A DNA stretch of 64,000 bases from Myxococcota bacterium. Its GTDB lineage: Bacteria > Myxococcota_A > UBA9160 > UBA4427. Shown one piece after another: positions 1 to 64,000 of this stretch. The stretch's first letter is position 1; every line of letters begins with the position of its first letter. The translations under genes and the position numbers were made by a program. The stretch is taken from the NCBI GenBank assembly GCA_965250285.1, contig OZ252299.1:2112001-2176000 (forward strand). The letters run 5' to 3'. The notes beneath the pieces are model-generated. The model was not told the origin of the DNA and ran no database searches. It saw only the letters and a list, made by a program, of their open reading frames with translations.

Positions 1-324
1 CTTTCGCCTCTTCATTGCCTTTCGCCTCTCCTTCGCCTACCTCTGTTCACGCTGCGCCCCAGCAGCACTCCCGGAGGGTCACCCCTGATGAGGGACCGGC
101 GACGCAGACCCCGCGAGCGCGATGCTCGTCGAGGTCGGGATCGAGCGCACGGACAGAGCCGGGCCGCTTCCGCCGAAGCGACTCGCGCTCGATGGGCTCA
201 TCCCTCGACGCGGCGCGTCTCGAGTTGCGTCGGCGCCCTCTCCAGATGGCTTCGGGATACGCGGGCGGTGGAGGAACCCCAACCCCAATCACCCAGCCCC
301 TCCGCCGCCCGCGTTCTGCTTTTC

Positions 325-497
325 CTACGCCGCTGTTTCGACGCCCCTGTCTCTACGCCCCTCTCCTCTGCGCTCCTTTCTCTACGCCCCTCTCCTCTAC
401 GCCCCTCTCTCTACGCCCCTCTGGCGAGACGCCCGTGATCCGCCGCCCCTGTTTCTACGCCCCTGTGTCTACGCACCTCTCTTCCGCGCCCTCTGGC
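325..497. repeat. Imperfect tandem array of ~12 copies of a 14-15 bp unit (consensus CTACGCCCCTCTCT / CTACGCCCCTGTTT)
   Basis: CTACGCCCCT-like cores recur every 14-15 bp; pyrimidine-rich on +, GAGGGGCGTAG on -; no unique spacers. Confidence 0.85.
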
Positions 498-1276
498 GAA
501 GTCATGTGCCGGCTGAGGGGCGCAGTCTGGCGGCGTGCAGCTTCGGTTCAACCCACCCCCCGACGATCCGTTCACATCCCCATGGCCCGGGCCGCCGCGT
601 GCGGCCCCGGTCCCGATCAGGAGCAACGCCGATGACCCTTCGCAGCCGAGTGAACCAGCGAAGTCAGCACCCCGTCGCCCGCGCCGAACGCGTCGCCAGC
701 CGACCCTCGAGGCCCCTCGAATCGGGCGCAGTCCTCTCCGATTCGCTGCTGAATGACGCACCTCGGCCCCGATCGCGCGCCCGGTCGTGCGCGGCGGCCA
801 AGGCGCCCCTCCTCGGCACTGCGACGCGGTGGGATGCGCCGTGCTCTTCGTTTCGAACGCCGGCGAAGGCACAGGCTCTTGCCGCTGTCCGACGCCCGGT
901 GCTCTCGGCCGTGCCGGTCGACTGGAGTGCCGTCCGCTCGGTCGCAGGCGACTGACTGAGCCACGAGGGTCGCGCGCCCGGCTGAGTGCGAAGCACCGGG
1001 CATCGTTTGCCTCACCGAGCGGGGGGCGTCGTCGGGCGATTCTCATCGTCTAATTCCCGTGTCGAATCCGAACGATCACCGCGCGGCGATCGCCTCGGAC
1101 GACTCAGGGCCGGCTGAGCGGCAATCAAGCGACACGGCCGTCGCCAGTTGGCCGATCTCTGCAGGCTGACCGAGATCGCTCAACGTGATGCCTGCGTGAT
1201 CAATTCATGGTTTGAGGTGACGAATGGTCCCGAAGCGCAGCTGGGCTGGCATACTGCAATCATCCGGAGGTTGTTC

Positions 1277-1573
1277 ATGCCGCAGCGAGTCGAGACCCAG
1301 CCCGTCCCCGAGACCACGTGTGTCACGAACGTGACGACGACCGAGCCGGCGCGGGGCGACACCTATCTTTCGAGCCTGGCCCTGTTCGCGGCGTTGGCGC
1401 TTGCGCTCGCCGCCTTCTGCCTCGTCGTCGTTCAGAGAGGCGACCAAGGCGGGACGAGCGACCCGACGACGCTCGAAGCGCGCGCTCCGACGCTCGACGG
1501 GGTCGATCCGCGAGGCTTGGACCGATCGAGCCGCGCGGTGGCCGCACGGTCCGGCCTGGTGCGCCCCTACTGA
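1277..1573 (+). CDS. Small hypothetical membrane protein (98 aa, one TM helix)
   Basis: GGAGG RBS 6 bp before ATG 1277; hydrophobic stretch LALFAALALALAAFCLVVV. Confidence 0.6.
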   Translation: MPQRVETQPVPETTCVTNVTTTEPARGDTYLSSLALFAALALALAAFCLVVVQRGDQGGTSDPTTLEARAPTLDGVDPRGLDRSSRAVAARSGLVRPY

Positions 1574-1595
1574 GATCGCCCCAAGCGCCCAAGCT

Positions 1596-1994
1596 TCATT
1601 CGAGCGTCTCGACCGCATCGACCACGAGGGTGATGCCGTCGAGCCGGCACACCCGCGCCTGGTCGCCCGACTCGAGCGGCGTCTCGCGCGCGTCGACCAG
1701 CCGCGCACGCCAGCGTTCGGTGCCCGCCACGACGTAGCCGTCGCGACGTGGCTCGATCGTCTCGACGACGCGAACGTGGCTGCCGATGAGCTCGCTCGCG
1801 CCGTGCGTCGGCCCGGGCTCGTAGGCGCGTTTCGTGAGCGGGAACAGCACGAAATCCTTCGCGACGAAGAGGCCGAAGAGCGTCCACGCGAGCACCGGGT
1901 CGAGCCACTCGAAGCGCACCGCGCCGTAGGCGACGACGAAGGCGACTGCCCAACCAACCGCCTCGAAGGCGACGAATCTCCAGAAGATGCTCAT
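1596..1994 (-). CDS. NfeD-family membrane protein (two TM helices plus C-terminal OB-fold)
   Basis: MSIFWRF...; LIGSHVRVVE...GYVVAGTERWRAR...GDQARVCRLDGITLVV resembles the NfeD C-terminal pattern. Confidence 0.75.
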   Translation of the reverse strand: MSIFWRFVAFEAVGWAVAFVVAYGAVRFEWLDPVLAWTLFGLFVAKDFVLFPLTKRAYEPGPTHGASELIGSHVRVVETIEPRRDGYVVAGTERWRARLVDARETPLESGDQARVCRLDGITLVVDAVETLE

Positions 1995-2142
1995 CGGGCT
2001 CCATCCTAGGGCAGCCCTTCGCGCACGGCGGCACTGCGCGCTTCCACCCGAGCTCATGCCGAGTCGGACTCTGGGTCGATCGCCCGTCGATCGCGCGGCC
2101 TTCGGGCGGGGCGCATCGCGGTGCGCGCGGCGAACGTTCGAT

Positions 2143-3006
2143 TCAGGGAGCGGCCGTGGCGCCCTGCCGGGCGCCATCGACGTCGACATCGACCACGATC
2201 GCGCTGTGGTCGCTGCCCGGCACGTGGACGACCCGGAAGTCGTCGACCTCGACGCCATCGATCATCGCATGGTCGATCCGCAGCAGACGCGGCGATCCAG
2301 ACCAGGGGCCCCAGGTATTGCGGGGCCGCTCGCCCTGGCGACGGGCCACGAGCGAGGCTGCGTCGCTCAGGTGCGCAGCGATGCGGCGGTAGACGGGCCA
2401 GACCGGCGTCGCATTGAAGTCGCCGACGAGCACCCGCTGCGTGGGCCCGCGGCGTCGCCCGAGCCAAGGCACCAGATCTCGCATCTGGCGCACGCGGAGC
2501 GCCAGACCGAGCCGGGGGCGCATCGTGTGTGGCGCGGCCATATGCAGATTCGCCAGTTCGAGGGGCATCGAGAGGTCGGGCCACTCACCGGGGTCGAGGG
2601 TGGCCACGCGGAGATCTCGGCAGGCGAGCGGCACGCGATGGATCTTGGCGGGACGCCTGAGCGCGATGCCCATCCCCGTGAAGTGCTCGTCGGGATGCAG
2701 CTCGCCGTGGGGCATGACCCGGGCGAGCGCGTCGGCCTGAGCGGGCGTCAGCTCCTGAACGCAGACGGCATCGACCGCGAGCGCCGCCACCAGATCGGCG
2801 AAGGCCTCGGGATCGGCGCCGCCGTTCCAGAGGTTGGCAGACAGAATGCGAATCGACTGGCCCAACGGCGGCTCGGCTCCAGGTGAGAGGCGGCGGCGGC
2901 CCGTCGTTTGCGGTGCGACCACGCCCCTCCGCTCGAATCGACCACGCCGCGCGCCAACTGAAGCGCAAAGCCAGGCAGGATGCTCGGGCGAGGACTTCGT
3001 CGGCAT
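2143..3006 (-). CDS. Endonuclease/exonuclease/phosphatase (EEP) family protein; start uncertain
   Basis: Motifs ILSANL, VCVQEL, LVGDFNA, RIDH, GSDH. Confidence 0.85.
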   Translation of the reverse strand: MPTKSSPEHPAWLCASVGARRGRFERRGVVAPQTTGRRRLSPGAEPPLGQSIRILSANLWNGGADPEAFADLVAALAVDAVCVQELTPAQADALARVMPHGELHPDEHFTGMGIALRRPAKIHRVPLACRDLRVATLDPGEWPDLSMPLELANLHMAAPHTMRPRLGLALRVRQMRDLVPWLGRRRGPTQRVLVGDFNATPVWPVYRRIAAHLSDAASLVARRQGERPRNTWGPWSGSPRLLRIDHAMIDGVEVDDFRVVHVPGSDHSAIVVDVDVDGARQGATAAP

Positions 3007-3054
3007 GAGCGCACCGCGCGTGCACGCCACCCACCATCGATGCGCGGCCCCCCA

Positions 3055-3726
3055 CTAGGCGGCGACGTGCTCGCGCAGCCAGTCGTGCACCGGGAGCAGT
3101 CGTTTCATCCGGGTGGCACACCAGCCGACGAAGGCAGGCTTCGCGATGCTGGCGGGGAGCGGCTCCATGAAGCGCACCTGAAAGCCATTCATCCGCAGCA
3201 GCTCCTCGCGCGGATGATCGGCGGGCCAGGGGGCTGGCACCTTCTTGAGCATCTCACCGGCGGTCTCGCAACGACCCGCCCGTGCCCCCTTCTGCACGCG
3301 CCCGATCGCCTTCACGAGTGCTTGGCCGGGCCGCCCGCCGACGGCTTCTCGCCAGCGCGCACGCGCCTTCGTGTCGAAGCTCATGCCGCTCGCGAAGCCA
3401 ACGCCGTCGGCGTCGAGCCGCAGCCACAGGATCGGCGCCGTCTTCTTGTCGCGGCCCGACCACGTCGTGAGAAGCAGATGATCCTTGTACCGCGGGGTGT
3501 CGGCCTTCGCGAAGCGCAGATCCCGGTGCAGCGGCGAGACCGACGACCGGCGCACGACCGTGAGCTCGGCATCCAGCCGGTCGGCCAGCGCTTCGATGAG
3601 ATCACCGCCGGGGTCGACCAAGTCGCGCTTCAAGCGCTGCTTCACTGCGGCGTAGGCCTTCGCATCGAAGTCGGGCAGCGTGCGCAGCTGGGCCAACACG
3701 GTCGGGTCGAAGCCTTCGAACGGCAT
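3055..3726 (-). CDS. DUF2461 family protein
   Basis: MPFEGF start; RDLRFAKADTPRYKDH motif; LKKVP...ADHPREELLR. Confidence 0.75.
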   Translation of the reverse strand: MPFEGFDPTVLAQLRTLPDFDAKAYAAVKQRLKRDLVDPGGDLIEALADRLDAELTVVRRSSVSPLHRDLRFAKADTPRYKDHLLLTTWSGRDKKTAPILWLRLDADGVGFASGMSFDTKARARWREAVGGRPGQALVKAIGRVQKGARAGRCETAGEMLKKVPAPWPADHPREELLRMNGFQVRFMEPLPASIAKPAFVGWCATRMKRLLPVHDWLREHVAA

Positions 3727-4217
3727 GGCACGCCTCCGGGTCTTGCTCGCATCGGCGCCCACGCGGCGCGGCGGGTCGGCTCGGGTGAACTCGCAGAGCC
3801 CCCCCCCGGCGTCGGCGATGGCTCGAACCGAAGCTACCCCGCCGCTGCAACCGGCGGACCTTGCGCCACGCGACCGAGGCCGACGCTCACCGTGCGACTC
3901 GACGCGCGGCTGTTTCGCAGCGATCGAATTCGTCGTCAGCGTGTCCCGGTCGGGCGGCGCACGGTCGCGTCGTCCCGATTCGAACGCAGTCTCACGCAGG
4001 GCACCGGGTCGACAACCCTACAAACGGCCGTTGCATGCGACGCGGGGGCCCCGCCTGATCGCGGCCCGCATCGCTGAGACGCTCGACGCGCTGACTCTCG
4101 ACGCCTTAGAGTCTGATTGTTTTCACCCACGCCGACTTTCTCTGATCCGATGCTCCATGCGATCTTCCGCCGCGCGCATTCGCAAAGAATTCGGTCCCCA
4201 CGTGGAAGGAAGCCGCC

Positions 4218-5261
4218 TTGTCCCAGCCCGCCGAGCACGGTCCCAGCCAGAACCGCACCGCCCCGCGCGCCAACAGCGGCGGCGACATGCGGACGGCCCT
4301 CGACGACTACTACGTGATGAAGGAGCTCGACGCCGATCAGCGGCCCGACGAGAAGGTCGAGGCGCAGCCGAATCTCGTCTCGCGCTACTACGACGTCGTC
4401 ACCCAGTTCTACGAGTACGCCTGGGGGCAGAGCTTCCACTTCTCGCCGCGCCAACCGGGCGAGAACCTCAAGACCTCACAGCGTCGCCAGGAGGAAGGGG
4501 TCGGCGAGCTCCTGCGCCTGAAGCCCGGCATGAAGGTCGCCGACATCGGCTGCGGCGTCGGTGGGCCGCTGGTGACGATCGGCAAGGCGACGGGAGCGAG
4601 CATCACGGGGCTCAACTTCAACGAGCACCAGATTGCACGCGGCCAGCAGATGGTGCGCAAGGCCGGGCTCGACGGCACGTGCGGCTTCCTGCTCGCGAAC
4701 TTCATGGACGTCCCGCTCGAAGACGGGCATTTCGACGCGATCTACTCGTTCGAAGCGATCTGCCACGCGCCCGATACCGGGCTGCTCTTCAAGGAGCTGT
4801 TCCGGCTGCTCAAGCCCGGCGGCGAGATCGCTGCGGTCGACTGGTGCCTGACCGAGCAGTTCGACGCGAGCAACCCCAAGCACGTCGACATTCGCGACCG
4901 CATCGAGTTCGCGAACGCGACGCCCGACCTGCTCACGCCCCAGCAGCAGCTCGACACGATGAAGGGCGCCGGGTTCGAGATCCTCTCCGCAACCGACCAG
5001 GCGGCGCAGAGCCATGCCGACACGCCCTGGTACATGGCGCTGCAGGGCCGCGACGTGTCGCTGGCCTCGCTGGCTCGTATCCCGGCCGGTCGAAGCTTCA
5101 CTTCGGGCGTGACATCGTTGCTCGAGAAGCTGCGCATCGCCCCGCCCGGCACGAGCGAGGCAGCGCAGCTGCTCAACGTCGCTGCCGACTCGCTCGTCGA
5201 AGGCGGCCAGCTCGGCCTCTTCACGCCGAGCTTCCTGGTCCATGCGCGAAAGCCCGAGTAG
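4218..5261 (+). CDS. Sterol C-24 methyltransferase (SMT/Erg6-like, SAM-dependent); TTG start, alternative ATG at 4287
   Basis: Region I FYEYAWGQSFHF, region II ADIGCGVGGP, region III YSFEAICHAP, region IV LKPGG, and SMT C-terminal LVEGGQLGLFTPSFLVHARKP. Confidence 0.9.
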   Translation: MSQPAEHGPSQNRTAPRANSGGDMRTALDDYYVMKELDADQRPDEKVEAQPNLVSRYYDVVTQFYEYAWGQSFHFSPRQPGENLKTSQRRQEEGVGELLRLKPGMKVADIGCGVGGPLVTIGKATGASITGLNFNEHQIARGQQMVRKAGLDGTCGFLLANFMDVPLEDGHFDAIYSFEAICHAPDTGLLFKELFRLLKPGGEIAAVDWCLTEQFDASNPKHVDIRDRIEFANATPDLLTPQQQLDTMKGAGFEILSATDQAAQSHADTPWYMALQGRDVSLASLARIPAGRSFTSGVTSLLEKLRIAPPGTSEAAQLLNVAADSLVEGGQLGLFTPSFLVHARKPE

Positions 5262-5273
5262 CGGAGAACCGGC

Positions 5274-6374
5274 TTGACCGAGGCCCGAGAGACCGACCGC
5301 GGCGCGGCACGCGACCACGATGTCCTGATCGTCGGCGGCGGCCCCGCCGGATCGACGTGTGCGCGGTTCGCAGTGCAGCACGGGCTCGACGTCGCCGTCG
5401 TCGAGCGCACGGGCATTCGACCGCCGAAGCACACGAGCGCTGGCATCTTCGATCACACCTGGAAGGCGCTCGAACTCTCGCCCGACGACTACCCGCACGC
5501 CATGCGGGCGCCGCACGCGTTCGAGTTCACGACGCTCAAGGATCGAGAGCAGCTCCCCGACGTGGTGCAGATCGTCGCGCCGAAGCTCAAGCGCCACGCG
5601 TACTTCCCCAACCGGGACGAGTTCGACATCTGGCTGCTCGAGCAGGCGCAGAAGTCGGGGGCGCTGGTCGTCCACGACGAGGTGGTGCGTCCGCACGACA
5701 TCGAACACGTGGAGAGCGACGCGGGGCACCGGTATCACGTGCGTGTCGGTCAAGAGGTGCACACCGCGCGCGTGCTGGTCGGCGCAGCGGGCACGCGTTG
5801 TCCGGTCTATCGCAAGTTCTTCGAGACCAGCGCGGGATGGCCCGGCCAGACCATGCTGCTGACCGAGGTCGAGGCACCCGAGAGCGAGTATCGGGGCCCG
5901 GCCTACGCGAGCTACTTCGGCTTCGCGAGCCCGGACGTGTTCGCCTGGACGTACGTCGTCGGCGATGGTCGCGTCCACATCGGCACGGCCGCGATTTCGA
6001 CCGAGAAGTCGACCAAGAAGGACATGCGCTTCGACGAGTTCCTCGACTTCCTGAAGGACGAGGACTACGTCGACCCCGACTTCGAGCCCAAGGATCATCA
6101 CACGAGCGGCGGCTCGATTCGCATGTTCGCGAAGTCCCCGATGGGTGTGCTGGACGGCACCTGCCATGTGATCGGCGATGCGGCCGGGCTACTCCAGTGC
6201 GACGCGTACAACGGCATCACGAACGCGATCCTCTCGGGCCGGCTGTGCGCCGACGCGATCGCGAAGGGCCAGCGTGAGCCGAAGCTGCGCAAGAAGCTGA
6301 ACCCGTACCTGTTCCAGGACGTGCTCCGCGACATGCTGAGCGGTCCGCTTCCGTTCCTGCGAAGATTCAAGTAG
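5274..6374 (+). CDS. FAD-dependent oxidoreductase, geranylgeranyl reductase family
   Basis: DVLIVGGGPAGS dinucleotide motif, RDEFD, IGDAAG...GITNAILSG. Confidence 0.85.
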   Translation: MTEARETDRGAARDHDVLIVGGGPAGSTCARFAVQHGLDVAVVERTGIRPPKHTSAGIFDHTWKALELSPDDYPHAMRAPHAFEFTTLKDREQLPDVVQIVAPKLKRHAYFPNRDEFDIWLLEQAQKSGALVVHDEVVRPHDIEHVESDAGHRYHVRVGQEVHTARVLVGAAGTRCPVYRKFFETSAGWPGQTMLLTEVEAPESEYRGPAYASYFGFASPDVFAWTYVVGDGRVHIGTAAISTEKSTKKDMRFDEFLDFLKDEDYVDPDFEPKDHHTSGGSIRMFAKSPMGVLDGTCHVIGDAAGLLQCDAYNGITNAILSGRLCADAIAKGQREPKLRKKLNPYLFQDVLRDMLSGPLPFLRRFK

Positions 6375-6410
6375 CGCCGGCCCCTCACACGGAGGTCCCT
6401 GCCCCCCGCC

Positions 6411-7607
6411 ATGCTCGACAAGCTCCTGCCTCGTCCGCTCAAGAAGCGCCGATCGAAGAAGCGCACGTCGGAAGCCGTCCGTCTCGACAGCTACCCGCCG
6501 CCGTACCCCGACGGCTGGTATCGACTGATGAACACCGACGACCTGGCGCCGGGCGAGGCCACGTACGTCGAGGCGCTCGGTCGCGAGCTGGTCGTTTGGC
6601 GAAGCGAAGACGGCGCCCGGCTCTCGGCCATGACCGCTTTCTGCCCCCATGTCGGGGCCAACCTCGCGCACGGCCAGGTCAGAGGCGATCGCATCGTCTG
6701 CCCGTTCCACGCGTGGGAGCTCACGGGCGACGGCCGCGTCGCCTGCGTGCCCTACAGCGACTCGACCCCGGGCCGCGCCCTCAACGAGAGCTTCCCCGTC
6801 GAGGACGTCCACGGCCAGGTCTTCGTCTATCACCGAGGCGGCGAGCGGCAGTCGAGCAGCGAAGCGCCGCCCTACCCGCCGCCCCGCATCCCCGACGTCG
6901 ACGCCGGCGACTTCGTGTACCGCGGCCAGTACGACGCCGGGCGCGTGCACATGCACATCATCGAGTTCGCCGAGAACAGCGTCGACTTTGCGCACTTCGA
7001 TCCGATCCACAGCCAGCTGCGGGTGCCGTGGACGAACGTCCCGATCCCCGGCTTCGAGATCGAACACATCGCCGGCTGGGAGCTCGACGAGGAGCGCCCG
7101 CACGTCAGCTACTTTCTCGACGAGGCCCGCGTCCACGCGTTCGGGCGGCCGCTCGAGAAGGCGAGCGCCAGCGCCGTTGCCACCTTCACCGGCCCGGGCA
7201 GCGTCGTGAACTTCCGCTTCGACATCCCCGACCTCGGCAAGATGGAGCTCATGCAGACGCACCTGCCTGTGGGGCCGCTCGAGCAGCAGGTGAACTTCCG
7301 CTGGTTCTCCGATCCGAAGATTCCGCGACCCGTTTCGTGGTACATCGTCGGCAACTGGATCAGTCAGTGGAAGCAGGACATCGACATCTGGGAGAACAAG
7401 GTCTACCTCGATCGCCCGATGCTCTCGAAGGACGACGGCCCGGTGCAGCGCATGCGGCGCTGGTACAAACAGTTCTACCCCGAGACGTCCCCTGTCGACC
7501 CGATGCCGGTGCGCCGCATCGGCCGCGAAGCCGATCGCGACGGAGCGCCGCAGCCCGCGAGCGACGCCGCCACCGCCGCCGCGCCCATCTCGGCGAGAAA
7601 GAGCTGA
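6411..7607 (+). CDS. Rieske non-heme iron oxygenase, Neverland/DAF-36 (sterol 7-desaturase)/KshA-like
   Basis: PPPYPDGWY; Rieske CPH...CPFH; mononuclear Fe motif ENSVDFAHFDPIH; C-terminal DIDIWENK...RRWYKQFY. Confidence 0.85.
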   Translation: MLDKLLPRPLKKRRSKKRTSEAVRLDSYPPPYPDGWYRLMNTDDLAPGEATYVEALGRELVVWRSEDGARLSAMTAFCPHVGANLAHGQVRGDRIVCPFHAWELTGDGRVACVPYSDSTPGRALNESFPVEDVHGQVFVYHRGGERQSSSEAPPYPPPRIPDVDAGDFVYRGQYDAGRVHMHIIEFAENSVDFAHFDPIHSQLRVPWTNVPIPGFEIEHIAGWELDEERPHVSYFLDEARVHAFGRPLEKASASAVATFTGPGSVVNFRFDIPDLGKMELMQTHLPVGPLEQQVNFRWFSDPKIPRPVSWYIVGNWISQWKQDIDIWENKVYLDRPMLSKDDGPVQRMRRWYKQFYPETSPVDPMPVRRIGREADRDGAPQPASDAATAAAPISARKS

Positions 7608-7609
7608 AC

Positions 7610-9049
7610 GTGGCCGCCACGACCGTTTCCGATTTCACCCAGCCGGCTTCGGCCTCTCGTCACCCGTGGCTTCGCCCCTGGGAGCGTCTGGTCGTGAAGC
7701 TCCGCAAGGGCCTCGGCCTCGCGCTGACGATCAACTTTCTGATTTTCTGGGCGGTGCCGATCTACGTGATGGGCGAGTCGTTCAACCGCTTTCTCCACTA
7801 CCTCTTGCGCCCAATCTACAACCTCGTCGACCGCAGCCCGCGCATTCGCACCTTCGCGCGCGAGCACGTCTACCGAAAAGAGGTCCACACCGACTACTTC
7901 GCGACGGCGCTCTTCTTCACCGCCGGCGCGGTGATCGCCCTGACGACGCTCTTCACCGTCCAGATCACGACGGGCGGACTGCCCTGGTGGCTGGTCGCGG
8001 CGTACTTCTTCTCGTGGGTCGGCTTCGGCGGTCGCGGCATGGGCGCGGCCTACACGTTCGCCCACCGCGAGGGCCACCTCGCCGGCGGCCGGATGTACAA
8101 GCCGTGGATCCGCGACCACATCGGCAATTTCTTCGAGAACTGGGGGGGCGTCTTCTACGGCGGGGTCCCGTACAACTTCTCGACGTCGCACAATCTGCTG
8201 CACCACCGCCTGAATGCCGGCAAGGGCGACCCCTTCTACATGTGGGATTTCGACCGAACCGACTTCTGGGGGCTGATGCTCTACCAATGGCGGATCTTCG
8301 TCTACATGACAGGCTGGAGCAGCCTGAAGGAGTTCCGCAAGCAACGCGACGTCAAGCGAATGGACGAGGCCTACCGCACGCTGCGCAAGGGCGCGCTGAT
8401 CTTCTGGGTGGCGACACCGTCGGTGATCCTCACGCTGCTGCTCGCCACGGGCAGCTCGCTGGGCGCAGCGCTGCTCTTCCTGTTCTTCGTGTGGTTCCAG
8501 CCGCTCTGCGCGATGTCGTTCTTTCTCGCGACGCTCAACATCGGCTTCCATGGCCTGATCGAGTTCGACGAGAACGGGCGCCACATCGAGTGCATCGCGG
8601 GCAGCACGATCCTCGGCGGCAAGGACGACTCGTTCGGCGAAGACGACCACATGGCCCATCACTACTTTGGCAACGTCGAGCACCGCGACCTGCCCGCGCA
8701 CCAGCACGACCAGGAGTCGCTCTGGGCCCGACACCACGCCACCGTCTTCAAGGAGCTCTCGATCATCGAGCTCGGCATCTTCATCCACTTCGGGCTGTGG
8801 GACATGCTGCTCGACAAGCACTACGTCGACTTTGCGGGCGATCTCAGCCGCGACGAGCTCAAGGCGCTGCTTCAAGCACGCGCCGAGCGCACCGAAATGG
8901 ACTACGAGGACTACGAATTCAGGTATCTACCGAACCTGCGCTCGACCGCACGTGAGCTCGTGCGCCGAGGCGTCTGCGAGACCGAGAACAAGGCCTACAT
9001 CTACCAGGCGCACCACAACGTGCAGTTCGATCTCAGCGTACCGAGCTGA
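7610..9049 (+). CDS. Membrane di-iron desaturase/hydroxylase (fatty acid desaturase superfamily), 479 aa
   Basis: His boxes HREGH, HNLLHH, HMAHH; several TM helices; GTG 2 bp after upstream stop. Confidence 0.8.
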   Translation: MAATTVSDFTQPASASRHPWLRPWERLVVKLRKGLGLALTINFLIFWAVPIYVMGESFNRFLHYLLRPIYNLVDRSPRIRTFAREHVYRKEVHTDYFATALFFTAGAVIALTTLFTVQITTGGLPWWLVAAYFFSWVGFGGRGMGAAYTFAHREGHLAGGRMYKPWIRDHIGNFFENWGGVFYGGVPYNFSTSHNLLHHRLNAGKGDPFYMWDFDRTDFWGLMLYQWRIFVYMTGWSSLKEFRKQRDVKRMDEAYRTLRKGALIFWVATPSVILTLLLATGSSLGAALLFLFFVWFQPLCAMSFFLATLNIGFHGLIEFDENGRHIECIAGSTILGGKDDSFGEDDHMAHHYFGNVEHRDLPAHQHDQESLWARHHATVFKELSIIELGIFIHFGLWDMLLDKHYVDFAGDLSRDELKALLQARAERTEMDYEDYEFRYLPNLRSTARELVRRGVCETENKAYIYQAHHNVQFDLSVPS

Positions 9050-9097
9050 GTCTCAGGCCGGCCGCGGGACCACGCGCGCAGGTCGCGGGCACCTCGC

Positions 9098-10762
9098 CTA
9101 GGGCACGACCACGACGCCGTTTGCGCCGGGCGACTGCCCGGCTCCGCCCGACAGGTCGGTCTCGCCCCGAGATGCCGTTGCGGCAGCGATCGTGAGGTCT
9201 CCACCATCGCCACCGGCGGAGGCGAGCCGCTCGGGATCGCTGTTGCCACCGCTGAGATCGATCGCCGATCGCACGACGACGCGGCCCGATGCCTCGATCT
9301 CGTCGCTGCCGGCGGCGATCATCAGGTCACCGGCGTTCGAGCCGATGCGCGCTCCGTCTCCCCCCGACGTCGTGACTCGGTCGAAGCCGAGCCAGCGGAT
9401 CGACTGGCCGGTGGAGCCGTGGTCGTTGCGGATCATCGCCGCCACGCTGCCGCCGACGCCACCACGCGCAGTCGTATCGGCCACTGCAGAACCCCCGCCC
9501 ACGTAGACGCCGCCCGATACGGTGATGTCGCCGGCGCGCGGATCACCGGGGTCGACCAGCTCGTTGGTCTCGAAGTCGACGCGACCGCCACGGCCACCCT
9601 GAGCCGTCGGGCTCGCCGTCGAGCGGCCGCCATCCGCCCACAGGGCCCCACGGCTTCGAATCTCTCCGCCATGCGCCTCGAACGAGATGCGCCCGCCCTC
9701 GCCGCCGGGCCCGCCGGGCGAGGGGCCGCCGCGGCTCGTCAGCGACGCATCGTTCAGGATGCTGCCCCCGAGCAGCGCTCGCATCCACACGCGGCCACCG
9801 ATCCCGCCGAGATCGATCCCGTTGCCGCCCGAAGCGTCGATCGGGGCTGCGTTCAGGATCTGCTGATCGGCCACGAGCGTGACATCGGCCCCGGCTCCCC
9901 CGGTGCCCGAGGCCCCCGTACTCGCGCCGCCCCGAGCCCGGATCGCGCCGCGATTGCCGATCCAGCCCATCTCGTCGATCCCCTGGGCCGTCATCGTGAC
10001 GGCACCCGCGGCGCCGCCAGCGCCGCTCGACTGCGCGGCACCGTAGGACGAGATCGTGCCGAGGTTGATCAGCGCGCCGCCGGCCGTCAGATCGACGGCC
10101 CCACCCGCCTGACCCGGCTCGATGCCGTGCGCCTCGACGACGCCGTCGCCGATGTAGTTGCGCGCGGTGGTGATGCTGATCGATCCACGCTGGGTCGCAT
10201 CGACGTCGAGCACGGTGATCACGCCGTCGTTGATGACGTCTTGGCTGAAGACGAGCGCTGCGCCGGTGCCGACGTTGAGGGGCAGGGTCAGCGTGGCCCC
10301 ACGGACGACCTCGATGCCCGTCGCGATCGGGTCATCGGCATAGTTGGTATCGCCGTTCGAGATGCGAATCACCGTCTCGCCTTGCGGGATGTAGAGCGAC
10401 GTGTCGGGCAGCGTCTCACCCGGTGCGAGGATCCACAGCTCGAGATCCTCATCGATCACGATGCGAACCGGCCCGTACTCGGCCGCCGGGATCAAGAAGT
10501 CGAAGCCGGCGTCGGCGGCCCCGGAGTCGAGGATCTCGATGGCCGAGCCAGCGGTGCCGTCGGCGATCGTCACGTCGACGTTGCCGCCCATGGCACCGGC
10601 CTGCTCGATCTCGCCATTCGACCCGCTGCCGCCGCTCGTGTCGACGAGCACTTCAGTCACGCCGCCGCCGCCCTTGCAGCCGACGGCCGCGACCCAGACA
10701 GAGGTGAAGGCGACCGCGGCCAGGCGCGCCGCGCGCTGGCTCGTCGTGTGATTCCGGCCCAT
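9098..10762 (-). CDS. Glycine-rich repeat lipoprotein
   Basis: GAGGAG RBS; signal ending AAVG-C; ~9 repeats of IxNxxxIxAxGG...GGxGGxVxLxA. Confidence 0.75.
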   Translation of the reverse strand: MGRNHTTSQRAARLAAVAFTSVWVAAVGCKGGGGVTEVLVDTSGGSGSNGEIEQAGAMGGNVDVTIADGTAGSAIEILDSGAADAGFDFLIPAAEYGPVRIVIDEDLELWILAPGETLPDTSLYIPQGETVIRISNGDTNYADDPIATGIEVVRGATLTLPLNVGTGAALVFSQDVINDGVITVLDVDATQRGSISITTARNYIGDGVVEAHGIEPGQAGGAVDLTAGGALINLGTISSYGAAQSSGAGGAAGAVTMTAQGIDEMGWIGNRGAIRARGGASTGASGTGGAGADVTLVADQQILNAAPIDASGGNGIDLGGIGGRVWMRALLGGSILNDASLTSRGGPSPGGPGGEGGRISFEAHGGEIRSRGALWADGGRSTASPTAQGGRGGRVDFETNELVDPGDPRAGDITVSGGVYVGGGSAVADTTARGGVGGSVAAMIRNDHGSTGQSIRWLGFDRVTTSGGDGARIGSNAGDLMIAAGSDEIEASGRVVVRSAIDLSGGNSDPERLASAGGDGGDLTIAAATASRGETDLSGGAGQSPGANGVVVVP

Positions 10763-11058
10763 GGCCCCACTCCTCACGGCCATGGCGCGCGCATCGTCAC
10801 GCGCGGCCATGCCGGCCTCGCCCGGCGCTCATGCGCGCGGGGTCGGCGAAGTGGGGCCGCGGGCGGACCCGGGTCGGCCGGTAGCCGATCGCAGAGAGGC
10901 GCTCGCGGCCGGCGCACGCGCGCCGACGGCTTCTCATCGGCAGTCAGCGGGCGCGGCTGGAGACGCGGGCATCCGCGCCCCGCGCACCTGTACTCGAAAA
11001 TTCAAGCGCAGATGGAGGCCCATCGACGCGATGGGCAAGGCGCTGGGCCAATCGTGGC

Positions 11059-12350
<1,292 letters not shown>

Positions 12351-12354
<4 letters not shown>

Positions 12355-13958
12355 TGGCCCAGATCCACCAGCTCGACGCTGATCACATTGGGCAGCGCGG
12401 CGATGTTCTCGATCACCGAGCCCGGCGGCTGTCCATCGATGTTGACGAGCATGGCGGCCTCGTTGCGCTCGCGCACCAGCGCCAGCTGCATACGCGAGAT
12501 GTTGATGCCGGCTTCGCCGAGTGCCGTCCCGACGGTGCCCACGACGCCCGACTGGTCATGGTTGTGGACGAGCAGCGTCTGGCCCTCGGGAATCGCCTCG
12601 AGCATGAAGTCATCGAGCCGCACGATTCGGGGCTGGTCGCCGTGGAAGATCGCTCCCGAGATCAGGCGTTCGTTCGCACCCGACCCCGTCACGTTCGAGC
12701 CGCGAACGGTGACCGTGATCGCCGACGCGAAATCGCGCGGCTGAGTCGACTTGGTCTCGATGATCTTGATGCCGAGCTGCTGAGCGACGACGGGCGCGTT
12801 CACCATGTTGACGTTCTCGCGGGTCGGCGAGAGCAGACCGAAGAGCACGGCGATCGTGATCGGCGCGACGTCGAGGTCGGCAATCTCGCCGGCGTACTCG
12901 ACCTCGACCTGATCGATGTGGCTCTTGGCGAGCTGACCGTGGAAACGCCCCACCTTGCCGGCGAGCACCAGGTACGGCTCGACCTCCTCCATCAGCTCGG
13001 GCGAGACGCTCGGCACGTTCAGCGAGTTGCGGACGATGCCCTCGAGCAGGTAGTCGCGGATCTGCTCGGCCACGGCGACCGCCACGTTCACCTGCGCCTG
13101 CTCGGTCGACGCGCCGAGATGCGGCGTACAGATCACGTTCGGATGCGCGACGAGCGGATGGTCGTCGGGCGGAGGCTCTTCGACGAAGACGTCGAGGCCT
13201 GCGCCGCCGACCTTGCCGCTGTCGAGGGCCTCGAGCAGCGCCTCCTCGTCGACGATGCCGCCTCGGGCCGCGTTGATGACGAACACGCCGTCCTTGCACT
13301 TCGCGAAGGCCGCCTTGTTCAGGAGACCGGTCGTGCCCTTGGTCTTGGGCACGTGGACCGTGATGACGTCGGCGCGCTCGAGCAGCTCGTCGAACGACAC
13401 GAGTTCGGCACCGAGCTTCGCAGCGGCCTCGGGCGTGATGAACGGGTCGTGCACGATCACCTTCATGCCCAGCCCGGCCCCGCGAAGGCAGACGATCCGC
13501 CCGATGTTGCCCGCCCCGACGACGCCGAGCACACGGTTGTAGAGCTCCATCCCCTGGAACTTCTTCTTCTCCCACTTGCGTGCCTTCATCGAGGCGGTCG
13601 CCTGGGGAATGTGACGCGCGAGCGAGACCATGAGCGCGATCGCGTGCTCGGCCGTCGTGATGTTGTTGCCCTCGGGCGTGTTCACGACGACGACGCCGTG
13701 GTCGGTGGCGGCGGGCACATCGATGTTGTCGACACCGATGCCGGCGCGGCCGACGACCTTGAGCTTCTCGGCGCGGGCCAGAACCTCGGCCGTCACCTTG
13801 GTCGCGCTGCGGATGATCAGCCCTTCGGCGTCCCCGATCAGCTCGAGCAGCTCTTCGGGCGAGGTGCCCGGCTTGTTCACGACCTCGATCCCGGCCGTCT
13901 GTTCGAGAAGCTCGACGCCCTGGTCGGCGAGCGAATCCGTTACGAGCACCTTGGGCAA
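12351..13958 (-). CDS. serA: D-3-phosphoglycerate dehydrogenase (long form with ASB and ACT domains)
   Basis: GRAGIGVDNID, TTAEHA, GAGNIG, INAARGGIVDE, TPHLGAST; AGGAG RBS before TTG. Confidence 0.95.
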
Positions 13959-14419
13959 CGGAAGATCTCCTGTCTGTCGGGGCGGGCCCAACGGCCGCGC
14001 TGCCCGGCGTGCGCTCTCGCGCTGGGTGTCACGCGTCGGTCCCACCGGCTCGCACGGGCCGGCGGCGCCGGGGCGGCCATGGAATGCGACGCATCGATCG
14101 CTACAACTCGCTCCAGCCCATGCGGCCGCGGCAGCCGCACTCCGGGAGCCGGTGTGTCGGATGATGGCCGAGACGGCCCGGTCACGCGGGGAGCCCCCCA
14201 CGACGCGACCTTTCCCGACCTGTTCCGTAGATCGCTCGCAGTGGATCCGCCCTAACCCCTTGATGGCCAAGGAGAATCGCACGAGCGCTGGAAGGGTGCC
14301 CCAGCCCCACCGCAGTGTCAACGCGACGCGCTGCAACACGGCGTGACGGCGGTCGCCGCACGCCCGAAGCGTGTATGGTCCGCTGCGAAGACGAACTCCG
14401 CGCGCCGAGAGAGCCCACC

Positions 14420-15718
14420 GTGTCCTCAGCTCCCACCCGCCACCCCGTGCAGCCGCGACCGGCGGTCGACGCCAGCGTCCGCGTGCCCGGTTCGAAATCG
14501 CTGACGAATCGAGCGCTTCTGATCGCGGGCCTCGCAGAGGGCGAGACGCGGCTCACCGGCGCGCTGTCGAGCGACGACACCGTGGTCATGCGCCAGGCCC
14601 TCGAGGCGCTGGGCGCTCGGGTCGACGATGCGCGCGATCCCTGGGTCGTCGTCGGCACGGCCGGCCACTTCGAGGCGCCCGGAGCCCGGCTCTACATTCG
14701 GAACTCGGGCACCTCGGCGCGCTTTCTGGCGGCGGCCGCGTCGCTCGCCGCCGGACCCGTGGTCGTCGACGGCAACGATCGCATGCGCGAGCGCCCCATC
14801 GTGCACCTCGCCGAGGGACTGCGCAGCCTCGGCGTCGATGTCACGATCGAAGGCCACGACGGCTGTCCGCCGATCCGCGTGGCGGGCGGTGGCCTGCCCG
14901 GCGGACCGGGCGAGATCGACGCGAGTCAATCGAGCCAGTACGTCTCGGCGCTGCTGCTCGCGGCGCCGTATGCAGACAAGGACGTCGAGCTCACGCTGAC
15001 CGGTGGCGCCGTCGTCTCGAAGCCGTACATCGACGTGACCCTGGAGTGTATGCGCGACTTCGGTGCCGAGGCCGACTGGACGAGTGATACAGGATTGCGT
15101 GTGCGCGCCGGCGCGACCTATCGCGGTCGCGACTACGCGGTCGAAGCCGACGCGAGCTCGGCGGCGTACCCGTTCTGTGCAGCCGCGATCGCCGGCGGGC
15201 GCGTCGCGGTCGAAGGCGTTCGACTCGATTCGCTGCAGAGCGACTTCGAGATTCTCGGCCTGCTCGAGCGCATGGGCTGCACCGTGAGCCGCACGGGCGA
15301 CACCGTCGAGGTGCGACGCCCGGTCGATACGCCGCTGCGCGCGCTCGGCACCGTCGACATGAACGCGTTCCCCGACGCCGTGCTCGCCTACGCGGTGGTG
15401 TGCCTGTTCGCCGATGGGCCCACGACCATCGAAGACATCTACAACCTGCGGATCAAGGAGACCGATCGCCTGGCCGCCCTCGAGAACGAGCTGCGCAAGC
15501 TCGGCGCCGAGGCCGAGACGGGCCGCGATTGGCTTCGCATCACGCCGCCCGCCGACTCATCGATGCTGCGAGGGGCCGAGATCGAGACGTACGACGACCA
15601 CCGCATGGCGATGGCCTTCTCGCTCGCGGGGCTGCGGGTGCCCGGTGTCGTGATCCTCGACCCCGGGTGCGTGAGCAAGACCTGGCCCGGCTACTTCGAC
15701 GTGTTCGAGAGCCTGTAG
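14420..15718 (+). CDS. aroA: 3-phosphoshikimate 1-carboxyvinyltransferase (EPSP synthase)
   Basis: PGSKSLTNRAL, NSGTSARF, SSQYVSA, LRIKETDR, DDHRMAM. Confidence 0.97.
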   Translation: MSSAPTRHPVQPRPAVDASVRVPGSKSLTNRALLIAGLAEGETRLTGALSSDDTVVMRQALEALGARVDDARDPWVVVGTAGHFEAPGARLYIRNSGTSARFLAAAASLAAGPVVVDGNDRMRERPIVHLAEGLRSLGVDVTIEGHDGCPPIRVAGGGLPGGPGEIDASQSSQYVSALLLAAPYADKDVELTLTGGAVVSKPYIDVTLECMRDFGAEADWTSDTGLRVRAGATYRGRDYAVEADASSAAYPFCAAAIAGGRVAVEGVRLDSLQSDFEILGLLERMGCTVSRTGDTVEVRRPVDTPLRALGTVDMNAFPDAVLAYAVVCLFADGPTTIEDIYNLRIKETDRLAALENELRKLGAEAETGRDWLRITPPADSSMLRGAEIETYDDHRMAMAFSLAGLRVPGVVILDPGCVSKTWPGYFDVFESL

Positions 15719-15720
15719 GC

Positions 15721-16506
15721 GTGGCCGTTGCGACCTTTCCCGACTCGACCACGAGGCTGTCCCGTGGCGCTCGACTCGAGGCGCGCGCCCTCGGACGCCG
15801 CTTCGGCGAGCTCGTCGCGCTCGATGCCCTCGACCTCGAAGTCGCATCCGGAGAGTCCTTCGGCCTGCTCGGCGCGAACGGCGCCGGCAAGACGACCTTC
15901 ATTCGCATGGTGCTGGGCTACCTGTTGCCTTCGTCGGGCAGCGTGTGGGTCGACGGACTCTCACCGACGACCCATGCCCGCGCTGTGCAGCAGCGCATCG
16001 GCTACGTGCCCGAGACGCCGCGCCTCTACCCCGAGCTCTCCGTACAGTCGTTCCTCGCGTTCGCCGCAGGCCTGCGCGAGCTGAGCGGCGCCGATGCGCG
16101 CGCCGCCGTCGAAGAGGTCGCGCACCGATTTCAGCTCGACGACGTGCTGCGCCGACCGATCGGCCATCTCTCGAAGGGCTATCGCCAGCGTGTGTCCCTC
16201 GCCCAGGCGTTCCTGCACGCACCGTCGCTGCTGATCGTCGACGAACCGTCGAGCGGGCTCGACCCGGTGCAGCGCCAACACGTGCGTGATGCCCTCGATG
16301 CGCTGCGCGGTCAATGCACGCTGATCCTCTGCACGCACGATCTCGGTGAGGCGCGAACGCTCACCGACCGCGTCGCGGTGCTGGCGCGCGGCCATTGCGT
16401 GGCGCTGGGCAGCAGCGCGGCCGTGCTCGACGTCGACGATCCGCTCGCGCTCTTCCGACGGGGCGCCGATCTGCACCTGGCCGGCTCACCGGAGGGCGCG
16501 GCGTGA
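15721..16506 (+). CDS. ABC transporter ATP-binding protein (GldA-like)
   Basis: Walker A GANGAGKT, LSKGYRQR signature, LIVDEP, H-loop. Confidence 0.92.
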   Translation: MAVATFPDSTTRLSRGARLEARALGRRFGELVALDALDLEVASGESFGLLGANGAGKTTFIRMVLGYLLPSSGSVWVDGLSPTTHARAVQQRIGYVPETPRLYPELSVQSFLAFAAGLRELSGADARAAVEEVAHRFQLDDVLRRPIGHLSKGYRQRVSLAQAFLHAPSLLIVDEPSSGLDPVQRQHVRDALDALRGQCTLILCTHDLGEARTLTDRVAVLARGHCVALGSSAAVLDVDDPLALFRRGADLHLAGSPEGAA

Positions 16507-17294
16507 TCGCCTTCCGCGCGCTCGTCCGCAAAGAGATTGCGGTGCTCTTCGGATCACCCGTGGCCTATCTCGTCCTGACCACGGTCGCGCTGCTCACGGC
16601 GATCACGTTCTTCGAACATCTGCGGCTCTACAACCACCAGCTCTTCCTGTACGCGTCGAGCAACATGGGCGGCTTCGAGTCGGACACGATCCCCGACTAC
16701 ATCAACCTGCGAGACACGGTCTTCTTCCCGGTCATGGAGCAGCTGGGCCTGCTGCTCTTGCTGCCGATCCCGCTGGTCACGATGGGCGTGTTCGCGCGCG
16801 AGCGCGCCGCGGGCACCGACGAGTTCCTGCTCACCAGCGGCCTGTCTCCCATGCAGCTCGTGGCAGGCAAGTTCTCGGTCACGTTCGGCTTCGTCGTGTT
16901 GATGATGGCGGTCGCGTTCATCTACCCGGTCACGGCGATCATGCAGGGCGGGATCGGTCTCCAGCACCTGTTCGCGGTCTTCACAGGGCTCGTGCTGCTG
17001 GGCGTCGGCATCGCGTCGATCGGGCTCGTTTGCAGTGCCGCCACCGACAGTCAACTCGTCGCGGCCGCGACCACGGTGGCAGGCGCCTATCTCTTCTACG
17101 ACTTCGGCTGGACCTACGGCTTCGTCGGCTCGGGCACGGCCGCCGTGCTCGACGCGATCTCGCTCCACCCTCATTTCGGTCACTTCTCAGAGGGCCTCGT
17201 GCGGCTGGCCGACCTCGTCTATTTCGCCGCCTTCGCCGTGATCTCGGCCGCGTGTGTGCGTTTTCTCCTCGAAGCGCGCCGGATCGGGGCCTGA
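16503..17294 (+). CDS. ABC-2 permease (GldF-like)
   Basis: RKEI...SPVAY, PLVTMGVFARER..GTDEFLLT, GKF; multi-TM; GTGA overlap. Confidence 0.88.
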   Translation: MIAFRALVRKEIAVLFGSPVAYLVLTTVALLTAITFFEHLRLYNHQLFLYASSNMGGFESDTIPDYINLRDTVFFPVMEQLGLLLLLPIPLVTMGVFARERAAGTDEFLLTSGLSPMQLVAGKFSVTFGFVVLMMAVAFIYPVTAIMQGGIGLQHLFAVFTGLVLLGVGIASIGLVCSAATDSQLVAAATTVAGAYLFYDFGWTYGFVGSGTAAVLDAISLHPHFGHFSEGLVRLADLVYFAAFAVISAACVRFLLEARRIGA

Positions 17295-17295
17295 C

Positions 17296-18837
17296 GTGGG
17301 GGCCGGCCTGCCTGCACGCCTGCTGTGGATCGGCCTCGTCTGCCTGGCCTTCGCCCTCGCCGCCTACCGGATCCTGGGCGACGTCTCGCTCTTCATCGTC
17401 GCCAACGGCGTGGTGGCCGTCGCCGCGCTCGGCGCAGCCGCCTTGGTCACGCTCCGACGTGCCTCTGCGCCGCGTCCGAGTAGCCTGCGCGGGCCGCTCC
17501 TCGAGGCGGCGCTGCGCACGATCACCGCGATCTGGATCGCCGTGCTCGTCTTCCTCGCAGCCGACTGGAGCGGCATCCGTTTCGACTGGACCTTCGAGGG
17601 CGAGTTCGAGCTCGCCGATGCGACCACGCAGCTGCTCGACGGTCTGGCGCCGGGGGACGAAGCCCGCGCGACGCTCTACTACGACTTCGGCGACCCGCGG
17701 ATCCGCAACACCCGGCTCCTGCTCGAAGAGATGGCGTCGGGTCGGCCGGTCGAGGTGCGGCAGCGGCAGATCGACCAGTTCCCGCGCGACGAGGACCGTT
17801 TCGGCATCGGCTCATCGAACAGCGTGGTGCTCGAGCTCGGCAACCGGTGGACGATCATCGACCGGCCGAGCGAGGGCACGCTTTACGAAGGCCTCTCCCG
17901 CCTCGTGCACAGCCGAGCCCGCGTGATCTACGCCAGTACGGGCGCCGGCGAAGGCGATCTCGAACGCTTCGACGAAGGGGGCTTCTCGGGCCTGAGAGCC
18001 GCCCTCGAGACCGAGGGCTACGAGCTTCGCCCGCTGCCGCTCGCCATCGCCGACCGCGTTCCCGGTGACGCGGCGGCGGTGCTCGTGATCGGCCCAGAGC
18101 GCCCGCTGACCGGCCGCGGCCAGGCCGCGCTGCAGAGCTATCTCGACGAGGGCGGTCGGCTCGTGGCCTTTCTCGGCGACGCCCCCCTGCCCTCGCTCGA
18201 GTCGCTGCTCGCCCGACAGGGGCTCGTCGCTCAGCCGGGTCATGTCGTCGATCCGACGTCGGGCGCGATCGAGGGCGACGCCGCTGGGATCAATCCCGTC
18301 GCCTTCAACTACAGCGAACACCCGGTGTCGGCCGGCCTCGACTCGAATCGCATGACGTTCTTCCGACGCGCGCGCGCCTTCGTCCTGCGCAAGCAGAACG
18401 CAGATCAGCGCCTGCGTCCGGTCGTGCACGCGAGCGGTGACTCTTGGATCGACACCGCGCCGGCGACCGAGTGGTCTCGCGCGGCCCCCTCCCCACCCGT
18501 CGGCGCCCGGCTCGACTACTGGCCCCTCGTGGTGGCGAGCGAGACGCCCGGCGAAGCGGGAACGACGCGGGTCGTCGCGTTCGGCGATGCCGAGCTCGCG
18601 AGCAATCGCTACCTGCGGGCGCTCTTCAATCTCGACCTGGTCCTGAACGCCGTGCACTGGGTCACCGAGCAGGAGTCGCTGATCGCGCTTCGCCCGAAGC
18701 TCGGCGGCCGGCGACTGAACCAGTTCCCGGTCCCGCTCGAGTCTTCGCTGCAGGCGCTCTACGGCGCGGGGCTGCTCGTCCCTCAGCTGCTGCTCATCGC
18801 TGCGGGCTGGGTGTGGCTTCGCCAGCGCAGCGCTTGA
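17296..18837 (+). CDS. GldG-like ABC transporter auxiliary component
   Basis: N-terminal TMs, RFDWT..GEFEL, VLVIGPE..YLDEGG, RVVAFGD, NAVHW, C-terminal TM. Confidence 0.82.
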   Translation: MGAGLPARLLWIGLVCLAFALAAYRILGDVSLFIVANGVVAVAALGAAALVTLRRASAPRPSSLRGPLLEAALRTITAIWIAVLVFLAADWSGIRFDWTFEGEFELADATTQLLDGLAPGDEARATLYYDFGDPRIRNTRLLLEEMASGRPVEVRQRQIDQFPRDEDRFGIGSSNSVVLELGNRWTIIDRPSEGTLYEGLSRLVHSRARVIYASTGAGEGDLERFDEGGFSGLRAALETEGYELRPLPLAIADRVPGDAAAVLVIGPERPLTGRGQAALQSYLDEGGRLVAFLGDAPLPSLESLLARQGLVAQPGHVVDPTSGAIEGDAAGINPVAFNYSEHPVSAGLDSNRMTFFRRARAFVLRKQNADQRLRPVVHASGDSWIDTAPATEWSRAAPSPPVGARLDYWPLVVASETPGEAGTTRVVAFGDAELASNRYLRALFNLDLVLNAVHWVTEQESLIALRPKLGGRRLNQFPVPLESSLQALYGAGLLVPQLLLIAAGWVWLRQRSA

Positions 18838-18860
18838 GGCAGAACCGTCGGGCGACGCGC

Positions 18861-18877
18861 CGACGACCCAGTCGTCG
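18861..18877. terminator. Short hairpin between convergent genes (possible terminator)
   Basis: CGACGAC-CCA-GTCGTCG inverted repeat; no U tract. Confidence 0.3.
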
Positions 18878-18914
18878 CGATGGCTTCCGGCGGAACCGAA
18901 GTGACCCGCCCCGA

Positions 18915-19346
18915 CTATTGCGCGGGCTGCTGCGTCGCGATCGCGATGCCCTCGGCGCCGACGCGCTGAGCCATGTCGAGCACGTTCACCGCCTCACCGA
19001 GCAGGACGTTCTTGTCGCCCTTCAGCACGACGACCTTGTCGGTCGCTTGTGAGACGGCGCGACCGAGCGCGGCTTCGAGTCCCGCGTAGGGCACCTCGAG
19101 ATCGTTCACCTTGATGACGCCGTTCTCGGCGACCTCGACGGTCACACCCTCGGGCGGGGTCTGCTCGGCTTCGGTCGCCGACGGCAGATCGATGTTCTTG
19201 CCTTCGTCGTGCACCGCCGTCGTCGTCACCATGAAGATGATGAGCAACACGAGGAAGATGTCGGTGAGGGGTGTGACGTTGATCTCGGCGACGATCCCCG
19301 GATCTTCGTCGCTGCCGTCCTCGCCCGGAAGCGCCGATGCAGCCAT
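18915..19346 (-). CDS. ExbD/TolR family biopolymer transport protein
   Basis: EINVTPLTDIFLVLLIIFMVT with conserved TM Asp; VVLKGDK. Confidence 0.92.
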   Translation of the reverse strand: MAASALPGEDGSDEDPGIVAEINVTPLTDIFLVLLIIFMVTTTAVHDEGKNIDLPSATEAEQTPPEGVTVEVAENGVIKVNDLEVPYAGLEAALGRAVSQATDKVVVLKGDKNVLLGEAVNVLDMAQRVGAEGIAIATQQPAQ

Positions 19347-20008
19347 CAGCCCTCGCCTCCGTTCGCCGCGGCGCGCGACGCGCCCGACTCGACGTAGATG
19401 ATCGCCTGCACGAGCCGCTCGCAGGCGCGCGCGTACACGGCGCTGATCGCGCCGACGCGCGTGTTCAGATAGTTGTAGAGCGTGAGCGCCGCGATCGCGA
19501 CGCCGAGACCGGCCGCGGTCGCGACGAGCGCCTCGCTCAGGCTCGCGGCGACGACCGCGAAGCCGCCGCCCTCGCTGCCCGCGAGGTCGGCGAACCCACG
19601 AATGATGCCAACGACCGTGCCGAACAGACCGACGAAGGGCGCGAGCGAGCCGACCGTGCCGATGATCCAGATGCCGCGCTTGAGCTCGGCGCTCGCCTCG
19701 GCGCGCATCGTGGCCAAGACCCGGTCGTAGTCGTCGACCGTCACGTTCTGCCAGCGCAGCGCCTCGAGAAAGATGCGCGCGATCGGCAGGTCGCTGTGCT
19801 CGCAGAGCTGACGGGCGCCGTCGGCATCGGGTCGCGCGAGCGTCTCGATCACGTCGCTGGCGAATGCCTTCGAGCGGGCGTCGAGGCCGCGAAACGTGCG
19901 CCATCGATCGAAGAAGACGGCGAGCGTCGCAATCGATCCGATGGCCAGCGGCACGTTGCTGAGCCACCCCATGATCAGCAGGTCGATCAGATGTTCGGCC
20001 GTGAACAT
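19346..20008 (-). CDS. ExbB/TolQ/MotA family proton channel protein
   Basis: GTVGSLAPFVGLFGTVVGII...SEALVATAAGLGVAI...YN. Confidence 0.93.
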   Translation of the reverse strand: MFTAEHLIDLLIMGWLSNVPLAIGSIATLAVFFDRWRTFRGLDARSKAFASDVIETLARPDADGARQLCEHSDLPIARIFLEALRWQNVTVDDYDRVLATMRAEASAELKRGIWIIGTVGSLAPFVGLFGTVVGIIRGFADLAGSEGGGFAVVAASLSEALVATAAGLGVAIAALTLYNYLNTRVGAISAVYARACERLVQAIIYVESGASRAAANGGEG

Positions 20009-20366
20009 CGGCGCGCTCCCCCCATCTGGCCCGGCGCCGGGCGCGAGTGCGGGGAGACTACCAACGCGCTCAGGGCGCCGCAGCGACGCCGGCGGCCCGA
20101 TCGACCGGGTGCCCGCACCCTCGCTAGACTGCAGCCTTCGGTTGAAGGCCCGGCGAACCCGTCTGGGCGTTCGGGTGTCCAATGCGCCACAACAGGCGCG
20201 TCGCCGCGAAGCACGCGCTTCCCGGTGCACAGAGCGAGAGCGGAGCCAGGGGCGGAGACACGCCCCGCGCTTTGATCGACTCGAGGCCGCATTCGCACGG
20301 GGGACGATGCGGTCGCACGCGGCGTCGATGCGCGTCTTCCCCCAAGTCGTCGGGAGCCGGCCCACC

Positions 20367-21575
20367 ATGAGCGAACGCCTCGCGGTCCGCCCGCGCGCCC
20401 GACGCACACGCACGCCCGTCGACTTCATCTCGCAGCCTACGCAACCCATGGCGTGGGCCGTCGCGGGTGCCGGCGAAAACCAGGCTCCGCCCTCGCTCGT
20501 CTTCCTCGACGATTCGCACGCCCACGATGCGCTGCGCTCGGGTGGCCTCTCCGCACTGCTCCACCTCGCGCTGCTCGCTGCGCTCCTCGCCGCCGCAATG
20601 CTCGCCCCGCCCGAAGTGGTCGAGCGCATCATCCCCCTCGAGCTGCGCCCGCCTGCGGTCGAACGGCCGGGAACGAACGCCGAGCCGGCACCGGCCGGGC
20701 CGAAGGCGGTCGGCGCTGCGCGTCCGAGCGCGGCCGCGCTCGCGGCGGCGGCGGCGCCCGCCATCTCGGCGGCCGAGGCCGAGGCGCTGCGCGAAGCGGC
20801 GATGGCCGCCATGCGCGAAGCGCTCGAATCGATGGAATCGCCCCAGCCCGTGACCGCTCCGACCCAGATCGAACGCAATCAGGTGCAGGCCGATACCGTC
20901 GCCGCACGCGCCGCCGCAGCCGAGACGCTGCAGGCCGATCTCGTGGCCGAAGCCGACGTCGCACCGCTCGACATCGACCCCGCCGATCTCGCCGCCATCG
21001 ATCTGGGCGACCTCGAAGGCCCCCGCGACGTCGACACCTCGGCGCTCGACAGCCTCACGGCGGGGGATGCCTTCGCCGCCCTCAACGCGCTCGACGGCCG
21101 CGACTATGCCGACGCAGCGACGCTCGGCGAGGTGACGTCGGGCGCGACGACGAGCGGTGGGGTGGGCGGGAACGCCGTCGATCCCGGCGTCGCTGCCGAA
21201 TGGTCGGGCGTGGGAGGCACGGGGGCAGGCGGCGGAGGCGGCGGCGCGGGCGGCGAAGGCACCGTCACCGGGAGCGTCGCGTGCCTCGAGAGCGCGTTCG
21301 TCCAACGCTACCTCGAACGGGTGAAGGACCGCACCAACCAGCACTGGGTCGTGCCGGAAGGAGTCCCTCCGGACGCTCAGGTAAAGCTCCGATTCTCCCT
21401 CGACGACGCCGGGATGACATCCGGCGTTGAAACACTCGAGGCGGCCAATGCCCAGCTGGGTCGATCAGCCGCGTCGGCCCTGCGCCAGGCCGAGCCCTTC
21501 CCGCCGATGGACGACGCCAACCGCTGCCTCGCCGAGTTCCCGATCCGACTCACCTTCACGGTGCCCCAGGACTGA
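20367..21575 (+). CDS. TonB/TolA-like energy transducer (TM anchor, Ala/acidic linker, TonB C-terminal domain)
   Basis: SALLHL TM motif (S-x3-H); C-terminal YLERVKDR...W...VKLRFSLDDAG...A..A.PFPP. Confidence 0.8.
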   Translation: MSERLAVRPRARRTRTPVDFISQPTQPMAWAVAGAGENQAPPSLVFLDDSHAHDALRSGGLSALLHLALLAALLAAAMLAPPEVVERIIPLELRPPAVERPGTNAEPAPAGPKAVGAARPSAAALAAAAAPAISAAEAEALREAAMAAMREALESMESPQPVTAPTQIERNQVQADTVAARAAAAETLQADLVAEADVAPLDIDPADLAAIDLGDLEGPRDVDTSALDSLTAGDAFAALNALDGRDYADAATLGEVTSGATTSGGVGGNAVDPGVAAEWSGVGGTGAGGGGGGAGGEGTVTGSVACLESAFVQRYLERVKDRTNQHWVVPEGVPPDAQVKLRFSLDDAGMTSGVETLEAANAQLGRSAASALRQAEPFPPMDDANRCLAEFPIRLTFTVPQD

Positions 21576-21583
21576 AGCGCGCC

Positions 21584-24500
21584 GTGTCGTCCCCGATGCC
21601 CGAACACGCCCGACGTACCCGCGCCCTGCCCCAACGCGCTCGGCGGCGGCACCCGCTCTCGCCGCTCTGGCAGGCCGGCCTGCTGGCCGGCTTGCTTGCC
21701 TTCGGCACGACGAACCCGACCGCGGCCCAGAGTGGCCCCGCGCCGCCGCCCTTCGTGGTCGATCTGACGAAGTCGGCGCCGCCGGTCGAAGGCGAGATGC
21801 GCTGCCCGGCCGTCGAGCTCCACTACGACGAGAACGAGGCGCTCGCCGAGAAGCGCGAAGACACGAACCGCGACTGCCAGATGGACGTCGTCGTCGAGTA
21901 CGACGCAGGCAAGCCGCTGCGCTCGGCCCGCGATGCCGACTTCGACGGCCGACCCGACGCCTGGGTCGAGTACGACGCCCAGGGGCTCCCCACGCGCGAG
22001 GCCACCGATACGACGGGCGACGGCGGGCCCGACCGCTGGACCGACTCGAAGGCCGGCCTGCCCGTGCAGCGGCGCGAGGATCGCAACGCCGATGGGGTCG
22101 CCGACGTCGTGCTCGACTTCGTCGAGGGCGCGCCATCGGTGCAGGCCGAAGACACGAATCACGACGGCGTCGCCGACCGCCACACCTGGTTCGAAGACGG
22201 AGCACCGGCCCGCGTCGAGGCCGATACCCGCCACGACGGTCGCGTCGACAACGTCGCCCTGTTCGACGCGCAGGGGCAGAAGACGCGCGAGCAGCAGGAC
22301 ACGACCGGGGACGGTGCCCTCAACGTGACGATCACCTTCGAGAACGGCGAGCGCGTGCGCGTCGAGGAGGATACGACCGGCGATGGCCGCATGGACGTCG
22401 TCATCACCTACGCCGCGGGCAGCGTGGTCTCGCGCCAGGCCGATACCACGGGCGATGGCCGCTTCGATACGGTGGCGAGCTTCGAGAGAGGCGCCGAGCG
22501 CACGCGGCAGCTCGACGCCGACCAGGACGGCTTCCCCGAGATCGTCGCGATCGTCGGCGCGGGCGGTGCGCTCGAGAGTGAGCAGGTCGATACGGATGGC
22601 GACCGTCAATACGACCTGAGCCGCGTCTACGAAGACGGTACCCTGGTGCGCGAGGTCGTCGATGCCGACGGCGACGGCCGCCCCGAGGTCGTGACGACGT
22701 TCACCGGCGCCGAGGCCCTGCCCGCCCGGCGCGAAGCCGACACGACCGGCGACGGCGTGTTCGACACCACGATCGTCTTCGTCGAGGGCCGCCGCTTCGA
22801 GCAAACCGAAGATCGCAACGCCGACGGACGGGTCGACGCGCGGTACACGTTCGACGCCGAAGAACGCGCCGCCACCGAGGCGCTCGATGGCGACTTCGAC
22901 GGCCACTTCGAGGCGCAGGCGACGTTCGTGGATGGGCGCATGGACCGCCGCGAGATCGACGCCGACGCCGATGGCCGGGCCGAGCGGATCGAGATCTACG
23001 AAGCCATCGAAGGCGGCGCGACGTCGAGACTCGCCCGCGTCCAGATCGACGAGGATGGCGACGGCGACCATGAGCTCGAGAACGTGTACGACCTCGAGGG
23101 GCGTCTCGTCTCGCGCACCGAGGACCGATCGGACGACGGCGTCGTCGACACCTGGATCACCTTTCACGTCGACACGGGAGAGCTCGACGTCGTCGAGCGG
23201 GACACGACGGGCGACGGGGTGCGCGACCAGCGCCGATTTCACGACGCGTCGGGTGTGCCCCTGCGCCTCGAGGAAGATCGCAACGCCGACGGCCAACCCG
23301 ACCGCTGGGTCACGTTCGAGAACGGGCTGCCCGCCCGCTACGAAGAAACGACGTTCTTCGCCGACGTGCGCGACGTCCGCGGCGAGCTCGACGCCGAGGG
23401 CCGCGTCGTGCTGGCCGAGCGCGACTCGACGGGCGACGGCCAGTTCGACGTTCGCACCCACTTCGAGGCCGGCCAGCGCACGAAGGAGGAGCGCGACACC
23501 CGAGCCGACGGCGTCTTCGACATCGTGACCACGTTCACCGAGGGCGCGCGCGCGCAGCAGGAGCTCGACCGAAGCGGCGACGGGCGCTTCGACACCGTCA
23601 TCGTCTTCGAGAACGACGCCGCGGTGAGCCAGAGCCGCGACACGAACGCCGACGGCGAGCCCGACCAGGTCGTCGAGCTGGACGCAGCGGGCCAGCCGAA
23701 ACGCGAGCGCTTCGACACGAACCACGACGGGCAATTCGACGTCGAGCGCACCTATCTCGCGGGTGTGCAGACCGGCGAGCGCAGCGACTCGAACTTCGAC
23801 GGGCGCTTCGACACGACCAGCTCTTTCGCGGACGGCGCCATCGGCCAGACCCGGACCGACGTCGACGGCGACGGCACACCCGAGGTCGTGCTCGTCTTCA
23901 GCGGCGGCCGCAAAGCGCGTCAGACCGAAGATCGCGACGACGACGGCCGCGCCGACATCGTCATCGTGTACGACGATGCCGGCGAGACGGCCCGCATCGA
24001 AGAGGATCGCGACGGCGACGGCACCTTCGAGCTGGCCCAGATCTTCGAGGCCGGTATGCACCGTTCGACCGAACTCGACAGCGACGGCGACGGCCAGGTC
24101 GACGTCTGGATCGAGAACGACGAGAAGGCGGTGATCATCCGGCGGCGCGAGGACAAGAACCGGGACGGCGAGGTCGACTTCGTCGTGCACTTCGACGACG
24201 GCGTCGCCCAGAAGGTCGCCGAGGATACGACGGGCGACGGCTGCCTCGACGTCACCAGCTGGCTCGACGGCCAGGGCAACGTTGTGGCCGACGAGCGCGA
24301 CACGTCGGGCAACTGCCAGACCGATACCTGGCGCTACTACAAGGGCAAGAAGGTGTCACGCCAGGCGAAGGACACGACCGGCGACGGGCGCGCGAACCTG
24401 CTCGTCGGCTTCGACGGCGATCTCAACATCCGCACGCAGGAGCTCGTCAAGAAGGGATCGAATCGACCCTTCATGAAGATCCATCTCGACGCGTCGGGGG

Positions 24501-24880
24501 GCGAGCTGCGCCAGTGCCTCGATGCCGACGGCGACGGCCGCCTCGAGCTGGCGCTGCTGCGCGACGGCGATGCGCTGCGCGAGAGCCGGCTCGACAGCGA
24601 CGGCGACGGCCGGGCCGACCAGCGCGAGATCTACGAGGGCGGCGTGCGGATCCGGCTCGAGCTCGACACGAACGACGACGGCCGACCCGATGTCGTGCAG
24701 CACTTCGAGGGCGACCGGATGGTGCGTCAGGACGAGGACGCCGACTTCGACGGCACGATCGACCGCAGCTTCGAAGGCCAGCGGGCCGTGCCCGTCGAGG
24801 GGCGCCCGAAGGCGCCGCGCAAGCTCGAGGCGCTCGACTGCGGGGCATTCGACCGGTTCTGGAAGGTGCATGGCGGCTGA
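21584..24880 (+). CDS. Large secreted acidic repeat protein with ~38 DxxxDG-type repeats
   Basis: Signal-like LWQAGLLAGLLAFG...; 22-23 aa repeats such as DTTGDGRFD, DRNADGQPD. Confidence 0.88.
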   Translation: MSSPMPEHARRTRALPQRARRRHPLSPLWQAGLLAGLLAFGTTNPTAAQSGPAPPPFVVDLTKSAPPVEGEMRCPAVELHYDENEALAEKREDTNRDCQMDVVVEYDAGKPLRSARDADFDGRPDAWVEYDAQGLPTREATDTTGDGGPDRWTDSKAGLPVQRREDRNADGVADVVLDFVEGAPSVQAEDTNHDGVADRHTWFEDGAPARVEADTRHDGRVDNVALFDAQGQKTREQQDTTGDGALNVTITFENGERVRVEEDTTGDGRMDVVITYAAGSVVSRQADTTGDGRFDTVASFERGAERTRQLDADQDGFPEIVAIVGAGGALESEQVDTDGDRQYDLSRVYEDGTLVREVVDADGDGRPEVVTTFTGAEALPARREADTTGDGVFDTTIVFVEGRRFEQTEDRNADGRVDARYTFDAEERAATEALDGDFDGHFEAQATFVDGRMDRREIDADADGRAERIEIYEAIEGGATSRLARVQIDEDGDGDHELENVYDLEGRLVSRTEDRSDDGVVDTWITFHVDTGELDVVERDTTGDGVRDQRRFHDASGVPLRLEEDRNADGQPDRWVTFENGLPARYEETTFFADVRDVRGELDAEGRVVLAERDSTGDGQFDVRTHFEAGQRTKEERDTRADGVFDIVTTFTEGARAQQELDRSGDGRFDTVIVFENDAAVSQSRDTNADGEPDQVVELDAAGQPKRERFDTNHDGQFDVERTYLAGVQTGERSDSNFDGRFDTTSSFADGAIGQTRTDVDGDGTPEVVLVFSGGRKARQTEDRDDDGRADIVIVYDDAGETARIEEDRDGDGTFELAQIFEAGMHRSTELDSDGDGQVDVWIENDEKAVIIRRREDKNRDGEVDFVVHFDDGVAQKVAEDTTGDGCLDVTSWLDGQGNVVADERDTSGNCQTDTWRYYKGKKVSRQAKDTTGDGRANLLVGFDGDLNIRTQELVKKGSNRPFMKIHLDASGGELRQCLDADGDGRLELALLRDGDALRESRLDSDGDGRADQREIYEGGVRIRLELDTNDDGRPDVVQHFEGDRMVRQDEDADFDGTIDRSFEGQRAVPVEGRPKAPRKLEALDCGAFDRFWKVHGG

Positions 24881-24891
24881 ACCGCCCCCCG

Positions 24892-25572
24892 TCAATCCTT
24901 CTCGTAGCGGTCGCCCTTGCCCCGGAAGAAGTACGCGAAGTTGAAGTTGATGCGCTGATCGAAGCCGCTCAGGTAGGAGGGAACGCCGACGGCGTCCCCC
25001 GTGAAGCCCCGCCCCTGGTAGGCGGCCTGATAGCCGATCGTGAACGCGGCGGAGCCGATGTTGCCCGTATGCACATTGATACCAGCCGAGAGCCCGCCGC
25101 CCGCAGTGAAGTTGGCGATGCGACCGACGAGACCGCCACCAAGAGCGGAATCCTGGGTCATCACGCCGGCAGCCACGCGCAGCGAGGGGCCGATCCAGAC
25201 CCGCATCAGCTTCGAGCGGTAGAACCCGAAGCCGAAGATGTTCTCGAAGCTGCCCTGGTTGAAACGGGCGAACTCGAAGCCGTTGAACTCCTCGCGAAGA
25301 TTCTCGTAGCCGAGGTTCATGCGGTAGTTGAAGAGCTTGTCCTTCGCGACGGCGGTGTCGACAGCGAGCCCAGCGCCGATGCGCTTCGTGTCGTACTGCT
25401 GGCCAAACAGGAGAATCGCGTCGGGATCGGTCGGGCCGACGGCGTAGTCGAAGTACAGCCCGAGGCTGGCCGCCTCGGCGCGCGACGCGGTCAGCGTCGA
25501 AACGGCCACGGTCGCGACAAGGGTCGCCGCGAGGATCACGACGATGTGGGCGGTGCGGTGGGCAAGGCGCAT
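24892..25572 (-). CDS. Putative small outer-membrane beta-barrel protein
   Basis: Signal peptide ending AEA; alternating aromatic/Gly strands; INFNFAYFF near C-terminus. Confidence 0.65.
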   Translation of the reverse strand: MRLAHRTAHIVVILAATLVATVAVSTLTASRAEAASLGLYFDYAVGPTDPDAILLFGQQYDTKRIGAGLAVDTAVAKDKLFNYRMNLGYENLREEFNGFEFARFNQGSFENIFGFGFYRSKLMRVWIGPSLRVAAGVMTQDSALGGGLVGRIANFTAGGGLSAGINVHTGNIGSAAFTIGYQAAYQGRGFTGDAVGVPSYLSGFDQRINFNFAYFFRGKGDRYEKD

Positions 25573-25933
25573 GGGGATCTCCTGGTGAGCGAAATGGGCG
25601 CGCCGCGATCAGGCCGCCCTGCCGCTACTCTTCGGTCATCGGCGAGATTCCTGAATCGAACTGGCGTTCTAGTTCGAGACCGCGCGCATCCGGCCCGCAG
25701 GCGCGCCTCGCGAGCCGGCAGCTCCGCCGACCCGACCCGGGAACGTGTGCCCCTTCCGTGACGGGCGCCACCCCGTGCCGCACCAGGCCCAGGGGTCGCG
25801 CGACCCGGCGCGGCGGGCGATCATGAGGCCGGCACCCCCCGCACCCGTGCACGCCACCCCATCGCCCCCGACCGCCGACACCCGTGCGCGCCGGCGACGC
25901 GACCGTGACCGATCCGAGGAGAACCGCCCCACC

Positions 25934-27097
25934 ATGTCCAACCCCGAACGCCCCCAGATCGAGGTGCAGAAGTACGGCCAGAGCCTTTGGTTCGACTTCA
26001 TCAGCCGGGACCTGCTGCTCTCGGGCGAGCTGCGCCGCCTCGTCGAAGAGGACGGCGTGCTCGGCGTGACGTCGAACCCCGCGATCTTCGAGAAGGCCAT
26101 CGCCGGCACGAGCGACTACGACCCGGCGCTGGCCGCCGCGACCCGCCATGGTGTGGCCGACGCCAAGTCGGCCTTCGAGACCGTGGCGATTCAAGACATC
26201 CAGCTCGCCTGCGACGTGCTGCGACCGGTCTACGACGCCACCGGCGGCGCCGACGGCTTCGTCAGCCTCGAAGTCTCTCCGCACCTCGCGTTCGACACCG
26301 AGGGCACGGTCGCCGAAGCCGAGCGCCTGCACGCCGCGGTCGCGCGCCCGAACGTCATGATCAAGGTGCCGGCCACGCCCGAGGGCGTCCCGGCCATCGA
26401 GCGCCTCATCGCGGCCGGCATCAACGTCAACGTGACGCTGCTCTTCGCGGTGTCGGCATACGAGGACGTGCACGAAGCCTACATCTCGGGGCTCGAGCAG
26501 TGGGTCGCGGCCGGCCATGACGCGAGCCAGGTGGCGAGCGTCGCGAGCTTCTTCGTGAGCCGCATCGACGCGGCGGTCGGCAAACAGGTCGACGCCAAAC
26601 TGGCAGACGATCCGAGTGGCGACGACAAGGCCCTGCTCGAATCGCTGATCGGGCACGTCGCCATCGCGAACGCCGTCAAGGCCTACGAGAGCTACCGCAA
26701 CACCGTCGCCGGCGCGCGCTGGCAGGCGCTCGCCGACCAGGGCGCCCTGCCCCAGCGCGTGCTGTGGGCGAGCACGGGCACGAAGAGCCCCGACCTCTCG
26801 GCGACGCTCTACGTCGATACGCTCATCGGCCCCGACACGGTGAACACCGTGCCGGCCGCGACTTTCGAGGCGTTCAAGAACACGGGCACCGTGACCAACG
26901 CCCTCGGCGACGACTTCGATGCACGGCTCTCCGACGCGAACGCAACCCTCGGCAAGCTCGCCGAGGTCGGCATCTCGCTCGACGCCATCACCGGCGAGCT
27001 GCTCACCCAGGGCTGCCAGCTCTTCGTCGACGCCTTCGACCAGCTGCTCGAAGCGGTCGAGAAGAAGCGCCTGCAGGTCAGCGAGACGCAGGCGTGA
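25934..27097 (+). CDS. tal: Transaldolase
   Basis: GVTSNPAIF, VSLEVSP, MIKVPAT, NVTLLF, SFFVSRID, LWASTG. Confidence 0.96.
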   Translation: MSNPERPQIEVQKYGQSLWFDFISRDLLLSGELRRLVEEDGVLGVTSNPAIFEKAIAGTSDYDPALAAATRHGVADAKSAFETVAIQDIQLACDVLRPVYDATGGADGFVSLEVSPHLAFDTEGTVAEAERLHAAVARPNVMIKVPATPEGVPAIERLIAAGINVNVTLLFAVSAYEDVHEAYISGLEQWVAAGHDASQVASVASFFVSRIDAAVGKQVDAKLADDPSGDDKALLESLIGHVAIANAVKAYESYRNTVAGARWQALADQGALPQRVLWASTGTKSPDLSATLYVDTLIGPDTVNTVPAATFEAFKNTGTVTNALGDDFDARLSDANATLGKLAEVGISLDAITGELLTQGCQLFVDAFDQLLEAVEKKRLQVSETQA

Positions 27098-27777
27098 GCG
27101 AAACGGCCGGACCGGAAGCCAGCGCCCAGGCCGCCCTCGAGTTCGTCGAAGACGGCCAGACGCTCGGCCTCGGCACCGGGCGGGCCGCGGCCGCGTTCGT
27201 GCGTGCGCTCGGCGCCCGCGTCGCCGGCGGCCTCTCGGTGCGCGGCGTCGCGACGAGCGATGCGACCGAAGCGCTGGCGCGCGAGGTCGGGATCCCGCTG
27301 CTCACGCTCGAGGAGGCAGGGCAGCTCGACGCCACCTTCGACGGGGCCGACGAGGTCGACCCCAACCTCGACGTGATCAAGGGCTACGGCGCGGCGCTGG
27401 TCAGAGAGAAGATCGTCGCAGCGTCCAGCGACCGGCTCTACATCCTGGTCGGCGACGAGAAGCTGGTCGACCAGCTCGGCCAACGCGGCAAGCTGCCGGT
27501 CGAGGTCGTGCCCTTTGCGCGCGCCCTCGTGCAGCGCCGCATGGTCAACCTCGGCTGCAAGGGCATCGAACGGCTCGACGAGAGCGGCGCCTCGGTGCGC
27601 ACCGACAATGGCAACCTGATCCTCGACGCCGAGGTCGGCCCGATCGACGACCCTGCGGCGCTCGACCGCGCCCTGCTCGACATCCCGGGTGTGCTCGGCA
27701 CCGGGCTGTTCGTCGGTATGGCCGACGCCGTGATCGTTCAGCGCGGCGACGGGGTCGAGGTGCTTCGGCGGGGCTGA
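27094..27777 (+). CDS. rpiA: Ribose-5-phosphate isomerase A
   Basis: GLGTG, DGADEVD, KGYGAALVREK, LPVEV, TDNGN. Confidence 0.96.
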   Translation: MSETAGPEASAQAALEFVEDGQTLGLGTGRAAAAFVRALGARVAGGLSVRGVATSDATEALAREVGIPLLTLEEAGQLDATFDGADEVDPNLDVIKGYGAALVREKIVAASSDRLYILVGDEKLVDQLGQRGKLPVEVVPFARALVQRRMVNLGCKGIERLDESGASVRTDNGNLILDAEVGPIDDPAALDRALLDIPGVLGTGLFVGMADAVIVQRGDGVEVLRRG

Positions 27778-27939
27778 CGCGCGCCGTTTTGCCGGGCGAC
27801 CGACCTGCACATTCGCTGCTTGTCCCCTGCGCATCCCGCCCGCCCGGCGCCCGCCCAGCGGCGCCCGCCGCAATCCGTTTCACCCGAGCCCGACCGGCAT
27901 CCCGTGCTGTTAGAATCGGTCCGTCGAACGAGGAACCCC

Positions 27940-28188
27940 ATGCCCACCCGTCCCTTCCTGGTGCTCCGCAATCACGAGTGCGTGCCGCTCGAAGGGCCGT
28001 ACCGCGTCGAGACGCACGAAGATCGGTGGTTCGTGCTCGGGCACAACGAGGCGCACGCGTCGGCGAGCGAGATCGAAGCGCACGCGCTGCTCGAGCGGCT
28101 CCGCGACGACGAAGAGGCGCATCGGCTCGCAAACCAAGCGCTCGAGGGCCTCGGCGCCGAGTTCGAAGTGAGTGAGCTGCGCGGCTAG
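27940..28188 (+). CDS. Small hypothetical protein (82 aa)
   Basis: GAGGA RBS; GC3-rich codons; no recognised motif. Confidence 0.6.
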   Translation: MPTRPFLVLRNHECVPLEGPYRVETHEDRWFVLGHNEAHASASEIEAHALLERLRDDEEAHRLANQALEGLGAEFEVSELRG

Positions 28189-28200
28189 CGCCGCACCGGC

Positions 28201-29454
28201 TCAGGCACCCTGCCCGCCTTCGGGTGCGTTCAGCTGGCGCGATACCTCTTCGACCTCGGCCATCATGCGCAACAGATTCTCACCGAGCACCTTGCGCACG
28301 GTCGCCTGCGAATGCCCTCGATCGAGCAGCCCCCGCGTGAGCGCAGGCAGCTTCGACACGTCCTCCATGCCCTCGGGCATCGAGGGGACACCGTCCCAGT
28401 CAGCACCGATGCCCACGTGATCCGCGCCGGCGACGGCGATCGCGTGATCGAAGTGGTCGAGCAGCACGTCGAGTGAGACCTGGGGCGCCGGATCCTGCGC
28501 CACCAGCGCGCGGTACGCCGCGCGCCGCTCCGGACCGTCGGGCAGCTCGCCGAAGATCCGCTTCATCTCTTCGCCATTGCGCGCATACCACGCCTTCGTC
28601 TCGACGCTGGTGTCTTCGTCGATGTAGGCGGGGTAGAAGTTGATCATCACGACGCCCCCCTGCGCGGCCAGCGCCTCGAGCATCTCGTCGCTCATGTTGC
28701 GTCGGTGATCGGCAATGGCGCGCGCCGAGGAATGCGAGGCCAGGACCGGCGCCTGTGACACCTCGAGCACGTCCCAGAACGTGTCGTCGGAGACGTGCGA
28801 GACGTCGACCATCATGCCCAGCCGGTTCATCTCGGCGACGACCTCACGGCCGAACGGCGTGAGCCCCCCGTGCTCGGGCTCGACGTCGTCTCGCGTGCCC
28901 GCCGAGTCGGCCCAGTTCGTGTGGAACGAGTGCGTGAGCGTCATGTAGCGCACGCCCAGCTCGTGAAACATGCGCAGGGCGGGCAGGCTGTCTTCGATGA
29001 TGTGGCCGCCCTCGATCCCCATCAGCGCGACGAAGCGCCCCGCCGACACCGCGCTGCGAATCTCGTCGACGCTCGTGGCCAGCACGACGTCGGGGGCGTG
29101 GCGCCGCGCCATCTCGCGCACGGCGTCGATGCGCACGAGCGCTTTCTTGATCGCGGTTCCGTCTCCTTCGGTGGGGCCCATGTAGATCGCGAAGAACTCG
29201 ACGTCGAGACCGCCTTCGCGGATGCGCGGCAGATCCATGTCGCCATCGGATGCATCATGCCGCTCGTCGAATTGCCAGGTCGGGTCCTCGAAGCGCGGCG
29301 TGGTGTCGGAGTGGGTGTCGATTACGACAGCGGCCGCGTGAAGCCGCGCGGCCGCGGTCTCGCGATCGGCGTCGCAGCCGAGCGCCCACGTCGCGAACAC
29401 GAGTGCCGCCGCGCACGCCACGAAGGCTCGTAGGGATCCCTGCATCCGACTCAT
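28201..29454 (-). CDS. Membrane dipeptidase (M19), probable lipoprotein
   Basis: IDTHSD, GIEGG, RYMTLTH, DVSH, ASHS, GIGADWDG; ALG-C lipobox. Confidence 0.93.
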   Translation of the reverse strand: MSRMQGSLRAFVACAAALVFATWALGCDADRETAAARLHAAAVVIDTHSDTTPRFEDPTWQFDERHDASDGDMDLPRIREGGLDVEFFAIYMGPTEGDGTAIKKALVRIDAVREMARRHAPDVVLATSVDEIRSAVSAGRFVALMGIEGGHIIEDSLPALRMFHELGVRYMTLTHSFHTNWADSAGTRDDVEPEHGGLTPFGREVVAEMNRLGMMVDVSHVSDDTFWDVLEVSQAPVLASHSSARAIADHRRNMSDEMLEALAAQGGVVMINFYPAYIDEDTSVETKAWYARNGEEMKRIFGELPDGPERRAAYRALVAQDPAPQVSLDVLLDHFDHAIAVAGADHVGIGADWDGVPSMPEGMEDVSKLPALTRGLLDRGHSQATVRKVLGENLLRMMAEVEEVSRQLNAPEGGQGA

Positions 29455-29671
29455 CCTCTCTCTCACCGGTGTCCGACCGGGATCGAAGGAGCGTAACACC
29501 CGTCTCGAGCGAGACGCTTCCTGAAGAGTCGACCACCGCCGAGCACTCCGGGCACCGCATTCGCTCGCAGCTCGTCACCACCGGACACCGCGCAGCACTG
29601 CACCGTGAACGCGAGGCCTGGCAGCGTGTCGCCCCGAGGCCACACGCCGCGCTCGACTCGAAAGGAAGGCC

Positions 29672-31063
29672 ATGCCCCCGATTCGCACCCTGCTCTGGAT
29701 CGGCCCCGCCGACGAGCTCGCCGCCCTCGGCGTACTCGATGCGCCGACGCTCGACGTCGTCTGGGTCGAGAGCGTCGAGGCCCTGAAGGAAACCCCGCCC
29801 CTCGCCCTCGACGCCATCGTCCTCGGCGACGCCGCGAGACCCGCAGCCGCGGCCCGCACGGCCCTCGAGACGCTCGACCGGGCCGAAGTCGACGCACCCG
29901 TCCTGGCGTTGCGCGCGGCGCCCGGTGGAGGCGAGCGAGCCCGTCTCGCCGCTGCCGGCGCGCCGCGGGTGCTCGACATCGAGGGGAGCGGCGACACCGC
30001 AATGCCGCGGCTGTTGGCGGCGATCGAGTCACTGCTGCAGCACCCCCGGCGACCGCCCGCGCAGAGGGGCGCGCCGTCCCGCGAAGCGGGCCCCGAGCTC
30101 GTGGGATCGAGCCGGGCCATCCAGGCGGTCGAGCAGGCGATCGGCTGCGCCGCCGGCTCGCCGGCCCCGGTGCTCGTACTCGGCGAGACAGGCTCGGGCA
30201 AAGAGATCGTCGCGCGCCGCATCCACGCCCAGAGCCCGCGTCGCGCCGCCGCCTTCGTGGCCGTGAACTGCGCGGCGTTCGCCGACACCCTGCTCGAGAG
30301 CGAGCTCTTCGGCCACCGCCGCGGTGCGTTCACCGGCGCCGACCGCGACCGCGTGGGCCTCTTCGAACGCGCCACCGGCGGCACCGTCTTTCTCGACGAG
30401 ATCGGCGAGACGAGCGCCGCGCTGCAGGCGCGCCTGCTGCGCGTGCTTCAGGAGCGCGAAGTGCTGCCCGTGGGCGGCGACCGACCGCGATCCGTCGACG
30501 TTCGGATCGTTGCGGCCACGCATCGCAACCTGGGCCGCGAGATCGAGGCGCGGCGATTTCGTGAGGATCTCTTCTACCGGCTCGCCGTGCTCACGATCGA
30601 GCTGCCGCCGCTGCGCGCGCGACGCAGCGACGTGGCCCGCCTCGCGGCGCACTTTCTGTCGAAACATGGCGAACGCGACGGACGACCAGGCTGCGCGCTC
30701 TCGCCCCGCGCGCTCTCGCTGCTCGAACGGCACGACTGGCCCGGCAACGTGCGCGAGCTCGAGAACGAGATGCAGCGCGTGCTCGCGCTCGCGGCGCCGG
30801 GCGAGCTCATCACGGCGCGGCGCCTGTCGCCGGCGCTTCGCCGCGATCCGCAGAGCGTCGGTCCAGCCCACGACCAAACCGCTCGACTGGCCGACGGTCT
30901 CGACGACGCCGAGACGCTCACACAGGCCCTCGACCGGATCGAAGCGGGCCTGATCCGCGACGCACTCGACCGAAATGCCGGGCGTCGTGCGCGCACGGCG
31001 CGGCGCCTCGGAATCACGCGCGAGGGCCTCTACAAGAAGATGAAGCGACTGGGCATCGGTTGA
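29672..31063 (+). CDS. Sigma-54-dependent transcriptional activator (AAA+, Fis HTH) with degenerate N-terminal receiver-like domain
   Basis: GETGSGKE, ESELFGH, GAFTGA, FLDEIG, WPGNVREL, C-terminal HTH. Confidence 0.95.
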   Translation: MPPIRTLLWIGPADELAALGVLDAPTLDVVWVESVEALKETPPLALDAIVLGDAARPAAAARTALETLDRAEVDAPVLALRAAPGGGERARLAAAGAPRVLDIEGSGDTAMPRLLAAIESLLQHPRRPPAQRGAPSREAGPELVGSSRAIQAVEQAIGCAAGSPAPVLVLGETGSGKEIVARRIHAQSPRRAAAFVAVNCAAFADTLLESELFGHRRGAFTGADRDRVGLFERATGGTVFLDEIGETSAALQARLLRVLQEREVLPVGGDRPRSVDVRIVAATHRNLGREIEARRFREDLFYRLAVLTIELPPLRARRSDVARLAAHFLSKHGERDGRPGCALSPRALSLLERHDWPGNVRELENEMQRVLALAAPGELITARRLSPALRRDPQSVGPAHDQTARLADGLDDAETLTQALDRIEAGLIRDALDRNAGRRARTARRLGITREGLYKKMKRLGIG

Positions 31064-31172
31064 GAAGCGGCGCGCCCCCCACAGCCGCCTCCGGGTGTAG
31101 AGCCGACCGCGCGCGCTCGATGCTGGCCGGGCCCTGGTAGGCTGTCGTCTCGACGCAACCAACGGGGGCCTC

Positions 31173-32672
31173 ATGCTCGAAGAGTTCGACATCGCCGAGT
31201 TGCAAGTCGGCATCGAACGGGGCGAGCTCTCCTCCGCCTCTCTGTGCGAGACGTTCCTCGACCGGATCGACCGCATCGATCGCGCCGGCCCCTCGCTGTG
31301 TTCGGTCATGGAGGTGAACCCGGACGCGGTGCCGATCGCCGAGCGGCTCGATCGCGAACGCGCCGAGTCGGGCGCCCGTAGCCCGCTGCACGGCGTCCCA
31401 GTCCTGCTCAAGGACAGCCTCGATACCGCAGACGACATGATGACCACCGCCGGCTCGTTGGCCCTCGTGGGCAACATCGCGGCCCGCGACGCTTTCGTCG
31501 CCGAGCGGCTGCGCGCGGCCGGCGCCGTGATCCTCGGCAAGACCAACATGAGTGAGTGGGGCTATATGCGCTCGACGCGAGCCTGCAGCGGGTGGAGCAG
31601 TCGAGGCGGGCAGGTCCGCAACCCGCACGGACTCGATCGCAGCCCCTCGGGCTCGAGCTCCGGTTCGGCCGTGGCCGTCGCGGCCGGGCTGTGTACCGTC
31701 GCGATCGGCGCGGAGGTCGATGGCTCGATCGTTCGACCGGCGTCGATCAATGGCGTCGTGGGATTGAAGCCCACCGTCGGGCTCGTGAGTCGATCGGGGA
31801 TGATCGGTGTCGCTGCGACACAGGACACGGCCGGGCCGATCGGCCGGTCGGTGCGCGACGTCGCCTGCGTGCTGAACGCGATCGCGGGCCTCGACCCCCG
31901 TGATGCCGCCACTCATGCAGCACCCACCCGGCCAACCGACTATCGCGGTGCGCTGCGCGTCGATGCACTGCACGGTGCGCGGATCGGGGTCGCGCGCGAC
32001 CTGATGGGGACGCACTCGGGCGTCGACGCCGTCATCGACGATGCGATCCGAGTGCTCGCCGATCTCGGTGCAGAGATCGTCGACCCCGCCCTCGGGTCTG
32101 CGGTGCCGCTCTTCGGTGAGGCCGAGCTCGAGCTCTGCCTGTACGAAATGAAGGCCGGGCTGAACCGGTATCTGTCAGAGCACCCGCTCAGCCCGGTACG
32201 CTCCCTCGACGCGCTGATCGACTTCAATCGGTCGCACGCCGAGCGGGTCATGCCCTTCTTCCAGCAGGAGCTGCTCGAGCGGGCCGTTTCCAAGGGCGGG
32301 CTCGACGAACCGGCCTACCTCGATGCAAAGCGGGAATGTCATCGCCTGGCGCGCACCGACGGCATCGACCGCGTGCTGCGCGACCACCGCCTCGACGCCA
32401 TCGTGGCGCCCACCGACGGCATGCCGGCCTGGAAGATCGACCCGCTCTGCGGCGACCGCATCGAAGGGGGCTGCTCTTCGCCCGCGGCCATGGCCGGCTA
32501 TCCGCACATCAGCGTCCCGGCCGGTCAGTTCCACGGGCTCCCCGTCGCGCTCTCCTTCTTTGCCGACGCCTACCAGGAGGCGAAGCTCCTGGGCTACGCC
32601 CACGCGTTCGAACAAGCGACGCGCGCGCGCCGATCGCCCACCTTCCGTCCCTCGATCGATTCGCCCGCGTGA
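31173..32672 (+). CDS. Amidase signature family protein
   Basis: LHGVPVLLKD, GKTN, SGSSSGS, GSIVRPAS. Confidence 0.95.
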   Translation: MLEEFDIAELQVGIERGELSSASLCETFLDRIDRIDRAGPSLCSVMEVNPDAVPIAERLDRERAESGARSPLHGVPVLLKDSLDTADDMMTTAGSLALVGNIAARDAFVAERLRAAGAVILGKTNMSEWGYMRSTRACSGWSSRGGQVRNPHGLDRSPSGSSSGSAVAVAAGLCTVAIGAEVDGSIVRPASINGVVGLKPTVGLVSRSGMIGVAATQDTAGPIGRSVRDVACVLNAIAGLDPRDAATHAAPTRPTDYRGALRVDALHGARIGVARDLMGTHSGVDAVIDDAIRVLADLGAEIVDPALGSAVPLFGEAELELCLYEMKAGLNRYLSEHPLSPVRSLDALIDFNRSHAERVMPFFQQELLERAVSKGGLDEPAYLDAKRECHRLARTDGIDRVLRDHRLDAIVAPTDGMPAWKIDPLCGDRIEGGCSSPAAMAGYPHISVPAGQFHGLPVALSFFADAYQEAKLLGYAHAFEQATRARRSPTFRPSIDSPA

Positions 32673-32784
32673 ACGCCCGTTCCGGACAACTTGGCGCCGT
32701 GCCGCTCGAGTCGAGCACCACGCAGGCGGCCGATGTAGCCTCGGCCGTGCGCGAGCCCGTGCCACAGTCACGCTGGAGGAGCCG

Positions 32785-33627
32785 ATGCAGACCCGCCCCC
32801 TCGATGGTGCCTTCGGCGTCGAAGTCACCGATCTCGATCTCGCCCAGTCGATCGACGCGCCGACGGCCGATGCGCTGCGCGCCGCGCTGCTCGACCACCG
32901 GCTGCTCGTCTTTCGCGATCAGAAGCTCTCGCCCGAACACCTGCGCGATCTCGGCCAGCTCTTTGGCCGCCTAGACGTGCACCCCTTCATCGAGGCCATG
33001 GAAGGCGTGCCCGAGGTCATTCCGATCGTGAAGGAGGCGGACGAGAAGCAGAACTTCGGCGGCGCGTGGCATTCCGAGGTCAGCTTCTACGAAGCGCCCG
33101 CCATGGGCACCCTCCTCTACGCGGTCGAGACGCCCGACGAAGGCGGCGACACGCTGCTCGCCGACGCGGTGCTCGCCTACGACGCGCTGCCCGACGAAGT
33201 GAAGGCCGAGATCGACGGGCTCCAGGCCGAGCACAGTGCCGAGCACGTGTACGGCCCGGGCGGGGCCTACGAGAAGCGCGCGACGGGCGCAGCTTCGGGG
33301 ACGAAGACCCAGAACATGGAGGCTGCGACCGGGCGCACCGCGCATCCGGTCGTGCGCACCCACCCCGAGACGGGCGAGAAGATTCTCTACGTGAACCTCG
33401 CGTTCACCGTCGGGCTGGTCGGTCGCAGCGATGATGAGGCGCGGCCGCTCCTCAACAAGCTGATCCAGCACGTCGTGAACGACGCCTTCGTCACCCGGCT
33501 CAAGTGGGCACCGGGCACGCTCGCGCTCTGGGACAATCGCTCGACCCAGCACTTCGCGCTGAACGATTACCGCGGCGACCGAAGAGAGATGTGGCGGGTG
33601 GTCGTCGAGGGCGATCGGCCGATCTGA
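32785..33627 (+). CDS. TauD/TfdA-family 2-oxoglutarate/Fe(II) dioxygenase
   Basis: WHSE (HxE), GGDT, HPVVRTHPETG, WDNRSTQH, final R; GGAGGA RBS. Confidence 0.92.
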   Translation: MQTRPLDGAFGVEVTDLDLAQSIDAPTADALRAALLDHRLLVFRDQKLSPEHLRDLGQLFGRLDVHPFIEAMEGVPEVIPIVKEADEKQNFGGAWHSEVSFYEAPAMGTLLYAVETPDEGGDTLLADAVLAYDALPDEVKAEIDGLQAEHSAEHVYGPGGAYEKRATGAASGTKTQNMEAATGRTAHPVVRTHPETGEKILYVNLAFTVGLVGRSDDEARPLLNKLIQHVVNDAFVTRLKWAPGTLALWDNRSTQHFALNDYRGDRREMWRVVVEGDRPI

Positions 33628-33657
33628 AGCCGGCACGCGCGGCCCCGCCCGGGTGGT

Positions 33658-34464
33658 CTAGCGACCGCTGAACTTCGGCGAGCGCTTCTCCATGATCGCC
33701 TTCACGGCCTCGACGCCGTCTTCGCTGCGCAGCCCGCGCACCGCGTAGCTGAGCTCGTCGCGCAGATGCGACTCGATGTCGCGCGGGAGCCCGACCCGGG
33801 TGACCAGCCGTTTCGTCTGGCGCGCCGCGATCGGCGCGACGGCGGCCATGCGCTCGCAGTACTCGATGAAGTGCCCCTCGAAGGCCTCGGCCGGGACGAC
33901 CTCGCCCACCAGCCCGATCTCGTGCGCCGCATCCGCCGACAGGAACGCCTGCTCGAGCAGAAATCGCATCGCACGCTCGTGCCCCACGGCCTGGGGCAGC
34001 GTCCACGCGAGCCCTCCGTCGGGCGAGGTGCCCGCCCGGGCGTAGCCCGGATGAAAGCGCGCGCTCGAACTCGCGATCCGCATGTCGGCGCACATCGCGA
34101 GCGACAGCCCGGCGCCGATCGCGATGCCGTTCACGCCGGCGATGACCGGTTTGTCGCAGCCGATCCGAATCGTCATCGGGAACCGCCCGATCCAGCTGAG
34201 GTCGTCGACCGCTTCCTCGGCCGGCGAGAGCTCGGGCGCTTCGTCCCCGCCGATCGCGAGATCGACACCCGAGCAGAAAGCGTCGCCCGCGCCGGTGATG
34301 CCGATCGCGCGCACCGCGTCGTCGTGGGCGGCGCGCTCGAAGGCGCGCACGAGGCCCCAGCCCAGCTCGTTCGAGAGCGCGTTCTTCTTCTGGGGCCGGT
34401 TCAGCCGCAAGAGCCGAACGTCACCGCGCTGCTCCTCGACCAGGACGGGCACTGCATCCGACAT
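33658..34464 (-). CDS. Enoyl-CoA hydratase/isomerase (crotonase) family
   Basis: LNRPQKKNAL, AFCSGVD, KPVIAGVNG.AIGAG, PDGG. Confidence 0.92.
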   Translation of the reverse strand: MSDAVPVLVEEQRGDVRLLRLNRPQKKNALSNELGWGLVRAFERAAHDDAVRAIGITGAGDAFCSGVDLAIGGDEAPELSPAEEAVDDLSWIGRFPMTIRIGCDKPVIAGVNGIAIGAGLSLAMCADMRIASSSARFHPGYARAGTSPDGGLAWTLPQAVGHERAMRFLLEQAFLSADAAHEIGLVGEVVPAEAFEGHFIEYCERMAAVAPIAARQTKRLVTRVGLPRDIESHLRDELSYAVRGLRSEDGVEAVKAIMEKRSPKFSGR

Positions 34465-34490
34465 GACGCGCACCTCCACCGATGGCTCGG

Positions 34491-34862
34491 TCAGCCGTTC
34501 ACCTGGCTCATCAGCATGCCAACGTCGAAGTAGTCGCGCCAAGCCGTGATCTTGCCCGCGTCGTTGACCTCGAACGTCCCCATCACCGGCAGCTCGGCGA
34601 GCTTGCCCTGCATGGTGACGCGATCGACGCGCTCGGTCATGACGACCGAACCGTTCACGGCGATGTGCAGCAGCTCGAAGCTGCCTTCGCTGTCGTCCGA
34701 GATGAACATGTTGAGCGTGGCAGCGATGGCGTCTCGCCCCACGGCCGGGTCGAACGGAATGTTGTGGTAGACCGCGTCGTCCGCAAAGAATCCGAGCAGC
34801 TCCTCGGCATCCTGTCGGGCGAACGCGGCACAGAAGTCGCGCACGATGGTTTCGGGATCCAT
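34491..34862 (-). CDS. Limonene-1,2-epoxide hydrolase family (NTF2/SnoaL fold)
   Basis: VYHN, TERVD, LPVMGTFE, AWRDYFD. Confidence 0.9.
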   Translation of the reverse strand: MDPETIVRDFCAAFARQDAEELLGFFADDAVYHNIPFDPAVGRDAIAATLNMFISDDSEGSFELLHIAVNGSVVMTERVDRVTMQGKLAELPVMGTFEVNDAGKITAWRDYFDVGMLMSQVNG

Positions 34863-35023
34863 GCCGCGACGCTAGCGCGCCGGGCGGCGCTCTCACGGCT
34901 GAGGGCCACGCCGTGTGCGCGCCCCCGCATGCGCCCCCTCGCCATTCCGCATGCGCTATCCCCTGGGATTCTGGTTCCCTTGCCCCGCCTCTTTCGCCTG
35001 CGCCTCACCGGAGAGGGATCGCC

Positions 35024-36013
35024 GTGCCCCTGCGCACCCACGCCGACTGCCTGTCGGGGCTTCGTCTGTGCCTGGCCGTGGCCGGCCTGCTGGTGTTCTG
35101 GCCAGGCGGCGCGCTCGCCCGCCCCCAGACGCCTGCGCCGACACCCGACGGCGAGCCGCCGACCGAGGCGCTGATCGGCGAGATCCCGTTCCACGCGTCG
35201 ACCCCGCTCAGCCGGGTGCTGCTCGATCTCGCACCGGAGGGGCGCAAACCCTTCCTGCTCATGTTGGACACCGGAGCCAGTACCAGCATCATCACGCCAC
35301 GGATGGCGCGCAACCTGGGCGTCAACGTGCGCCCGCACAAGAGCTCACCCTACCGACAGAGGACCCGGCTCGGTCGCGACCTGCTCTTTTGGGTCGACAC
35401 GCGTGCCAGTGACACCGGCGTGCAGGGGGGGAGCTTCGAGTTCGGGGTGCTCGGCAGCGACTTCCTCGACGACTACGTCCTCGAGATCGACTATCCGCGC
35501 CGGGTCGTGCGCTTCTGGGACGCGAAGGCCTATTCCATCCCCGAAACGCATCCTTCGCCCGACGTGCACGTCCTGCCATTCAAGCGCAGCGGCACGCGCA
35601 TCGTCGTTCCGGTCGAGCTCGATGGCCACGACTTCCACGCACTCTTCGATACCGGTGCGCCGTTCGTGCTGGTCTCCAAGAAGAACGCCAAGGCGGCGGG
35701 CGTCTCGAAGGAGGCCCTGCTGGAGACGGTGCCCATCGGCTACGTCCTCGGCGACGCCCAGAGCCGCGTGTACGAGCCTGAATCGCTGCGATTGGGCGGC
35801 GTCGAGGTGCCTCCAACGCCGATCCTGATCGAGTCCAAGTCGCCCATGAACGTCCCAGGCGGTGCCATCGTCGGCTATGACGCCTTCGGCCCGTTCAAGG
35901 TTCGCATCGACTACAAGCGCAAGCGCATCTCGCTCTCGAAGCCGGCGGATCCCCCGACGTTCATCAATGCGCTCGACACCTATCGGCGCGACCTTCGAGA
36001 GGCCGGGCAGTAG
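35024..36013 (+). CDS. Secreted two-domain retropepsin-like aspartyl protease
   Basis: Signal peptide; LDTGAS and FDTGAP catalytic motifs; GVLGSDFL, IVGYDAF. Confidence 0.85.
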   Translation: MPLRTHADCLSGLRLCLAVAGLLVFWPGGALARPQTPAPTPDGEPPTEALIGEIPFHASTPLSRVLLDLAPEGRKPFLLMLDTGASTSIITPRMARNLGVNVRPHKSSPYRQRTRLGRDLLFWVDTRASDTGVQGGSFEFGVLGSDFLDDYVLEIDYPRRVVRFWDAKAYSIPETHPSPDVHVLPFKRSGTRIVVPVELDGHDFHALFDTGAPFVLVSKKNAKAAGVSKEALLETVPIGYVLGDAQSRVYEPESLRLGGVEVPPTPILIESKSPMNVPGGAIVGYDAFGPFKVRIDYKRKRISLSKPADPPTFINALDTYRRDLREAGQ

Positions 36014-36037
36014 AGGTCGCGCTCGCCCCGGGCACCC

Positions 36038-36535
36038 TCACCCGCCCTGGGTCACGCCGACCTTCGAAACCATGAACTGCACCGCTGCGCGCACCTCGTC
36101 GTCGCTCAGGTCGGCGTTGCCGCCGCGGGCGGGCATCTCGCCCACCTTGCCGTAGAAGCCCTGGGTCGCGTGCTCGACGAGCACGTCGAGGCCCTGAGCC
36201 ACGCGCGGCGACCAGAGCGCTTCGTTGCCGATCAGCGGCGCGCCGCCGAGACCGGTCGAGTGACAGTCGATGCACGTACCCGTCCACGTGACGCGGCCCG
36301 CTTCGAGAAGCGGATCGTCGACCGGCGTCTCCCAGAGCCCGGGATCGGGCAGCGCCGGCTTCGCCTTGGCGGCGGGCTGACTCAACACCGTGAAGCCGTC
36401 GCTCGGCGGCGGCTCTTCGGCGCCGGAGCAACCGAGCAAGACGACGCAGAGTGCCGCGGCCGCGACCAGGCGCGCGCGCAGACCCTCTGCGCGCGCGCCT
36501 CCCTTGGCCTGCTTCCTCCTCGCGGTGGGTCTCAC
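36038..36535 (-). CDS. Cytochrome c5-like monoheme lipoprotein
   Basis: LLG-C lipobox; CIDCH; GAP..G...W..R; MPARGG..LSDDEV..AV. Confidence 0.88.
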   Translation of the reverse strand: MRPTARRKQAKGGARAEGLRARLVAAAALCVVLLGCSGAEEPPPSDGFTVLSQPAAKAKPALPDPGLWETPVDDPLLEAGRVTWTGTCIDCHSTGLGGAPLIGNEALWSPRVAQGLDVLVEHATQGFYGKVGEMPARGGNADLSDDEVRAAVQFMVSKVGVTQGG

Positions 36536-37119
36536 GAGCCGACGGGGATCCGGATCACCACGCCGCCCATCACGTCGCCCAGGGCGAAGTCGTCGCGGGG
36601 GGTGTCCTTGTGCTCGTTGTGGCAGCTGACGCACGCGGGGGCGACAGCCGTGTCGGCGTAGACCGCGGTGAAGTACTTCTGCCCGCCGAGGGTTTCCTCG
36701 GCGTAGAAGTTCTGACCCTTGTTGTCCGCGACGTACACGAGCCCCGCCTTCTCGACGTCTGTGCGCGGTGCGTTCTGCTTGTTGATGGGCCAGATCGAAA
36801 GCAGCGAATACGAGAAACCGGGCTCCTTCTCGGCCACCATCTCGGCGCCCATCCGGAACATCTGGGCGGGCAACGGCAGCGCAGGCTCCTCCTTCCAGTG
36901 CTCACTCGCCTTGATCACACCCTGCTCCTTCGCGAGCCGGTTGACGACGTTGCGCGTGTAGACCGTGCGGTCCGATTCCATCACAGCGTGCAAGGCGTCG
37001 GCCATCTGTTGCGGCTCGACGCCTCCTCCGCCGCTGCTCGCGTTGGACGGTTGACACCCGACACCCGTCAGGCCGATGCACAACGCCAGGCCCAACGCAC
37101 CGATCGTGCCGAACTTCAT
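36532..37119 (-). CDS. DUF3365/Tll0287-like heme c-binding lipoprotein
   Basis: GVG-C lipobox; LPLPAQMFR; PINKQNAP; CVSCH; GDVMGGVVI. Confidence 0.85.
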   Translation of the reverse strand: MKFGTIGALGLALCIGLTGVGCQPSNASSGGGGVEPQQMADALHAVMESDRTVYTRNVVNRLAKEQGVIKASEHWKEEPALPLPAQMFRMGAEMVAEKEPGFSYSLLSIWPINKQNAPRTDVEKAGLVYVADNKGQNFYAEETLGGQKYFTAVYADTAVAPACVSCHNEHKDTPRDDFALGDVMGGVVIRIPVGS

Positions 37120-38516
37120 CACTTGCTCTCCTCTTGCCTTCCTTTGGTTTGGTTTTCCTGCCAGGGCGGGGGCTTCCCTTCGAGCTCCCAACGGAGCACG
37201 GTCGCGAAATGGATGCTGTCGACGGTGACCGAAGGCGGACCGTCGTAGTTCGTCGCGGCGAGTTCGGGGTCGGCCAGCGCATCGAGGGCGAAGCCGAGCC
37301 CGTGACAGTCGAGGCAGACCGGGCGAATCATCTTGTCGCCGGGCCGCAGCGTGTCGTTCTGGTTGTGGGCGACGCGGATGCCGCCTTCGTGATCGATGCG
37401 CGGCAGGTGGCAGGTCGCGCACGAGACCCCCGTGCCGGGCGCGCCGGCGCCGCTCTGCTCGGCCACCCAGAGTGCACCGTGCGAAGACGCCTCCCAGGCA
37501 CGACTGTGTTCGTCGGCGTGGCATTCGAGGCACGCCTCGGCCGCGGCCGTGCGCGTGTCGTAGCCATGGGCGCCGTGACACGACTGACAGCCGAGCTCGG
37601 CCTCGGCCGCATCGGCATGCATCGGGAGCCGTGCCTGCCCCGGCGTCATGGCCGGCAGGTCGGCGGCGAGCCGCATTCCGTGGCGGCCCGCGCCAAAACC
37701 GTCGTGCTCGAACTGGTGGCACTCGGCGCAGGCTGCGGGCGCGGGTTGATCCGCCCAGGCCGCGCCGGCCGGCGCATGACAGGCGTTGCAGTTGACGCCG
37801 GCCTCGGCGTGCGAGGTGCCCAGCCAGTCGGCGACGGCGTCGTCGCGCCCATCGAGATCGGGCGGGGCGTCTGCGTCGACGGCGAGCAGCGGCCGGGGGC
37901 CGGCATGGCCCTGCGCACGCGCCCACGCGAGCAGCCCGCGTTCCGGCGTTCTCGGATCGACCGCGAGCCTTGGCTCGTCGCGGTGGTCGACCAGGAAGTC
38001 TTCGTAGAGCGCGCGGTTGTCATGAAAGTTGTGACATCCCGAGGCCGCGCAGCCGTCGAAGGGCAGGCCCGCGTGAGTCGGCCGCTCTTCACCGACGTCT
38101 TCGTGGCAGCGGTAGCAGTAGTCACCCGGCAGGCTGAGTCCCATCGTCGAGGTCAACTCGGGGCGATGTTCCTGGTGACACGTCACACACCAACGCGCGT
38201 CGAGGGATTCGACCCGGTCGGCGTTGCGCGGATCGGTGAACTTGCGCTGCGGATGCGAATCGTCGACGAGCTTCAGCTCAGCGCCGTGACATTCGACGCA
38301 GGCGTCCTGCATCGTGGTCAGATCACCGAACGAATCGGTGTGGCACGCGTCGCAGGCGAGCTCGATCTGGTAGTGCCCATCGGTCGTCTCTCCGGGCAGG
38401 AAGACCGTGCGTTCGATGGGAGCGCCTTCGAGAATCTGCGGCTCGAACATCAGCATTGCGAGTGCCCCGGCGGCGACGGCCGATCCGATGGACCAGATCC
38501 AAAGCTTCCCCGCCAC
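37119..38516 (-). CDS. Multiheme cytochrome c, 11 heme-binding motifs
   Basis: 10 CxxCH plus one CxxxxCH (CAASGCH); N-terminal hydrophobic anchor/signal. Confidence 0.92.
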   Translation of the reverse strand: MAGKLWIWSIGSAVAAGALAMLMFEPQILEGAPIERTVFLPGETTDGHYQIELACDACHTDSFGDLTTMQDACVECHGAELKLVDDSHPQRKFTDPRNADRVESLDARWCVTCHQEHRPELTSTMGLSLPGDYCYRCHEDVGEERPTHAGLPFDGCAASGCHNFHDNRALYEDFLVDHRDEPRLAVDPRTPERGLLAWARAQGHAGPRPLLAVDADAPPDLDGRDDAVADWLGTSHAEAGVNCNACHAPAGAAWADQPAPAACAECHQFEHDGFGAGRHGMRLAADLPAMTPGQARLPMHADAAEAELGCQSCHGAHGYDTRTAAAEACLECHADEHSRAWEASSHGALWVAEQSGAGAPGTGVSCATCHLPRIDHEGGIRVAHNQNDTLRPGDKMIRPVCLDCHGLGFALDALADPELAATNYDGPPSVTVDSIHFATVLRWELEGKPPPWQENQTKGRQEESK

Positions 38517-38531
38517 GCGGCTTCGCTCTCC

Positions 38532-40499
38532 TCAGTAGAAGTAGACCGCCAGGACGTGCGCGGCGGTGAGCACCGGCAGCGGCCAGACGACGAACACGTG
38601 CGCCGCGGTCCATCCACGACGCAATACCCCTCCCCACTCCGGCGACATCCGGCGCTCGAGCCAGGTCACCAGACCGGCGAGCGCGCCGAGCAGCGCCGCC
38701 GCGAGGAAGCAGAGCATCAGCACCTGATTGAGATTCGACCCGAGTCGGAACCCCGTGTGCGCAACGAGCAGGCCCAGCGTGGCGACGCCCATCGTCGCGT
38801 GGGCCACACGCCAACCCGATACCGAGCCGATCTTGAACCGACCGATGCGCTTGCGAATCGAGAAGATCAGGCTCGCGAGGACGACCCCCACGAGCGTGAA
38901 GCCGCTGATCTGCTTCGCGGTGGCGTCGCGCCAGATCCAGTCGATCCCCGGCCCCGTCTCGAGCGACGTCGACATCGGAATCGGATCGAACGCGCCGAAC
39001 AGGAGCACCCCGACGAGCCCGGCGACGCCCGCCAGACCGAGACCCCAGCCGGCCCCCCGGCGTCGGCTGTCGGCGCGCTCGCCCGCCAACGCTTCGAGCA
39101 GCGGCTCGCAGCTCCCGCAGACCGAAGCCGCGCCCGTCTCTTCACTGAGCGCCACAGAAGAGCACGCACCGCGCGCCTGGGCTGCGCGCAGCGCGCCGCA
39201 GGTGACGCCCGTGCAGGTACAGACGACGGCCGCATCGGGCCACTGGGCAATGGGCTTCTCGGCCCCGTCGGCCCAGAGCCGGCCGGTGCGGTCGAATCGG
39301 CGGCGTTGCCAGGCGCGGACCCGGGCCCCCTCCGATACGGCCTCTTGAAGCCGCGGAAACTCGGAGCCGGCGCCGACGGCGATCGCGCCGACGATGCGGC
39401 CTTCGCGCAAGACGATCCGGCGATACTCGTCGTCGCGCACCCAGCTGAGGGCCGAGACGCCCACGCCCTCGGCGAGCGAATCGCCCACGGCGGCCACGTC
39501 GATCTCGTCGATCTTGAGACGAGCCGAAGAGACGGCGCCTTCGAACGGGCGGGTCTCGCCGTCCATCCGCGCGATCCAAGACTCGACCATCTCGTAGCAG
39601 GGCGCGACCAGGCCATAGGTCTGGTCGCGGTGGCGCACGCACTCGCCGATGGCATCGATGTGCGGATCCGACGTCGCGAGGTGATCGTCGACCAGGATGC
39701 CGCCGCGATCGTCGCACGCGACGCCGGCGGCGCGCGCCAGGTCGTCCCGCGGCCGGATCCCCGCGGCGAGCACGATGAGATCGGCCGGCAGTCGCCGACC
39801 GTCGCTCAGCGTGACGGTCTTCTCGTCCTCGCGGCGCTCGATGTCGTCGACGCGTGCAAGCAGATGCAGCCCGATCCCGAAGGACCGGATCGCGCGTTCG
39901 AGCACGGCCGCCCCTTCTGCGTCGAGCTGGCGCGGCAAGAGCCGAGGCCCCATCTCGATGACGTCGACGGCGCAGCCGCGGGCGATCAGCCCGCGCGCGA
40001 GTTCGAGCCCGAGCAGCCCGCCGCCAGCGACCACGACGCGCGCGCCCACCTCGGCGCGCCGCGCGATCTCCTCGGCATCCTCGCGCGTGCGGTACGCGAC
40101 CACGCCCGAGTGCTCGATTCCGGGGATCGGCGGCCGAAATGGCGCGCCGCCGGTGGCGATCACGAGGCGGTCGTATTCGACGATCGAGCCCGTCTCGGTG
40201 CGCACCACGCGCGCCTCACGGTCGACCTCGACCACGCGATCCTTGACCCGCAGTCGGATCCCGTGATCGGCGTACCAGGCGGCGTCGCGCAGGGCGAGCT
40301 CGTCGCCCTCCTCGCCCTTGACCACGGCACCCAGGTGGATGCGGTCGTAGGGCGCGTGCAGCTCTTCGGAGAGCAGCGTCACCTGCATCCCCGAAGCCAG
40401 GCCGGTCGAGACCAGCCGTTCGGCGATGCGATGTGCCGTCATGCCGCCGCCGACGATCGCCAGGCGCACGGGATCGCTCCCGGTCAACGCCGCCGCCAC
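38532..40499 (-). CDS. NirB-like NAD(P)H:FAD oxidoreductase fused to BFD-like [2Fe-2S] domain and C-terminal His-containing membrane domain
   Basis: IVGGGM, PYDR..L, ATG, GGGLLGLE, AIGEC, GLVAP; CTC...CGSC; TMs with four His; no siroheme domain. Confidence 0.88.
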   Translation of the reverse strand: MAAALTGSDPVRLAIVGGGMTAHRIAERLVSTGLASGMQVTLLSEELHAPYDRIHLGAVVKGEEGDELALRDAAWYADHGIRLRVKDRVVEVDREARVVRTETGSIVEYDRLVIATGGAPFRPPIPGIEHSGVVAYRTREDAEEIARRAEVGARVVVAGGGLLGLELARGLIARGCAVDVIEMGPRLLPRQLDAEGAAVLERAIRSFGIGLHLLARVDDIERREDEKTVTLSDGRRLPADLIVLAAGIRPRDDLARAAGVACDDRGGILVDDHLATSDPHIDAIGECVRHRDQTYGLVAPCYEMVESWIARMDGETRPFEGAVSSARLKIDEIDVAAVGDSLAEGVGVSALSWVRDDEYRRIVLREGRIVGAIAVGAGSEFPRLQEAVSEGARVRAWQRRRFDRTGRLWADGAEKPIAQWPDAAVVCTCTGVTCGALRAAQARGACSSVALSEETGAASVCGSCEPLLEALAGERADSRRRGAGWGLGLAGVAGLVGVLLFGAFDPIPMSTSLETGPGIDWIWRDATAKQISGFTLVGVVLASLIFSIRKRIGRFKIGSVSGWRVAHATMGVATLGLLVAHTGFRLGSNLNQVLMLCFLAAALLGALAGLVTWLERRMSPEWGGVLRRGWTAAHVFVVWPLPVLTAAHVLAVYFY

Positions 40500-40542
40500 G
40501 CCGGCCTCCGCATCGAGGTCTGATGCGCGCGCCGCACCCGAC

Positions 40543-40950
40543 TCAGGCCGCCGCGTCGATCATCACGGTCGAGAGAATCCCGTACGTCTTGACCCAGGCT
40601 TCGCGGGCTTCGTCGGTGAAGTCGTCGCCGAGCGCCGTGGCGAGCGTGTCGATCAGCACCTCGCCGACGACCGGATAGTGATCGGGCAGCGCCCCGTAGT
40701 CGGCGTGGCGCTTGCCGCTGGCCTCGACCGCGGGGACGATCTTCTCGATCTCGTCCATGTTGTTCACGGCGACGCCGATCATCGTCATCAGCTTCTGCCC
40801 CTGCGCCTTCATGTCTTCGGGAAAGAGCGGGCGCACGCCGGGTGCCTTCGCGAAGAGCTTCCCGTAGAAGAGGGTGGCGGCGGCATCGGGATCGGCGCCC
40901 GCGATCTCCCAGGTCTTGCGTACGACTTCGATCTCTCGGTCCGTGAACAC
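40543..40950 (-). CDS. Single-domain globin (Vgb/flavohemoglobin-like)
   Basis: LFYGKLF (TyrB10), PLFP (PheCD1), AQGQKL (GlnE7), GKRHADYG (HisF8), HYPVVG; AAGGAG RBS. Confidence 0.93.
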   Translation of the reverse strand: MFTDREIEVVRKTWEIAGADPDAAATLFYGKLFAKAPGVRPLFPEDMKAQGQKLMTMIGVAVNNMDEIEKIVPAVEASGKRHADYGALPDHYPVVGEVLIDTLATALGDDFTDEAREAWVKTYGILSTVMIDAAA

Positions 40951-41403
40951 GTTCGACTCCTTTGGCTCGGTTTCGAGAGCCCCAAACGAGCGAAGGGCGC
41001 TCCGGTCGATCCGCCCCGTCGCGTACGACGGTTCGGCTCGATCGAGGCGCCCTTGCCTCCGGGTCTCACCCATGCGCCCGACACACCGTGGTGGACGCCG
41101 ACATTCGATGCGCCGAAGCATTTCAAGAAGCGGGCCAATGCGGAGGGCGCGTTCAGCGCTGCCCGGGACTTCGAGCGCGGAGTCACTGCCCAGCACCGGG
41201 GCAGGTGCCCGCTGCACTGCGGGGCATGCGCGCGTCGGTCGTGCAGGTCATCGCCCATTGCGACACGCAGCCGCGCAGGCTCGCTCGAATCAGAACGCGT
41301 CTCGCGCGTTCGATGTGCCCACCGATTCATCGGCCCGACACGTGAGCGGCGCAGAGCGGCGCCTCGACCGGCGAGGATCGCTCGATTGAGCCATGCTCGG
41401 CGC

Positions 41404-42408
41404 ATGCCGAACGACGCGAACTACAAGAGCTACGGCGAGCAGTCGCTGCACTACTTCGCCCGCCCCCACGAAACGACGCCGACCACCCCGGTCGGCGGTG
41501 CGGCGGCGTGGCGCGGGGCAGAGCTCGGGCGGCGTGAGGCATGGAAGACGCAGCTCGACGAGAAGCAGGTCGATGAGATCGAAGCGGCCCTCGATCATGT
41601 CGAGGCGACGGGCCGAGCCACGGGCGAGCTCGAAGCGGCCGACTTTCCTCTGCCGACGCTTGCATCCGAAGTGGCCGCGTGGCGCAACGAGATCGCGACG
41701 GGTCGGGGCTTCCACGTCGTCCGGGGCGTGCCGGTGGAGCGGTGGTCTACCGAGCGGGCCGAGCGCTTCTTCTGGTGCATCGGCCTGCACATGGGCACAC
41801 CCGGCGCGCAGAATGCGCGGGGGGAGCTGCTCGGACACGTGACGGATACCGGTGCGCGCGAGACCGACCGCTTCGTCCGGCTGTACGAGACGCGGGCCGA
41901 CATCGCGTTTCACTGCGACGCCGCCGACGTGGTCGGCCTGCTCTGCCTCTCGGCCGGACGTGCGGGCGGGGCAAGCCGCATCGCCAGCTCGGTGTCGGTC
42001 CACGACGAGCTGCTGGCGCGCCGTCCCGACCTGGTGCCCCGTCTCTACGAGCCATTCGCGCTCGACGTGCGCAGCGAGGGCGATCGCGCAGCCCTTCGGC
42101 ACATCCCGGTGCCCCCCTGCCGCTTTGCCGATGGCCGGCTCCGCACCTTCTACCACAGCGACTACTTTCGCTCGGCGACACGGCACGACGACGTGCCCGA
42201 GCTCGACGAGGCCGAGTGCGCGTTGCTCGACCTGTTCGAGTCGATCGCGGGCGAGCCCGAATTCCGCCTCGACATGCAGCTCGAGCCCGGCGACATCCAG
42301 TGGCTGTCGAATCACACCGTGGTGCACGCGCGAACCGCATACGAAGACGGGGGGAACGACGCCGAGCGCCGCCACCTCCTCCGCCTCTGGCTGTCGATCG
42401 AGGACTGA
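41404..42408 (+). CDS. TauD/TfdA-family dioxygenase
   Basis: AAWRG, GRGF..VRG.P, FHCD..DVVGLLC, NHTVVHAR, RHLLRLWL. Confidence 0.88.
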   Translation: MPNDANYKSYGEQSLHYFARPHETTPTTPVGGAAAWRGAELGRREAWKTQLDEKQVDEIEAALDHVEATGRATGELEAADFPLPTLASEVAAWRNEIATGRGFHVVRGVPVERWSTERAERFFWCIGLHMGTPGAQNARGELLGHVTDTGARETDRFVRLYETRADIAFHCDAADVVGLLCLSAGRAGGASRIASSVSVHDELLARRPDLVPRLYEPFALDVRSEGDRAALRHIPVPPCRFADGRLRTFYHSDYFRSATRHDDVPELDEAECALLDLFESIAGEPEFRLDMQLEPGDIQWLSNHTVVHARTAYEDGGNDAERRHLLRLWLSIED

Positions 42409-42442
42409 GCGCACCCCGCCCTCGCATCGACAAGGAGCGCCG

Positions 42443-43798
42443 ATGTCCCGCCTCGAGTTTCCCGCCGGCTTTCGCTGGGGCTGCGCGACCGCGTCGTACC
42501 AGATCGAGGGCGCCTGGAAGGCGGACGACAAGGGCGAGTCGATCTGGGATCGATTCGCGCACACACCCGGCCGTGTCGCTCAGGGCCACACGGGCGATGT
42601 CGCCTGCGACTCGTATCACCGCTTCGACGAAGACATCGCGCTGCTTCGCCAGATGAACTGCACCAGCTATCGCTTCTCGGTGGCCTGGCCCCGGATCCAG
42701 CCCACCGGGCGCGGGCCGGTCAACGCGAAGGGGCTCGACTACTACCGGCGCGTCTGCGATGCACTGCTCGCAGCCGGCATCCGCCCGTTCCCGACCCTCT
42801 ACCACTGGGATCTGCCCCAGGCGCTCGAAGACGACGGCGGCTGGCCGAACCGCGACCTCGCGGGTCGGTTCGCCGACTACGCCGACATCGTCGCGCGCGG
42901 ACTCGGCGACCTCGTCGACGACTGGATGATCTTCAACGAGCCGTTCGTCTTCACCGCCATGGGCTATCTGCTCGGCATCCACGCACCGGGTCGTGCCTCG
43001 ATGGACGACTTCCTGCGCGCGACCCACACGGTCAATCTCGCACAGGGCCAGGCGTGCCAGGCAATGCGCGCGACCGCGTCGGATGCGCGCATCGGCAGCG
43101 CGTTCAGCATGTCGGCCTGCGAGCCCGCCCGCGACGAAGCCGAAGACGCCGAGGCCGCCGAACGCTGGCACCGCTTCACGAACCTCTGGTTCCTCGATCC
43201 GGCGCAGTCGGGGCAGTACCCCGCAGCGTTCGTCGATGGCGTCCCGGAGGCCGCGCTCGGCATGCGGCCGGGCGACGCCGAGACGGTCCGGGCCGACCTC
43301 GACTTCATCGGGATCAACCTCTACACGCGCACGCTCGTGCGCCACGCCCCCGAAGACACGCGCGGCCTCGCCGCCCTCCCCGTTGGCGGGATGGGCGGAG
43401 ACGACGGGCCGAAGACCGACTTCGGGTGGGAGGTCTGGCCGAACGCCCTGCGCGACGTCGTGCTCCGGATCCACCACGACTACGATGCGCCCGAGATCGA
43501 GATCACCGAGAACGGCTGCGCCTACGCCGACCGGCCGGGCGAGGACGGCCGCATCGAGGATCGTCGACGCATCGACTTCTACGCCGGCTACCTCGCCGCG
43601 CTGCACGAAGCCATCGACGCGGGCGCGCGCGTCACGGGCTACCACGCCTGGAGCCTGCTCGACAACTTCGAGTGGAGCGAAGGCTACGCCCAGCGCTTCG
43701 GTCTCACGTGGGTCGACTTCGAATCGGGCGATCGAACGCTGAAGGATTCGGGCCACTGGTATGCCCGCGTCGCCGACGAGAACGGGCTGGATCACTGA
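42443..43798 (+). CDS. Glycoside hydrolase family 1 beta-glucosidase
   Basis: ATASYQIEG, YRFSVAWPRI, TLYHWDLP, NEP and ITENG catalytic glutamates, DNFEW. Confidence 0.96.
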   Translation: MSRLEFPAGFRWGCATASYQIEGAWKADDKGESIWDRFAHTPGRVAQGHTGDVACDSYHRFDEDIALLRQMNCTSYRFSVAWPRIQPTGRGPVNAKGLDYYRRVCDALLAAGIRPFPTLYHWDLPQALEDDGGWPNRDLAGRFADYADIVARGLGDLVDDWMIFNEPFVFTAMGYLLGIHAPGRASMDDFLRATHTVNLAQGQACQAMRATASDARIGSAFSMSACEPARDEAEDAEAAERWHRFTNLWFLDPAQSGQYPAAFVDGVPEAALGMRPGDAETVRADLDFIGINLYTRTLVRHAPEDTRGLAALPVGGMGGDDGPKTDFGWEVWPNALRDVVLRIHHDYDAPEIEITENGCAYADRPGEDGRIEDRRRIDFYAGYLAALHEAIDAGARVTGYHAWSLLDNFEWSEGYAQRFGLTWVDFESGDRTLKDSGHWYARVADENGLDH

Positions 43799-43799
43799 C

Positions 43800-45311
43800 A
43801 TGAGCGACCGCCCCGCATCCCGGTCGCCCTGGCGGCGCTCGAAGACCGCCGCAAGCGTCGTGGGCGCGCCGGTGCTCGCCGCCTTGATGATCGTGTCGAT
43901 CGCGTTCGCGCTGCGCTGTACGCAGGTGCAGCTCTGGCCATCGGCGCCGGACGCACCCCACCTCGCCGAGAAGCAGGCCTACCTCGACGCTCTGCCCTCG
44001 GCCCGCGAAGACGCCCCGAATGTGGTGATCGTCTTTTTCGACGACCTCGGCTGGGGGGACCTCTCGATCCAGGGCAATCGCCTGATCGAAACGCCCCGCA
44101 TCGACCGCGCGGCCGCCGAAGGCCTGCGGATGACCGACTTCTATGCCGCCTCGCCGGTCTGCACGCCTTCGCGCGCGGCGCTGCTGACCGGCCGCCACCC
44201 CCCCCGCACCCGCACCGATCGACACGTCTTCTTTCCGGAGGGCTCGGCCATGGGCATCGCGCGCCGCATGGCCGGCGCAGCAAACGAGCTCCCCGAAGAC
44301 GAGATCACCCTGGCCGAGGTGCTGCAACGGGCCGGCTACGCGACGGCGCTCGTCGGCAAGTGGCACCTCGGGGATCGAACGGGCTTCCGTCCGAACGACT
44401 TCGGCTTCGATCGCTGGCTCGGCGTGATGTACAGCAACGACATGTGGCCGCTGCACCTCTACAGCGACGGTGAGATCATCGAACGCGACGAGCGCGATGG
44501 CGGCCTGTTCGCCTCCGAGCGAGATGAAAAGAAGCCGCTCGGCCCGGGCGGCATCGATCAATCGACCCTGACGGCCCGCTACACCGAAGAGGCCATCGCT
44601 TTCGTCGAGGCGCATCGCGACGAGCCCTTCTTCCTGCTCCTCGCCCATACGTTCCCGCACGTGCCGCACTACCCGTCCGCCGAATTCGCCGGCACGTCTC
44701 GCGGGGGCCGCTATGGCGACGTGGTCGAAGACCTCGACCGCAGCACGGGCGCGCTGCTCGACGCGATCGATGAGCTCGGGCTATCGGAGAACACGCTCGT
44801 GGTCATCACGAGCGACAATGGCGCCGACTACGGCGGCAGCCCGGGCGGCCTCCGGGGCCGCAAGGGCGACATTCTCGAGGGCGGGCAGCGCGTGCCGATG
44901 ATCGTGCGTTGGCCGGGACACGTCGCGGCCGGTCGCGTCAGTCCGGCCCCGGCCATGCACATCGACGTGTTCCCGACGCTCCTCGAGCTCGCCGGCCTGC
45001 CGATGCCGACCGATCGCGAGATCGACGGGCAGAGTCTCGGGGCGCTGATCGGCGGCGAAACGCCCCCGGAGCGCGACCTCTTCTTCTTTCCGACGCTGCA
45101 GAGCCTGCCCGGTGCGATCCGTCGCGGCCCGTTCAAGTGGCTGCATCGCACGGGCGACGTCGGTCGTGATCGCGGTCACCTGACCCGCGTCGATCTCGAT
45201 GCAGAGGCACACGAGCTGTCGGATCTCTACCCCGACCGGGCCGCTGCCCTCGCCGCCGCACTCGATGCAATGCGCGAGCAGATTTCTTCGAACCCGCGCG
45301 GCTTCCGCTGA
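43800..45311 (+). CDS. Formylglycine-dependent sulfatase with N-terminal signal/anchor
   Basis: DDLGWGD, CTPSRAALLTGR, GKWHLG, SDNG, GRKG..EGG.RVP. Confidence 0.95.
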   Translation: MSDRPASRSPWRRSKTAASVVGAPVLAALMIVSIAFALRCTQVQLWPSAPDAPHLAEKQAYLDALPSAREDAPNVVIVFFDDLGWGDLSIQGNRLIETPRIDRAAAEGLRMTDFYAASPVCTPSRAALLTGRHPPRTRTDRHVFFPEGSAMGIARRMAGAANELPEDEITLAEVLQRAGYATALVGKWHLGDRTGFRPNDFGFDRWLGVMYSNDMWPLHLYSDGEIIERDERDGGLFASERDEKKPLGPGGIDQSTLTARYTEEAIAFVEAHRDEPFFLLLAHTFPHVPHYPSAEFAGTSRGGRYGDVVEDLDRSTGALLDAIDELGLSENTLVVITSDNGADYGGSPGGLRGRKGDILEGGQRVPMIVRWPGHVAAGRVSPAPAMHIDVFPTLLELAGLPMPTDREIDGQSLGALIGGETPPERDLFFFPTLQSLPGAIRRGPFKWLHRTGDVGRDRGHLTRVDLDAEAHELSDLYPDRAAALAAALDAMREQISSNPRGFR

Positions 45312-45480
45312 TCCGATCGCACGGCTTCGTTCGATTCATCGGGTGGAACCCACGATCGTGTGACCTGGACAAACACCCAGCATCGAACCCCCCGGCCCCA
45401 CGCGCCCGGCCAAGCGACGAGGCAGCCCCGTGAACCGCCCGAGCCGACCGACCGACCGATCGCGAGCCTGGATTCGAAGC

Positions 45481-46074
45481 GTGACCCGCATCGCGGCTGC
45501 GCTCGCCCTGGCGATGCCGATCTCGGCGGCGGCCGTCGAACCACAGCAGGGCCCGACCGAAGCGCCCACCCCGATCCCGCTCTGGTCGGAAAACCCCGCT
45601 CCGGCGTTCTCCTACGGCATTCACGCCCCGACGCGACCGGGGCCCGGGATCTTCACGCTCTCGGGCCGAGCGCGGCGCGCCCCCGCGTTTCCGATGCTCT
45701 TGATGGATTATCAGGTGACGGACCGGCTGGCGTTCACGGCGGGGCGCGAGCTCTGCACCGCGGCCGGCCCGGGCGCGCACGCGATCTTCGCCCTCGCCGA
45801 TCAGCTCGACCTCACCCTCGGTTTTCGCTTCGAGCGACGACGATTCGACCTCGCGCCGCATCCCGGCCTCGACTTCGGCGGCATCGGAGTCGACCAGAGC
45901 GCGCCCGCGTTCGTGACCCTGCGCTTCGGCCAGCCAAATGCGTTCATCGCGGTGGTGGCCGGCGCCGAAATGCGTGGCAAGCTCAGCATCGAGGATGAAC
46001 GCGGCAGCTTCCTGGCCGAGCGGCTCGATGAGCCCTCGCCCTTCGTGGGCTTCGCCGGCCGGCTTCGCTTCTGA
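45481..46074 (+). CDS. Short outer-membrane beta-barrel-like protein, paralog of the C-terminal half of the downstream gene
   Basis: Signal-like RIAAALALAMPISAAA; LDLTLGFRFER shared with next gene; ends in Phe. Confidence 0.65.
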   Translation: MTRIAAALALAMPISAAAVEPQQGPTEAPTPIPLWSENPAPAFSYGIHAPTRPGPGIFTLSGRARRAPAFPMLLMDYQVTDRLAFTAGRELCTAAGPGAHAIFALADQLDLTLGFRFERRRFDLAPHPGLDFGGIGVDQSAPAFVTLRFGQPNAFIAVVAGAEMRGKLSIEDERGSFLAERLDEPSPFVGFAGRLRF

Positions 46075-46105
46075 GCGGGCCGGGAGGACACGAAGAGAAC
46101 GCCAC

Positions 46106-47182
46106 TTGATTCACTTCGAGCTCGTCACACGCCGTCGAGGCGCCCAGACCCGCAGGTCCGGCCTCGCAGCGGGCCGCTGCATCGCGACCGCGATCACGCT
46201 CGCGTTCGCCTGCACGCTCGGCTCTCTCGCCCTGACCGGTCGAGCGCAGGCCACGACGGTCGAGAACCCAGAGGATCCCGCCGACATCACCGACCCGGCT
46301 CCCCCGCCCGATGCCCCGCCCCAGACCGAGCCGCCGCAGCGGCGCGGCCCTCCGCTCGGACTCAACTTTCGCGTGCGCGGCGGCGCGACCTACCAGTTCA
46401 AGACGAAGCTCAAAGAAGGCGGCTCGTTCGACACGAGTCGCACGGTGCTCGATGTCGGCGCGCGCTACGGGTTTACCGAGAACCTCTCGACGGTGCTCTC
46501 GGTCTCGTACGGGTACGACCCGTACGGCTTCTCGGACGAGGTGCGCATCGGCGGCATCGCACCCTGGGAGCAGCTCCACGCGCTGCGCGTCTCGGCGCCC
46601 GTCTTCTGGCGCCCCACCGAGCGTCTTCAGCTGCTCGCGGTTCCGATCTTTCGCATGCAGGCCGAGGCACCCTCGGCCTGGGGCGACTCCATGTCGGGCG
46701 GCGGCATCATCGCGTTCTCATGGAAGTTCAGCGACACGCTCCGGGTCGGGCCCGGCTTTGGCGGGCTGAGCGAGCTGGAGCGCAGGCCCACCCTCTTTCC
46801 GGTGATCCTGATCGACTGGCAGGTGAGCGACCGGTTCGCGATCACCACCGGCCGCGGCCTCGGCGCCTCGACCGGCCCCGGTCTGCAGGGCGTCTATACG
46901 ATCCGCAAGTTCCTCGACCTGACGCTCGGCTTCCGCTTCGAGCGCGCACGCTTTCGGCTCGAGCCGCGGCCGGGCCAGACGGTCGGCGGGATCGGCGAGG
47001 ACGAGAGCTTCCCCGTCTTCGCCACGCTGCGCTGGGGTCCGCAGTACGCGTTCCTCGCCCTCTTGACCGGCGCCGAGTTCAGAGGACGCCTGCGCATCGA
47101 GGATCCGAACGGCAAGAGACTCGCGGAGAGCGCCTACAAACCCTCGGCCTTCATCGGCTTCGCCGGCCAGATCTTCTTCTGA
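46106..47182 (+). CDS. Putative outer-membrane beta-barrel protein
   Basis: Signal peptide ending AQA, Pro-rich linker, amphipathic strands, C-terminal Phe. Confidence 0.75.
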   Translation: MIHFELVTRRRGAQTRRSGLAAGRCIATAITLAFACTLGSLALTGRAQATTVENPEDPADITDPAPPPDAPPQTEPPQRRGPPLGLNFRVRGGATYQFKTKLKEGGSFDTSRTVLDVGARYGFTENLSTVLSVSYGYDPYGFSDEVRIGGIAPWEQLHALRVSAPVFWRPTERLQLLAVPIFRMQAEAPSAWGDSMSGGGIIAFSWKFSDTLRVGPGFGGLSELERRPTLFPVILIDWQVSDRFAITTGRGLGASTGPGLQGVYTIRKFLDLTLGFRFERARFRLEPRPGQTVGGIGEDESFPVFATLRWGPQYAFLALLTGAEFRGRLRIEDPNGKRLAESAYKPSAFIGFAGQIFF

Positions 47183-47404
47183 GTCAGAGCCCTTCGGCTC
47201 CTAGCCGCGTCGACCCCCGTCGGATATGCTGCCGGGCCCGCGGATGAAGACCGTCCGCGTGCACGGCCGGGCGACCGCGGTGCCGGGCGACGCGCCCCCC
47301 GCCTGAGACCCGCCCTCCACACCTGTCCGAACGGGCCGAGCCGATCACAGGCTCAGGCAACCCGTCCGGGCCGAGCCGACACCGAGCACCCGCTCGGCCG
47401 ACCG

Positions 47405-48577
47405 ATGAGGAATGAGATGACCCGGATCTATTCGATTGGCGTCGACGAGATCGCCGCCGAGAGCGAGCGCGTCGGGGGCGACCTCGACAAGGTCGACGTC
47501 GCCAACGTGATCAAGCTCGACGAGCTGAAGCTGCGTGACGTGGGTGCCAAGGACGTCCGCCTGAAGATCCTCGCGGTCTCGGCCGAGCACAACATCAGCC
47601 ACGCCGCCTTGGCCGACACGATCAACATCGCCGATGCCCGCGGCGGCAAGATCTTTCCCGGCAACTCGGCGGTCGGCGAGGTCGTCGAGGTCGGCTCCGA
47701 CGTCGAGAACACCAAGGTCGGCGACATCTGCCTGCTCCACTGCAACGGCGACCCCGATCGCTTCGGCTACCCGATCTTCATCTGGGCCTACGACATGCCC
47801 GACTCGATCGGCTGGTACGGCGAAGAGGCCGTCGTCGGCGAGTGGCAGTGCGTGCCGGCGCCGCTCGACTGCGGCCTCAACCTGTGGGAGATCGCGGCCC
47901 TGCCCCTGCGCGCACCCACCGCGTATCACCTGTGGCGCCGGGCCGAGGGCATCTACCGGCTCAAGGTCTCCGAAGAGAAGCAGGCGGTTCTCAACGTGCT
48001 CGGCTTCGGCGGCGGCGTGTCCGAGCTCTTCCTGATGCTGGCCAAGGCCCAGGGCCACAACACCTACTTCTGCTCGGGCAGCCCCGAGCGTCGCGAGGCG
48101 CTCGAGAAGCTCGGCATCGAGGGCATCGACCAGAAGGCCTACAACCGTTTCGCAGGACGCGACGACGTGAAGGCCTTCATCAAGGAGTGCCGCTCGCTGA
48201 CCGGCGGCGAGGGCATGCACATCGTCTGCGACATGCTCCGTGGCCCGGTGTTCGGCGCGGGCATCGCCGTGCAGGCGCGCCAGGGCGTGAACGTGAGCGC
48301 TGGCTGGCAGCTCTCGCGCGAGTGCACGTACAACAGCGCGGGCGCCTCGCTCAAGCAGATCACGATCGACCACACGCACTACGACACCCTCGACGGCGTC
48401 GGGGCGGCGACCGAGCTCTACGGCAAGGTCTTCAAGCCGACGATCCACGACGAGATCTACTCGTTCGAGGATCTCCCCCGCGCCATGGCCGATCAGCAGT
48501 TCAACACGCTGAAGGGCATCGGCATCATCCAGGTCGCGAAGGACATGCCCGACTCGGTGAAGGGGCTGATCCCGTAG
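47405..48577 (+). CDS. Medium-chain dehydrogenase/reductase (MDR) superfamily oxidoreductase
   Basis: GroES-like VGEVVEVGSDVENTKVGD; TAYH; Rossmann VLGFGGGVS; strong codon bias. Confidence 0.8.
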   Translation: MRNEMTRIYSIGVDEIAAESERVGGDLDKVDVANVIKLDELKLRDVGAKDVRLKILAVSAEHNISHAALADTINIADARGGKIFPGNSAVGEVVEVGSDVENTKVGDICLLHCNGDPDRFGYPIFIWAYDMPDSIGWYGEEAVVGEWQCVPAPLDCGLNLWEIAALPLRAPTAYHLWRRAEGIYRLKVSEEKQAVLNVLGFGGGVSELFLMLAKAQGHNTYFCSGSPERREALEKLGIEGIDQKAYNRFAGRDDVKAFIKECRSLTGGEGMHIVCDMLRGPVFGAGIAVQARQGVNVSAGWQLSRECTYNSAGASLKQITIDHTHYDTLDGVGAATELYGKVFKPTIHDEIYSFEDLPRAMADQQFNTLKGIGIIQVAKDMPDSVKGLIP

Positions 48578-48603
48578 CGCCAGTCGCACACGCAACGATC
48601 CAC

Positions 48604-48644
48604 GAGGCGGGCGCTCACGGAGACGGGGCGCCCGCTTCTTCTTT
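48604..48644 (+). terminator. Rho-independent terminator
   Basis: GAGGCGGGCGCTC...GGGCGCCCGCTTC stem followed by TTCTTT, between convergent genes. Confidence 0.65.
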
Positions 48645-48662
48645 GGGTCGTCCGCCCCGGGC

Positions 48663-49448
48663 CTATCCGTCCGTTGCGTCGAGCTCCCGCGCGGGCGCGC
48701 GGCGCTCGCCGTCGCGGATCTCACCCGTCATCGGCACGAATCGCACGTCGAGCCCCTTCTCACGCTCGACGCCGCTCGCGGTCTTGCGGTGCACTTCGAG
48801 CACCTGCCAGTGCTCGCCGACCGGGATCACGAGCCGCCCGCCTTCGCGCAGCTGTTCGATCAGAGGCTCTGGGATCCGCGGCGCCGCCGCGGTCACCACG
48901 ACCGCGTCGAACGGGGCCGCCTCGGGCCAGCCCCGGTAGCCGTCGCCGATCCGCGTGTGGACCCGTGCGCCGTAGCCCGCGGCTTCGAGCCGGTCGCGCG
49001 CCCATCGCCCCAGTGGTTCGACGATCTCGATCGAGTGCACCGTACAGCCCATCTCGGCGAGCACCGCCGCCTGGTAGCCCGAGCCCGTCCCCACCTCGAG
49101 GACGCGACAGGGTGGCTCGAGCCGCGCGAGCTCGCTCATGAGCGCAACGATGTAGGGCTGACTGATGGTCTGATCCTCGCCGATGGGCAGCGGGCGGTCG
49201 TCGTAGGCGTACGGCGCGGCCGCTTCGGGCACGAAGCGATGCCTCGGCACGGCGCGCATCGCGCGCAGCACGCGCTCGTCGCCCACGCCCCGAGCCTCGA
49301 TCTGCGTGCGCACCATGCGTTCGCGCGCCGCGGCCCTCGCCTGCTCGGCTGCACCGGGCGCGGGCTCAGCCACGCTGCAGACCGGCGCGAGCGTGAACAC
49401 GACCACGAGCCAGACGATCCATGATGGGTGGGTCCGAGAGGGGTGCAT
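48663..49448 (-). CDS. pcm: Protein-L-isoaspartate O-methyltransferase with hydrophobic N-terminal extension
   Basis: VPRHRFV, QTISQPYIVA, VLEVGTGSGYQAA, GDGYRGWPEAAPFD, VRFVPM. Confidence 0.95.
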   Translation of the reverse strand: MHPSRTHPSWIVWLVVVFTLAPVCSVAEPAPGAAEQARAAARERMVRTQIEARGVGDERVLRAMRAVPRHRFVPEAAAPYAYDDRPLPIGEDQTISQPYIVALMSELARLEPPCRVLEVGTGSGYQAAVLAEMGCTVHSIEIVEPLGRWARDRLEAAGYGARVHTRIGDGYRGWPEAAPFDAVVVTAAAPRIPEPLIEQLREGGRLVIPVGEHWQVLEVHRKTASGVEREKGLDVRFVPMTGEIRDGERRAPARELDATDG

Positions 49449-49541
49449 CCGCGCGATCCTCCCCGCAAAGGCGACGGCCGTCGCCCGCGCGAGGGTACCC
49501 CGACCGCCGAGGCCGCGCGTCGGCGGGTTGGCAGGTCGGCG

Positions 49542-49697
49542 CGGGGCAGACGCTGTCGAACCGCGTGGCTCGGTCGGGCCCGAGCTACACGCTGTCGGGC
49601 AGCGTGCGCCGAGCGCGCTCGAGCTACACGCTGTCGGGCAGCGTGCGCCGAGCGCGCTCGAGCTAGACGCTGTCGGGCAGCGTACGCCGCGCGCGCT
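49542..49697. repeat. 39-bp tandem repeat (3 clear copies plus one degenerate) of the 3' end of the transglutaminase-like gene
   Basis: Copies at 49581, 49620 (identical) and 49659 (3 mismatches); partial match in register at 49542. Confidence 0.92.
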
Positions 49698-50289
49698 CGA
49701 GCGAGCCCGCCTTCGAGAGCATCTCGACGATGTGCTTGACCGGCTTCGAGTAGACCAGCGTCTGGGTCTCTTCGCCGAGCTCGGGATCGGGCGTGTACGC
49801 GAGGCTCGGCGCGTCGAGCGAGAACGTGGTGTCGATGTCGTCGGTGTTGCCCCGGGGATCGAGCCCGATCCAGCGCTCGCGATCGGCGAGATAGACCCCG
49901 ACGAAGCCGTGCAGCGCGAAGCGACCCGGGTCTGCATCGGATCGAAGTCGCTGGAACGCGAAGCCCGCCGGAATGCCGCAGCCACGGATCATCGCCGCCA
50001 GCAGATGGCTCTTCGCGTAGCAGAGGCCGTGACCGGCGCGAAGCACCTGGCTTGCGTTGCAGGTCAGCTCGTCGGTCTCGATGTCGAAGCTGTGGTGGAT
50101 CTCGTCCCGCACGAACTCGAAGAGCGCCCGCAGGCGATCGTCGATGCCGCTCAGCTCGGCGGTCAACGCGCGCGTCTTCTCGTACACGATCGGCGTTTGC
50201 CAATCGACGACGATCGTGTCTTCGACGTAGCCGTTGAGGCTCGCTTCGACCGGCTCGAGTCGCCACCGATTCTGCTCGTCGTCGCTCAC
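49663..50289 (-). CDS. Transglutaminase-like family protein
   Basis: FVRDEI.HS, GLCYAKSHL, LHG, W..LDPRGN (Cys-His-Asp triad). Confidence 0.88.
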   Translation of the reverse strand: MSDDEQNRWRLEPVEASLNGYVEDTIVVDWQTPIVYEKTRALTAELSGIDDRLRALFEFVRDEIHHSFDIETDELTCNASQVLRAGHGLCYAKSHLLAAMIRGCGIPAGFAFQRLRSDADPGRFALHGFVGVYLADRERWIGLDPRGNTDDIDTTFSLDAPSLAYTPDPELGEETQTLVYSKPVKHIVEMLSKAGSLERARRTLPDSV

Positions 50290-50379
50290 CCGATCCTCCC
50301 GGCCGCCTGCCCGGCCTCTGCTCTGGCTCGCGTCTGGGCGCCCTTGAACGCCCGGCCTGCATCGACGACGCTCGCCCCC

Positions 50380-50613
50380 ATGAGCGACGAAGCGCCCGCC
50401 GAGCCGGTCCGCATCCCCCTCGATGATCTCGACGACGCGACCCTGCGCCGGGTCGCCGAAGAGATCGTGACGCGCGACGGCACCGACTACGGCGCCGTCG
50501 AGCGATCGCTCGAAGACAAGACCGAGCGACTCCTGCGTGAGCTCCGCAGCGGCCGGGCCGCGCTCTGGTTCGATCCCGAGACCGAGACGACCAGCGCCGA
50601 GCCCGAGCCCTGA
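50380..50613 (+). CDS. YheU (UPF0270) family protein
   Basis: IP...L...TL....EE.VTRDGTDYG..E.SL...L..G.A...FD. Confidence 0.85.
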   Translation: MSDEAPAEPVRIPLDDLDDATLRRVAEEIVTRDGTDYGAVERSLEDKTERLLRELRSGRAALWFDPETETTSAEPEP

Positions 50614-50638
50614 ACCGTCGCCGCGTTCGCCCGTGCGC

Positions 50639-51313
50639 TCAGACGCTCACCCAGCTGCGATCCTCGGTGCCCGGCGGCACCGTCATGCCGTCCCAGTGCC
50701 AGCCGGCGATTTCACGCAGCGGTGGCTGCACGTAGCCTGCGGGCAGACACTCGTCGGCGACGAAGAAGGCGTTCGGCGACCAGGTGTCGGTGTGGACGAG
50801 CGTGTAGCCCTTGTCGCGACCGAGCTTCTCGAACGCCGCCAGACTCGCGCTGTGGTAGCAGGTCTCGTCCCAGACGTGGTCGGCGCGGTACTCGATGGTC
50901 TTGGCATCGTGGAGCTCGAAGAAGATGTTGTACTCGACCACCACCACCCTCGGCCGGTAGCGCCCGATCGCCTTCCAGACCCACCAGTCGTTGCCGTCGA
51001 TGTCGATCGAGAGCAGATCGAAGCTCTCGGGCACGCCGTACTTGTCGAAGAGCGCCTCGACGTTCTCGGCCGACACGAACTCGCGCTTCACGAGCTCGCC
51101 ATCGGCGCGGTCGCTGCCCTCCATCAGCAGCCCCTGCCAGCCGTGGTCCTGGCGCAGGTGGGCCGTATTCGAGAGGTGCTCGCCATCCCAGGCCCCGAAC
51201 TCGACGAAGCGGCGGTTCGTCGCACCAATGACGTCGAAGATGCGCTGCAGCACGCCGTCCTCGCCGAACTGCGAGCGCACCTGCTTCTCGTACTGCCTGA
51301 GGTCTTCGAGCAT
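50639..51313 (-). CDS. FkbM-like SAM-dependent methyltransferase-family protein
   Basis: SQFGEDG, FVEFGAWDG, DLLSIDIDGND, PRVVVVEYN, NAFFV. Confidence 0.75.
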   Translation of the reverse strand: MLEDLRQYEKQVRSQFGEDGVLQRIFDVIGATNRRFVEFGAWDGEHLSNTAHLRQDHGWQGLLMEGSDRADGELVKREFVSAENVEALFDKYGVPESFDLLSIDIDGNDWWVWKAIGRYRPRVVVVEYNIFFELHDAKTIEYRADHVWDETCYHSASLAAFEKLGRDKGYTLVHTDTWSPNAFFVADECLPAGYVQPPLREIAGWHWDGMTVPPGTEDRSWVSV

Positions 51314-51449
51314 GCGGATCCTTCCTGGGGGTGTGAGGCGGGCGGGAATGTAGGCCGCATCCGCGGCGGGGGCATGACAGGGGCGCCGGGGTCGGCGCGC
51401 GGCGCCATGCTACGTTGCGCGCGACGCAGCCCCCCCGCCGGAGCCCCCG

Positions 51450-51734
51450 ATGAATGATCACGGCAAGATTCAGCTGTACAAGAAGGTCCTGCTCGGCGTC
51501 TGGATCTTCGCGGCGCTCTCGTTCGTGCCGCCCTTCAGCTCGATGCCGATCGCGCCGCTCGGCAAGAACGTCTTCGGCATCATGTTCTTCGTCCACCTGA
51601 TCGAGTGCGTGGTGTTTCTCGGAACCCTGCGCTCGACCGGCAATCCGCTCGCGAACGAGCTCGCCCAGACGATGGTGTTCGGCGTGCTGCGCTACCGCGA
51701 GATCAAGATCGAGCAGGCCGGCTCGGGCGCCTAG
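51450..51734 (+). CDS. Small membrane protein, DUF1145-like
   Basis: K...LGVW; HLIEC.VF; Q..VFGV. Confidence 0.65.
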   Translation: MNDHGKIQLYKKVLLGVWIFAALSFVPPFSSMPIAPLGKNVFGIMFFVHLIECVVFLGTLRSTGNPLANELAQTMVFGVLRYREIKIEQAGSGA

Positions 51735-51744
51735 CGCCCGCCGT

Positions 51745-53265
51745 TCAGCCGGCGCCCTCGCCCCAGAGCCAGAGCGCGGCGTAGCCGCGCCAGGGACGCC
51801 AGGCCTCGGCGCACTCGGCGAGCGCGCGCTGGGTCACCGGCTCGCCCTTCGAACCCAGACGCTGACGGAGCACCAGGTCGCCCGCCGGGAACGCATCGGG
51901 CTCGCCGAGGGCGCGGAGCGCGACGTAGTGCGCCGTCCACGGGCCGATGCCGGGCAGCGCGCAGAGCCGCGAGATCGTGTCCTCGAGCGGCCGGCCCGGC
52001 TGCAGCAGATCGGGCTCGGCCTGCACCGTCTCGGCGAGCGCGCGCAGCGCCCGCACCCGCATGCCGGTCAGACCCAGCCCATCGAGATCCGCGGCCGCGA
52101 GGGCCGCGGGCGACGGGAAGAGCGACGCGAGCCCGGCCTCACGGGCAGCCGCGCCCACGGTGGCCGGCTCGCCGCACCGCTCGACCAGGCGACGCGCAAA
52201 CGTGATGCCGCCCTTGACGCTCACCTCCTGCCCGAGGACGGCGCGAACGGCCAGCTCGAACGCGTCCCATGCACCCGGGACGCGTCGCCCCGGCGCGGCC
52301 CGCACGGCGGGCGCCAAGCGCGCGTCTGCGCCGAGCCAGCGTTCGATCGCCACCGGGTCGGCGCGCAGATCGAACTGCGAGCGCACGCGATCCGCCGCGG
52401 TGGTCAGGGTCGCGGGCCGGTCGAGATCGACCCGGGCGACCAGCGCCGCCTCGCTGGCACAGCGCTCGACCCGTAGCGTGCCGACGGCCGCGCCCAGTCG
52501 GATCGTTCGCCACAGCGCCCCGGCGTGGACGACCTCGACCCCGGGCAAGGCATGGGAGTCAAAAAACGCAATCAATCCAGCCCAGTCAAAGGGTTCTCGA
52601 TAGCGAAGCTTGAAGGAGATCCCCGAGCCATGCTCGGCCCGCGCGGCCGCTTTCGAGCGGGCACGCCGGGCGCGCCCCGGCGCCACCGCACGCAGCTCGC
52701 TGGGCGACCGCTCGAAGCCGCCGCGCACGGCTGCATTGAACCGCCGCACGCTGCGATAGCCCGCGGCCAGCGCGACCTGGGCCATCGGCAGATCGGTCTC
52801 GTCGATCAGCTTCTTGGCGAAGTGCAGGCGACGGGTCTGCGCGACGGCGCCGGGCGAGGCGCCGAGGTGCTCGGCGAAGAGCCGACGCAGGTGCCGGTCA
52901 CCGACACCGAGTCGATCCGCGAACCGGGGCAGATCGTCATCGTCGAGCGCCCCGTCGTCGATGAGCCGGAGCGCGCGCTCGACCGTAGCCGACGTGCCCG
53001 CCCAGGCGGGCGTACCGGGCGCCGTCTCGGGCCGGCACCGCAGACAGGGCCGGAACCCGGCCTCCTGAGCTGCGGCGGCGCAGGTCAGGAAGACGCAGTT
53101 CGCGCGGCGCGGCGTACGCGCGGGACACACCGGGCGACAGTAGATGCCGGTGCTGGTGACGCCGACGAAGAAGCGCCCGTCGAAGCGATCGTCCCGGGTC
53201 GAGAGCGCCCGGTAGCAGACGTCGGGGTCGAGCAGCGCCCCGGTGGTTTCGAGAGGCTCGGACAC
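51745..53265 (-). CDS. alkA: Ada-AlkA fusion: Ada Zn-binding/AraC HTH plus DNA-3-methyladenine glycosylase II
   Basis: TGIYCRPVCPA, GFRPCLRCRP, AraC HTH, LPGIGPWTA (HhH), WRPWRGYA. Confidence 0.93.
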   Translation of the reverse strand: MSEPLETTGALLDPDVCYRALSTRDDRFDGRFFVGVTSTGIYCRPVCPARTPRRANCVFLTCAAAAQEAGFRPCLRCRPETAPGTPAWAGTSATVERALRLIDDGALDDDDLPRFADRLGVGDRHLRRLFAEHLGASPGAVAQTRRLHFAKKLIDETDLPMAQVALAAGYRSVRRFNAAVRGGFERSPSELRAVAPGRARRARSKAAARAEHGSGISFKLRYREPFDWAGLIAFFDSHALPGVEVVHAGALWRTIRLGAAVGTLRVERCASEAALVARVDLDRPATLTTAADRVRSQFDLRADPVAIERWLGADARLAPAVRAAPGRRVPGAWDAFELAVRAVLGQEVSVKGGITFARRLVERCGEPATVGAAAREAGLASLFPSPAALAAADLDGLGLTGMRVRALRALAETVQAEPDLLQPGRPLEDTISRLCALPGIGPWTAHYVALRALGEPDAFPAGDLVLRQRLGSKGEPVTQRALAECAEAWRPWRGYAALWLWGEGAG

Positions 53266-53387
53266 CCGGGCAGGCTATCGCAGCGACCCGCGTCGACTGG
53301 CCGCTTTCGGACGTGGCCGTGCGGCCCGCCGGGCCGGCATCGACGCCCCTGCCGCCAACGGGCCCCGAACGCTGCAGCGCCCGGGCC

Positions 53388-55406
53388 TCAGCGTCCGCGC
53401 CGGCGTCCGGCCGAGCGCCGACCGCCCTCGCGCGCGGCGCGCCGGTAGCCGGGCGCCGCATCGCCCGCCCGCGGCCGCGAACCATCTCGACCGTCGCCGC
53501 CGCGCCGGCGCCCGGCGCGCGCGGCCGGGACCAGGCAGCCGGGCCCCGCGCCGATCAGCTCGGAGCGGCCGGCGCGCTCGAGGGCCGAGCGCACCAGCGC
53601 GTGATTCTCGGGCACCCAGTACTGCAGCAGCGCCCGCTGCTCGTCACGGGCGCGCTTCGAATGGGCCGAGTAGACGGGCGCGAGCGTCTCGGGGTCGAGG
53701 CCCGTGTGGTAGATGCAGGTCGCGATGTCCATGGGTGCCGGGATGAAATCCTGAACTTGTCTGGGGCGATAGCCACGTTGCTTCAGGTAGACCGCGAGCT
53801 CGATCGCGTCCTCGAGCTCGCTGCCCGGGTGGCTCGCGATGAAGTACGGCACCAGATACTGCTCCTTACCGGCGCGCTCGGAGGCGGCGATGAACGCGTC
53901 GGCGAAGGCGTCGAAGCTGTCGGCCGGGGGCTTCTTCATGAAGCGCAGCACGCGGTCGCTCACGTGCTCGGGGGCGACCTTGAGGTGGCCGCCGACGTGG
54001 TGCGCGGCGAGATCTTCGAGGTACTCGGGCTGATCGGCGGCGAGATCCATGCGGATCCCCGAGGCGACGTGCACCCGCTTCACCCCTTCGACCTCGCGCG
54101 CCCGCCGCATCAGATCGACGAGCGCGTCGTGGCTCGTATCGAGCAGCTTGCAGATCTTCGGCGCGACGCACGAGAGACGTCGGCACTTCGCCTCGACCTC
54201 GGGCCGCGTGCAGCGCATGCGATACATGTTCGCCGTCGGCCCGCCGACGTCCGAGACGTGGCCCTTGAAGTCGGGGCGCTGCGCGATCGCCTCGACCTCG
54301 CGGATCACCGAGTCGGCGCTTCGGCTCTGGATCGCCCGCCCCTGGTGCATGGTGATCGAGCAGAAGCTGCAGCCGCCGAAGCAGCCGCGCATGATCTGCA
54401 CCGAATCCTTGATCGCCTGCCAGGCGGGGACGTCCTCGCCGTAGTCGGGGTGGGCGCGCCGCACGAAGGGCTGCTCGTGCACTGCGTCGAGGGTCGGCTC
54501 GTCGAGCGGCAGGGCCGGTGGGTTCAGTACGACCCGACGGTCGCCGTGCGCCTGCACGAGGCGGCGGCCATTGCGCGGATTCGTCTCGGCATGCAGCCGG
54601 CGCGTCGCGATCGCGAAGGCCTCGGGCTCGCTCTTGACCGCCTCGAAAGCCGGCAGCTCGATGGTCGTGCCGTCGCAGGCCTCACCGAAGTCGGGGCATG
54701 GCGGCAGCGTCTCGCTCTTGCCGAGCAGGTAGCCGACGCCCCGCATGTCGCGGAGATCTTCGACACGCTCCCCCGCGTCGAGTCGCTGCGCGATCTCGAG
54801 CAGCGTCGACTCGCCCATCCCGAACCCGAGCAGGTCGGCCTTCGAGCTCACGAGGCTGCTCGGCCGCACGGTGTCGGACCAGTAGTCGTAGTGCGCGATC
54901 CGACGCAGCGACGCCTCGACGCCTCCGGCGATGACCGGCACCTGCTTGAAGGCCTCGCGGCAGCGTTGGGCATAGACCGCGGTGGCGCGGTCAGGGCGGC
55001 GCCCGATGGCGCCGCCGGGGGAGTACGCGTCGGCGCCGCGGCGCTTCTTTGCGGCCGTGTAGTGATTGATCATCGAGTCCATGTTGCCGGCGCTCACCGC
55101 GTAGAAGAGCCGCGGTGCGCCGAGCGCCCGCCAGGGCTCGGCGCTCTTCCAATCGGGCTGGCAGAGCAGCGCGACCTTGAAGCCATGGGCCTCGAGCCAG
55201 CGACCGAGGACGGCCGCCGCGAAGGAGGGGTGATCGATGTACGCGTCGCCCGACACGAAGACGACATCGGCCTGGGTCCAGCCCCGCGCGCGCATCTCGT
55301 CGGCGCTGGTCGGCAGGAAGGCCGAGCGATCGGGCGGCGGCACTTCGGCGCGGCGGCGCGCGCGCGGCTTGGAGGAGCGTCGAGACATGGTGCGGGGCTC
55401 GGTCAA
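53388..55406 (-). CDS. YgiQ-family (UPF0313) radical SAM protein
   Basis: SGDAYIDHPSF, GNMDSM, EASLRR.AHYDYW, CFGGCSFC, GGPTANMY. Confidence 0.92.
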   Translation of the reverse strand: MTEPRTMSRRSSKPRARRRAEVPPPDRSAFLPTSADEMRARGWTQADVVFVSGDAYIDHPSFAAAVLGRWLEAHGFKVALLCQPDWKSAEPWRALGAPRLFYAVSAGNMDSMINHYTAAKKRRGADAYSPGGAIGRRPDRATAVYAQRCREAFKQVPVIAGGVEASLRRIAHYDYWSDTVRPSSLVSSKADLLGFGMGESTLLEIAQRLDAGERVEDLRDMRGVGYLLGKSETLPPCPDFGEACDGTTIELPAFEAVKSEPEAFAIATRRLHAETNPRNGRRLVQAHGDRRVVLNPPALPLDEPTLDAVHEQPFVRRAHPDYGEDVPAWQAIKDSVQIMRGCFGGCSFCSITMHQGRAIQSRSADSVIREVEAIAQRPDFKGHVSDVGGPTANMYRMRCTRPEVEAKCRRLSCVAPKICKLLDTSHDALVDLMRRAREVEGVKRVHVASGIRMDLAADQPEYLEDLAAHHVGGHLKVAPEHVSDRVLRFMKKPPADSFDAFADAFIAASERAGKEQYLVPYFIASHPGSELEDAIELAVYLKQRGYRPRQVQDFIPAPMDIATCIYHTGLDPETLAPVYSAHSKRARDEQRALLQYWVPENHALVRSALERAGRSELIGAGPGCLVPAARAGRRRGGDGRDGSRPRAGDAAPGYRRAAREGGRRSAGRRRGR

Positions 55407-55539
55407 CCGGGGGAACTCCGGGACGCTAGCTCACACCGGCCGCGGGCCCCGGCGAGCCTCACCGGCGCTCGGGCGCGGCGGGCCACGACCGGCTCCAGAC
55501 GGCCCCCGCGCGACGTGCCGTGCGGGCTAGCGTCCGCCC

Positions 55540-56673
55540 GTGTCCTGTCCCCATCGCCCGCCCTGCCCCGGCTGCCCGCGCTACGGCGACGCCGCTCCCG
55601 CCCCCGACGCGGTCGCTCGACTCGAAGCGCTCGCGGTCGAGGCCGGTGGCGTCGACGTGCGGCTCGAACAGGGGCCGGCGACGGGCTACCGCCACCGCGC
55701 CCGGCTGGCGGTGCGCGGTCGCGCCCGTTCGCCGAAGGTCGGGCTCTTTCAGCTGGGCACGCATCGCATCGTCGACATCCCGCGTTGCGAGCTGCACCAC
55801 CCGGCGATCAACGCCGTGGCCGCGGCGCTCAAGTCGGCCATTCGCGAGACCGGCGTCTCGCCGTACGCCGACGCCCCCCACCGCGGCGTCGTGCGCTACC
55901 TGCAGTGCGTCGTGCAGCGCAGCGACGCCACCGTGCAGGTCGTCGTCGTCGCAAACGAAGACGAGCCCGACGAGACGACGCCCGTGCTCGAACGGCTCGA
56001 GGCCGCGCTGGGCCCGCAGCTCCAGGGCCTGTTCTTCAACGGCCAGCCCGAACGCACGAACGCGATCCTCGGCCCGCACTGGCGACACGTCGCCGGTGCA
56101 AAGGCCACGCGGGAGCGCATCGGTGGCGCGGACGTGTTCTTTCCGCCCGGCGCCTTCGGGCAGGCGAACCTGCCGCTCGCCGACCGGCTCGTCGAGCGGC
56201 TCCACTCGCACGTACCCCACGGCGCCCGGGTGCTCGAATGCTACGCGGGCACGGGCGCCATCGGATTGGGGCTCGCCGAGCGGGCGAACGCACTCGCGAT
56301 GAACGAGCGCAGCCCCGACGGCCTGGCCGGCCTGCGGCTCGGGATCGCGGCGCTGCCAGTCGAGGTGCGAGATCGCATCGAGGTCGTCGAGGGGGCTGCC
56401 GCGGTCGCGGCGCCGCGCCTCGGCGGCGCGGGCGCGCCCGACGTCGTGATCGTCGACCCGCCGCGCAAGGGACTCGACGCGCCGCTGCGCGCGCGCCTCG
56501 AAGCCGATCCGCCCGAGCGTCTGCTCTACGTGAGCTGCGACGTCGACTCGTTCGTCGACGACGCACGCGCGCTCACCGCAGCGGCGCGCCTACGGCTCGT
56601 CGCGCTCGAGGCGTGGGCGTTCTTTCCGTTCACGGATCACGTCGAGGTGCTCGCCCGCTTCGAGCGGGCTTGA
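55540..56673 (+). CDS. RNA (uracil-5)-methyltransferase, RlmD/TrmA family (no TRAM domain)
   Basis: CPHRPPCPGC, F.Q.N, YAGTG, VDPPRKG, YVSC, FP.T.HVE. Confidence 0.88.
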   Translation: MSCPHRPPCPGCPRYGDAAPAPDAVARLEALAVEAGGVDVRLEQGPATGYRHRARLAVRGRARSPKVGLFQLGTHRIVDIPRCELHHPAINAVAAALKSAIRETGVSPYADAPHRGVVRYLQCVVQRSDATVQVVVVANEDEPDETTPVLERLEAALGPQLQGLFFNGQPERTNAILGPHWRHVAGAKATRERIGGADVFFPPGAFGQANLPLADRLVERLHSHVPHGARVLECYAGTGAIGLGLAERANALAMNERSPDGLAGLRLGIAALPVEVRDRIEVVEGAAAVAAPRLGGAGAPDVVIVDPPRKGLDAPLRARLEADPPERLLYVSCDVDSFVDDARALTAAARLRLVALEAWAFFPFTDHVEVLARFERA

Positions 56674-56706
56674 AGCGGCGCGGCGGCAGTCGAACGAACG
56701 CGGGGC

Positions 56707-57348
56707 TCAGGCGCCGTCGGGCGCGTTCTCCTCGGTGGCGCCGGTGCCGGGGGGTGCATCGTCGACGGTGCCCGTGGGTGCGTCGGTGCCCGGCTGGATC
56801 GCGCCGCCCGTCGTCGTCTGCACGTCGGTGTTGGGCGGATCCTGCTTCGGCGCGCGTCCCGAGAGGCCCGCGAGCGCGGCCGTCGGCAAGGTCACGACGT
56901 CGAAGGTCAGCGTCCACGGCCGCACCCAGCGGATGCCGGTCGGGCTGAGGTCGGTGTCGGTCGCGAGCCCCTTGGTCATCGCAAAGAAGTAGCCGGGGTC
57001 GTAGGCCCAACCGCGGGTCTCGGGGTTCACCGTACCGCCGGTGTTCGGCGGATCGCCGTAGACGCCCTCGTCGGGGCCCGGCACGTGGCCGATGGGCTCG
57101 ATCGGGCCCTGGCCGGGCACGCGGGGCGCGCCATCGCCCGAGACGTTCATCGGCACCACGCCCTCGGCATTCAGGGTCCCGGGAGGCGGCGTGCCGTCAT
57201 CGGTGCCGATGGCCTCGACACCGTCCTTCATCTCGACGTCCGGCGGCGGCGCCGTGTGGTCATCGGCCGTAGCCGCGCTCGCGACCCCGAACGCACAGCT
57301 CGCAAAGATGGCCGCGATGGCCGCCTCTCGGATCTGAAATCGCTTCAT
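56707..57348 (-). CDS. Hypothetical secreted Pro/Gly/Thr-rich protein
   Basis: Signal peptide MKRFQIREAAIAAIFASCAFGVASAATA; GAGAGG upstream. Confidence 0.7.
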   Translation of the reverse strand: MKRFQIREAAIAAIFASCAFGVASAATADDHTAPPPDVEMKDGVEAIGTDDGTPPPGTLNAEGVVPMNVSGDGAPRVPGQGPIEPIGHVPGPDEGVYGDPPNTGGTVNPETRGWAYDPGYFFAMTKGLATDTDLSPTGIRWVRPWTLTFDVVTLPTAALAGLSGRAPKQDPPNTDVQTTTGGAIQPGTDAPTGTVDDAPPGTGATEENAPDGA

Positions 57349-57370
57349 CTCGCGTGGAGTCCTCTCTCGT

Positions 57371-57414
57371 GTCTCGTCGGGTCTCGTCGGGTCTCGTCGG
57401 GTCTCGTCGGGTCT
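57371..57414. repeat. Perfect 10-bp tandem repeat (GTCTCGTCGG)x4 plus partial
   Basis: Directly visible, in a divergent intergenic region. Confidence 0.95.
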
Positions 57415-57635
57415 GAGGCAGCCGTCCCGCGCGGCGACCCCGCCGCGGGCGCCCCGAGTATACCGGTCCCTCGCGCGGCGCTGCTGCTGCCAACTGCTGT
57501 CAGCTCGGTCGGCCGCACGCGCGCCGCGCCGCCCCGCCCCGAGCCCCGCTGGCATCGAAGGGGGCGCGGCCAACGGCGATCGCCGTCGGCCCGCCTGCCC
57601 CACGCTCTCGCATCCCCAAGCCGGAGGAGTCCACC

Positions 57636-58271
57636 ATGCCCATCCTGCACGGCGCCAACGCATCGCCCTTCGTACGCAAGGTGCGCGTCGCCCTCGCCCA
57701 CAAGCACATCGAGCACGAGCACATCCAGGTCGTGCCGTTCGGCGTGAGCGACGAGTACAAGAAGCTGAGTCCACTCGGAAAGATCCCCTGCTACGAGGAC
57801 GGCGATCTCGTGCTGCCCGACTCGTCGGTGATCTGCCAGTACCTCGAGATGGTGCAGCCGACGCCGGCGCTCTACCCCAACGAGCCCGGCCCGCTCGCCC
57901 GCGCACTCTGGTACGAGGAGCACGCCGACACCCGGGTGGTCGAGGCCTGCTCGACGATCTTCTTCCAGCGCTACGTCCGCCCGAACTTCTTCCAGCAGGA
58001 TCCCGACGAAGATCTGATCAAGCAGTCGCTCGAGACGAAGCTGCCGATCGTGCTCGACTATCTCACCGAAGAGCTCGGCGACCGCGACTTCCTCATCGGC
58101 GATCAGATGACCATCGCCGACGTCGCCACCGCGAGCCCCTTCGTCAACATGGAGCTCGGCGGTGAGAAGCCCGACGCGCAACGCTGGCCGGTCGCGGCCG
58201 CGTACATCGAGCGCGTGCTCGGCCAGCCAGCGTTCAAGCCGATCTACGAAGAAGACCTCGGGCGCGGCTGA
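57636..58271 (+). CDS. Glutathione S-transferase family protein
   Basis: SPFVRKV, SPLGKIP, DSSVICQYL, TIAD; GGAGGAG RBS. Confidence 0.93.
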   Translation: MPILHGANASPFVRKVRVALAHKHIEHEHIQVVPFGVSDEYKKLSPLGKIPCYEDGDLVLPDSSVICQYLEMVQPTPALYPNEPGPLARALWYEEHADTRVVEACSTIFFQRYVRPNFFQQDPDEDLIKQSLETKLPIVLDYLTEELGDRDFLIGDQMTIADVATASPFVNMELGGEKPDAQRWPVAAAYIERVLGQPAFKPIYEEDLGRG

Positions 58272-59048
58272 TCAGGCCGCAGCGTGGGCGGCCCGGCGAA
58301 ACACGCGGGTCGCCCACTCGAGGCCGTGGTCGTCGTGCGACTCGGTGCGGATCGGCGTACCGAGCGTCGCCGTGATCGCAGCCCACGACACGAACGCGCC
58401 GACGCGATCACGCGCCGCGAGCTCGGGCGCACGACACGCGCTCAGCCAAAGCTCGTCCACGAGGCCAGCACCCTCGTAGAGCGTCTGCGTCGTGTGGGCA
58501 CCGGCTTCGACGAGCACGCTGCGCGCGCCACGCACGCTCTGCAGATGGGCGATCAGAGAAGCGGCGCTCGGCGCGGCGTCTTCGACGACGATCGCGTGGG
58601 GCGGCGTCGCGGGATCGGCGCGCAGCCGCCCGGCGCCCGCGGCGCCCGAATAGAGGATCAAGCGCTCGGCGGCGGCGAGCGCCGGGTGCCCGGCCGGCAG
58701 ATCGCCGCTGCCGGTCAGCACGGCCACCCAGGGCGGCCCGTCGAGGCCCAGCGCGCGACGCCACGCACCGAGGCTGCCGGTCACGTCGGGGGCGGCGATC
58801 GAGCCGTGCACGAGCTCGGGCTCGTCGCGCAGGATGCGCCCGGTCGTCAGAATCGCGTCGGCGCGGGCCCGCGCGCCCGAGAGCACCACCGCGTCGCTGT
58901 CGCTGCGAGGTGCCCCCTCGCCCACGCGCAGCGTCTCGAGCGCACCGGCGGGCGGCTCCCAGACCGCCGCGACGTGCAGCACGCCGGCTGGATCGCACGG
59001 GACGTCGCCGACCCAGCGCGCAAGCTCGGGGGGCGTCGCGACGCTCAC
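58272..59048 (-). CDS. RibD C-terminal/dihydrofolate reductase-family protein
   Basis: RARADAIL.G..LR.EP, VLTGSG, VLVEAG, GLVDEL. Confidence 0.78.
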   Translation of the reverse strand: MSVATPPELARWVGDVPCDPAGVLHVAAVWEPPAGALETLRVGEGAPRSDSDAVVLSGARARADAILTTGRILRDEPELVHGSIAAPDVTGSLGAWRRALGLDGPPWVAVLTGSGDLPAGHPALAAAERLILYSGAAGAGRLRADPATPPHAIVVEDAAPSAASLIAHLQSVRGARSVLVEAGAHTTQTLYEGAGLVDELWLSACRAPELAARDRVGAFVSWAAITATLGTPIRTESHDDHGLEWATRVFRRAAHAAA

Positions 59049-59078
59049 CGCGGCTCCCGGGACGCCTCGAACGGGGCC

Positions 59079-59876
59079 TCAGGCACGGGCGGCAGACGCC
59101 TGCAGTCGCTCGCGAAAGAACGCCAGCGTGCGGTCGAGGGCCGCCTTCGTCGGGTGGCCCTCGCGATCGACGAGATCTTCGGTGAGCACGCTGTGCGCGG
59201 TGCCCGGGATGTCGTCGGCGTTGCCCTTCGACGAGTCGATCTCGATCGCCTCGAAGCCCTCACCCAGCTCGTCGCGCAGGCGCTCGAAGCGCTCGGCCGG
59301 GACCAGCGGGTCGCCGGTGAAGCGCAGCCCCAGCACGCACTGGCCCTCCTGGCACACGCGACGCTTGACCACGGCGAGATCGTCGTCGGAGATGTGCAAC
59401 CCCCGGCGACGTTCGGCCCCGATCGGGAACGGCAGCGAAGGCTGCGAAAGCACCGGAGCCATCACGCAGTCATCCACCATCAAGCTGAGCGCGAAGTTGC
59501 CCGTGAGGCACATCCCGACGGCACCGACCCCCGGCCCGCCGAGTTCACCGTGCACGTCGCGACAGAGCGCCCGAAGCCAGTCGGTGATCGGGCTGCTGCC
59601 ACGCGAGGCCAGCACATGAAACTCGCGGCTGATGCACGCGCGCGCGATCTGCGAGAGGGCGTAGCCGGGCGTCACCGGCTTCATCACCTCGCCGAACAGA
59701 TCGGGCATGACGGCCGTGAACCCCACATCGGCCACCCGTCGCCCGAACTCGGCCACGGTGGGGTGGAGGCCGGGCACCTCGTGCATGATCACCACGCCCG
59801 GCCCCGATCCAGCGCGGTACAGTGCCCGCGTCTGGCCGCCGAACGTGAACTCACCGCGGTCGAATCCCTCGATCAT
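59079..59876 (-). CDS. Dienelactone hydrolase family protein
   Basis: HEVPG, PDLFG, GMCLTG nucleophile elbow, HSVLT. Confidence 0.88.
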   Translation of the reverse strand: MIEGFDRGEFTFGGQTRALYRAGSGPGVVIMHEVPGLHPTVAEFGRRVADVGFTAVMPDLFGEVMKPVTPGYALSQIARACISREFHVLASRGSSPITDWLRALCRDVHGELGGPGVGAVGMCLTGNFALSLMVDDCVMAPVLSQPSLPFPIGAERRRGLHISDDDLAVVKRRVCQEGQCVLGLRFTGDPLVPAERFERLRDELGEGFEAIEIDSSKGNADDIPGTAHSVLTEDLVDREGHPTKAALDRTLAFFRERLQASAARA

Positions 59877-59886
59877 GGACGTGAAT

Positions 59887-60483
59887 ATGTTCGAAGCCCA
59901 GGGACTCGTAAAGCCGCTCTTCTGGGTCGTCGCGTTGCAGGCGCTCTTCTACGTGATCGTGCTGCGGCCCTGGCGCGTGCGCGACCTCGCGCGCGCGCTG
60001 TCGCCCGGCATCGATCTGTTCGCGGTGCTCCTGGTGTTGCTTGCGATCCTCGCCCTCGGTACGCCCGAGCCGTTCGATCGCGCGGCGGCCTGGCTGATCG
60101 AGCGCACCTCATTGCCCGACAGCATCGCGATGATCGACATCGAGCTCGCCGAGCTCGAACAGCTGCCCGAGCGGCTCTGGGCCGAGCTCAAGGCCACGTT
60201 CGGCTTCGATGGCCCGGCGCCGCCCGCTGGCCCCCCGATGCTGCTCGAGCGGCCAGGGGCGGTCGAAGCGGCCGTCGTCGGTGCCGTCGAAGAGGTCGTG
60301 TCGATCGTGATGCGCGCCTACGTGTATCTGACCTGCGTCGTGACGCTGTGGCTCGCGGCGCTGGTTCGGATCTTCATGCGGAGCGTGACCGCGCGGCTGT
60401 TGCGCGACGAGCGCCTGCTGAGCGCGGTCGCGGGCGGCGGCGGCGCAGCAGCGTCCCCGGCGCCCGAGGGCGCGGACGGCTGA
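59887..60483 (+). CDS. Hypothetical membrane protein (3 TM); alternative start 59875
   Basis: Hydrophobic segments and GC3-biased codons; no recognised motif. Confidence 0.65.
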   Translation: MFEAQGLVKPLFWVVALQALFYVIVLRPWRVRDLARALSPGIDLFAVLLVLLAILALGTPEPFDRAAAWLIERTSLPDSIAMIDIELAELEQLPERLWAELKATFGFDGPAPPAGPPMLLERPGAVEAAVVGAVEEVVSIVMRAYVYLTCVVTLWLAALVRIFMRSVTARLLRDERLLSAVAGGGGAAASPAPEGADG

Positions 60484-60501
60484 AGGAAGCGCCGGGTCGA
60501 A

Positions 60502-61899
60502 TCAGCGCTGCCCGTTGAGCAGCTCGGTCAGCAGGACCGCGCTGGCCCGGACGCCCGTCTCGATCGATCGCTCGGCATCGGGCGCGAAGCGGCTCGAGTG
60601 CAGCGCGGGCAGCGGCGCGCCGCCCGGCTGTCGGCTCTCTTCCCAAGCCGCGGGCGGCGCGGCCCCGAGCCGGAACAGCAGGCTCGGCACACCGAGGGCT
60701 CGGCCGTAGCGCCCGAAGTCTTCGCCCCCCATCGACGGCAGCCGCTCGGTGACGCGCTCGGCCCCGAAGGCCTGGGCGAAGAGCTTCATCGCCTCGGCGC
60801 TGAGTGCCGGGTCGTTGTAGACCGCCGGCGTGTAGTGCTCGCGGATCGAGATCGCGGGCGGCTTCGTGCAGCGGTGGGCCTCGCAGACGCCCTCGGCCAC
60901 GTCGCGAATGCCATCCAGCAAGCGGGCCCGAACCTCGTCCGTGTACGAACGCACCGTCAGCTTGAGATGTGCTTCGTCAGGGATCACGTTGTGCTTCGAG
61001 CCAGCCTGGAACGAACCGACCGTGATGACGCCCGGCGCCCGCGGCGAGATGCGGCGACTGACGACGGTCTGCACGGCCGTCACGAAGGCCGCGCCCGCCA
61101 CGATGGGATCGACCGCCTGGTGGGGCCTCGCGCCATGCCCGCCCCGCCCGAAGAAGGTGATGTCGACCGCGTCGACGTTCGCCATGGCCCAGCCCGGCGT
61201 CAGACCGACCCAGCCGGCCGGCAGCGAAGACTCGACGTGGAGCGCGAGTGAGTAGTCCGGCTTCGGAAACCGCTCGAAGAGTCCGTCGTCGATCATCGCG
61301 AGCGCGCCGCGCCCGAGCTCTTCGGCGGGCTGCGCCACGAGCACGAGGGTGCCGCGCCACGTCTTGCGATGCGCGGCCATGTACTCCCCGATCGCGATCA
61401 GGTGCGTCGTATGGACGTCATGACCGCAGGCGTGCATCACGCCGACCTCGCCGACGCCGTCGACCGTGGCCGTGACTTCGCTCGCCCAGGGCAACCCGGT
61501 CTCCTCGGTGACCGGCAACGCGTCCATGTCGCCGCGAAACAGGACGACGGGGCCGGGGCCGTTCTCGAGCACCGCGACCACGCCGTGCCCGCCGACCTCC
61601 TCGGTCACCTCGTAGCCGGCCGCGCGCAGGTGCTTGGCGACCAGCGCGGCGGTCTCGACTTCGTGGAGGGAGAGCTCGGGATTCGCGTGGAGCGTGCGGT
61701 ACGTCTCGACGAAGCCCGCGAGCCGAGGCTCGACCCAACGCCCCACCCGATCCTGCGTGCGGGCGACGCCGTCGGCCGAAACGGCGGGGGCGGCCGCGAT
61801 CCCGAAGGCCGCGACGAGCCCCAGCGTTTTGCCCCACCGCGCGAGGCGGGATCGCCGGGCCGCGCCTGCTCGCCGCCGGGTGCGGTCTGGACCGTGCAT
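60502..61899 (-). CDS. M20 family amidohydrolase with signal peptide
   Basis: LHANPELS.E, RGDMDALP, MHACGHD.H, QPAEE, GGHG..P, EDF. Confidence 0.94.
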   Translation of the reverse strand: MHGPDRTRRRAGAARRSRLARWGKTLGLVAAFGIAAAPAVSADGVARTQDRVGRWVEPRLAGFVETYRTLHANPELSLHEVETAALVAKHLRAAGYEVTEEVGGHGVVAVLENGPGPVVLFRGDMDALPVTEETGLPWASEVTATVDGVGEVGVMHACGHDVHTTHLIAIGEYMAAHRKTWRGTLVLVAQPAEELGRGALAMIDDGLFERFPKPDYSLALHVESSLPAGWVGLTPGWAMANVDAVDITFFGRGGHGARPHQAVDPIVAGAAFVTAVQTVVSRRISPRAPGVITVGSFQAGSKHNVIPDEAHLKLTVRSYTDEVRARLLDGIRDVAEGVCEAHRCTKPPAISIREHYTPAVYNDPALSAEAMKLFAQAFGAERVTERLPSMGGEDFGRYGRALGVPSLLFRLGAAPPAAWEESRQPGGAPLPALHSSRFAPDAERSIETGVRASAVLLTELLNGQR

Positions 61900-62110
61900 G
61901 GCGGATCCTCATCGACGTCGTGCGGGCCCTGCCCCGCGCGCCGGCCCCTCAGCATGGAGAGCCTGGGGCGCGCCGTCCACTCCCGCGGCCCGCCCCGCCG
62001 TCACCGCCGAAGCGCACCGTGTTCGGGCGCCGCCCCGGGGCGATCGCGACCGAGCCGACTTCGGTCCCGCGAACCGGCCCCGCCGCGTCGCGCGGCTATG
62101 CTGCGCCGCC

Positions 62111-62482
62111 ATGGAGCAGTCGACCGCCGTGCACCATGCCGTCGCGCGCGACGACGCCCTCGCCGAGGGGGCGGTGCTCGCGTGCGAGGCCGATGGGCGC
62201 GAGATCGCGCTCTGCCGCGTCGAGGGGGCGATCTACGCCGTCGCGCTGCGCTGCTCGCACGCCGCCTGGCCCATGAAGGACGGGCCGCTCGAAGGCTGTG
62301 AGCTGGTCTGTGTGGCGCACGGCGCGCGCTTCGACGTGCGCGACGGTCATCCGACCGCCGGCCCGGCCGAACGTCCCCTCGACACCTGGCCCACCCGGCT
62401 CCGCGACGGATGGATCGAGGTGGCTCTCCCACCGCGCCGCCGCCCCACGAGACCGGTCGCGGACGAGTCGGGGCGCGCCTAA
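62111..62482 (+). CDS. Rieske [2Fe-2S] ferredoxin
   Basis: CSH...CVAHGARFD..G....PA. Confidence 0.88.
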   Translation: MEQSTAVHHAVARDDALAEGAVLACEADGREIALCRVEGAIYAVALRCSHAAWPMKDGPLEGCELVCVAHGARFDVRDGHPTAGPAERPLDTWPTRLRDGWIEVALPPRRRPTRPVADESGRA

Positions 62483-62518
62483 GCTACCGCCGCCCCGAGA
62501 GAACCGAGGTCTCCCTCC

Positions 62519-63691
62519 ATGCCGCCCGCCGCCGCGCCCAAGCGCCCCGCCCACCCCGCCCGCACCCGGGCGATCATCCTCAGCGCCCATCTCGTCCTCG
62601 TGGCTCTGCTCGCTGTCGGCTGCCGCTCGCTGTTTCGCGACGACCCCGAAACGACGACGGTGCCGCCGCGCACCGCCAAGAGCGCGGCGATCACACCCAC
62701 GACGACCACCGGTGAAGAGACCTGGTCGGCGCTGGCGAACGCGGCCCAGGACGCCATGCAGCGCGGCGAGCTCGAGGCTTCCGAAGAGCTCTACCTCTCG
62801 TGCATGGCGGCCACCGAATCGTTCGCCGACCTCGACGTGCGGCGCCGCGCCTCGCTCGCGATTCCGTCGCGCCTCGCCGAGCGATACCAGGCCGCGGGCG
62901 ACTGGGAGGGCGCAGCGCGCATCACCAACGCGGTCCTCGCCGAGGCTCAGGGCGGCATGGCATTCCCGCTGGAGGCGTGGGCCGAAGCGTTGCTCACGCG
63001 CCTCGAGATCGAGCGCATCCAGGAAGGGCCCGAGGCCGAGCTCGAGACCGCGCAGCAGATCGCCGAGATCCATTTCGGCCCCGCCGACGAGGCGACGATC
63101 GGCGAGATCACGCTTCGCCAGGCCGTGGGTCGCCTGCTCGCCGCCCACGAGGACGACGCCGCTGCCGCCGCGCAGCTCGGCTGGGCCGCGCGGGCCGCCG
63201 AGCACGTCCTGCGCATCGACATCGCCGACCGCCTCGCGCTGCTCTTCGAGGCGGCCGCGCTCTCGCAGCGAGCCGGCGACCTGACAACGGCCGACTTCTT
63301 GCTGCGCGAGGCGGTCGAGCTGGCCCAGCGTTCCGCCCCCGGCACACTGGTCGAAGGGTCGGCGCTCAATCAACGAGGCTGGTTCCTCGTCGAGCAGGGC
63401 CGTCCGCACGCGGCGCTCGTGCCCCTCGAACAAGCGGCGGACATCGCACGAAGCACCGACGAAGACGCGGTCCTGCGCGCGGCGATCTTCGACTCGCTGG
63501 CGGTTGCGCTGCACCGGGATGGTCGTCTCGAGGACGCGTCGAAGGCGCTCGACGAAGCCATGCGCGCGCGGGACGAGGCCACGCCCGAGCAGCGCGCCGC
63601 GCTCTCGATGCTCGACGCGCATCGCGCGTCCCTCGACCACGACCTGGGCGCGGCCGACGCGAACGCGGCCGATGCCGACGCCGGCTCCTAG
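62519..63691 (+). CDS. TPR-like helical lipoprotein
   Basis: LAVG-C lipobox; helical repeats such as ALNQRGWFLVEQGR..AAL..LEQA. Confidence 0.7.
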   Translation: MPPAAAPKRPAHPARTRAIILSAHLVLVALLAVGCRSLFRDDPETTTVPPRTAKSAAITPTTTTGEETWSALANAAQDAMQRGELEASEELYLSCMAATESFADLDVRRRASLAIPSRLAERYQAAGDWEGAARITNAVLAEAQGGMAFPLEAWAEALLTRLEIERIQEGPEAELETAQQIAEIHFGPADEATIGEITLRQAVGRLLAAHEDDAAAAAQLGWAARAAEHVLRIDIADRLALLFEAAALSQRAGDLTTADFLLREAVELAQRSAPGTLVEGSALNQRGWFLVEQGRPHAALVPLEQAADIARSTDEDAVLRAAIFDSLAVALHRDGRLEDASKALDEAMRARDEATPEQRAALSMLDAHRASLDHDLGAADANAADADAGS

Positions 63692-64000
63692 CCGACCTCG
63701 AAGACCACCGACTCGTAGACACCGAATCGCCGCTCGGCGACGCAGTGCCCGCCCCGCGCGGTGAGTCGCGCGCGGTAGTCATAGATCGGGTGGAGCGCCG
63801 CCAGACCGAGCCCCCAGGCCGCCCACAAGAGCGGTCGATAGTGCAGCTCGAAGAGCACGCGCTCGGTGCGGCTGCGCGGGGGGGCAAAGTCGGCGATCGC
63901 GATCCGGCCCCCGGGCGCGAGCAGAGCCAGAGCGTGACCGAGCACCGCGTCGAGCTCGGCCTCGCTGAACACGTTCAGAAAGAAGTTGAGCGCGAGCACG
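63688..64000 (-). CDS. Class I SAM-dependent methyltransferase, 3' part (runs off window)
   Basis: FFLNVF...LLAPGGRIAIADF. Confidence 0.7.
   Translation of the reverse strand, partial: VLALNFFLNVFSEAELDAVLGHALALLAPGGRIAIADFAPPRSRTERVLFELHYRPLLWAAWGLGLAALHPIYDYRARLTARGGHCVAERRFGVYESVVFEVG

Follow-up and report, generated by a model that had tools for sequence, protein, structure and literature searches.

The window analysed here, a stretch of 64,000 nucleotides from contig OZ252299.1 of a Myxococcota bacterium, carries on its forward strand a gene (4218..5261) whose product, by its signature regions and its C-terminal domain, is a member of the Erg6/SMT sequence family (sterol C-24 methyltransferases, SMTs). 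On balance, this protein is probably a SAM-dependent SMT of a bacterial clade, for which one or two methylations of the side-chain double bond are predicted, on sterols that the cell would acquire from outside. Such an acquisition would be needed because no cyclase or squalene synthase gene was detected in the genome. The SMT gene is the first of an operon that also encodes, in this order, a flavoprotein with the fold of geranylgeranyl reductases (GGR), a KshA-like Rieske oxygenase and a desaturase-like protein with His boxes.

The open reading frame contains no internal stop and gives 347 amino acids from the TTG at 4218, or 324 from an alternative ATG at 4287. The TTG is a plausible start, given that the Shine-Dalgarno-like sequence GGAAGGAAG (4205-4213) lies 5-13 nt upstream of it and that the N-terminal 'ANSGG' is kept in homologues. 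The upstream intergenic region of the operon (4018..4217, forward strand) separates it from a divergent DUF2461 gene (3055-4017), recognized with Pfam. A promoter and terminator scan of positions 3900-9400, based on a sigma-70-like consensus, found no promoter-like site and two weak terminator-like sites, both intragenic. The GC3 of the SMT gene is 0.90 and that of the neighbouring real genes is alike.

The Pfam domain Sterol_MT_C (PF08498) covers residues 290-347 (5085..5258, forward strand; E-value of 1e-20, 74 bits for a cut-off of 21.7), and the class I methyltransferase domains Methyltransf_11, Methyltransf_25 and Methyltransf_31 are all above their cut-offs. The NCBIfam matches to other methyltransferase families all fall far below theirs. 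With a best homologue at an E-value of 6e-206 and 329 clusters (50% identity) found at E<=1e-30, the homology to SMTs is far beyond chance. It extends over the full length of eukaryotic ERG6, SMT1 and SMT2 (36-48% identity to cluster representatives). When the protein is aligned with named Erg6/SMT1 from Cladosporium, Spizellomyces, Zancudomyces, Oryza and Mesostigma, Regions I to IV can be followed with no large gap, as can the C-terminal domain, although its N-terminus is shorter. The Pfam matches and these alignments thus confirm the initial annotation, according to which all SMT signature regions and the C-terminal domain are present. In the same way, the Region I FYEYAWGQSFHF (4407..4442, residues 64-75, translated and mapped onto named fungal Erg6) and the Region III motif AICHAP (4755..4772, residues 180-185, both on the forward strand) that it had pointed out can both be read in the 347-aa translation. 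Eukaryotic SMTs have YEYGW or YEWGW in Region I and ATCHAP in Region III, whereas this protein has YEYAW and an Ile in place of the Thr.

A list of 25 residues conserved in functional SMTs is given in a preprint (bioRxiv 10.64898/2025.12.19.695621). The protein matches 24 of them, the sole change being the replacement of G84 (yeast numbering) by Ala, which corresponds to Ala68 (codon 4419-4421). Kept residues include Y74, T78, W85, G86, F89, H90, F91, the DxGxGxxGP motif, G147, Q154, D189, E195, G217, G268, W286, G333, L341, G352, F357 and P359. The aromatic sterol-binding motif of Region I is intact (Y65, W69, G70, F73, H74 and F75 for yeast Y81, W85, G86, F89, H90 and F91), as is the SAM-binding Region II (D109, G111, G113, G116 and P117). 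E179, directly 5' of AICHAP, is the equivalent of yeast E195 in Region III, and G201 that of yeast G217 in Region IV.

The initial annotation regarded YEYAW and AICHAP as unusual, and this holds only in part. Both are common among the 120 nearest homologues: Ala84 is found in half of the cluster representatives (60/120) and xAICHAP, with 53/120, is the commonest form of Region III. By contrast, G84 is retained in all the SMTs assayed in the preprint, whose text reports no assayed A84 enzyme (bioRxiv 10.64898/2025.12.19.695621), so that any activity of the A84 subclade would be an extrapolation. This subclade is abundant and differs from the SMTs reported as assayed at an otherwise invariant Gly84. 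On a tree of 125 sequences, position 84 changed between Gly and Ala at least 11 times, and this repeated switching fits a near-neutral exchange between two small residues. Given the frequency of Ala84 and the number of these switches, the SMT homology of the protein is not in doubt. A correlation between A84 and the absence of OSC-like genes was considered and ruled out: A84 is found in genomes devoid of an OSC-like gene (loci L043, L004 and that of the window) and also in genomes carrying one (L012, L016 and L024).

The number of methylation rounds, on which the initial annotation supposed that these substitutions may act, can be predicted from three other positions. Mutagenesis described in the same preprint indicates that positions 81, 83 and 249 govern it, the propylation signature being a Gly249 plus a Phe at 81 and/or 83; position 249 is Gly in propylating bacterial SMTs and Asp in fungal Erg6 (bioRxiv 10.64898/2025.12.19.695621). 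Y65 and Y67 of the protein correspond to positions 81 and 83, and Asn233 (codon 4914..4916, forward strand) to position 249. This last residue pairs with D257 of the Cladosporium Erg6, whose numbering is that of yeast +8 at Region I, and the anchors G217 and G268 located on either side share the same offset. This signature is therefore absent (Y81, Y83, N249), and one or two methylations are predicted whereas propylation is not. The product would thus be a C28, perhaps a C29, and not a 24-isopropyl sterol. If the enzyme proved to be an ordinary C28-forming SMT, its identification would amount to a routine annotation.

The description of this protein as eukaryote-type is not supported. In a tree that includes nine named eukaryotic SMTs but not the assayed bacterial ones, it belongs to a clade of 49 rows (SH-aLRT 99), all from bacterial MAGs or metagenomes, and the nine eukaryotic SMTs all lie outside. 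It groups with SMTs and not with tocopherol, CMAS or UbiE methyltransferases: in the phylogeny, a check proposed by the initial annotation, it sits with named SMTs, and the best 120 matches all carry PF08498. Bacterial SMTs were also said to be rare, a view contradicted by the detection of at least 502 SMT-encoding loci in species-representative genomes and of 510 in a metagenome scan; some of them are already named 'sterol 24-C-methyltransferase family protein' at NCBI. The nearest relatives of the protein are found in other phyla. Among 40 related genomes, only one of the same genus encodes a close copy (90% identity). More distant SMTs were found in G015 (46% and 41% identity), and matches to methyltransferases at 30-32% in G006 and G009.

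The genome that includes the window is a single contig of 6.25 Mb with an estimated completeness of 95.4%, so that the absence of a gene is strong evidence but not an absolute one. It shows no match to the oxidosqualene/squalene-hopene cyclase profiles PF13243, PF13249, TIGR01787 and TIGR03463, no SE domain of squalene epoxidase above the cut-off and no match to SQS_PSY for squalene synthase. Using SHC and OSC-fusion sequences from other SMT-bearing genomes as tblastn queries, the best E-value is 1.6, the FAD domain of the fusion aside. Nor was a cyclase detected in the other genome of the genus, whose completeness is 83%. More widely, an OSC-like gene is absent from 23 of the 33 other SMT-bearing genomes sampled and present in 10 of them. 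In these counts, OSCs were separated from squalene-hopene cyclases by their TIGR03463 score; high-scoring PF13243 matches could not be read as OSCs, three of them being squalene-hopene cyclases according to NCBIfam. The frequent occurrence of SMT genes in genomes without sterol synthesis suggests that bacteria edit sterols from a host, a prey or the environment and do not make them de novo. A comparable case is the SMT of a Chlamydiae MAG, encoded without other sterol genes and proposed to act on host sterols (PMC10070321).

The four genes of the operon are separated by 12, 36 and 2 nt only, and the whole cassette is syntenic in the MAG of the same genus (87-90% identity). The second gene (5274..6374, forward strand), located 12 nt 3' of the SMT stop, encodes an FAD flavoprotein of 366 aa assigned to the GGR fold from TIGR02032 and from an alignment with PDB 3OZ2. 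Its TIGR02032 score (103.6 bits) is under the cut-off of 158.8, and MenJ and QhpG give 44 and 55 bits. In the alignment with PDB 3OZ2, a Thr stands where geranylgeranyl reductases have their catalytic Cys (Cys47 of the archaeal GGR), and FAWTYV is found in place of the YxWxFP motif. No relative was found at E<=1e-20 in 33 of the 34 other SMT-bearing genomes, nor any homologue in the OSC-bearing relatives. Considering its weak scores with QhpG and LodB flavin monooxygenases, this flavoprotein may oxidize its substrate and not reduce it.

The third gene (6411..7607, forward strand) encodes a Rieske non-haem iron oxygenase of 398 aa with Rieske (8e-20) and KshA_C (PF19298; 3.5e-26, 93 bits) Pfam domains. 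Both the Rieske cluster CPHVGANLAHGQVRGDRIVCPFH (CPH...CPFH) and the iron motif ENSVDFAHFDPIH (E/DxxxDxxHxxxxH) are intact. Its nearest PDB match, over the full length, is the steroid-acting KshA (oxygenase of the 3-ketosteroid 9-alpha-hydroxylase; 2.5e-38), with which it shares both domains and the metal motifs. However, it is a distant relative of KshA and not an orthologue, and the operon does not encode a reductase partner. Its atlas neighbours include clusters under the name KshA and one, from Myxococcota, called cholesterol 7-desaturase family, a name also borne by proteins of the wider KshA_C Rieske group. Its identification as SdmA, the bacterial sterol C-4 methyl oxidase, was ruled out (NF052579 gives 42.6 bits for a cut-off of 600, and with the N-terminal part only).

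The fourth gene (7610..9049, forward strand) starts at GTG 7610, 2 nt past the Rieske stop, or at one of the candidates up to ATG 7769, and encodes a membrane protein with hydrophobic segments and the His boxes HREGH, HNLLHH and HMAHH. It is a putative member of the fatty-acid desaturase superfamily (PF00487), and not of the sterol desaturase family (PF04116); its PF00487 FA_desaturase score of 27.8 bits is under the cut-off of 29.7, and its atlas feature score to FA_desaturase clusters is 0.94. Another ORF, 7666-8955, was rejected as the fourth gene since it is an Arg-rich wrong frame, the real gene being in the frame of 7610-9049.

The association between SMT and Rieske oxygenase extends well beyond this genus. 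In the clade showing at least 56% identity, a Rieske orthologue lies immediately 3' of the SMT gene at 25 of the 41 loci, and at a 26th (L004) the flavoprotein gene is located between them. It is also found 3' of a 41%-identical SMT (L088) and on two metagenome contigs. This adjacency recurs across phyla, and the KshA-like Rieske oxygenase is a recurrent partner of these SMTs. Among the 40 relatives, four carry an orthologue (at least 46% identity), and three of these four have an SMT or OSC-like gene. In G051, the orthologue is about 30 kb from the OSC-like gene. The coupling is not obligatory, since the orthologue is absent from 18 of 34 SMT-bearing genomes (E<=1e-60) and is found in one relative (G027) with neither SMT nor OSC. 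No description of the SMT-Rieske pairing or of an SMT-GGR-Rieske cassette was found in the open-access papers searched.

Bacterial SMTs that have been assayed come from sponge symbionts, Sandaracinus, Nitrospira and Chlamydiae MAGs (PMC10070321; bioRxiv 10.64898/2025.12.19.695621). According to the former, methylation of desmosterol and 24-methylenecholesterol in vitro was obtained with 8 of the 10 enzymes from sponge symbionts and with 12 of the 14 environmental ones. The SMT of the window shares with those described there a bacterial origin, the Pfam architecture and the 24 conserved residues, but differs from them by Ala84, by its lack of a propylation signature and by its context, since it is accompanied by a Rieske oxygenase, a Cys-less flavoprotein and a His-box protein and not by erg or sdmAB genes. 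It also differs from eukaryotic SMTs in that no endogenous sterol pathway was detected to feed it. Another point of comparison is Bsr from Sandaracinus amylolyticus, a GGR-family protein proven to be a sterol C-24 reductase in Myxococcota (PMC12004948). The second gene of the operon likewise encodes a putative GGR-superfamily FAD protein beside a sterol side-chain enzyme in a member of the Myxococcota. However, the identity of the flavoprotein as Bsr was ruled out, since its GGR/Bsr motifs lack both Cys and Pro and its relatives are scarce in SMT-bearing genomes.

If the protein is an SMT acting on acquired sterols, its substrate would be a delta-24 or delta-24(28) sterol coming from a host, a prey or the environment. 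This sterol would also be the substrate of the Rieske oxygenase, the flavoprotein and the His-box protein, which might for instance form the side-chain double bond used by the SMT and process the methylene product. A broader proposal, which we advance only tentatively, is that the four genes form a self-contained and horizontally spread sterol side-chain cassette, with which a bacterium unable to make sterols would convert C27 sterols taken up from outside into C28/C29 sterols alkylated at position 24, most bacterial SMTs being editors of the sterols of others and not parts of bacterial sterol synthesis. The double bond would be installed by the oxygenase or the desaturase and methylated by the A84 SMT, the resulting methylene group being handled by the Cys-less flavoprotein.

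The alternative that survives best, while it appears unlikely, is an SMT-fold alkene C-methyltransferase whose substrate would be a lipid other than a sterol, such as a polyprenyl or an unsaturated acyl or alkyl chain. Its double bond would come from the desaturase-like enzyme, and the methylene product would be handled by the flavoprotein; BfaAB provides an analogy for such methylenation-then-reduction routes to branched lipids. This would suit a genome in which no squalene, hopanoid or sterol synthesis gene was detected, the lack of any OSC-like gene in the eight genomes sampled for the Dehalococcoidia-type SMT clade, and partners assigned to the isoprenoid-reductase and fatty-acid-desaturase superfamilies and not to canonical sterol families. 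The Ala in place of a Gly84 invariant in all assayed SMTs goes in the same direction, but the numerous G/A switches at this position within one clade argue against a linked change of substrate class, and the remaining listed residues are kept, including the whole aromatic Region I except G84. The Sterol_MT_C domain is intact, an OSC-like gene accompanies G84 members of the clade in the genomes G002, G059 and G063, and the Rieske partner is closest to a steroid-acting enzyme, its orthologues tracking OSC- or SMT-bearing genomes.

It is quite improbable that the gene is a passenger obtained by horizontal transfer, with a catalytically dead product or no function in its host. Its patchy distribution among the relatives, its nearest relatives in other phyla and the deviation at G84 would be in line with this, but its ORF is intact with a GC3 similar to that of host genes, the sister genome keeps both the sequence and the order of the four genes, the residues of the SAM-binding and catalytic regions are all kept, and the tight start/stop spacing is typical of a co-translated operon. 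Least probable of all is a de novo sterol producer whose cyclase would have been missed, either in the approximately 5% of the genome that is unassembled or mis-assembled or because it is non-homologous: despite this incompleteness, the OSC-like genes of two members of the family (G013 and G015, with a partial one in G012) and those of other SMT-bearing genomes, neither the four HMMs nor tblastn reveal a cyclase in the single contig, none was seen in its sister genome, and, with no squalene epoxidase or squalene synthase found either, three independent steps would all have to be missed.

Steranes with an alkylated side chain serve as fossil evidence of eukaryotes, and 24-isopropylcholestane as that of sponges. 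Bacterial SMTs already complicate this reading. If the cassette does convert C27 sterols into C28/C29 sterols, bacteria that do not synthesize sterols could alter sterol inventories in hosts and sediments, and if bacterial SMTs are mostly editors, precursors of 24-alkyl steranes could come from the bacterial reworking of eukaryotic cholesterol-type sterols.

Three sequencing runs match the sequence strongly, with neither a habitat nor an RNA run listed; three others, from marine, marine sediment and coral metagenomes, match in a small share only and do not count as evidence. None of the contigs tested in 2023 (PMC10070321) was recovered in the metagenome scan. One metagenome SMT, on LXNI01016685 (L098), is 44% identical to that of the window, belongs to another clade and is reported as inactive in bioRxiv 10.64898/2025.12.19.695621. 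Members of the clade that includes the SMT of the window were found on the contigs LXNJ01001611 and LXNI01009375, and the prefixes LXNJ and LXNI are those of metagenome contigs from Petrosia ficiformis and Sarcotragus foetidus in Supplementary Table 4 of PMC10070321.

An intact enzyme of the sterol C-24 methyltransferase (SMT) family and three redox enzymes are encoded together in one co-translated cassette, and the genome that carries it has no triterpenoid pathway. The SMT gene, first of the cassette (4218-5261, plus strand), stays open for 347 codons, and its GC3 of 0.90 matches the codon usage of real genes in this genome of 69% GC. The TTG at 4218 is a credible start because GGAAGGAAG lies immediately 5' of it and the N-terminal ANSGG stretch is kept in homologues from other phyla. 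As the initial annotation had stated, the translation contains the region I string FYEYAWGQSFHF and the region III motif AICHAP, and Pfam places a Sterol_MT_C domain (E 1e-20, 74 bits; cut-off 21.7) behind a class-I SAM methyltransferase domain. Downstream lie genes for a flavoprotein of geranylgeranyl reductase (GGR) fold (5274-6374, after 12 nt), a KshA-like Rieske oxygenase (6411-7607, after 36 nt) and a His-box membrane protein (7610-9049, after 2 nt). The cassette is bounded on both sides by opposite-strand genes and is entirely syntenic in the sister genome of the same genus (87-90% identity). A mechanically listed ORF at 7666-8955 was rejected as being in the wrong frame.

A word-indexed search returned 730 homologues of the SMT, of which the best 120 all carry PF08498 (62-94% identity), and 329 clusters reached E<=1e-30 when 1.84 billion cluster representatives were searched exhaustively with HMMER. 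The protein was aligned with named eukaryotic SMTs from cluster members (rice SMT1-like, Mesostigma and four fungi including Cladosporium Erg6). It keeps 24 of the 25 residues that, in the available text of a preprint (Brown & Welander, bioRxiv 10.64898/2025.12.19.695621), are shared by every functional SMT, the sole exception being Gly84, replaced by Ala68. Cladosporium Erg6, offset by +8 relative to yeast at Region I, has Asp at aligned position 249, the residue reported there for yeast (bioRxiv 10.64898/2025.12.19.695621). The window's SMT carries Asn233 at position 249 and Tyr at both 81 and 83. In the same preprint text, Gly249 is required for 24-isopropyl formation, all propylating SMTs have Phe at 81 and/or 83, and a G249N mutant still produces C28 and C29 sterols. 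By analogy with these mutants of another enzyme, the window's SMT is predicted to methylate once or twice and not to propylate.

The gene had been described as eukaryote-type, bacterial SMTs as rare and the YEYAW/AICHAP motif as unusual, and none of these descriptions was supported. In an IQ-TREE tree of 112 SMTs (excluding loci L001, L084, L085, L087, L089, L069 and any with a match under 285 residues), it lies inside a clade (SH-aLRT 99) whose 49 rows are all bacterial MAGs or metagenomes labelled Acidobacteriota, Chloroflexota, Gammaproteobacteria or 'Spirochaetaceae', while the nine named eukaryotic SMTs fall outside. The deep branches are weakly supported, as in the available text of Brown et al. 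(PMC10070321). Two clade members are on contigs with the prefixes LXNJ and LXNI, which designate the Petrosia ficiformis and Sarcotragus foetidus sponge metagenomes (PMC10070321, Supplementary Table 4). Encoding loci were confirmed at least 502 times among species-representative prokaryote genomes and 510 times in JGI metagenomes, and 'sterol 24-C-methyltransferase family protein' is already the NCBI name of some relatives. Among the window's SMT and the best 120 of its 730 homologues, position 84 is Ala in 61/121 and Gly in 60/121, xAICHAP occurs in 54/121, and on a FastTree tree of 125 sequences the G/A state requires at least 11 changes. The variant is thus a common, repeatedly arising trait, ordinary within this bacterial clade. 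Ala84 is rarer among the species-representative loci listed (L004, L012, L016, L024, L043). No assay of an A84 form is reported in the available preprint text, since every SMT tested there retains G84 (bioRxiv 10.64898/2025.12.19.695621). The L069 match, on a Longimicrobiales chromosome with an OSC-like gene, covers only 225 residues (10297-10971) without Region I and is possibly a truncated SMT.

The Rieske oxygenase has intact cluster and iron motifs, and its closest PDB match is KshA (2.5e-38, full length); its identification as SdmA was rejected (42.6 bits; cut-off 600). In the SMT clade of at least 56% identity, 25 of the 41 loci have a Rieske orthologue no more than 500 nt after the SMT, and a 26th has one with the flavoprotein gene in between; the orthologue lies 3-7 kb downstream in two and is absent from the locus in 13. 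L006, L009 and L018 hold the pair by itself, with unrelated genes around it. The orthologue also follows a 41%-identical SMT in L088 and two metagenome contigs. Genome-wide, it was found in 16/34 SMT-bearing genomes and in 4/40 relatives, three with an SMT or OSC-like gene and one (G027) with neither. A Dehalococcoidia chromosome (G003:C1:326370-334361, within L011) carries two copies (53% and 52% identity), 7-14 kb from its SMT. Four more KshA-like paralogues, 27-33% identical to the operon's Rieske, occur in the window's genome (G000:C1 ~2871000, 4107000, 1808000 and 2619000).

Among the genomes sampled, the flavoprotein and the His-box protein are confined to the window's genus, except that a P. 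ficiformis metagenome contig (L110) carries a 51% His-box fragment adjoining an SMT of 43% identity. A sterol role for the GGR-fold enzyme is plausible because sterol C-24 reduction has been proven for a GGR-family protein of Myxococcota, Bsr (PMC12004948, available text). The cassette's flavoprotein was not assigned as Bsr since, unlike Bsr/GGR, it has Thr aligned with the catalytic Cys and FAWTYV in place of YxWxFP.

The SMT would move a methyl group from SAM to C-24 of a delta-24 or delta-24(28) sterol, and its neighbours would prepare or finish the same substrate. Methylenation-then-reduction routes, such as BfaAB for tuberculostearic acid, offer an analogy. Action on a non-sterol alkene would suit a genome lacking triterpenoid genes, and has to be weighed against the 24 shared residues and the KshA-like neighbour.

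The window's genome is a single contig of 6.25 Mb, estimated 95.4% complete, with one Sterol_MT_C gene. Profile searches of it gave no match to SQHop_cyclase_C, SQHop_cyclase_N, TIGR01787, TIGR03463 or SQS_PSY, and nothing over the cut-off for the squalene epoxidase domain; matches from tblastn with cyclases of other SMT-bearing genomes were limited to an unrelated FAD domain. To the extent that homology can show, the genome therefore does not encode de novo synthesis of sterols, hopanoids or squalene. A sterol cyclase could have been missed in the small fraction estimated absent, an explanation that has to contend with these concordant null results. A functionless passenger fits poorly with an intact frame and a syntenic cassette. 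The favoured reading, methylation of a sterol, would imply a substrate obtained from host, prey or environment. Bacterial SMTs, to which the window's gene belongs, and the idea that a bacterium without oxidosqualene cyclase (OSC) may methylate host sterols are already published (PMC10070321, available text). In the open-access literature searched, no description was found of the recurrent SMT-Rieske pair, the four-gene cassette or the high share of SMT genomes without OSC; these points are leads, not demonstrations.

This share comes from the genomes of 33 of the 80 listed genome-scan loci, chosen in favour of chromosome-level records and A84 loci. TIGR03463 scores were bimodal: OSC-like genes (692-772 bits) occur in 9/33, plus G073 with a split gene, only squalene-hopene cyclase (SHC)-like genes in 11/33 and nothing in 12/33. 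By NCBIfam, three cyclases with high PF13243 scores in these genomes are squalene-hopene cyclases. An OSC-like gene is absent from 23/33 of these genomes, whose completeness is not given. The G073 gene (G073:C2:1981162-1983074), broken into successive pieces over three frames (295, 263 and 224 bits), reflects either a pseudogene or assembly errors. In a 43-47% identity SMT clade, mostly Dehalococcoidia/Chloroflexota (G065-G072; L049, L050, L057, L062, L064, L067, L075, L083), 0/8 sampled genomes have an OSC-like match and 4/8 have SHC-like genes only. NCBIfam also revealed a 1132-aa ORF (L093, G004:C1:1943500-1949500, ORF 2605-6000, minus strand) in which a UbiH-like FAD monooxygenase domain at the N-terminus is fused with an OSC-like domain at the C-terminus (TIGR03463 716 bits). 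Similar ORFs of about 1130-1160 aa (G047, G048, G049, G051, G015, G013, G037) occur in several genomes that bear an SMT or are of Myxococcota type, and such ORFs may encode a squalene epoxidase fused to a cyclase.

In the window's taxonomic family, OSC-like genes occur in 3/24 genomes, and SMTs in the sister genome (90% identity) and G015 (46% and 41%). The window's SMT is closer to SMTs of other phyla than to those of G015, which points to horizontal transfer. G015 also holds an OSC-like gene and a Rieske orthologue beside its two SMTs, and has the look of a true sterol producer, set against the window's OSC-less genus; a cytochrome P450 gene stands immediately before its 46%-identical SMT (L086, G015:C515:18455-22423). 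The sister MAG (L004) is titled 'uncultured Spirochaetaceae bacterium', whereas the adenylosuccinate synthase PurA (11059-12354, minus strand) has eight organism-named relatives among its best 120 matches, mostly labelled Myxococcota (five Myxococcota, one both Spirochaetaceae and Myxococc-, one Proteobacteria, one Deltaproteobacteria). The window's lineage is likely uncultured Myxococcota, and the Spirochaetaceae title probably a taxonomic error in the public records.

Follow-up and report, generated by a model that had tools for sequence, protein, structure and literature searches.

A conserved five-gene operon of a Myxococcota bacterium predicted to link cytoplasmic NADH to periplasmic haem proteins

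The stretch of Myxococcota bacterium DNA analysed here (contig OZ252299.1; 64,000 nucleotides, referred to as the window) contains a minus-strand operon of five genes, at positions 36038–40950, whose products probably act as one chain from NADH to the periplasm that exports electrons and is likely to reduce a nitrogen oxide. In its predicted order the chain runs from NADH through FAD, a [2Fe-2S] cluster, two membrane haems b and an 11-haem cytochrome c to a haem-Cache protein and a cytochrome c5. The binding of haem b, the flow of electrons and its direction, co-transcription and the identity of the substrate are what we infer. The operon is conserved across bacterial phyla and has no description in the papers searched. 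Nor did the literature searched yield a published account of the five-gene module, in line with the first-pass annotation of this DNA, which knew of no characterised complex having this architecture.

The operon and its conservation

Read 5' to 3' along the operon, the five co-oriented genes encode a globin, a flavoprotein-membrane fusion, an 11-haem cytochrome, a DUF3365 protein and a c5-type cytochrome, and the Pfam domains found over them are Globin; Pyr_redox_2, Rubredoxin_C and Fer2_BFD; Cytochrom_c3_2/C7; Tll0287-like; and Cytochrome_CBB3. Globin and fusion genes are separated by 43 bp and fusion and cytochrome genes by 15 bp, and the remaining junctions are overlaps of 1 nt (TGATG, cytochrome/DUF3365) and 4 nt (GTGA, DUF3365/c5); ORF coordinates and spacing agree with the co-oriented layout, gaps and overlaps first described. 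Since the flanking genes on both sides lie on the plus strand, the block is self-contained. It is a real, tightly packed operon, presumably transcribed as a unit, and its arrangement is far beyond chance, since 76 loci of other genomes share this order of genes; the synteny survey that had been suggested as a check thus found the order kept across phyla.

The 76 loci comprise 47 NirB-fused forms and 29 others, and 25 of the latter carry a GPP34 domain in place of the NirB half. The trio of membrane domain, 11-haem cytochrome and DUF3365 protein occurs together in 67 of the 76, in several phyla. The cytochrome gene adjoins the membrane-domain gene in 72 loci, those lacking it being three contig ends and one further locus (L063), and DUF3365 is present in 67. 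The family is large: at E<=1e-3 the membrane domain matches 1018 representative proteins (50% clustering), and 398 at E<=1e-30, the top matches being mostly fusions of 640–690 aa.

A sigma-54-type -24/-12 promoter-like element, TGGCCCGCTTCTTGAA (41122..41137, minus strand), lies 187 nt upstream of the globin start and agrees with 10 of the 12 consensus positions. The search covered 470 nt, in which 0.013 matches are expected given 356 such matches genome-wide on both strands. The operon of the closest relative (L008) has a similar element, TGGCCCGATTCTTGAA, at -140, and elements of this type stand upstream of 23 of 39 NirB-type operons, against 1.6 expected. Within the same genome, sigma-54-like elements are also found upstream of nirB and nrtA.

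The flavoprotein-membrane fusion and the globin

The fusion gene (38532-40499, minus strand) has a GTG start with GGAGG upstream. Its product begins with a FAD/NAD(P)H reductase domain, residues 11–415 (39255..40469, minus strand; Pyr_redox_2, E 4e-57; Rubredoxin_C, E 7e-10), followed by a BFD-like [2Fe-2S] domain, residues 425–471 (39087..39227, minus strand; PF04324, 29.1 bits, cut-off 26), whose cysteines Cys427, Cys429, Cys461 and Cys464 do not vary among 52 homologues. With NirB, and with NAD(P)H:ferredoxin/rubredoxin reductases such as putidaredoxin reductase, BphA4 and the NorW type, the fusion has in common its FAD and NAD(P)H domains and a four-cysteine BFD [2Fe-2S] domain. Its N-terminal 470 residues resemble the corresponding half of NirB (TIGR02374 positions 1–465 of 794, E 2e-118). 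The reductase domain was modeled by AlphaFold2 with pLDDT mostly above 90, and the reductase part reaches structural Z of 35–38 to ferredoxin/rubredoxin reductases, the best matches being putidaredoxin, BphA4 and rubredoxin reductases. NADH would be preferred over NADPH because Glu182, after the second GxGxxG, is near-invariant. The protein is not a true NirB, as it scores 396.7 bits on TIGR02374 against a cut-off of 578.35. Neither NIR_SIR nor NIR_SIR_ferr, the C-terminal sirohaem/4Fe-4S half, is among the 12 Pfam families found; residues 484–655 of the fusion are transmembrane helices. A true NirB paralogue, at 41% identity, is encoded elsewhere in the same genome.

This five-helix membrane domain (38535..39050, minus strand) is predicted to bind two haems b. 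In the model, a confident one (pLDDT 88.8), the helices span residues 485–503, 526–551, 560–582, 590–617 and 620–654. His567 and His581 on helix 3 and His634 and His648 on helix 5 make two H-x13-H pairs, and by the positive-inside rule applied to the loops one His pair is predicted at each membrane face. Across 52 NirB-fused sequences neither the four histidines nor the motif HTGxRxGxNxN varies; in 25 non-NirB sequences, mostly GPP34-fused, the same is true of the four histidines and, within the motif, of H, T, G, R, G and the first N, the last N being present in 24. No solved structure was matched by sequence search with this domain, and Ferric_reduct (PF01794) gave no match at E<=10 for the domain alone or at E<=1 in 13 alignment members. 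Matches to the di-haem cytochrome b families are weak and may serve as leads only: for DUF4405 (PF14358), E 0.092 and 13.7 bits (cut-off 26.7) with the window's own domain and sub-threshold hits in 4 of 13 alignment members (best E 0.0017); for Ni_hydr_CYTB (PF01292), sub-threshold hits in 3 of 13, and E 2.7e-4 and 21.2 bits (cut-off 30.1) in a distant stand-alone homologue.

In systems with NOX/ferric-reductase domains, and in Fre-MsrQ-MsrP, electrons pass from a cytoplasmic NAD(P)H flavin through two stacked bis-His haems b to an acceptor outside. The predicted chain would work alike, with His pairs on helices 3 and 5 at a spacing of 13. It differs from these systems in having five helices rather than six, an N-terminal dehydrogenase of another fold with an iron-sulfur step, and a multihaem cytochrome as acceptor.

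The leading gene (40543..40950, minus strand; GTG start, AAGGAG 6 nt upstream) encodes a cytoplasmic single-domain globin of 135 aa (PF00042, E 5e-18) that lacks a signal peptide. Alignment places Tyr29 at B10, Gln50 at E7 and His82 at F8, bearing out the TyrB10/GlnE7 assignment of the first-pass annotation. Among solved structures it comes closest to 3s1i/3ubc (E 1e-28) and Vitreoscilla haemoglobin 1vhb (E 5e-20). A flavohaemoglobin Hmp proper was rejected: model NF009805 gives 78.6 bits (cut-off 432) over model positions 1–136 only, and the 135-aa protein has no fused FAD/NAD reductase. By sequence, the globin is a single-domain member of the flavohaemoglobin lineage. Of the 47 NirB-fused loci, 42 have a globin gene on the same strand at most 6 kb away, as against none of the 29 others. 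The globin is the last gene in 39 of those 42, and its leading position is particular to the lineage of the window. The correlation between globin and flavoprotein rests on about one evolutionary event.

The periplasmic haem proteins

The cytochrome (37119..38516, minus strand; 465 aa), predicted to be anchored by an N-terminal helix at residues 5–24, has ten CxxCH motifs and one CX4CH (C156-x4-C161-H162). The count of 11 haems made at first sight thus holds, and all 11 motifs are invariant in 47 orthologues, together with 11 further histidines. Residues 205–426 resemble IhOCC (4qo5), HAO (6m0p/4n4j), 6h5l and octahaem nitrite reductase (8rv0). About 180–214 residues were aligned at 20–25% identity with rmsd of 3.8–4.4, but 15.0 for 4n4j, and with VIA Z of 6.9–8.9, where a Z of 8–9 is near the level that the tool warns is common; the top 10 rows of this search were all multihaem cytochromes. 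Foldseek returned nothing at E<=1e-3 (best match E 0.02). The profile of the cytochrome matched NrfA and octahaem nitrite reductase at E of about 1e-10, and its NCBIfam matches to the HAO/octahaem nitrite reductase/NrfA superfamily are far below cut-offs. The run CxxCHxxH..CxxCH..W..S.HG..W..CATCH..CLxCH is common to the cytochrome, IhOCC and octahaem nitrite reductase. The C-terminal half thus appears to resemble the HAO/octahaem-nitrite-reductase fold, whereas the 11 haems, extra N-terminal haems and membrane anchor set the protein apart from HAO, IhOCC, octahaem nitrite reductase and NrfA. Two other assignments were rejected, NapC/NrfH/CymA (TIGR03153, 21.3 bits, cut-off 134.2) and DmsE/MtrA (TIGR03508, 40 bits, cut-off 192.2).

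The seventh haem, a candidate catalytic site, stands in motif order at the place of the HAO catalytic haem. The CxxCK motif is absent from the sequence. A catalytic haem is an unproven candidate only, since the 11 invariant non-motif histidines would be enough to make every c haem bis-His, which would suit a wire more than an enzyme.

The fourth gene (36532..37119, minus strand) encodes an exported single-haem c protein of 195 aa, a Tll0287-like/DUF3365 (sCache_haem) family member by its score on PF11845 (E 4e-21; 76.3 bits, cut-off 24.1) and its CxxCH. Among 39 orthologues, mean identity is 54%, and C163, C166, H167, H170, R51, R89 and R190 are invariant. The protein has no cysteine besides those of its signal peptide and CxxCH, and 33 of the 39 orthologues have the two CxxCH cysteines only, so that, in contrast to Tll0287 with its Cys/His axial ligation, this clade is without the distal cysteine. 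Its profile matched none of the solved chains at E<=1. The last gene (36038..36535, minus strand) encodes a class I monohaem cytochrome c of c5 type with 165 aa (PF13442, E 7e-12; 45.9 bits, cut-off 27) and a single motif, CIDCH. The solved structures closest to it are those of cytochrome c-555 (4j20, E 2e-22) and c5 (8smr_L, E 1.5e-10; 1cc5, E 1.7e-8). This gene is present in 17 of the 47 NirB-type loci, and in 17 of all 76. Both proteins had been taken for monohaem lipoproteins. The assignment stands for the c5-type protein, which has a good lipobox (LLGC), and is weaker for the DUF3365 protein, possibly a lipoprotein, whose lipobox is atypical (GVGC) and most of whose orthologues have ordinary signal peptides.

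Electron flow and the link to nitrogen oxides

In the scheme that we favour, the reductase domain would oxidise NADH and reduce its own BFD cluster, from which electrons would pass to the cytoplasm-side haem b (His567/His634), cross the membrane to the periplasm-side haem b (His581/His648) and be taken up by the membrane-anchored cytochrome. The substrate (NO, nitrite or hydroxylamine) would react at the seventh haem of the cytochrome or at the cysteine-less DUF3365 haem. Each link of this continuous chain, proposed in the first-pass annotation as running from NAD(P)H to the monohaem proteins, has support in the sequence, be it the NirB half, the invariant cysteines, histidines and haem motifs, or the gene order. 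The cytoplasmic globin would most likely also be served by this reductase, the two acting as a split flavohaemoglobin (NO dioxygenase) in the manner of Bjgb-Flp. In the account of that Bradyrhizobium system (PMC4724949), the operon narK-bjgb-flp-nasC is linked to nitrate assimilation, NO detoxification is proposed, and the pair is an earlier example of a globin whose NAD(P)H flavoprotein is a protein of its own. By description, both systems place a single-domain flavohaemoglobin-type globin gene beside one for a NAD(P)H/FAD flavoprotein, here 43 bp away. Flp, however, is described there as soluble and cytoplasmic (PMC4724949), whereas our reductase is fused to a membrane domain and its operon also encodes periplasmic haem proteins and lies outside the nitrate locus. 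In this genome it is 3.7 Mb from the nirB-nasA-nrtABC cluster. Elsewhere, genes for NrtA/B-like, NasA-like or NIR_SIR proteins occur within 8 kb in 7 of the 76 loci, from at least four lineages; four Rhodobacteraceae loci adjoin katG instead. The early suggestion, drawn from the globin, of a function related to NO, nitrite or O2 gains in its nitrogen-oxide part from the sigma-54-type elements, these neighbours and the HAO-like cytochrome.

Is a dedicated periplasmic reaction needed at all? The set could be a general NADH:cytochrome c reductase feeding, through c5 and DUF3365, a periplasmic cytochrome c pool for terminal oxidases, peroxidases or denitrification enzymes, a non-pumping overflow with no catalytic site of its own. 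All-bis-His ligation by the 11 extra histidines would suit this, as would the resemblance of the c5-type protein to the carriers c-555, ScyA and c5; furthermore, a preprint (bioRxiv 10.64898/2026.02.01.703092) reports +123 mV as the potential of a stand-alone sCache_haem protein and suggests that it transfers electrons. We nevertheless regard such a general role as unlikely, given how few of the loci hold c5, and given that no other part is as conserved as DUF3365, whose many invariant polar residues look like a binding pocket, that control by sigma-54 and neighbours from nitrate loci suggest a specific task, and that the cytochrome appears by its fold to belong to an enzyme superfamily.

The point of electron entry may also be questioned. 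Geobacter inner-membrane b/c cytochromes of the CbcL type combine a di-haem b module with a periplasmic multihaem cytochrome c and are quinol oxidases without a flavoprotein; by description, they share with our operon a predicted di-haem b module joined to a multihaem cytochrome c, and differ in lacking the flavoprotein found here. Members of the cytochrome b561/Ni_hydr_CYTB families, to which the weak matches of the membrane domain belong, are often quinone-reactive. A Cbc-type module would exchange electrons with the quinone pool and the cytochrome, and the flavoprotein would mainly supply acceptors in the cytoplasm, the globin for instance. All of the four histidines, the cytochrome and DUF3365 are retained in the 25 GPP34-fused relatives, which have no flavoprotein, so a fused NADH input is dispensable for the core to work, and distant stand-alone four-His membrane proteins also adjoin multihaem cytochrome genes. 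In the cytochrome tree, however, a single clade lying inside the NirB-fused forms takes in 14 of the 15 rows labelled GPP34-type, and this indicates that they are derived. No quinone site was identified, and the [2Fe-2S] domain is fused a dozen residues before helix 1, which would be puzzling if the cluster did not exchange electrons with the membrane haems; quinone linkage therefore seems quite improbable to us. Less credible still is inward flow from a periplasmic donor through the cytochromes to the cytoplasmic FeS, FAD and globin, or a set that senses redox state or NO and is no metabolic chain. For HAO-type enzymes an oxidative role is possible. According to PMC12889525, DUF3365-family members fused to signalling modules act as NO sensors. 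Still, the Pfam scan revealed no signalling output domain encoded in the operon, and transfer from c haem to BFD and FAD against the membrane potential would, on general bioenergetic grounds, be unfavourable.

For the outward chain from NADH we would, more tentatively, entertain a fuller proposal, which we hold possible but short of probable. A quinone-independent NADH dehydrogenase would connect directly, by way of two membrane haems, to a periplasmic reductase that is HAO-like, has 11 haems and comes with a cysteine-less haem-Cache subunit. With cytoplasmic NADH as the electron source, nitrite, hydroxylamine or NO would be turned over on the outer side of the cytoplasmic membrane, and the NADH-oxidising reductase would also keep a cytoplasmic NO-dioxygenase globin reduced. 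The whole would be a new respiratory or detoxifying complex, controlled by sigma-54 and carried through marine and soil bacteria by horizontal transfer.

If the chain works as predicted, it would be a direct electron route from NADH to the periplasm that bypasses quinones, assembled from a reductase of NirB type and a di-haem membrane domain that is undescribed. It would also be a missing player in the nitrogen-oxide handling of Planctomycetota, Alpha- and Gammaproteobacteria and Myxococcota-like bacteria, and through it a large clade of DUF3365/sCache_haem proteins that stand alone would gain a function. The family is open to testing in cultured isolates, those carrying the membrane domain including, by record titles, Roseiconus nitratireducens, Thalassococcus halodurans, Epibacterium ulvae, Tritonibacter litoralis and Acuticoccus yangtzensis.

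Layout of the operon and the fusion protein

The five open reading frames, all on the minus strand, lie exactly where the first-pass annotation had read them and have the spacings it gave: gaps of 43 and 15 bp, followed by overlaps of one base (TGATG) and of four bases (GTGA). By Pfam and NCBIfam domain calls they encode a 135-aa globin (40543-40950, Pfam Globin), a 655-aa flavoprotein-membrane fusion (38532-40499, Pyr_redox_2, Rubredoxin_C and Fer2_BFD), a 465-aa multihaem cytochrome c with c3/c7-type multihaem motifs (37119-38516), a 195-aa Tll0287-like DUF3365 protein (36532-37119) and a 165-aa c5-type cytochrome (36038-36535, Cytochrome_CBB3). The starts of the first four genes are preceded by Shine-Dalgarno-like runs. 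Since both flanking genes are on the opposite strand, the block is self-standing; the window itself sits in a 6.25-Mb single-contig genome. A scan of the minus strand for sigma-70 promoters and terminators gave nothing useful, and the two terminator-like hairpins found within the fusion gene are no more than chance would give (1.9 expected). Two TauD/TfdA-type dioxygenase-like genes, one of them divergent from the operon's promoter region (41400-42408 and 32323-33627, both plus strand), and beta-glucosidase-like and sulfatase-like genes (42400-45311), all judged from translations, have no evident tie to the operon.

The globin matches the flavohaemoglobin model of NCBIfam within the model's first 136 positions only. 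Its closest solved structures are 3s1i/3ubc, 3wfw and Vitreoscilla haemoglobin, and in alignment to solved relatives Tyr29, Gln50 and His82 occupy what we take to be positions B10, E7 and F8. The N-terminal part of the fusion protein covers positions 1-465 of the 794 in the NirB model (396.7 bits, cut-off 578.35).

A word-based search with residues 476-655, the membrane domain, returned 13 proteins of 544-681 aa including the window's own, all of the same fusion, and an exhaustive profile search with this domain found 1018 representatives at E<=1e-3, 398 of them at E<=1e-30. Invariant in 52 full-length homologues are the four cysteines of the [2Fe-2S] domain (BFD), His567, His581, His634 and His648, and the motif HTGxRxGxNxN that follows His581. 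The AlphaFold2 model of the fusion protein (mean pLDDT 88.8) has five helices in the membrane part, with the histidine pairs on helices 3 and 5 and the members of each pair 14 residues apart, which we take to be the spacing of di-haem cytochromes b and NOX-type domains. Arg/Lys-rich loops, as read from the sequence, place the flavoprotein and the helix 2-3 and 4-5 loops in the cytoplasm. His567 and His634 would be the haem ligands on the cytoplasmic side, and His581 and His648 those on the periplasmic side.

Known families matched this domain below threshold only: DUF4405 in four of the 13 members (best E 0.0017; window protein 0.09) and Ni_hydr_CYTB in three. No solved chain matched the membrane domain by sequence at E<=10, and all matches reported by fold searches with the whole fusion model were to the reductase domain, not to the membrane part. 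A protein atlas gave a weak lead, 0.82 to a cluster with 34% Fer2_BFD carriers, and this cluster is probably the membrane domain's own kind. Relatives of the window's genome also encode a stand-alone membrane protein of about 270 aa having the same histidine pattern, a long cytoplasmic insert and a weak Ni_hydr_CYTB match (E 2.7e-4), at L088:628-1650 (-), L090:283-1731 (+) and L090:1484-2401 (+); in L090 its gene is immediately followed by one for another multihaem cytochrome c.

The c-type cytochromes and the DUF3365 protein

The multihaem cytochrome has ten CxxCH motifs and one C-x4-CH motif, all 11 of which are invariant in 47 orthologues. A further 11 histidines are invariant in the same set, five of them in the five-haem N-terminal half and six in the six-haem C-terminal half, which is enough for bis-His ligation of every haem. 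The N-terminal helix, residues 5-24, serves as membrane anchor. The structure model is of moderate quality (pLDDT 73.4), and a Foldseek search with it gave nothing at E<=1e-3, the best match being hydroxylamine oxidoreductase (HAO) 1fgj at E 0.02. In an all-against-representatives structural search, where Z near 8 is common, ten multihaem proteins came out on top and the following rows had Z about 3; the leading matches were IhOCC 4qo5 (Z 8.9, rmsd 4.4, 202 residues aligned), HAO 6m0p (Z 8.6), Kuenenia HAO 4n4j (Z 8.5, rmsd 15.0), reducing HAO-like 6h5l (Z 8.0) and octahaem nitrite reductase 8rv0 (Z 6.9), with OcwA and NrfA ranked after them. Sequence profiles, which match NrfA and octahaem nitrite reductase at E about 1e-10 and IhOCC at 1.5e-6, agree with what would be a real relationship to these proteins. 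Residue alignment pairs haems 8-11 with CTACH, CGQCH and CATCH of IhOCC and with the last two haems of octahaem nitrite reductase; by motif order, haem 7 (Cys263) would occupy the place of the HAO-type catalytic haem and is a putative site. The c5-type protein has cytochrome c-555 as its closest solved structure, and cytochrome c5 was also matched.

The DUF3365 protein is the best conserved part of the operon, with a mean identity of 54% among 39 orthologues and 48-78% identity to the window's protein. C163, C166, H167, H170, three Arg and four Tyr are invariant, together with Glu, Gln and Asn residues, and Met87 is nearly so; 33 of the 39 have no cysteine besides those of CxxCH. Tethering of this protein to the outer membrane was considered and dropped, as most orthologues have ordinary signal peptides and are not lipoproteins. 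In the excerpted text of a 2026 preprint (PMC12889525), the family is reclassified as haem-binding Cache domains and its signalling-linked members behave as NO sensors. In excerpts of this preprint and of its later version, a stand-alone Pseudomonas member is given a likely redox role, its haem having a potential of +123 mV and either Cys/His or His/OH- ligands. A term search of the preprint's available text found operon, gene neighbourhood, multihaem cytochromes and NirB all unmentioned.

Conservation of the module and its GPP34-fused form

The first-pass annotation had proposed a synteny survey, and in such a survey the module recurs. One genome per species was scanned, which gave 76 loci, and open reading frames were called there and queried with the window's five proteins; counts refer to genes on the same strand within 6 kb. 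The 11-haem cytochrome is adjacent in 72 of the 76 loci (the exceptions are three contig ends and locus L063), DUF3365 is present in 67 and c5 in 17, the last without exception of the NirB type, that is, with the membrane domain fused to the NirB-like flavoprotein. This fusion accounts for 47 loci, and 29 have another N-terminus. Beyond these genes none is conserved around the module, any other neighbour family reaching at most 8 of 76 loci. Recorded hosts include Planctomycetota, Alpha- and Gammaproteobacteria, a delta-proteobacterial MAG, which is the closest (52-61% identity), and a Flavobacteriaceae MAG. Distribution is patchy, since a strong match occurs in only 3 of 40 relatives of the window's genome. 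Upstream of the operon in a Thiogranum MAG (L024:333-4223, minus strand) is a gene for a 1296-aa protein that combines nine CxxCH motifs with bacterial Ig and cadherin-like domains, and this gene adjoins one for a PAS/sigma-54 activator.

In 25 of the 29 loci with another N-terminus, the flavoprotein is replaced by GPP34 (Golgi phosphoprotein 3, PF05719). The four histidines and most of the HTG motif are kept in all 25 sequences compared. The 11-haem cytochrome and DUF3365 still follow in these loci (L053-L083; for example L062:7377-8555 and L073:7275-8453) and a globin is always absent. Of the other four loci, L079 and L080 encode the membrane domain by itself, and L065 and L076 are seemingly broken, L076 carrying also a second, GPP34-fused copy. 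The module looks degraded in the latter two MAG chromosomes (L065:8091-10438, L076:7839-9571), which have a truncated membrane-domain gene and a cytochrome broken into several open reading frames.

A quick maximum-likelihood tree was built from 47 cytochromes, the window's own plus 46 that were picked by ORF length from the 72 loci where the cytochrome gene is adjacent. Of 15 rows labelled GPP34-type, two of which (L079, L080) have no GPP34 match, 14 form one clade with support 97. This clade is nested among NirB-type rows, with Rhodobacteraceae rows as its sister, which argues that the domain swap is derived. The globin is present in 42 of 47 NirB-type loci versus 0 of 29 others, a contrast of limited weight because flavoprotein and globin were lost together about once. 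Missing the globin among the NirB-type loci are five, namely two contig ends, the two Thalassococcus loci and L035. Where there is a globin gene it usually closes the operon (39 of 42 loci), and it comes first, as in the window, only in L008 and L014.

Proposed electron flow and genomic context

Outward electron flow is the best-supported reading of the module, with every transfer step drawn from domain identity, invariant ligands, fusion and synteny. Electrons would pass from NADH through FAD, the [2Fe-2S] cluster and the inner haem b to the outer haem b, and from there through the anchored 11-haem cytochrome to DUF3365 and, where present, c5. By the general rule for cofactor preference in Rossmann folds, the near-invariant Glu182 that follows the second GxGxxG would favour NADH over NADPH. 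The globin would most likely draw on the same reductase domain; service of Bjgb by Flp is a proposed precedent for a globin drawing on a separate reductase, as the excerpted text of PMC4724949 has it. No description of the five-gene operon was found in the full-text literature searched, which was mostly open-access and covered preprints by their main texts; an Idiomarina paper (PMC9230427), the Tenderiales uet cluster (10.1101/2022.05.06.490989) and a Methylobacter paper (PMC13322032) concern other cytochromes and were set aside. On present sequence evidence the module appears to be a new combination of parts on a known theme, transmembrane electron export by two haems b, and its membrane domain is undescribed in the literature searched. 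Bjgb-Flp, the N-terminal half of NirB, the HAO/NrfA superfamily and the sCache_haem proteins are the closest known systems, each a partial likeness; NOX and Fre-MsrQ-type electron export and Cbc-type b/c cytochromes are further ones, again partial.

The substrate of the chain is most likely a nitrogen oxide, but may instead be a peroxide or oxygen species. A sigma-54-type -24/-12 element (41122..41137, minus strand) stands 187 nt ahead of the start of the globin gene and matches at 10 of 12 positions; the 356 such matches genome-wide correspond to 0.013 expected in the region searched, and the element of the closest relative is almost identical. Of 39 NirB-type loci, 23 have such an element ahead of the first gene, against 1.6 expected from these loci themselves; none of 22 GPP34-type loci has one. 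Sigma-54 activator genes occur within 8 kb in four loci, and NtrC-like dyads upstream of the elements are weakly enriched (7 of 22 regions versus about 2.7 expected). FNR/CRP-type boxes upstream are not enriched, one match in 40 regions being background. The window's own genome has a nitrate-assimilation cluster 3.7 Mb from the operon (C1:5886373-5901681; MFS transporter, 978-aa NirB, NasA-like molybdoenzyme and NrtABC-like genes), with sigma-54-like elements upstream of nirB (TGGCACGCATGTTGAA) and nrtA. No longer motif was found common to the promoters of the operon, nirB and nrtA; a TTGAA -12 variant common to the operon and nirB (four in the genome) was not counted, having been defined after the fact.

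In 7 of the 76 loci, which belong to Planctomycetota, Gamma- and Alphaproteobacteria and a Flavobacteriaceae MAG, a nitrate-transporter-like, NasA-like or NIR_SIR gene is no more than 8 kb away. Physical linkage to nitrate genes is thus a minority feature in this sample, while predicted sigma-54 control is common. Four Rhodobacteraceae loci (L021, L034, L036 and L048, at about 12500-15700) instead carry katG, for a catalase-peroxidase (PF00141, about 722 aa), and the gene of a LysR-type regulator just downstream of the operon, a hint of an oxidative-stress setting for this lineage. Genes for outer-membrane porins of the Alginate_exp family adjoin the operon in L012, L013, L024 and L032, which also carry nitrate-assimilation genes; the order in L032 is NIR_SIR, CysJ-like flavoprotein, porin, operon and MoaA.
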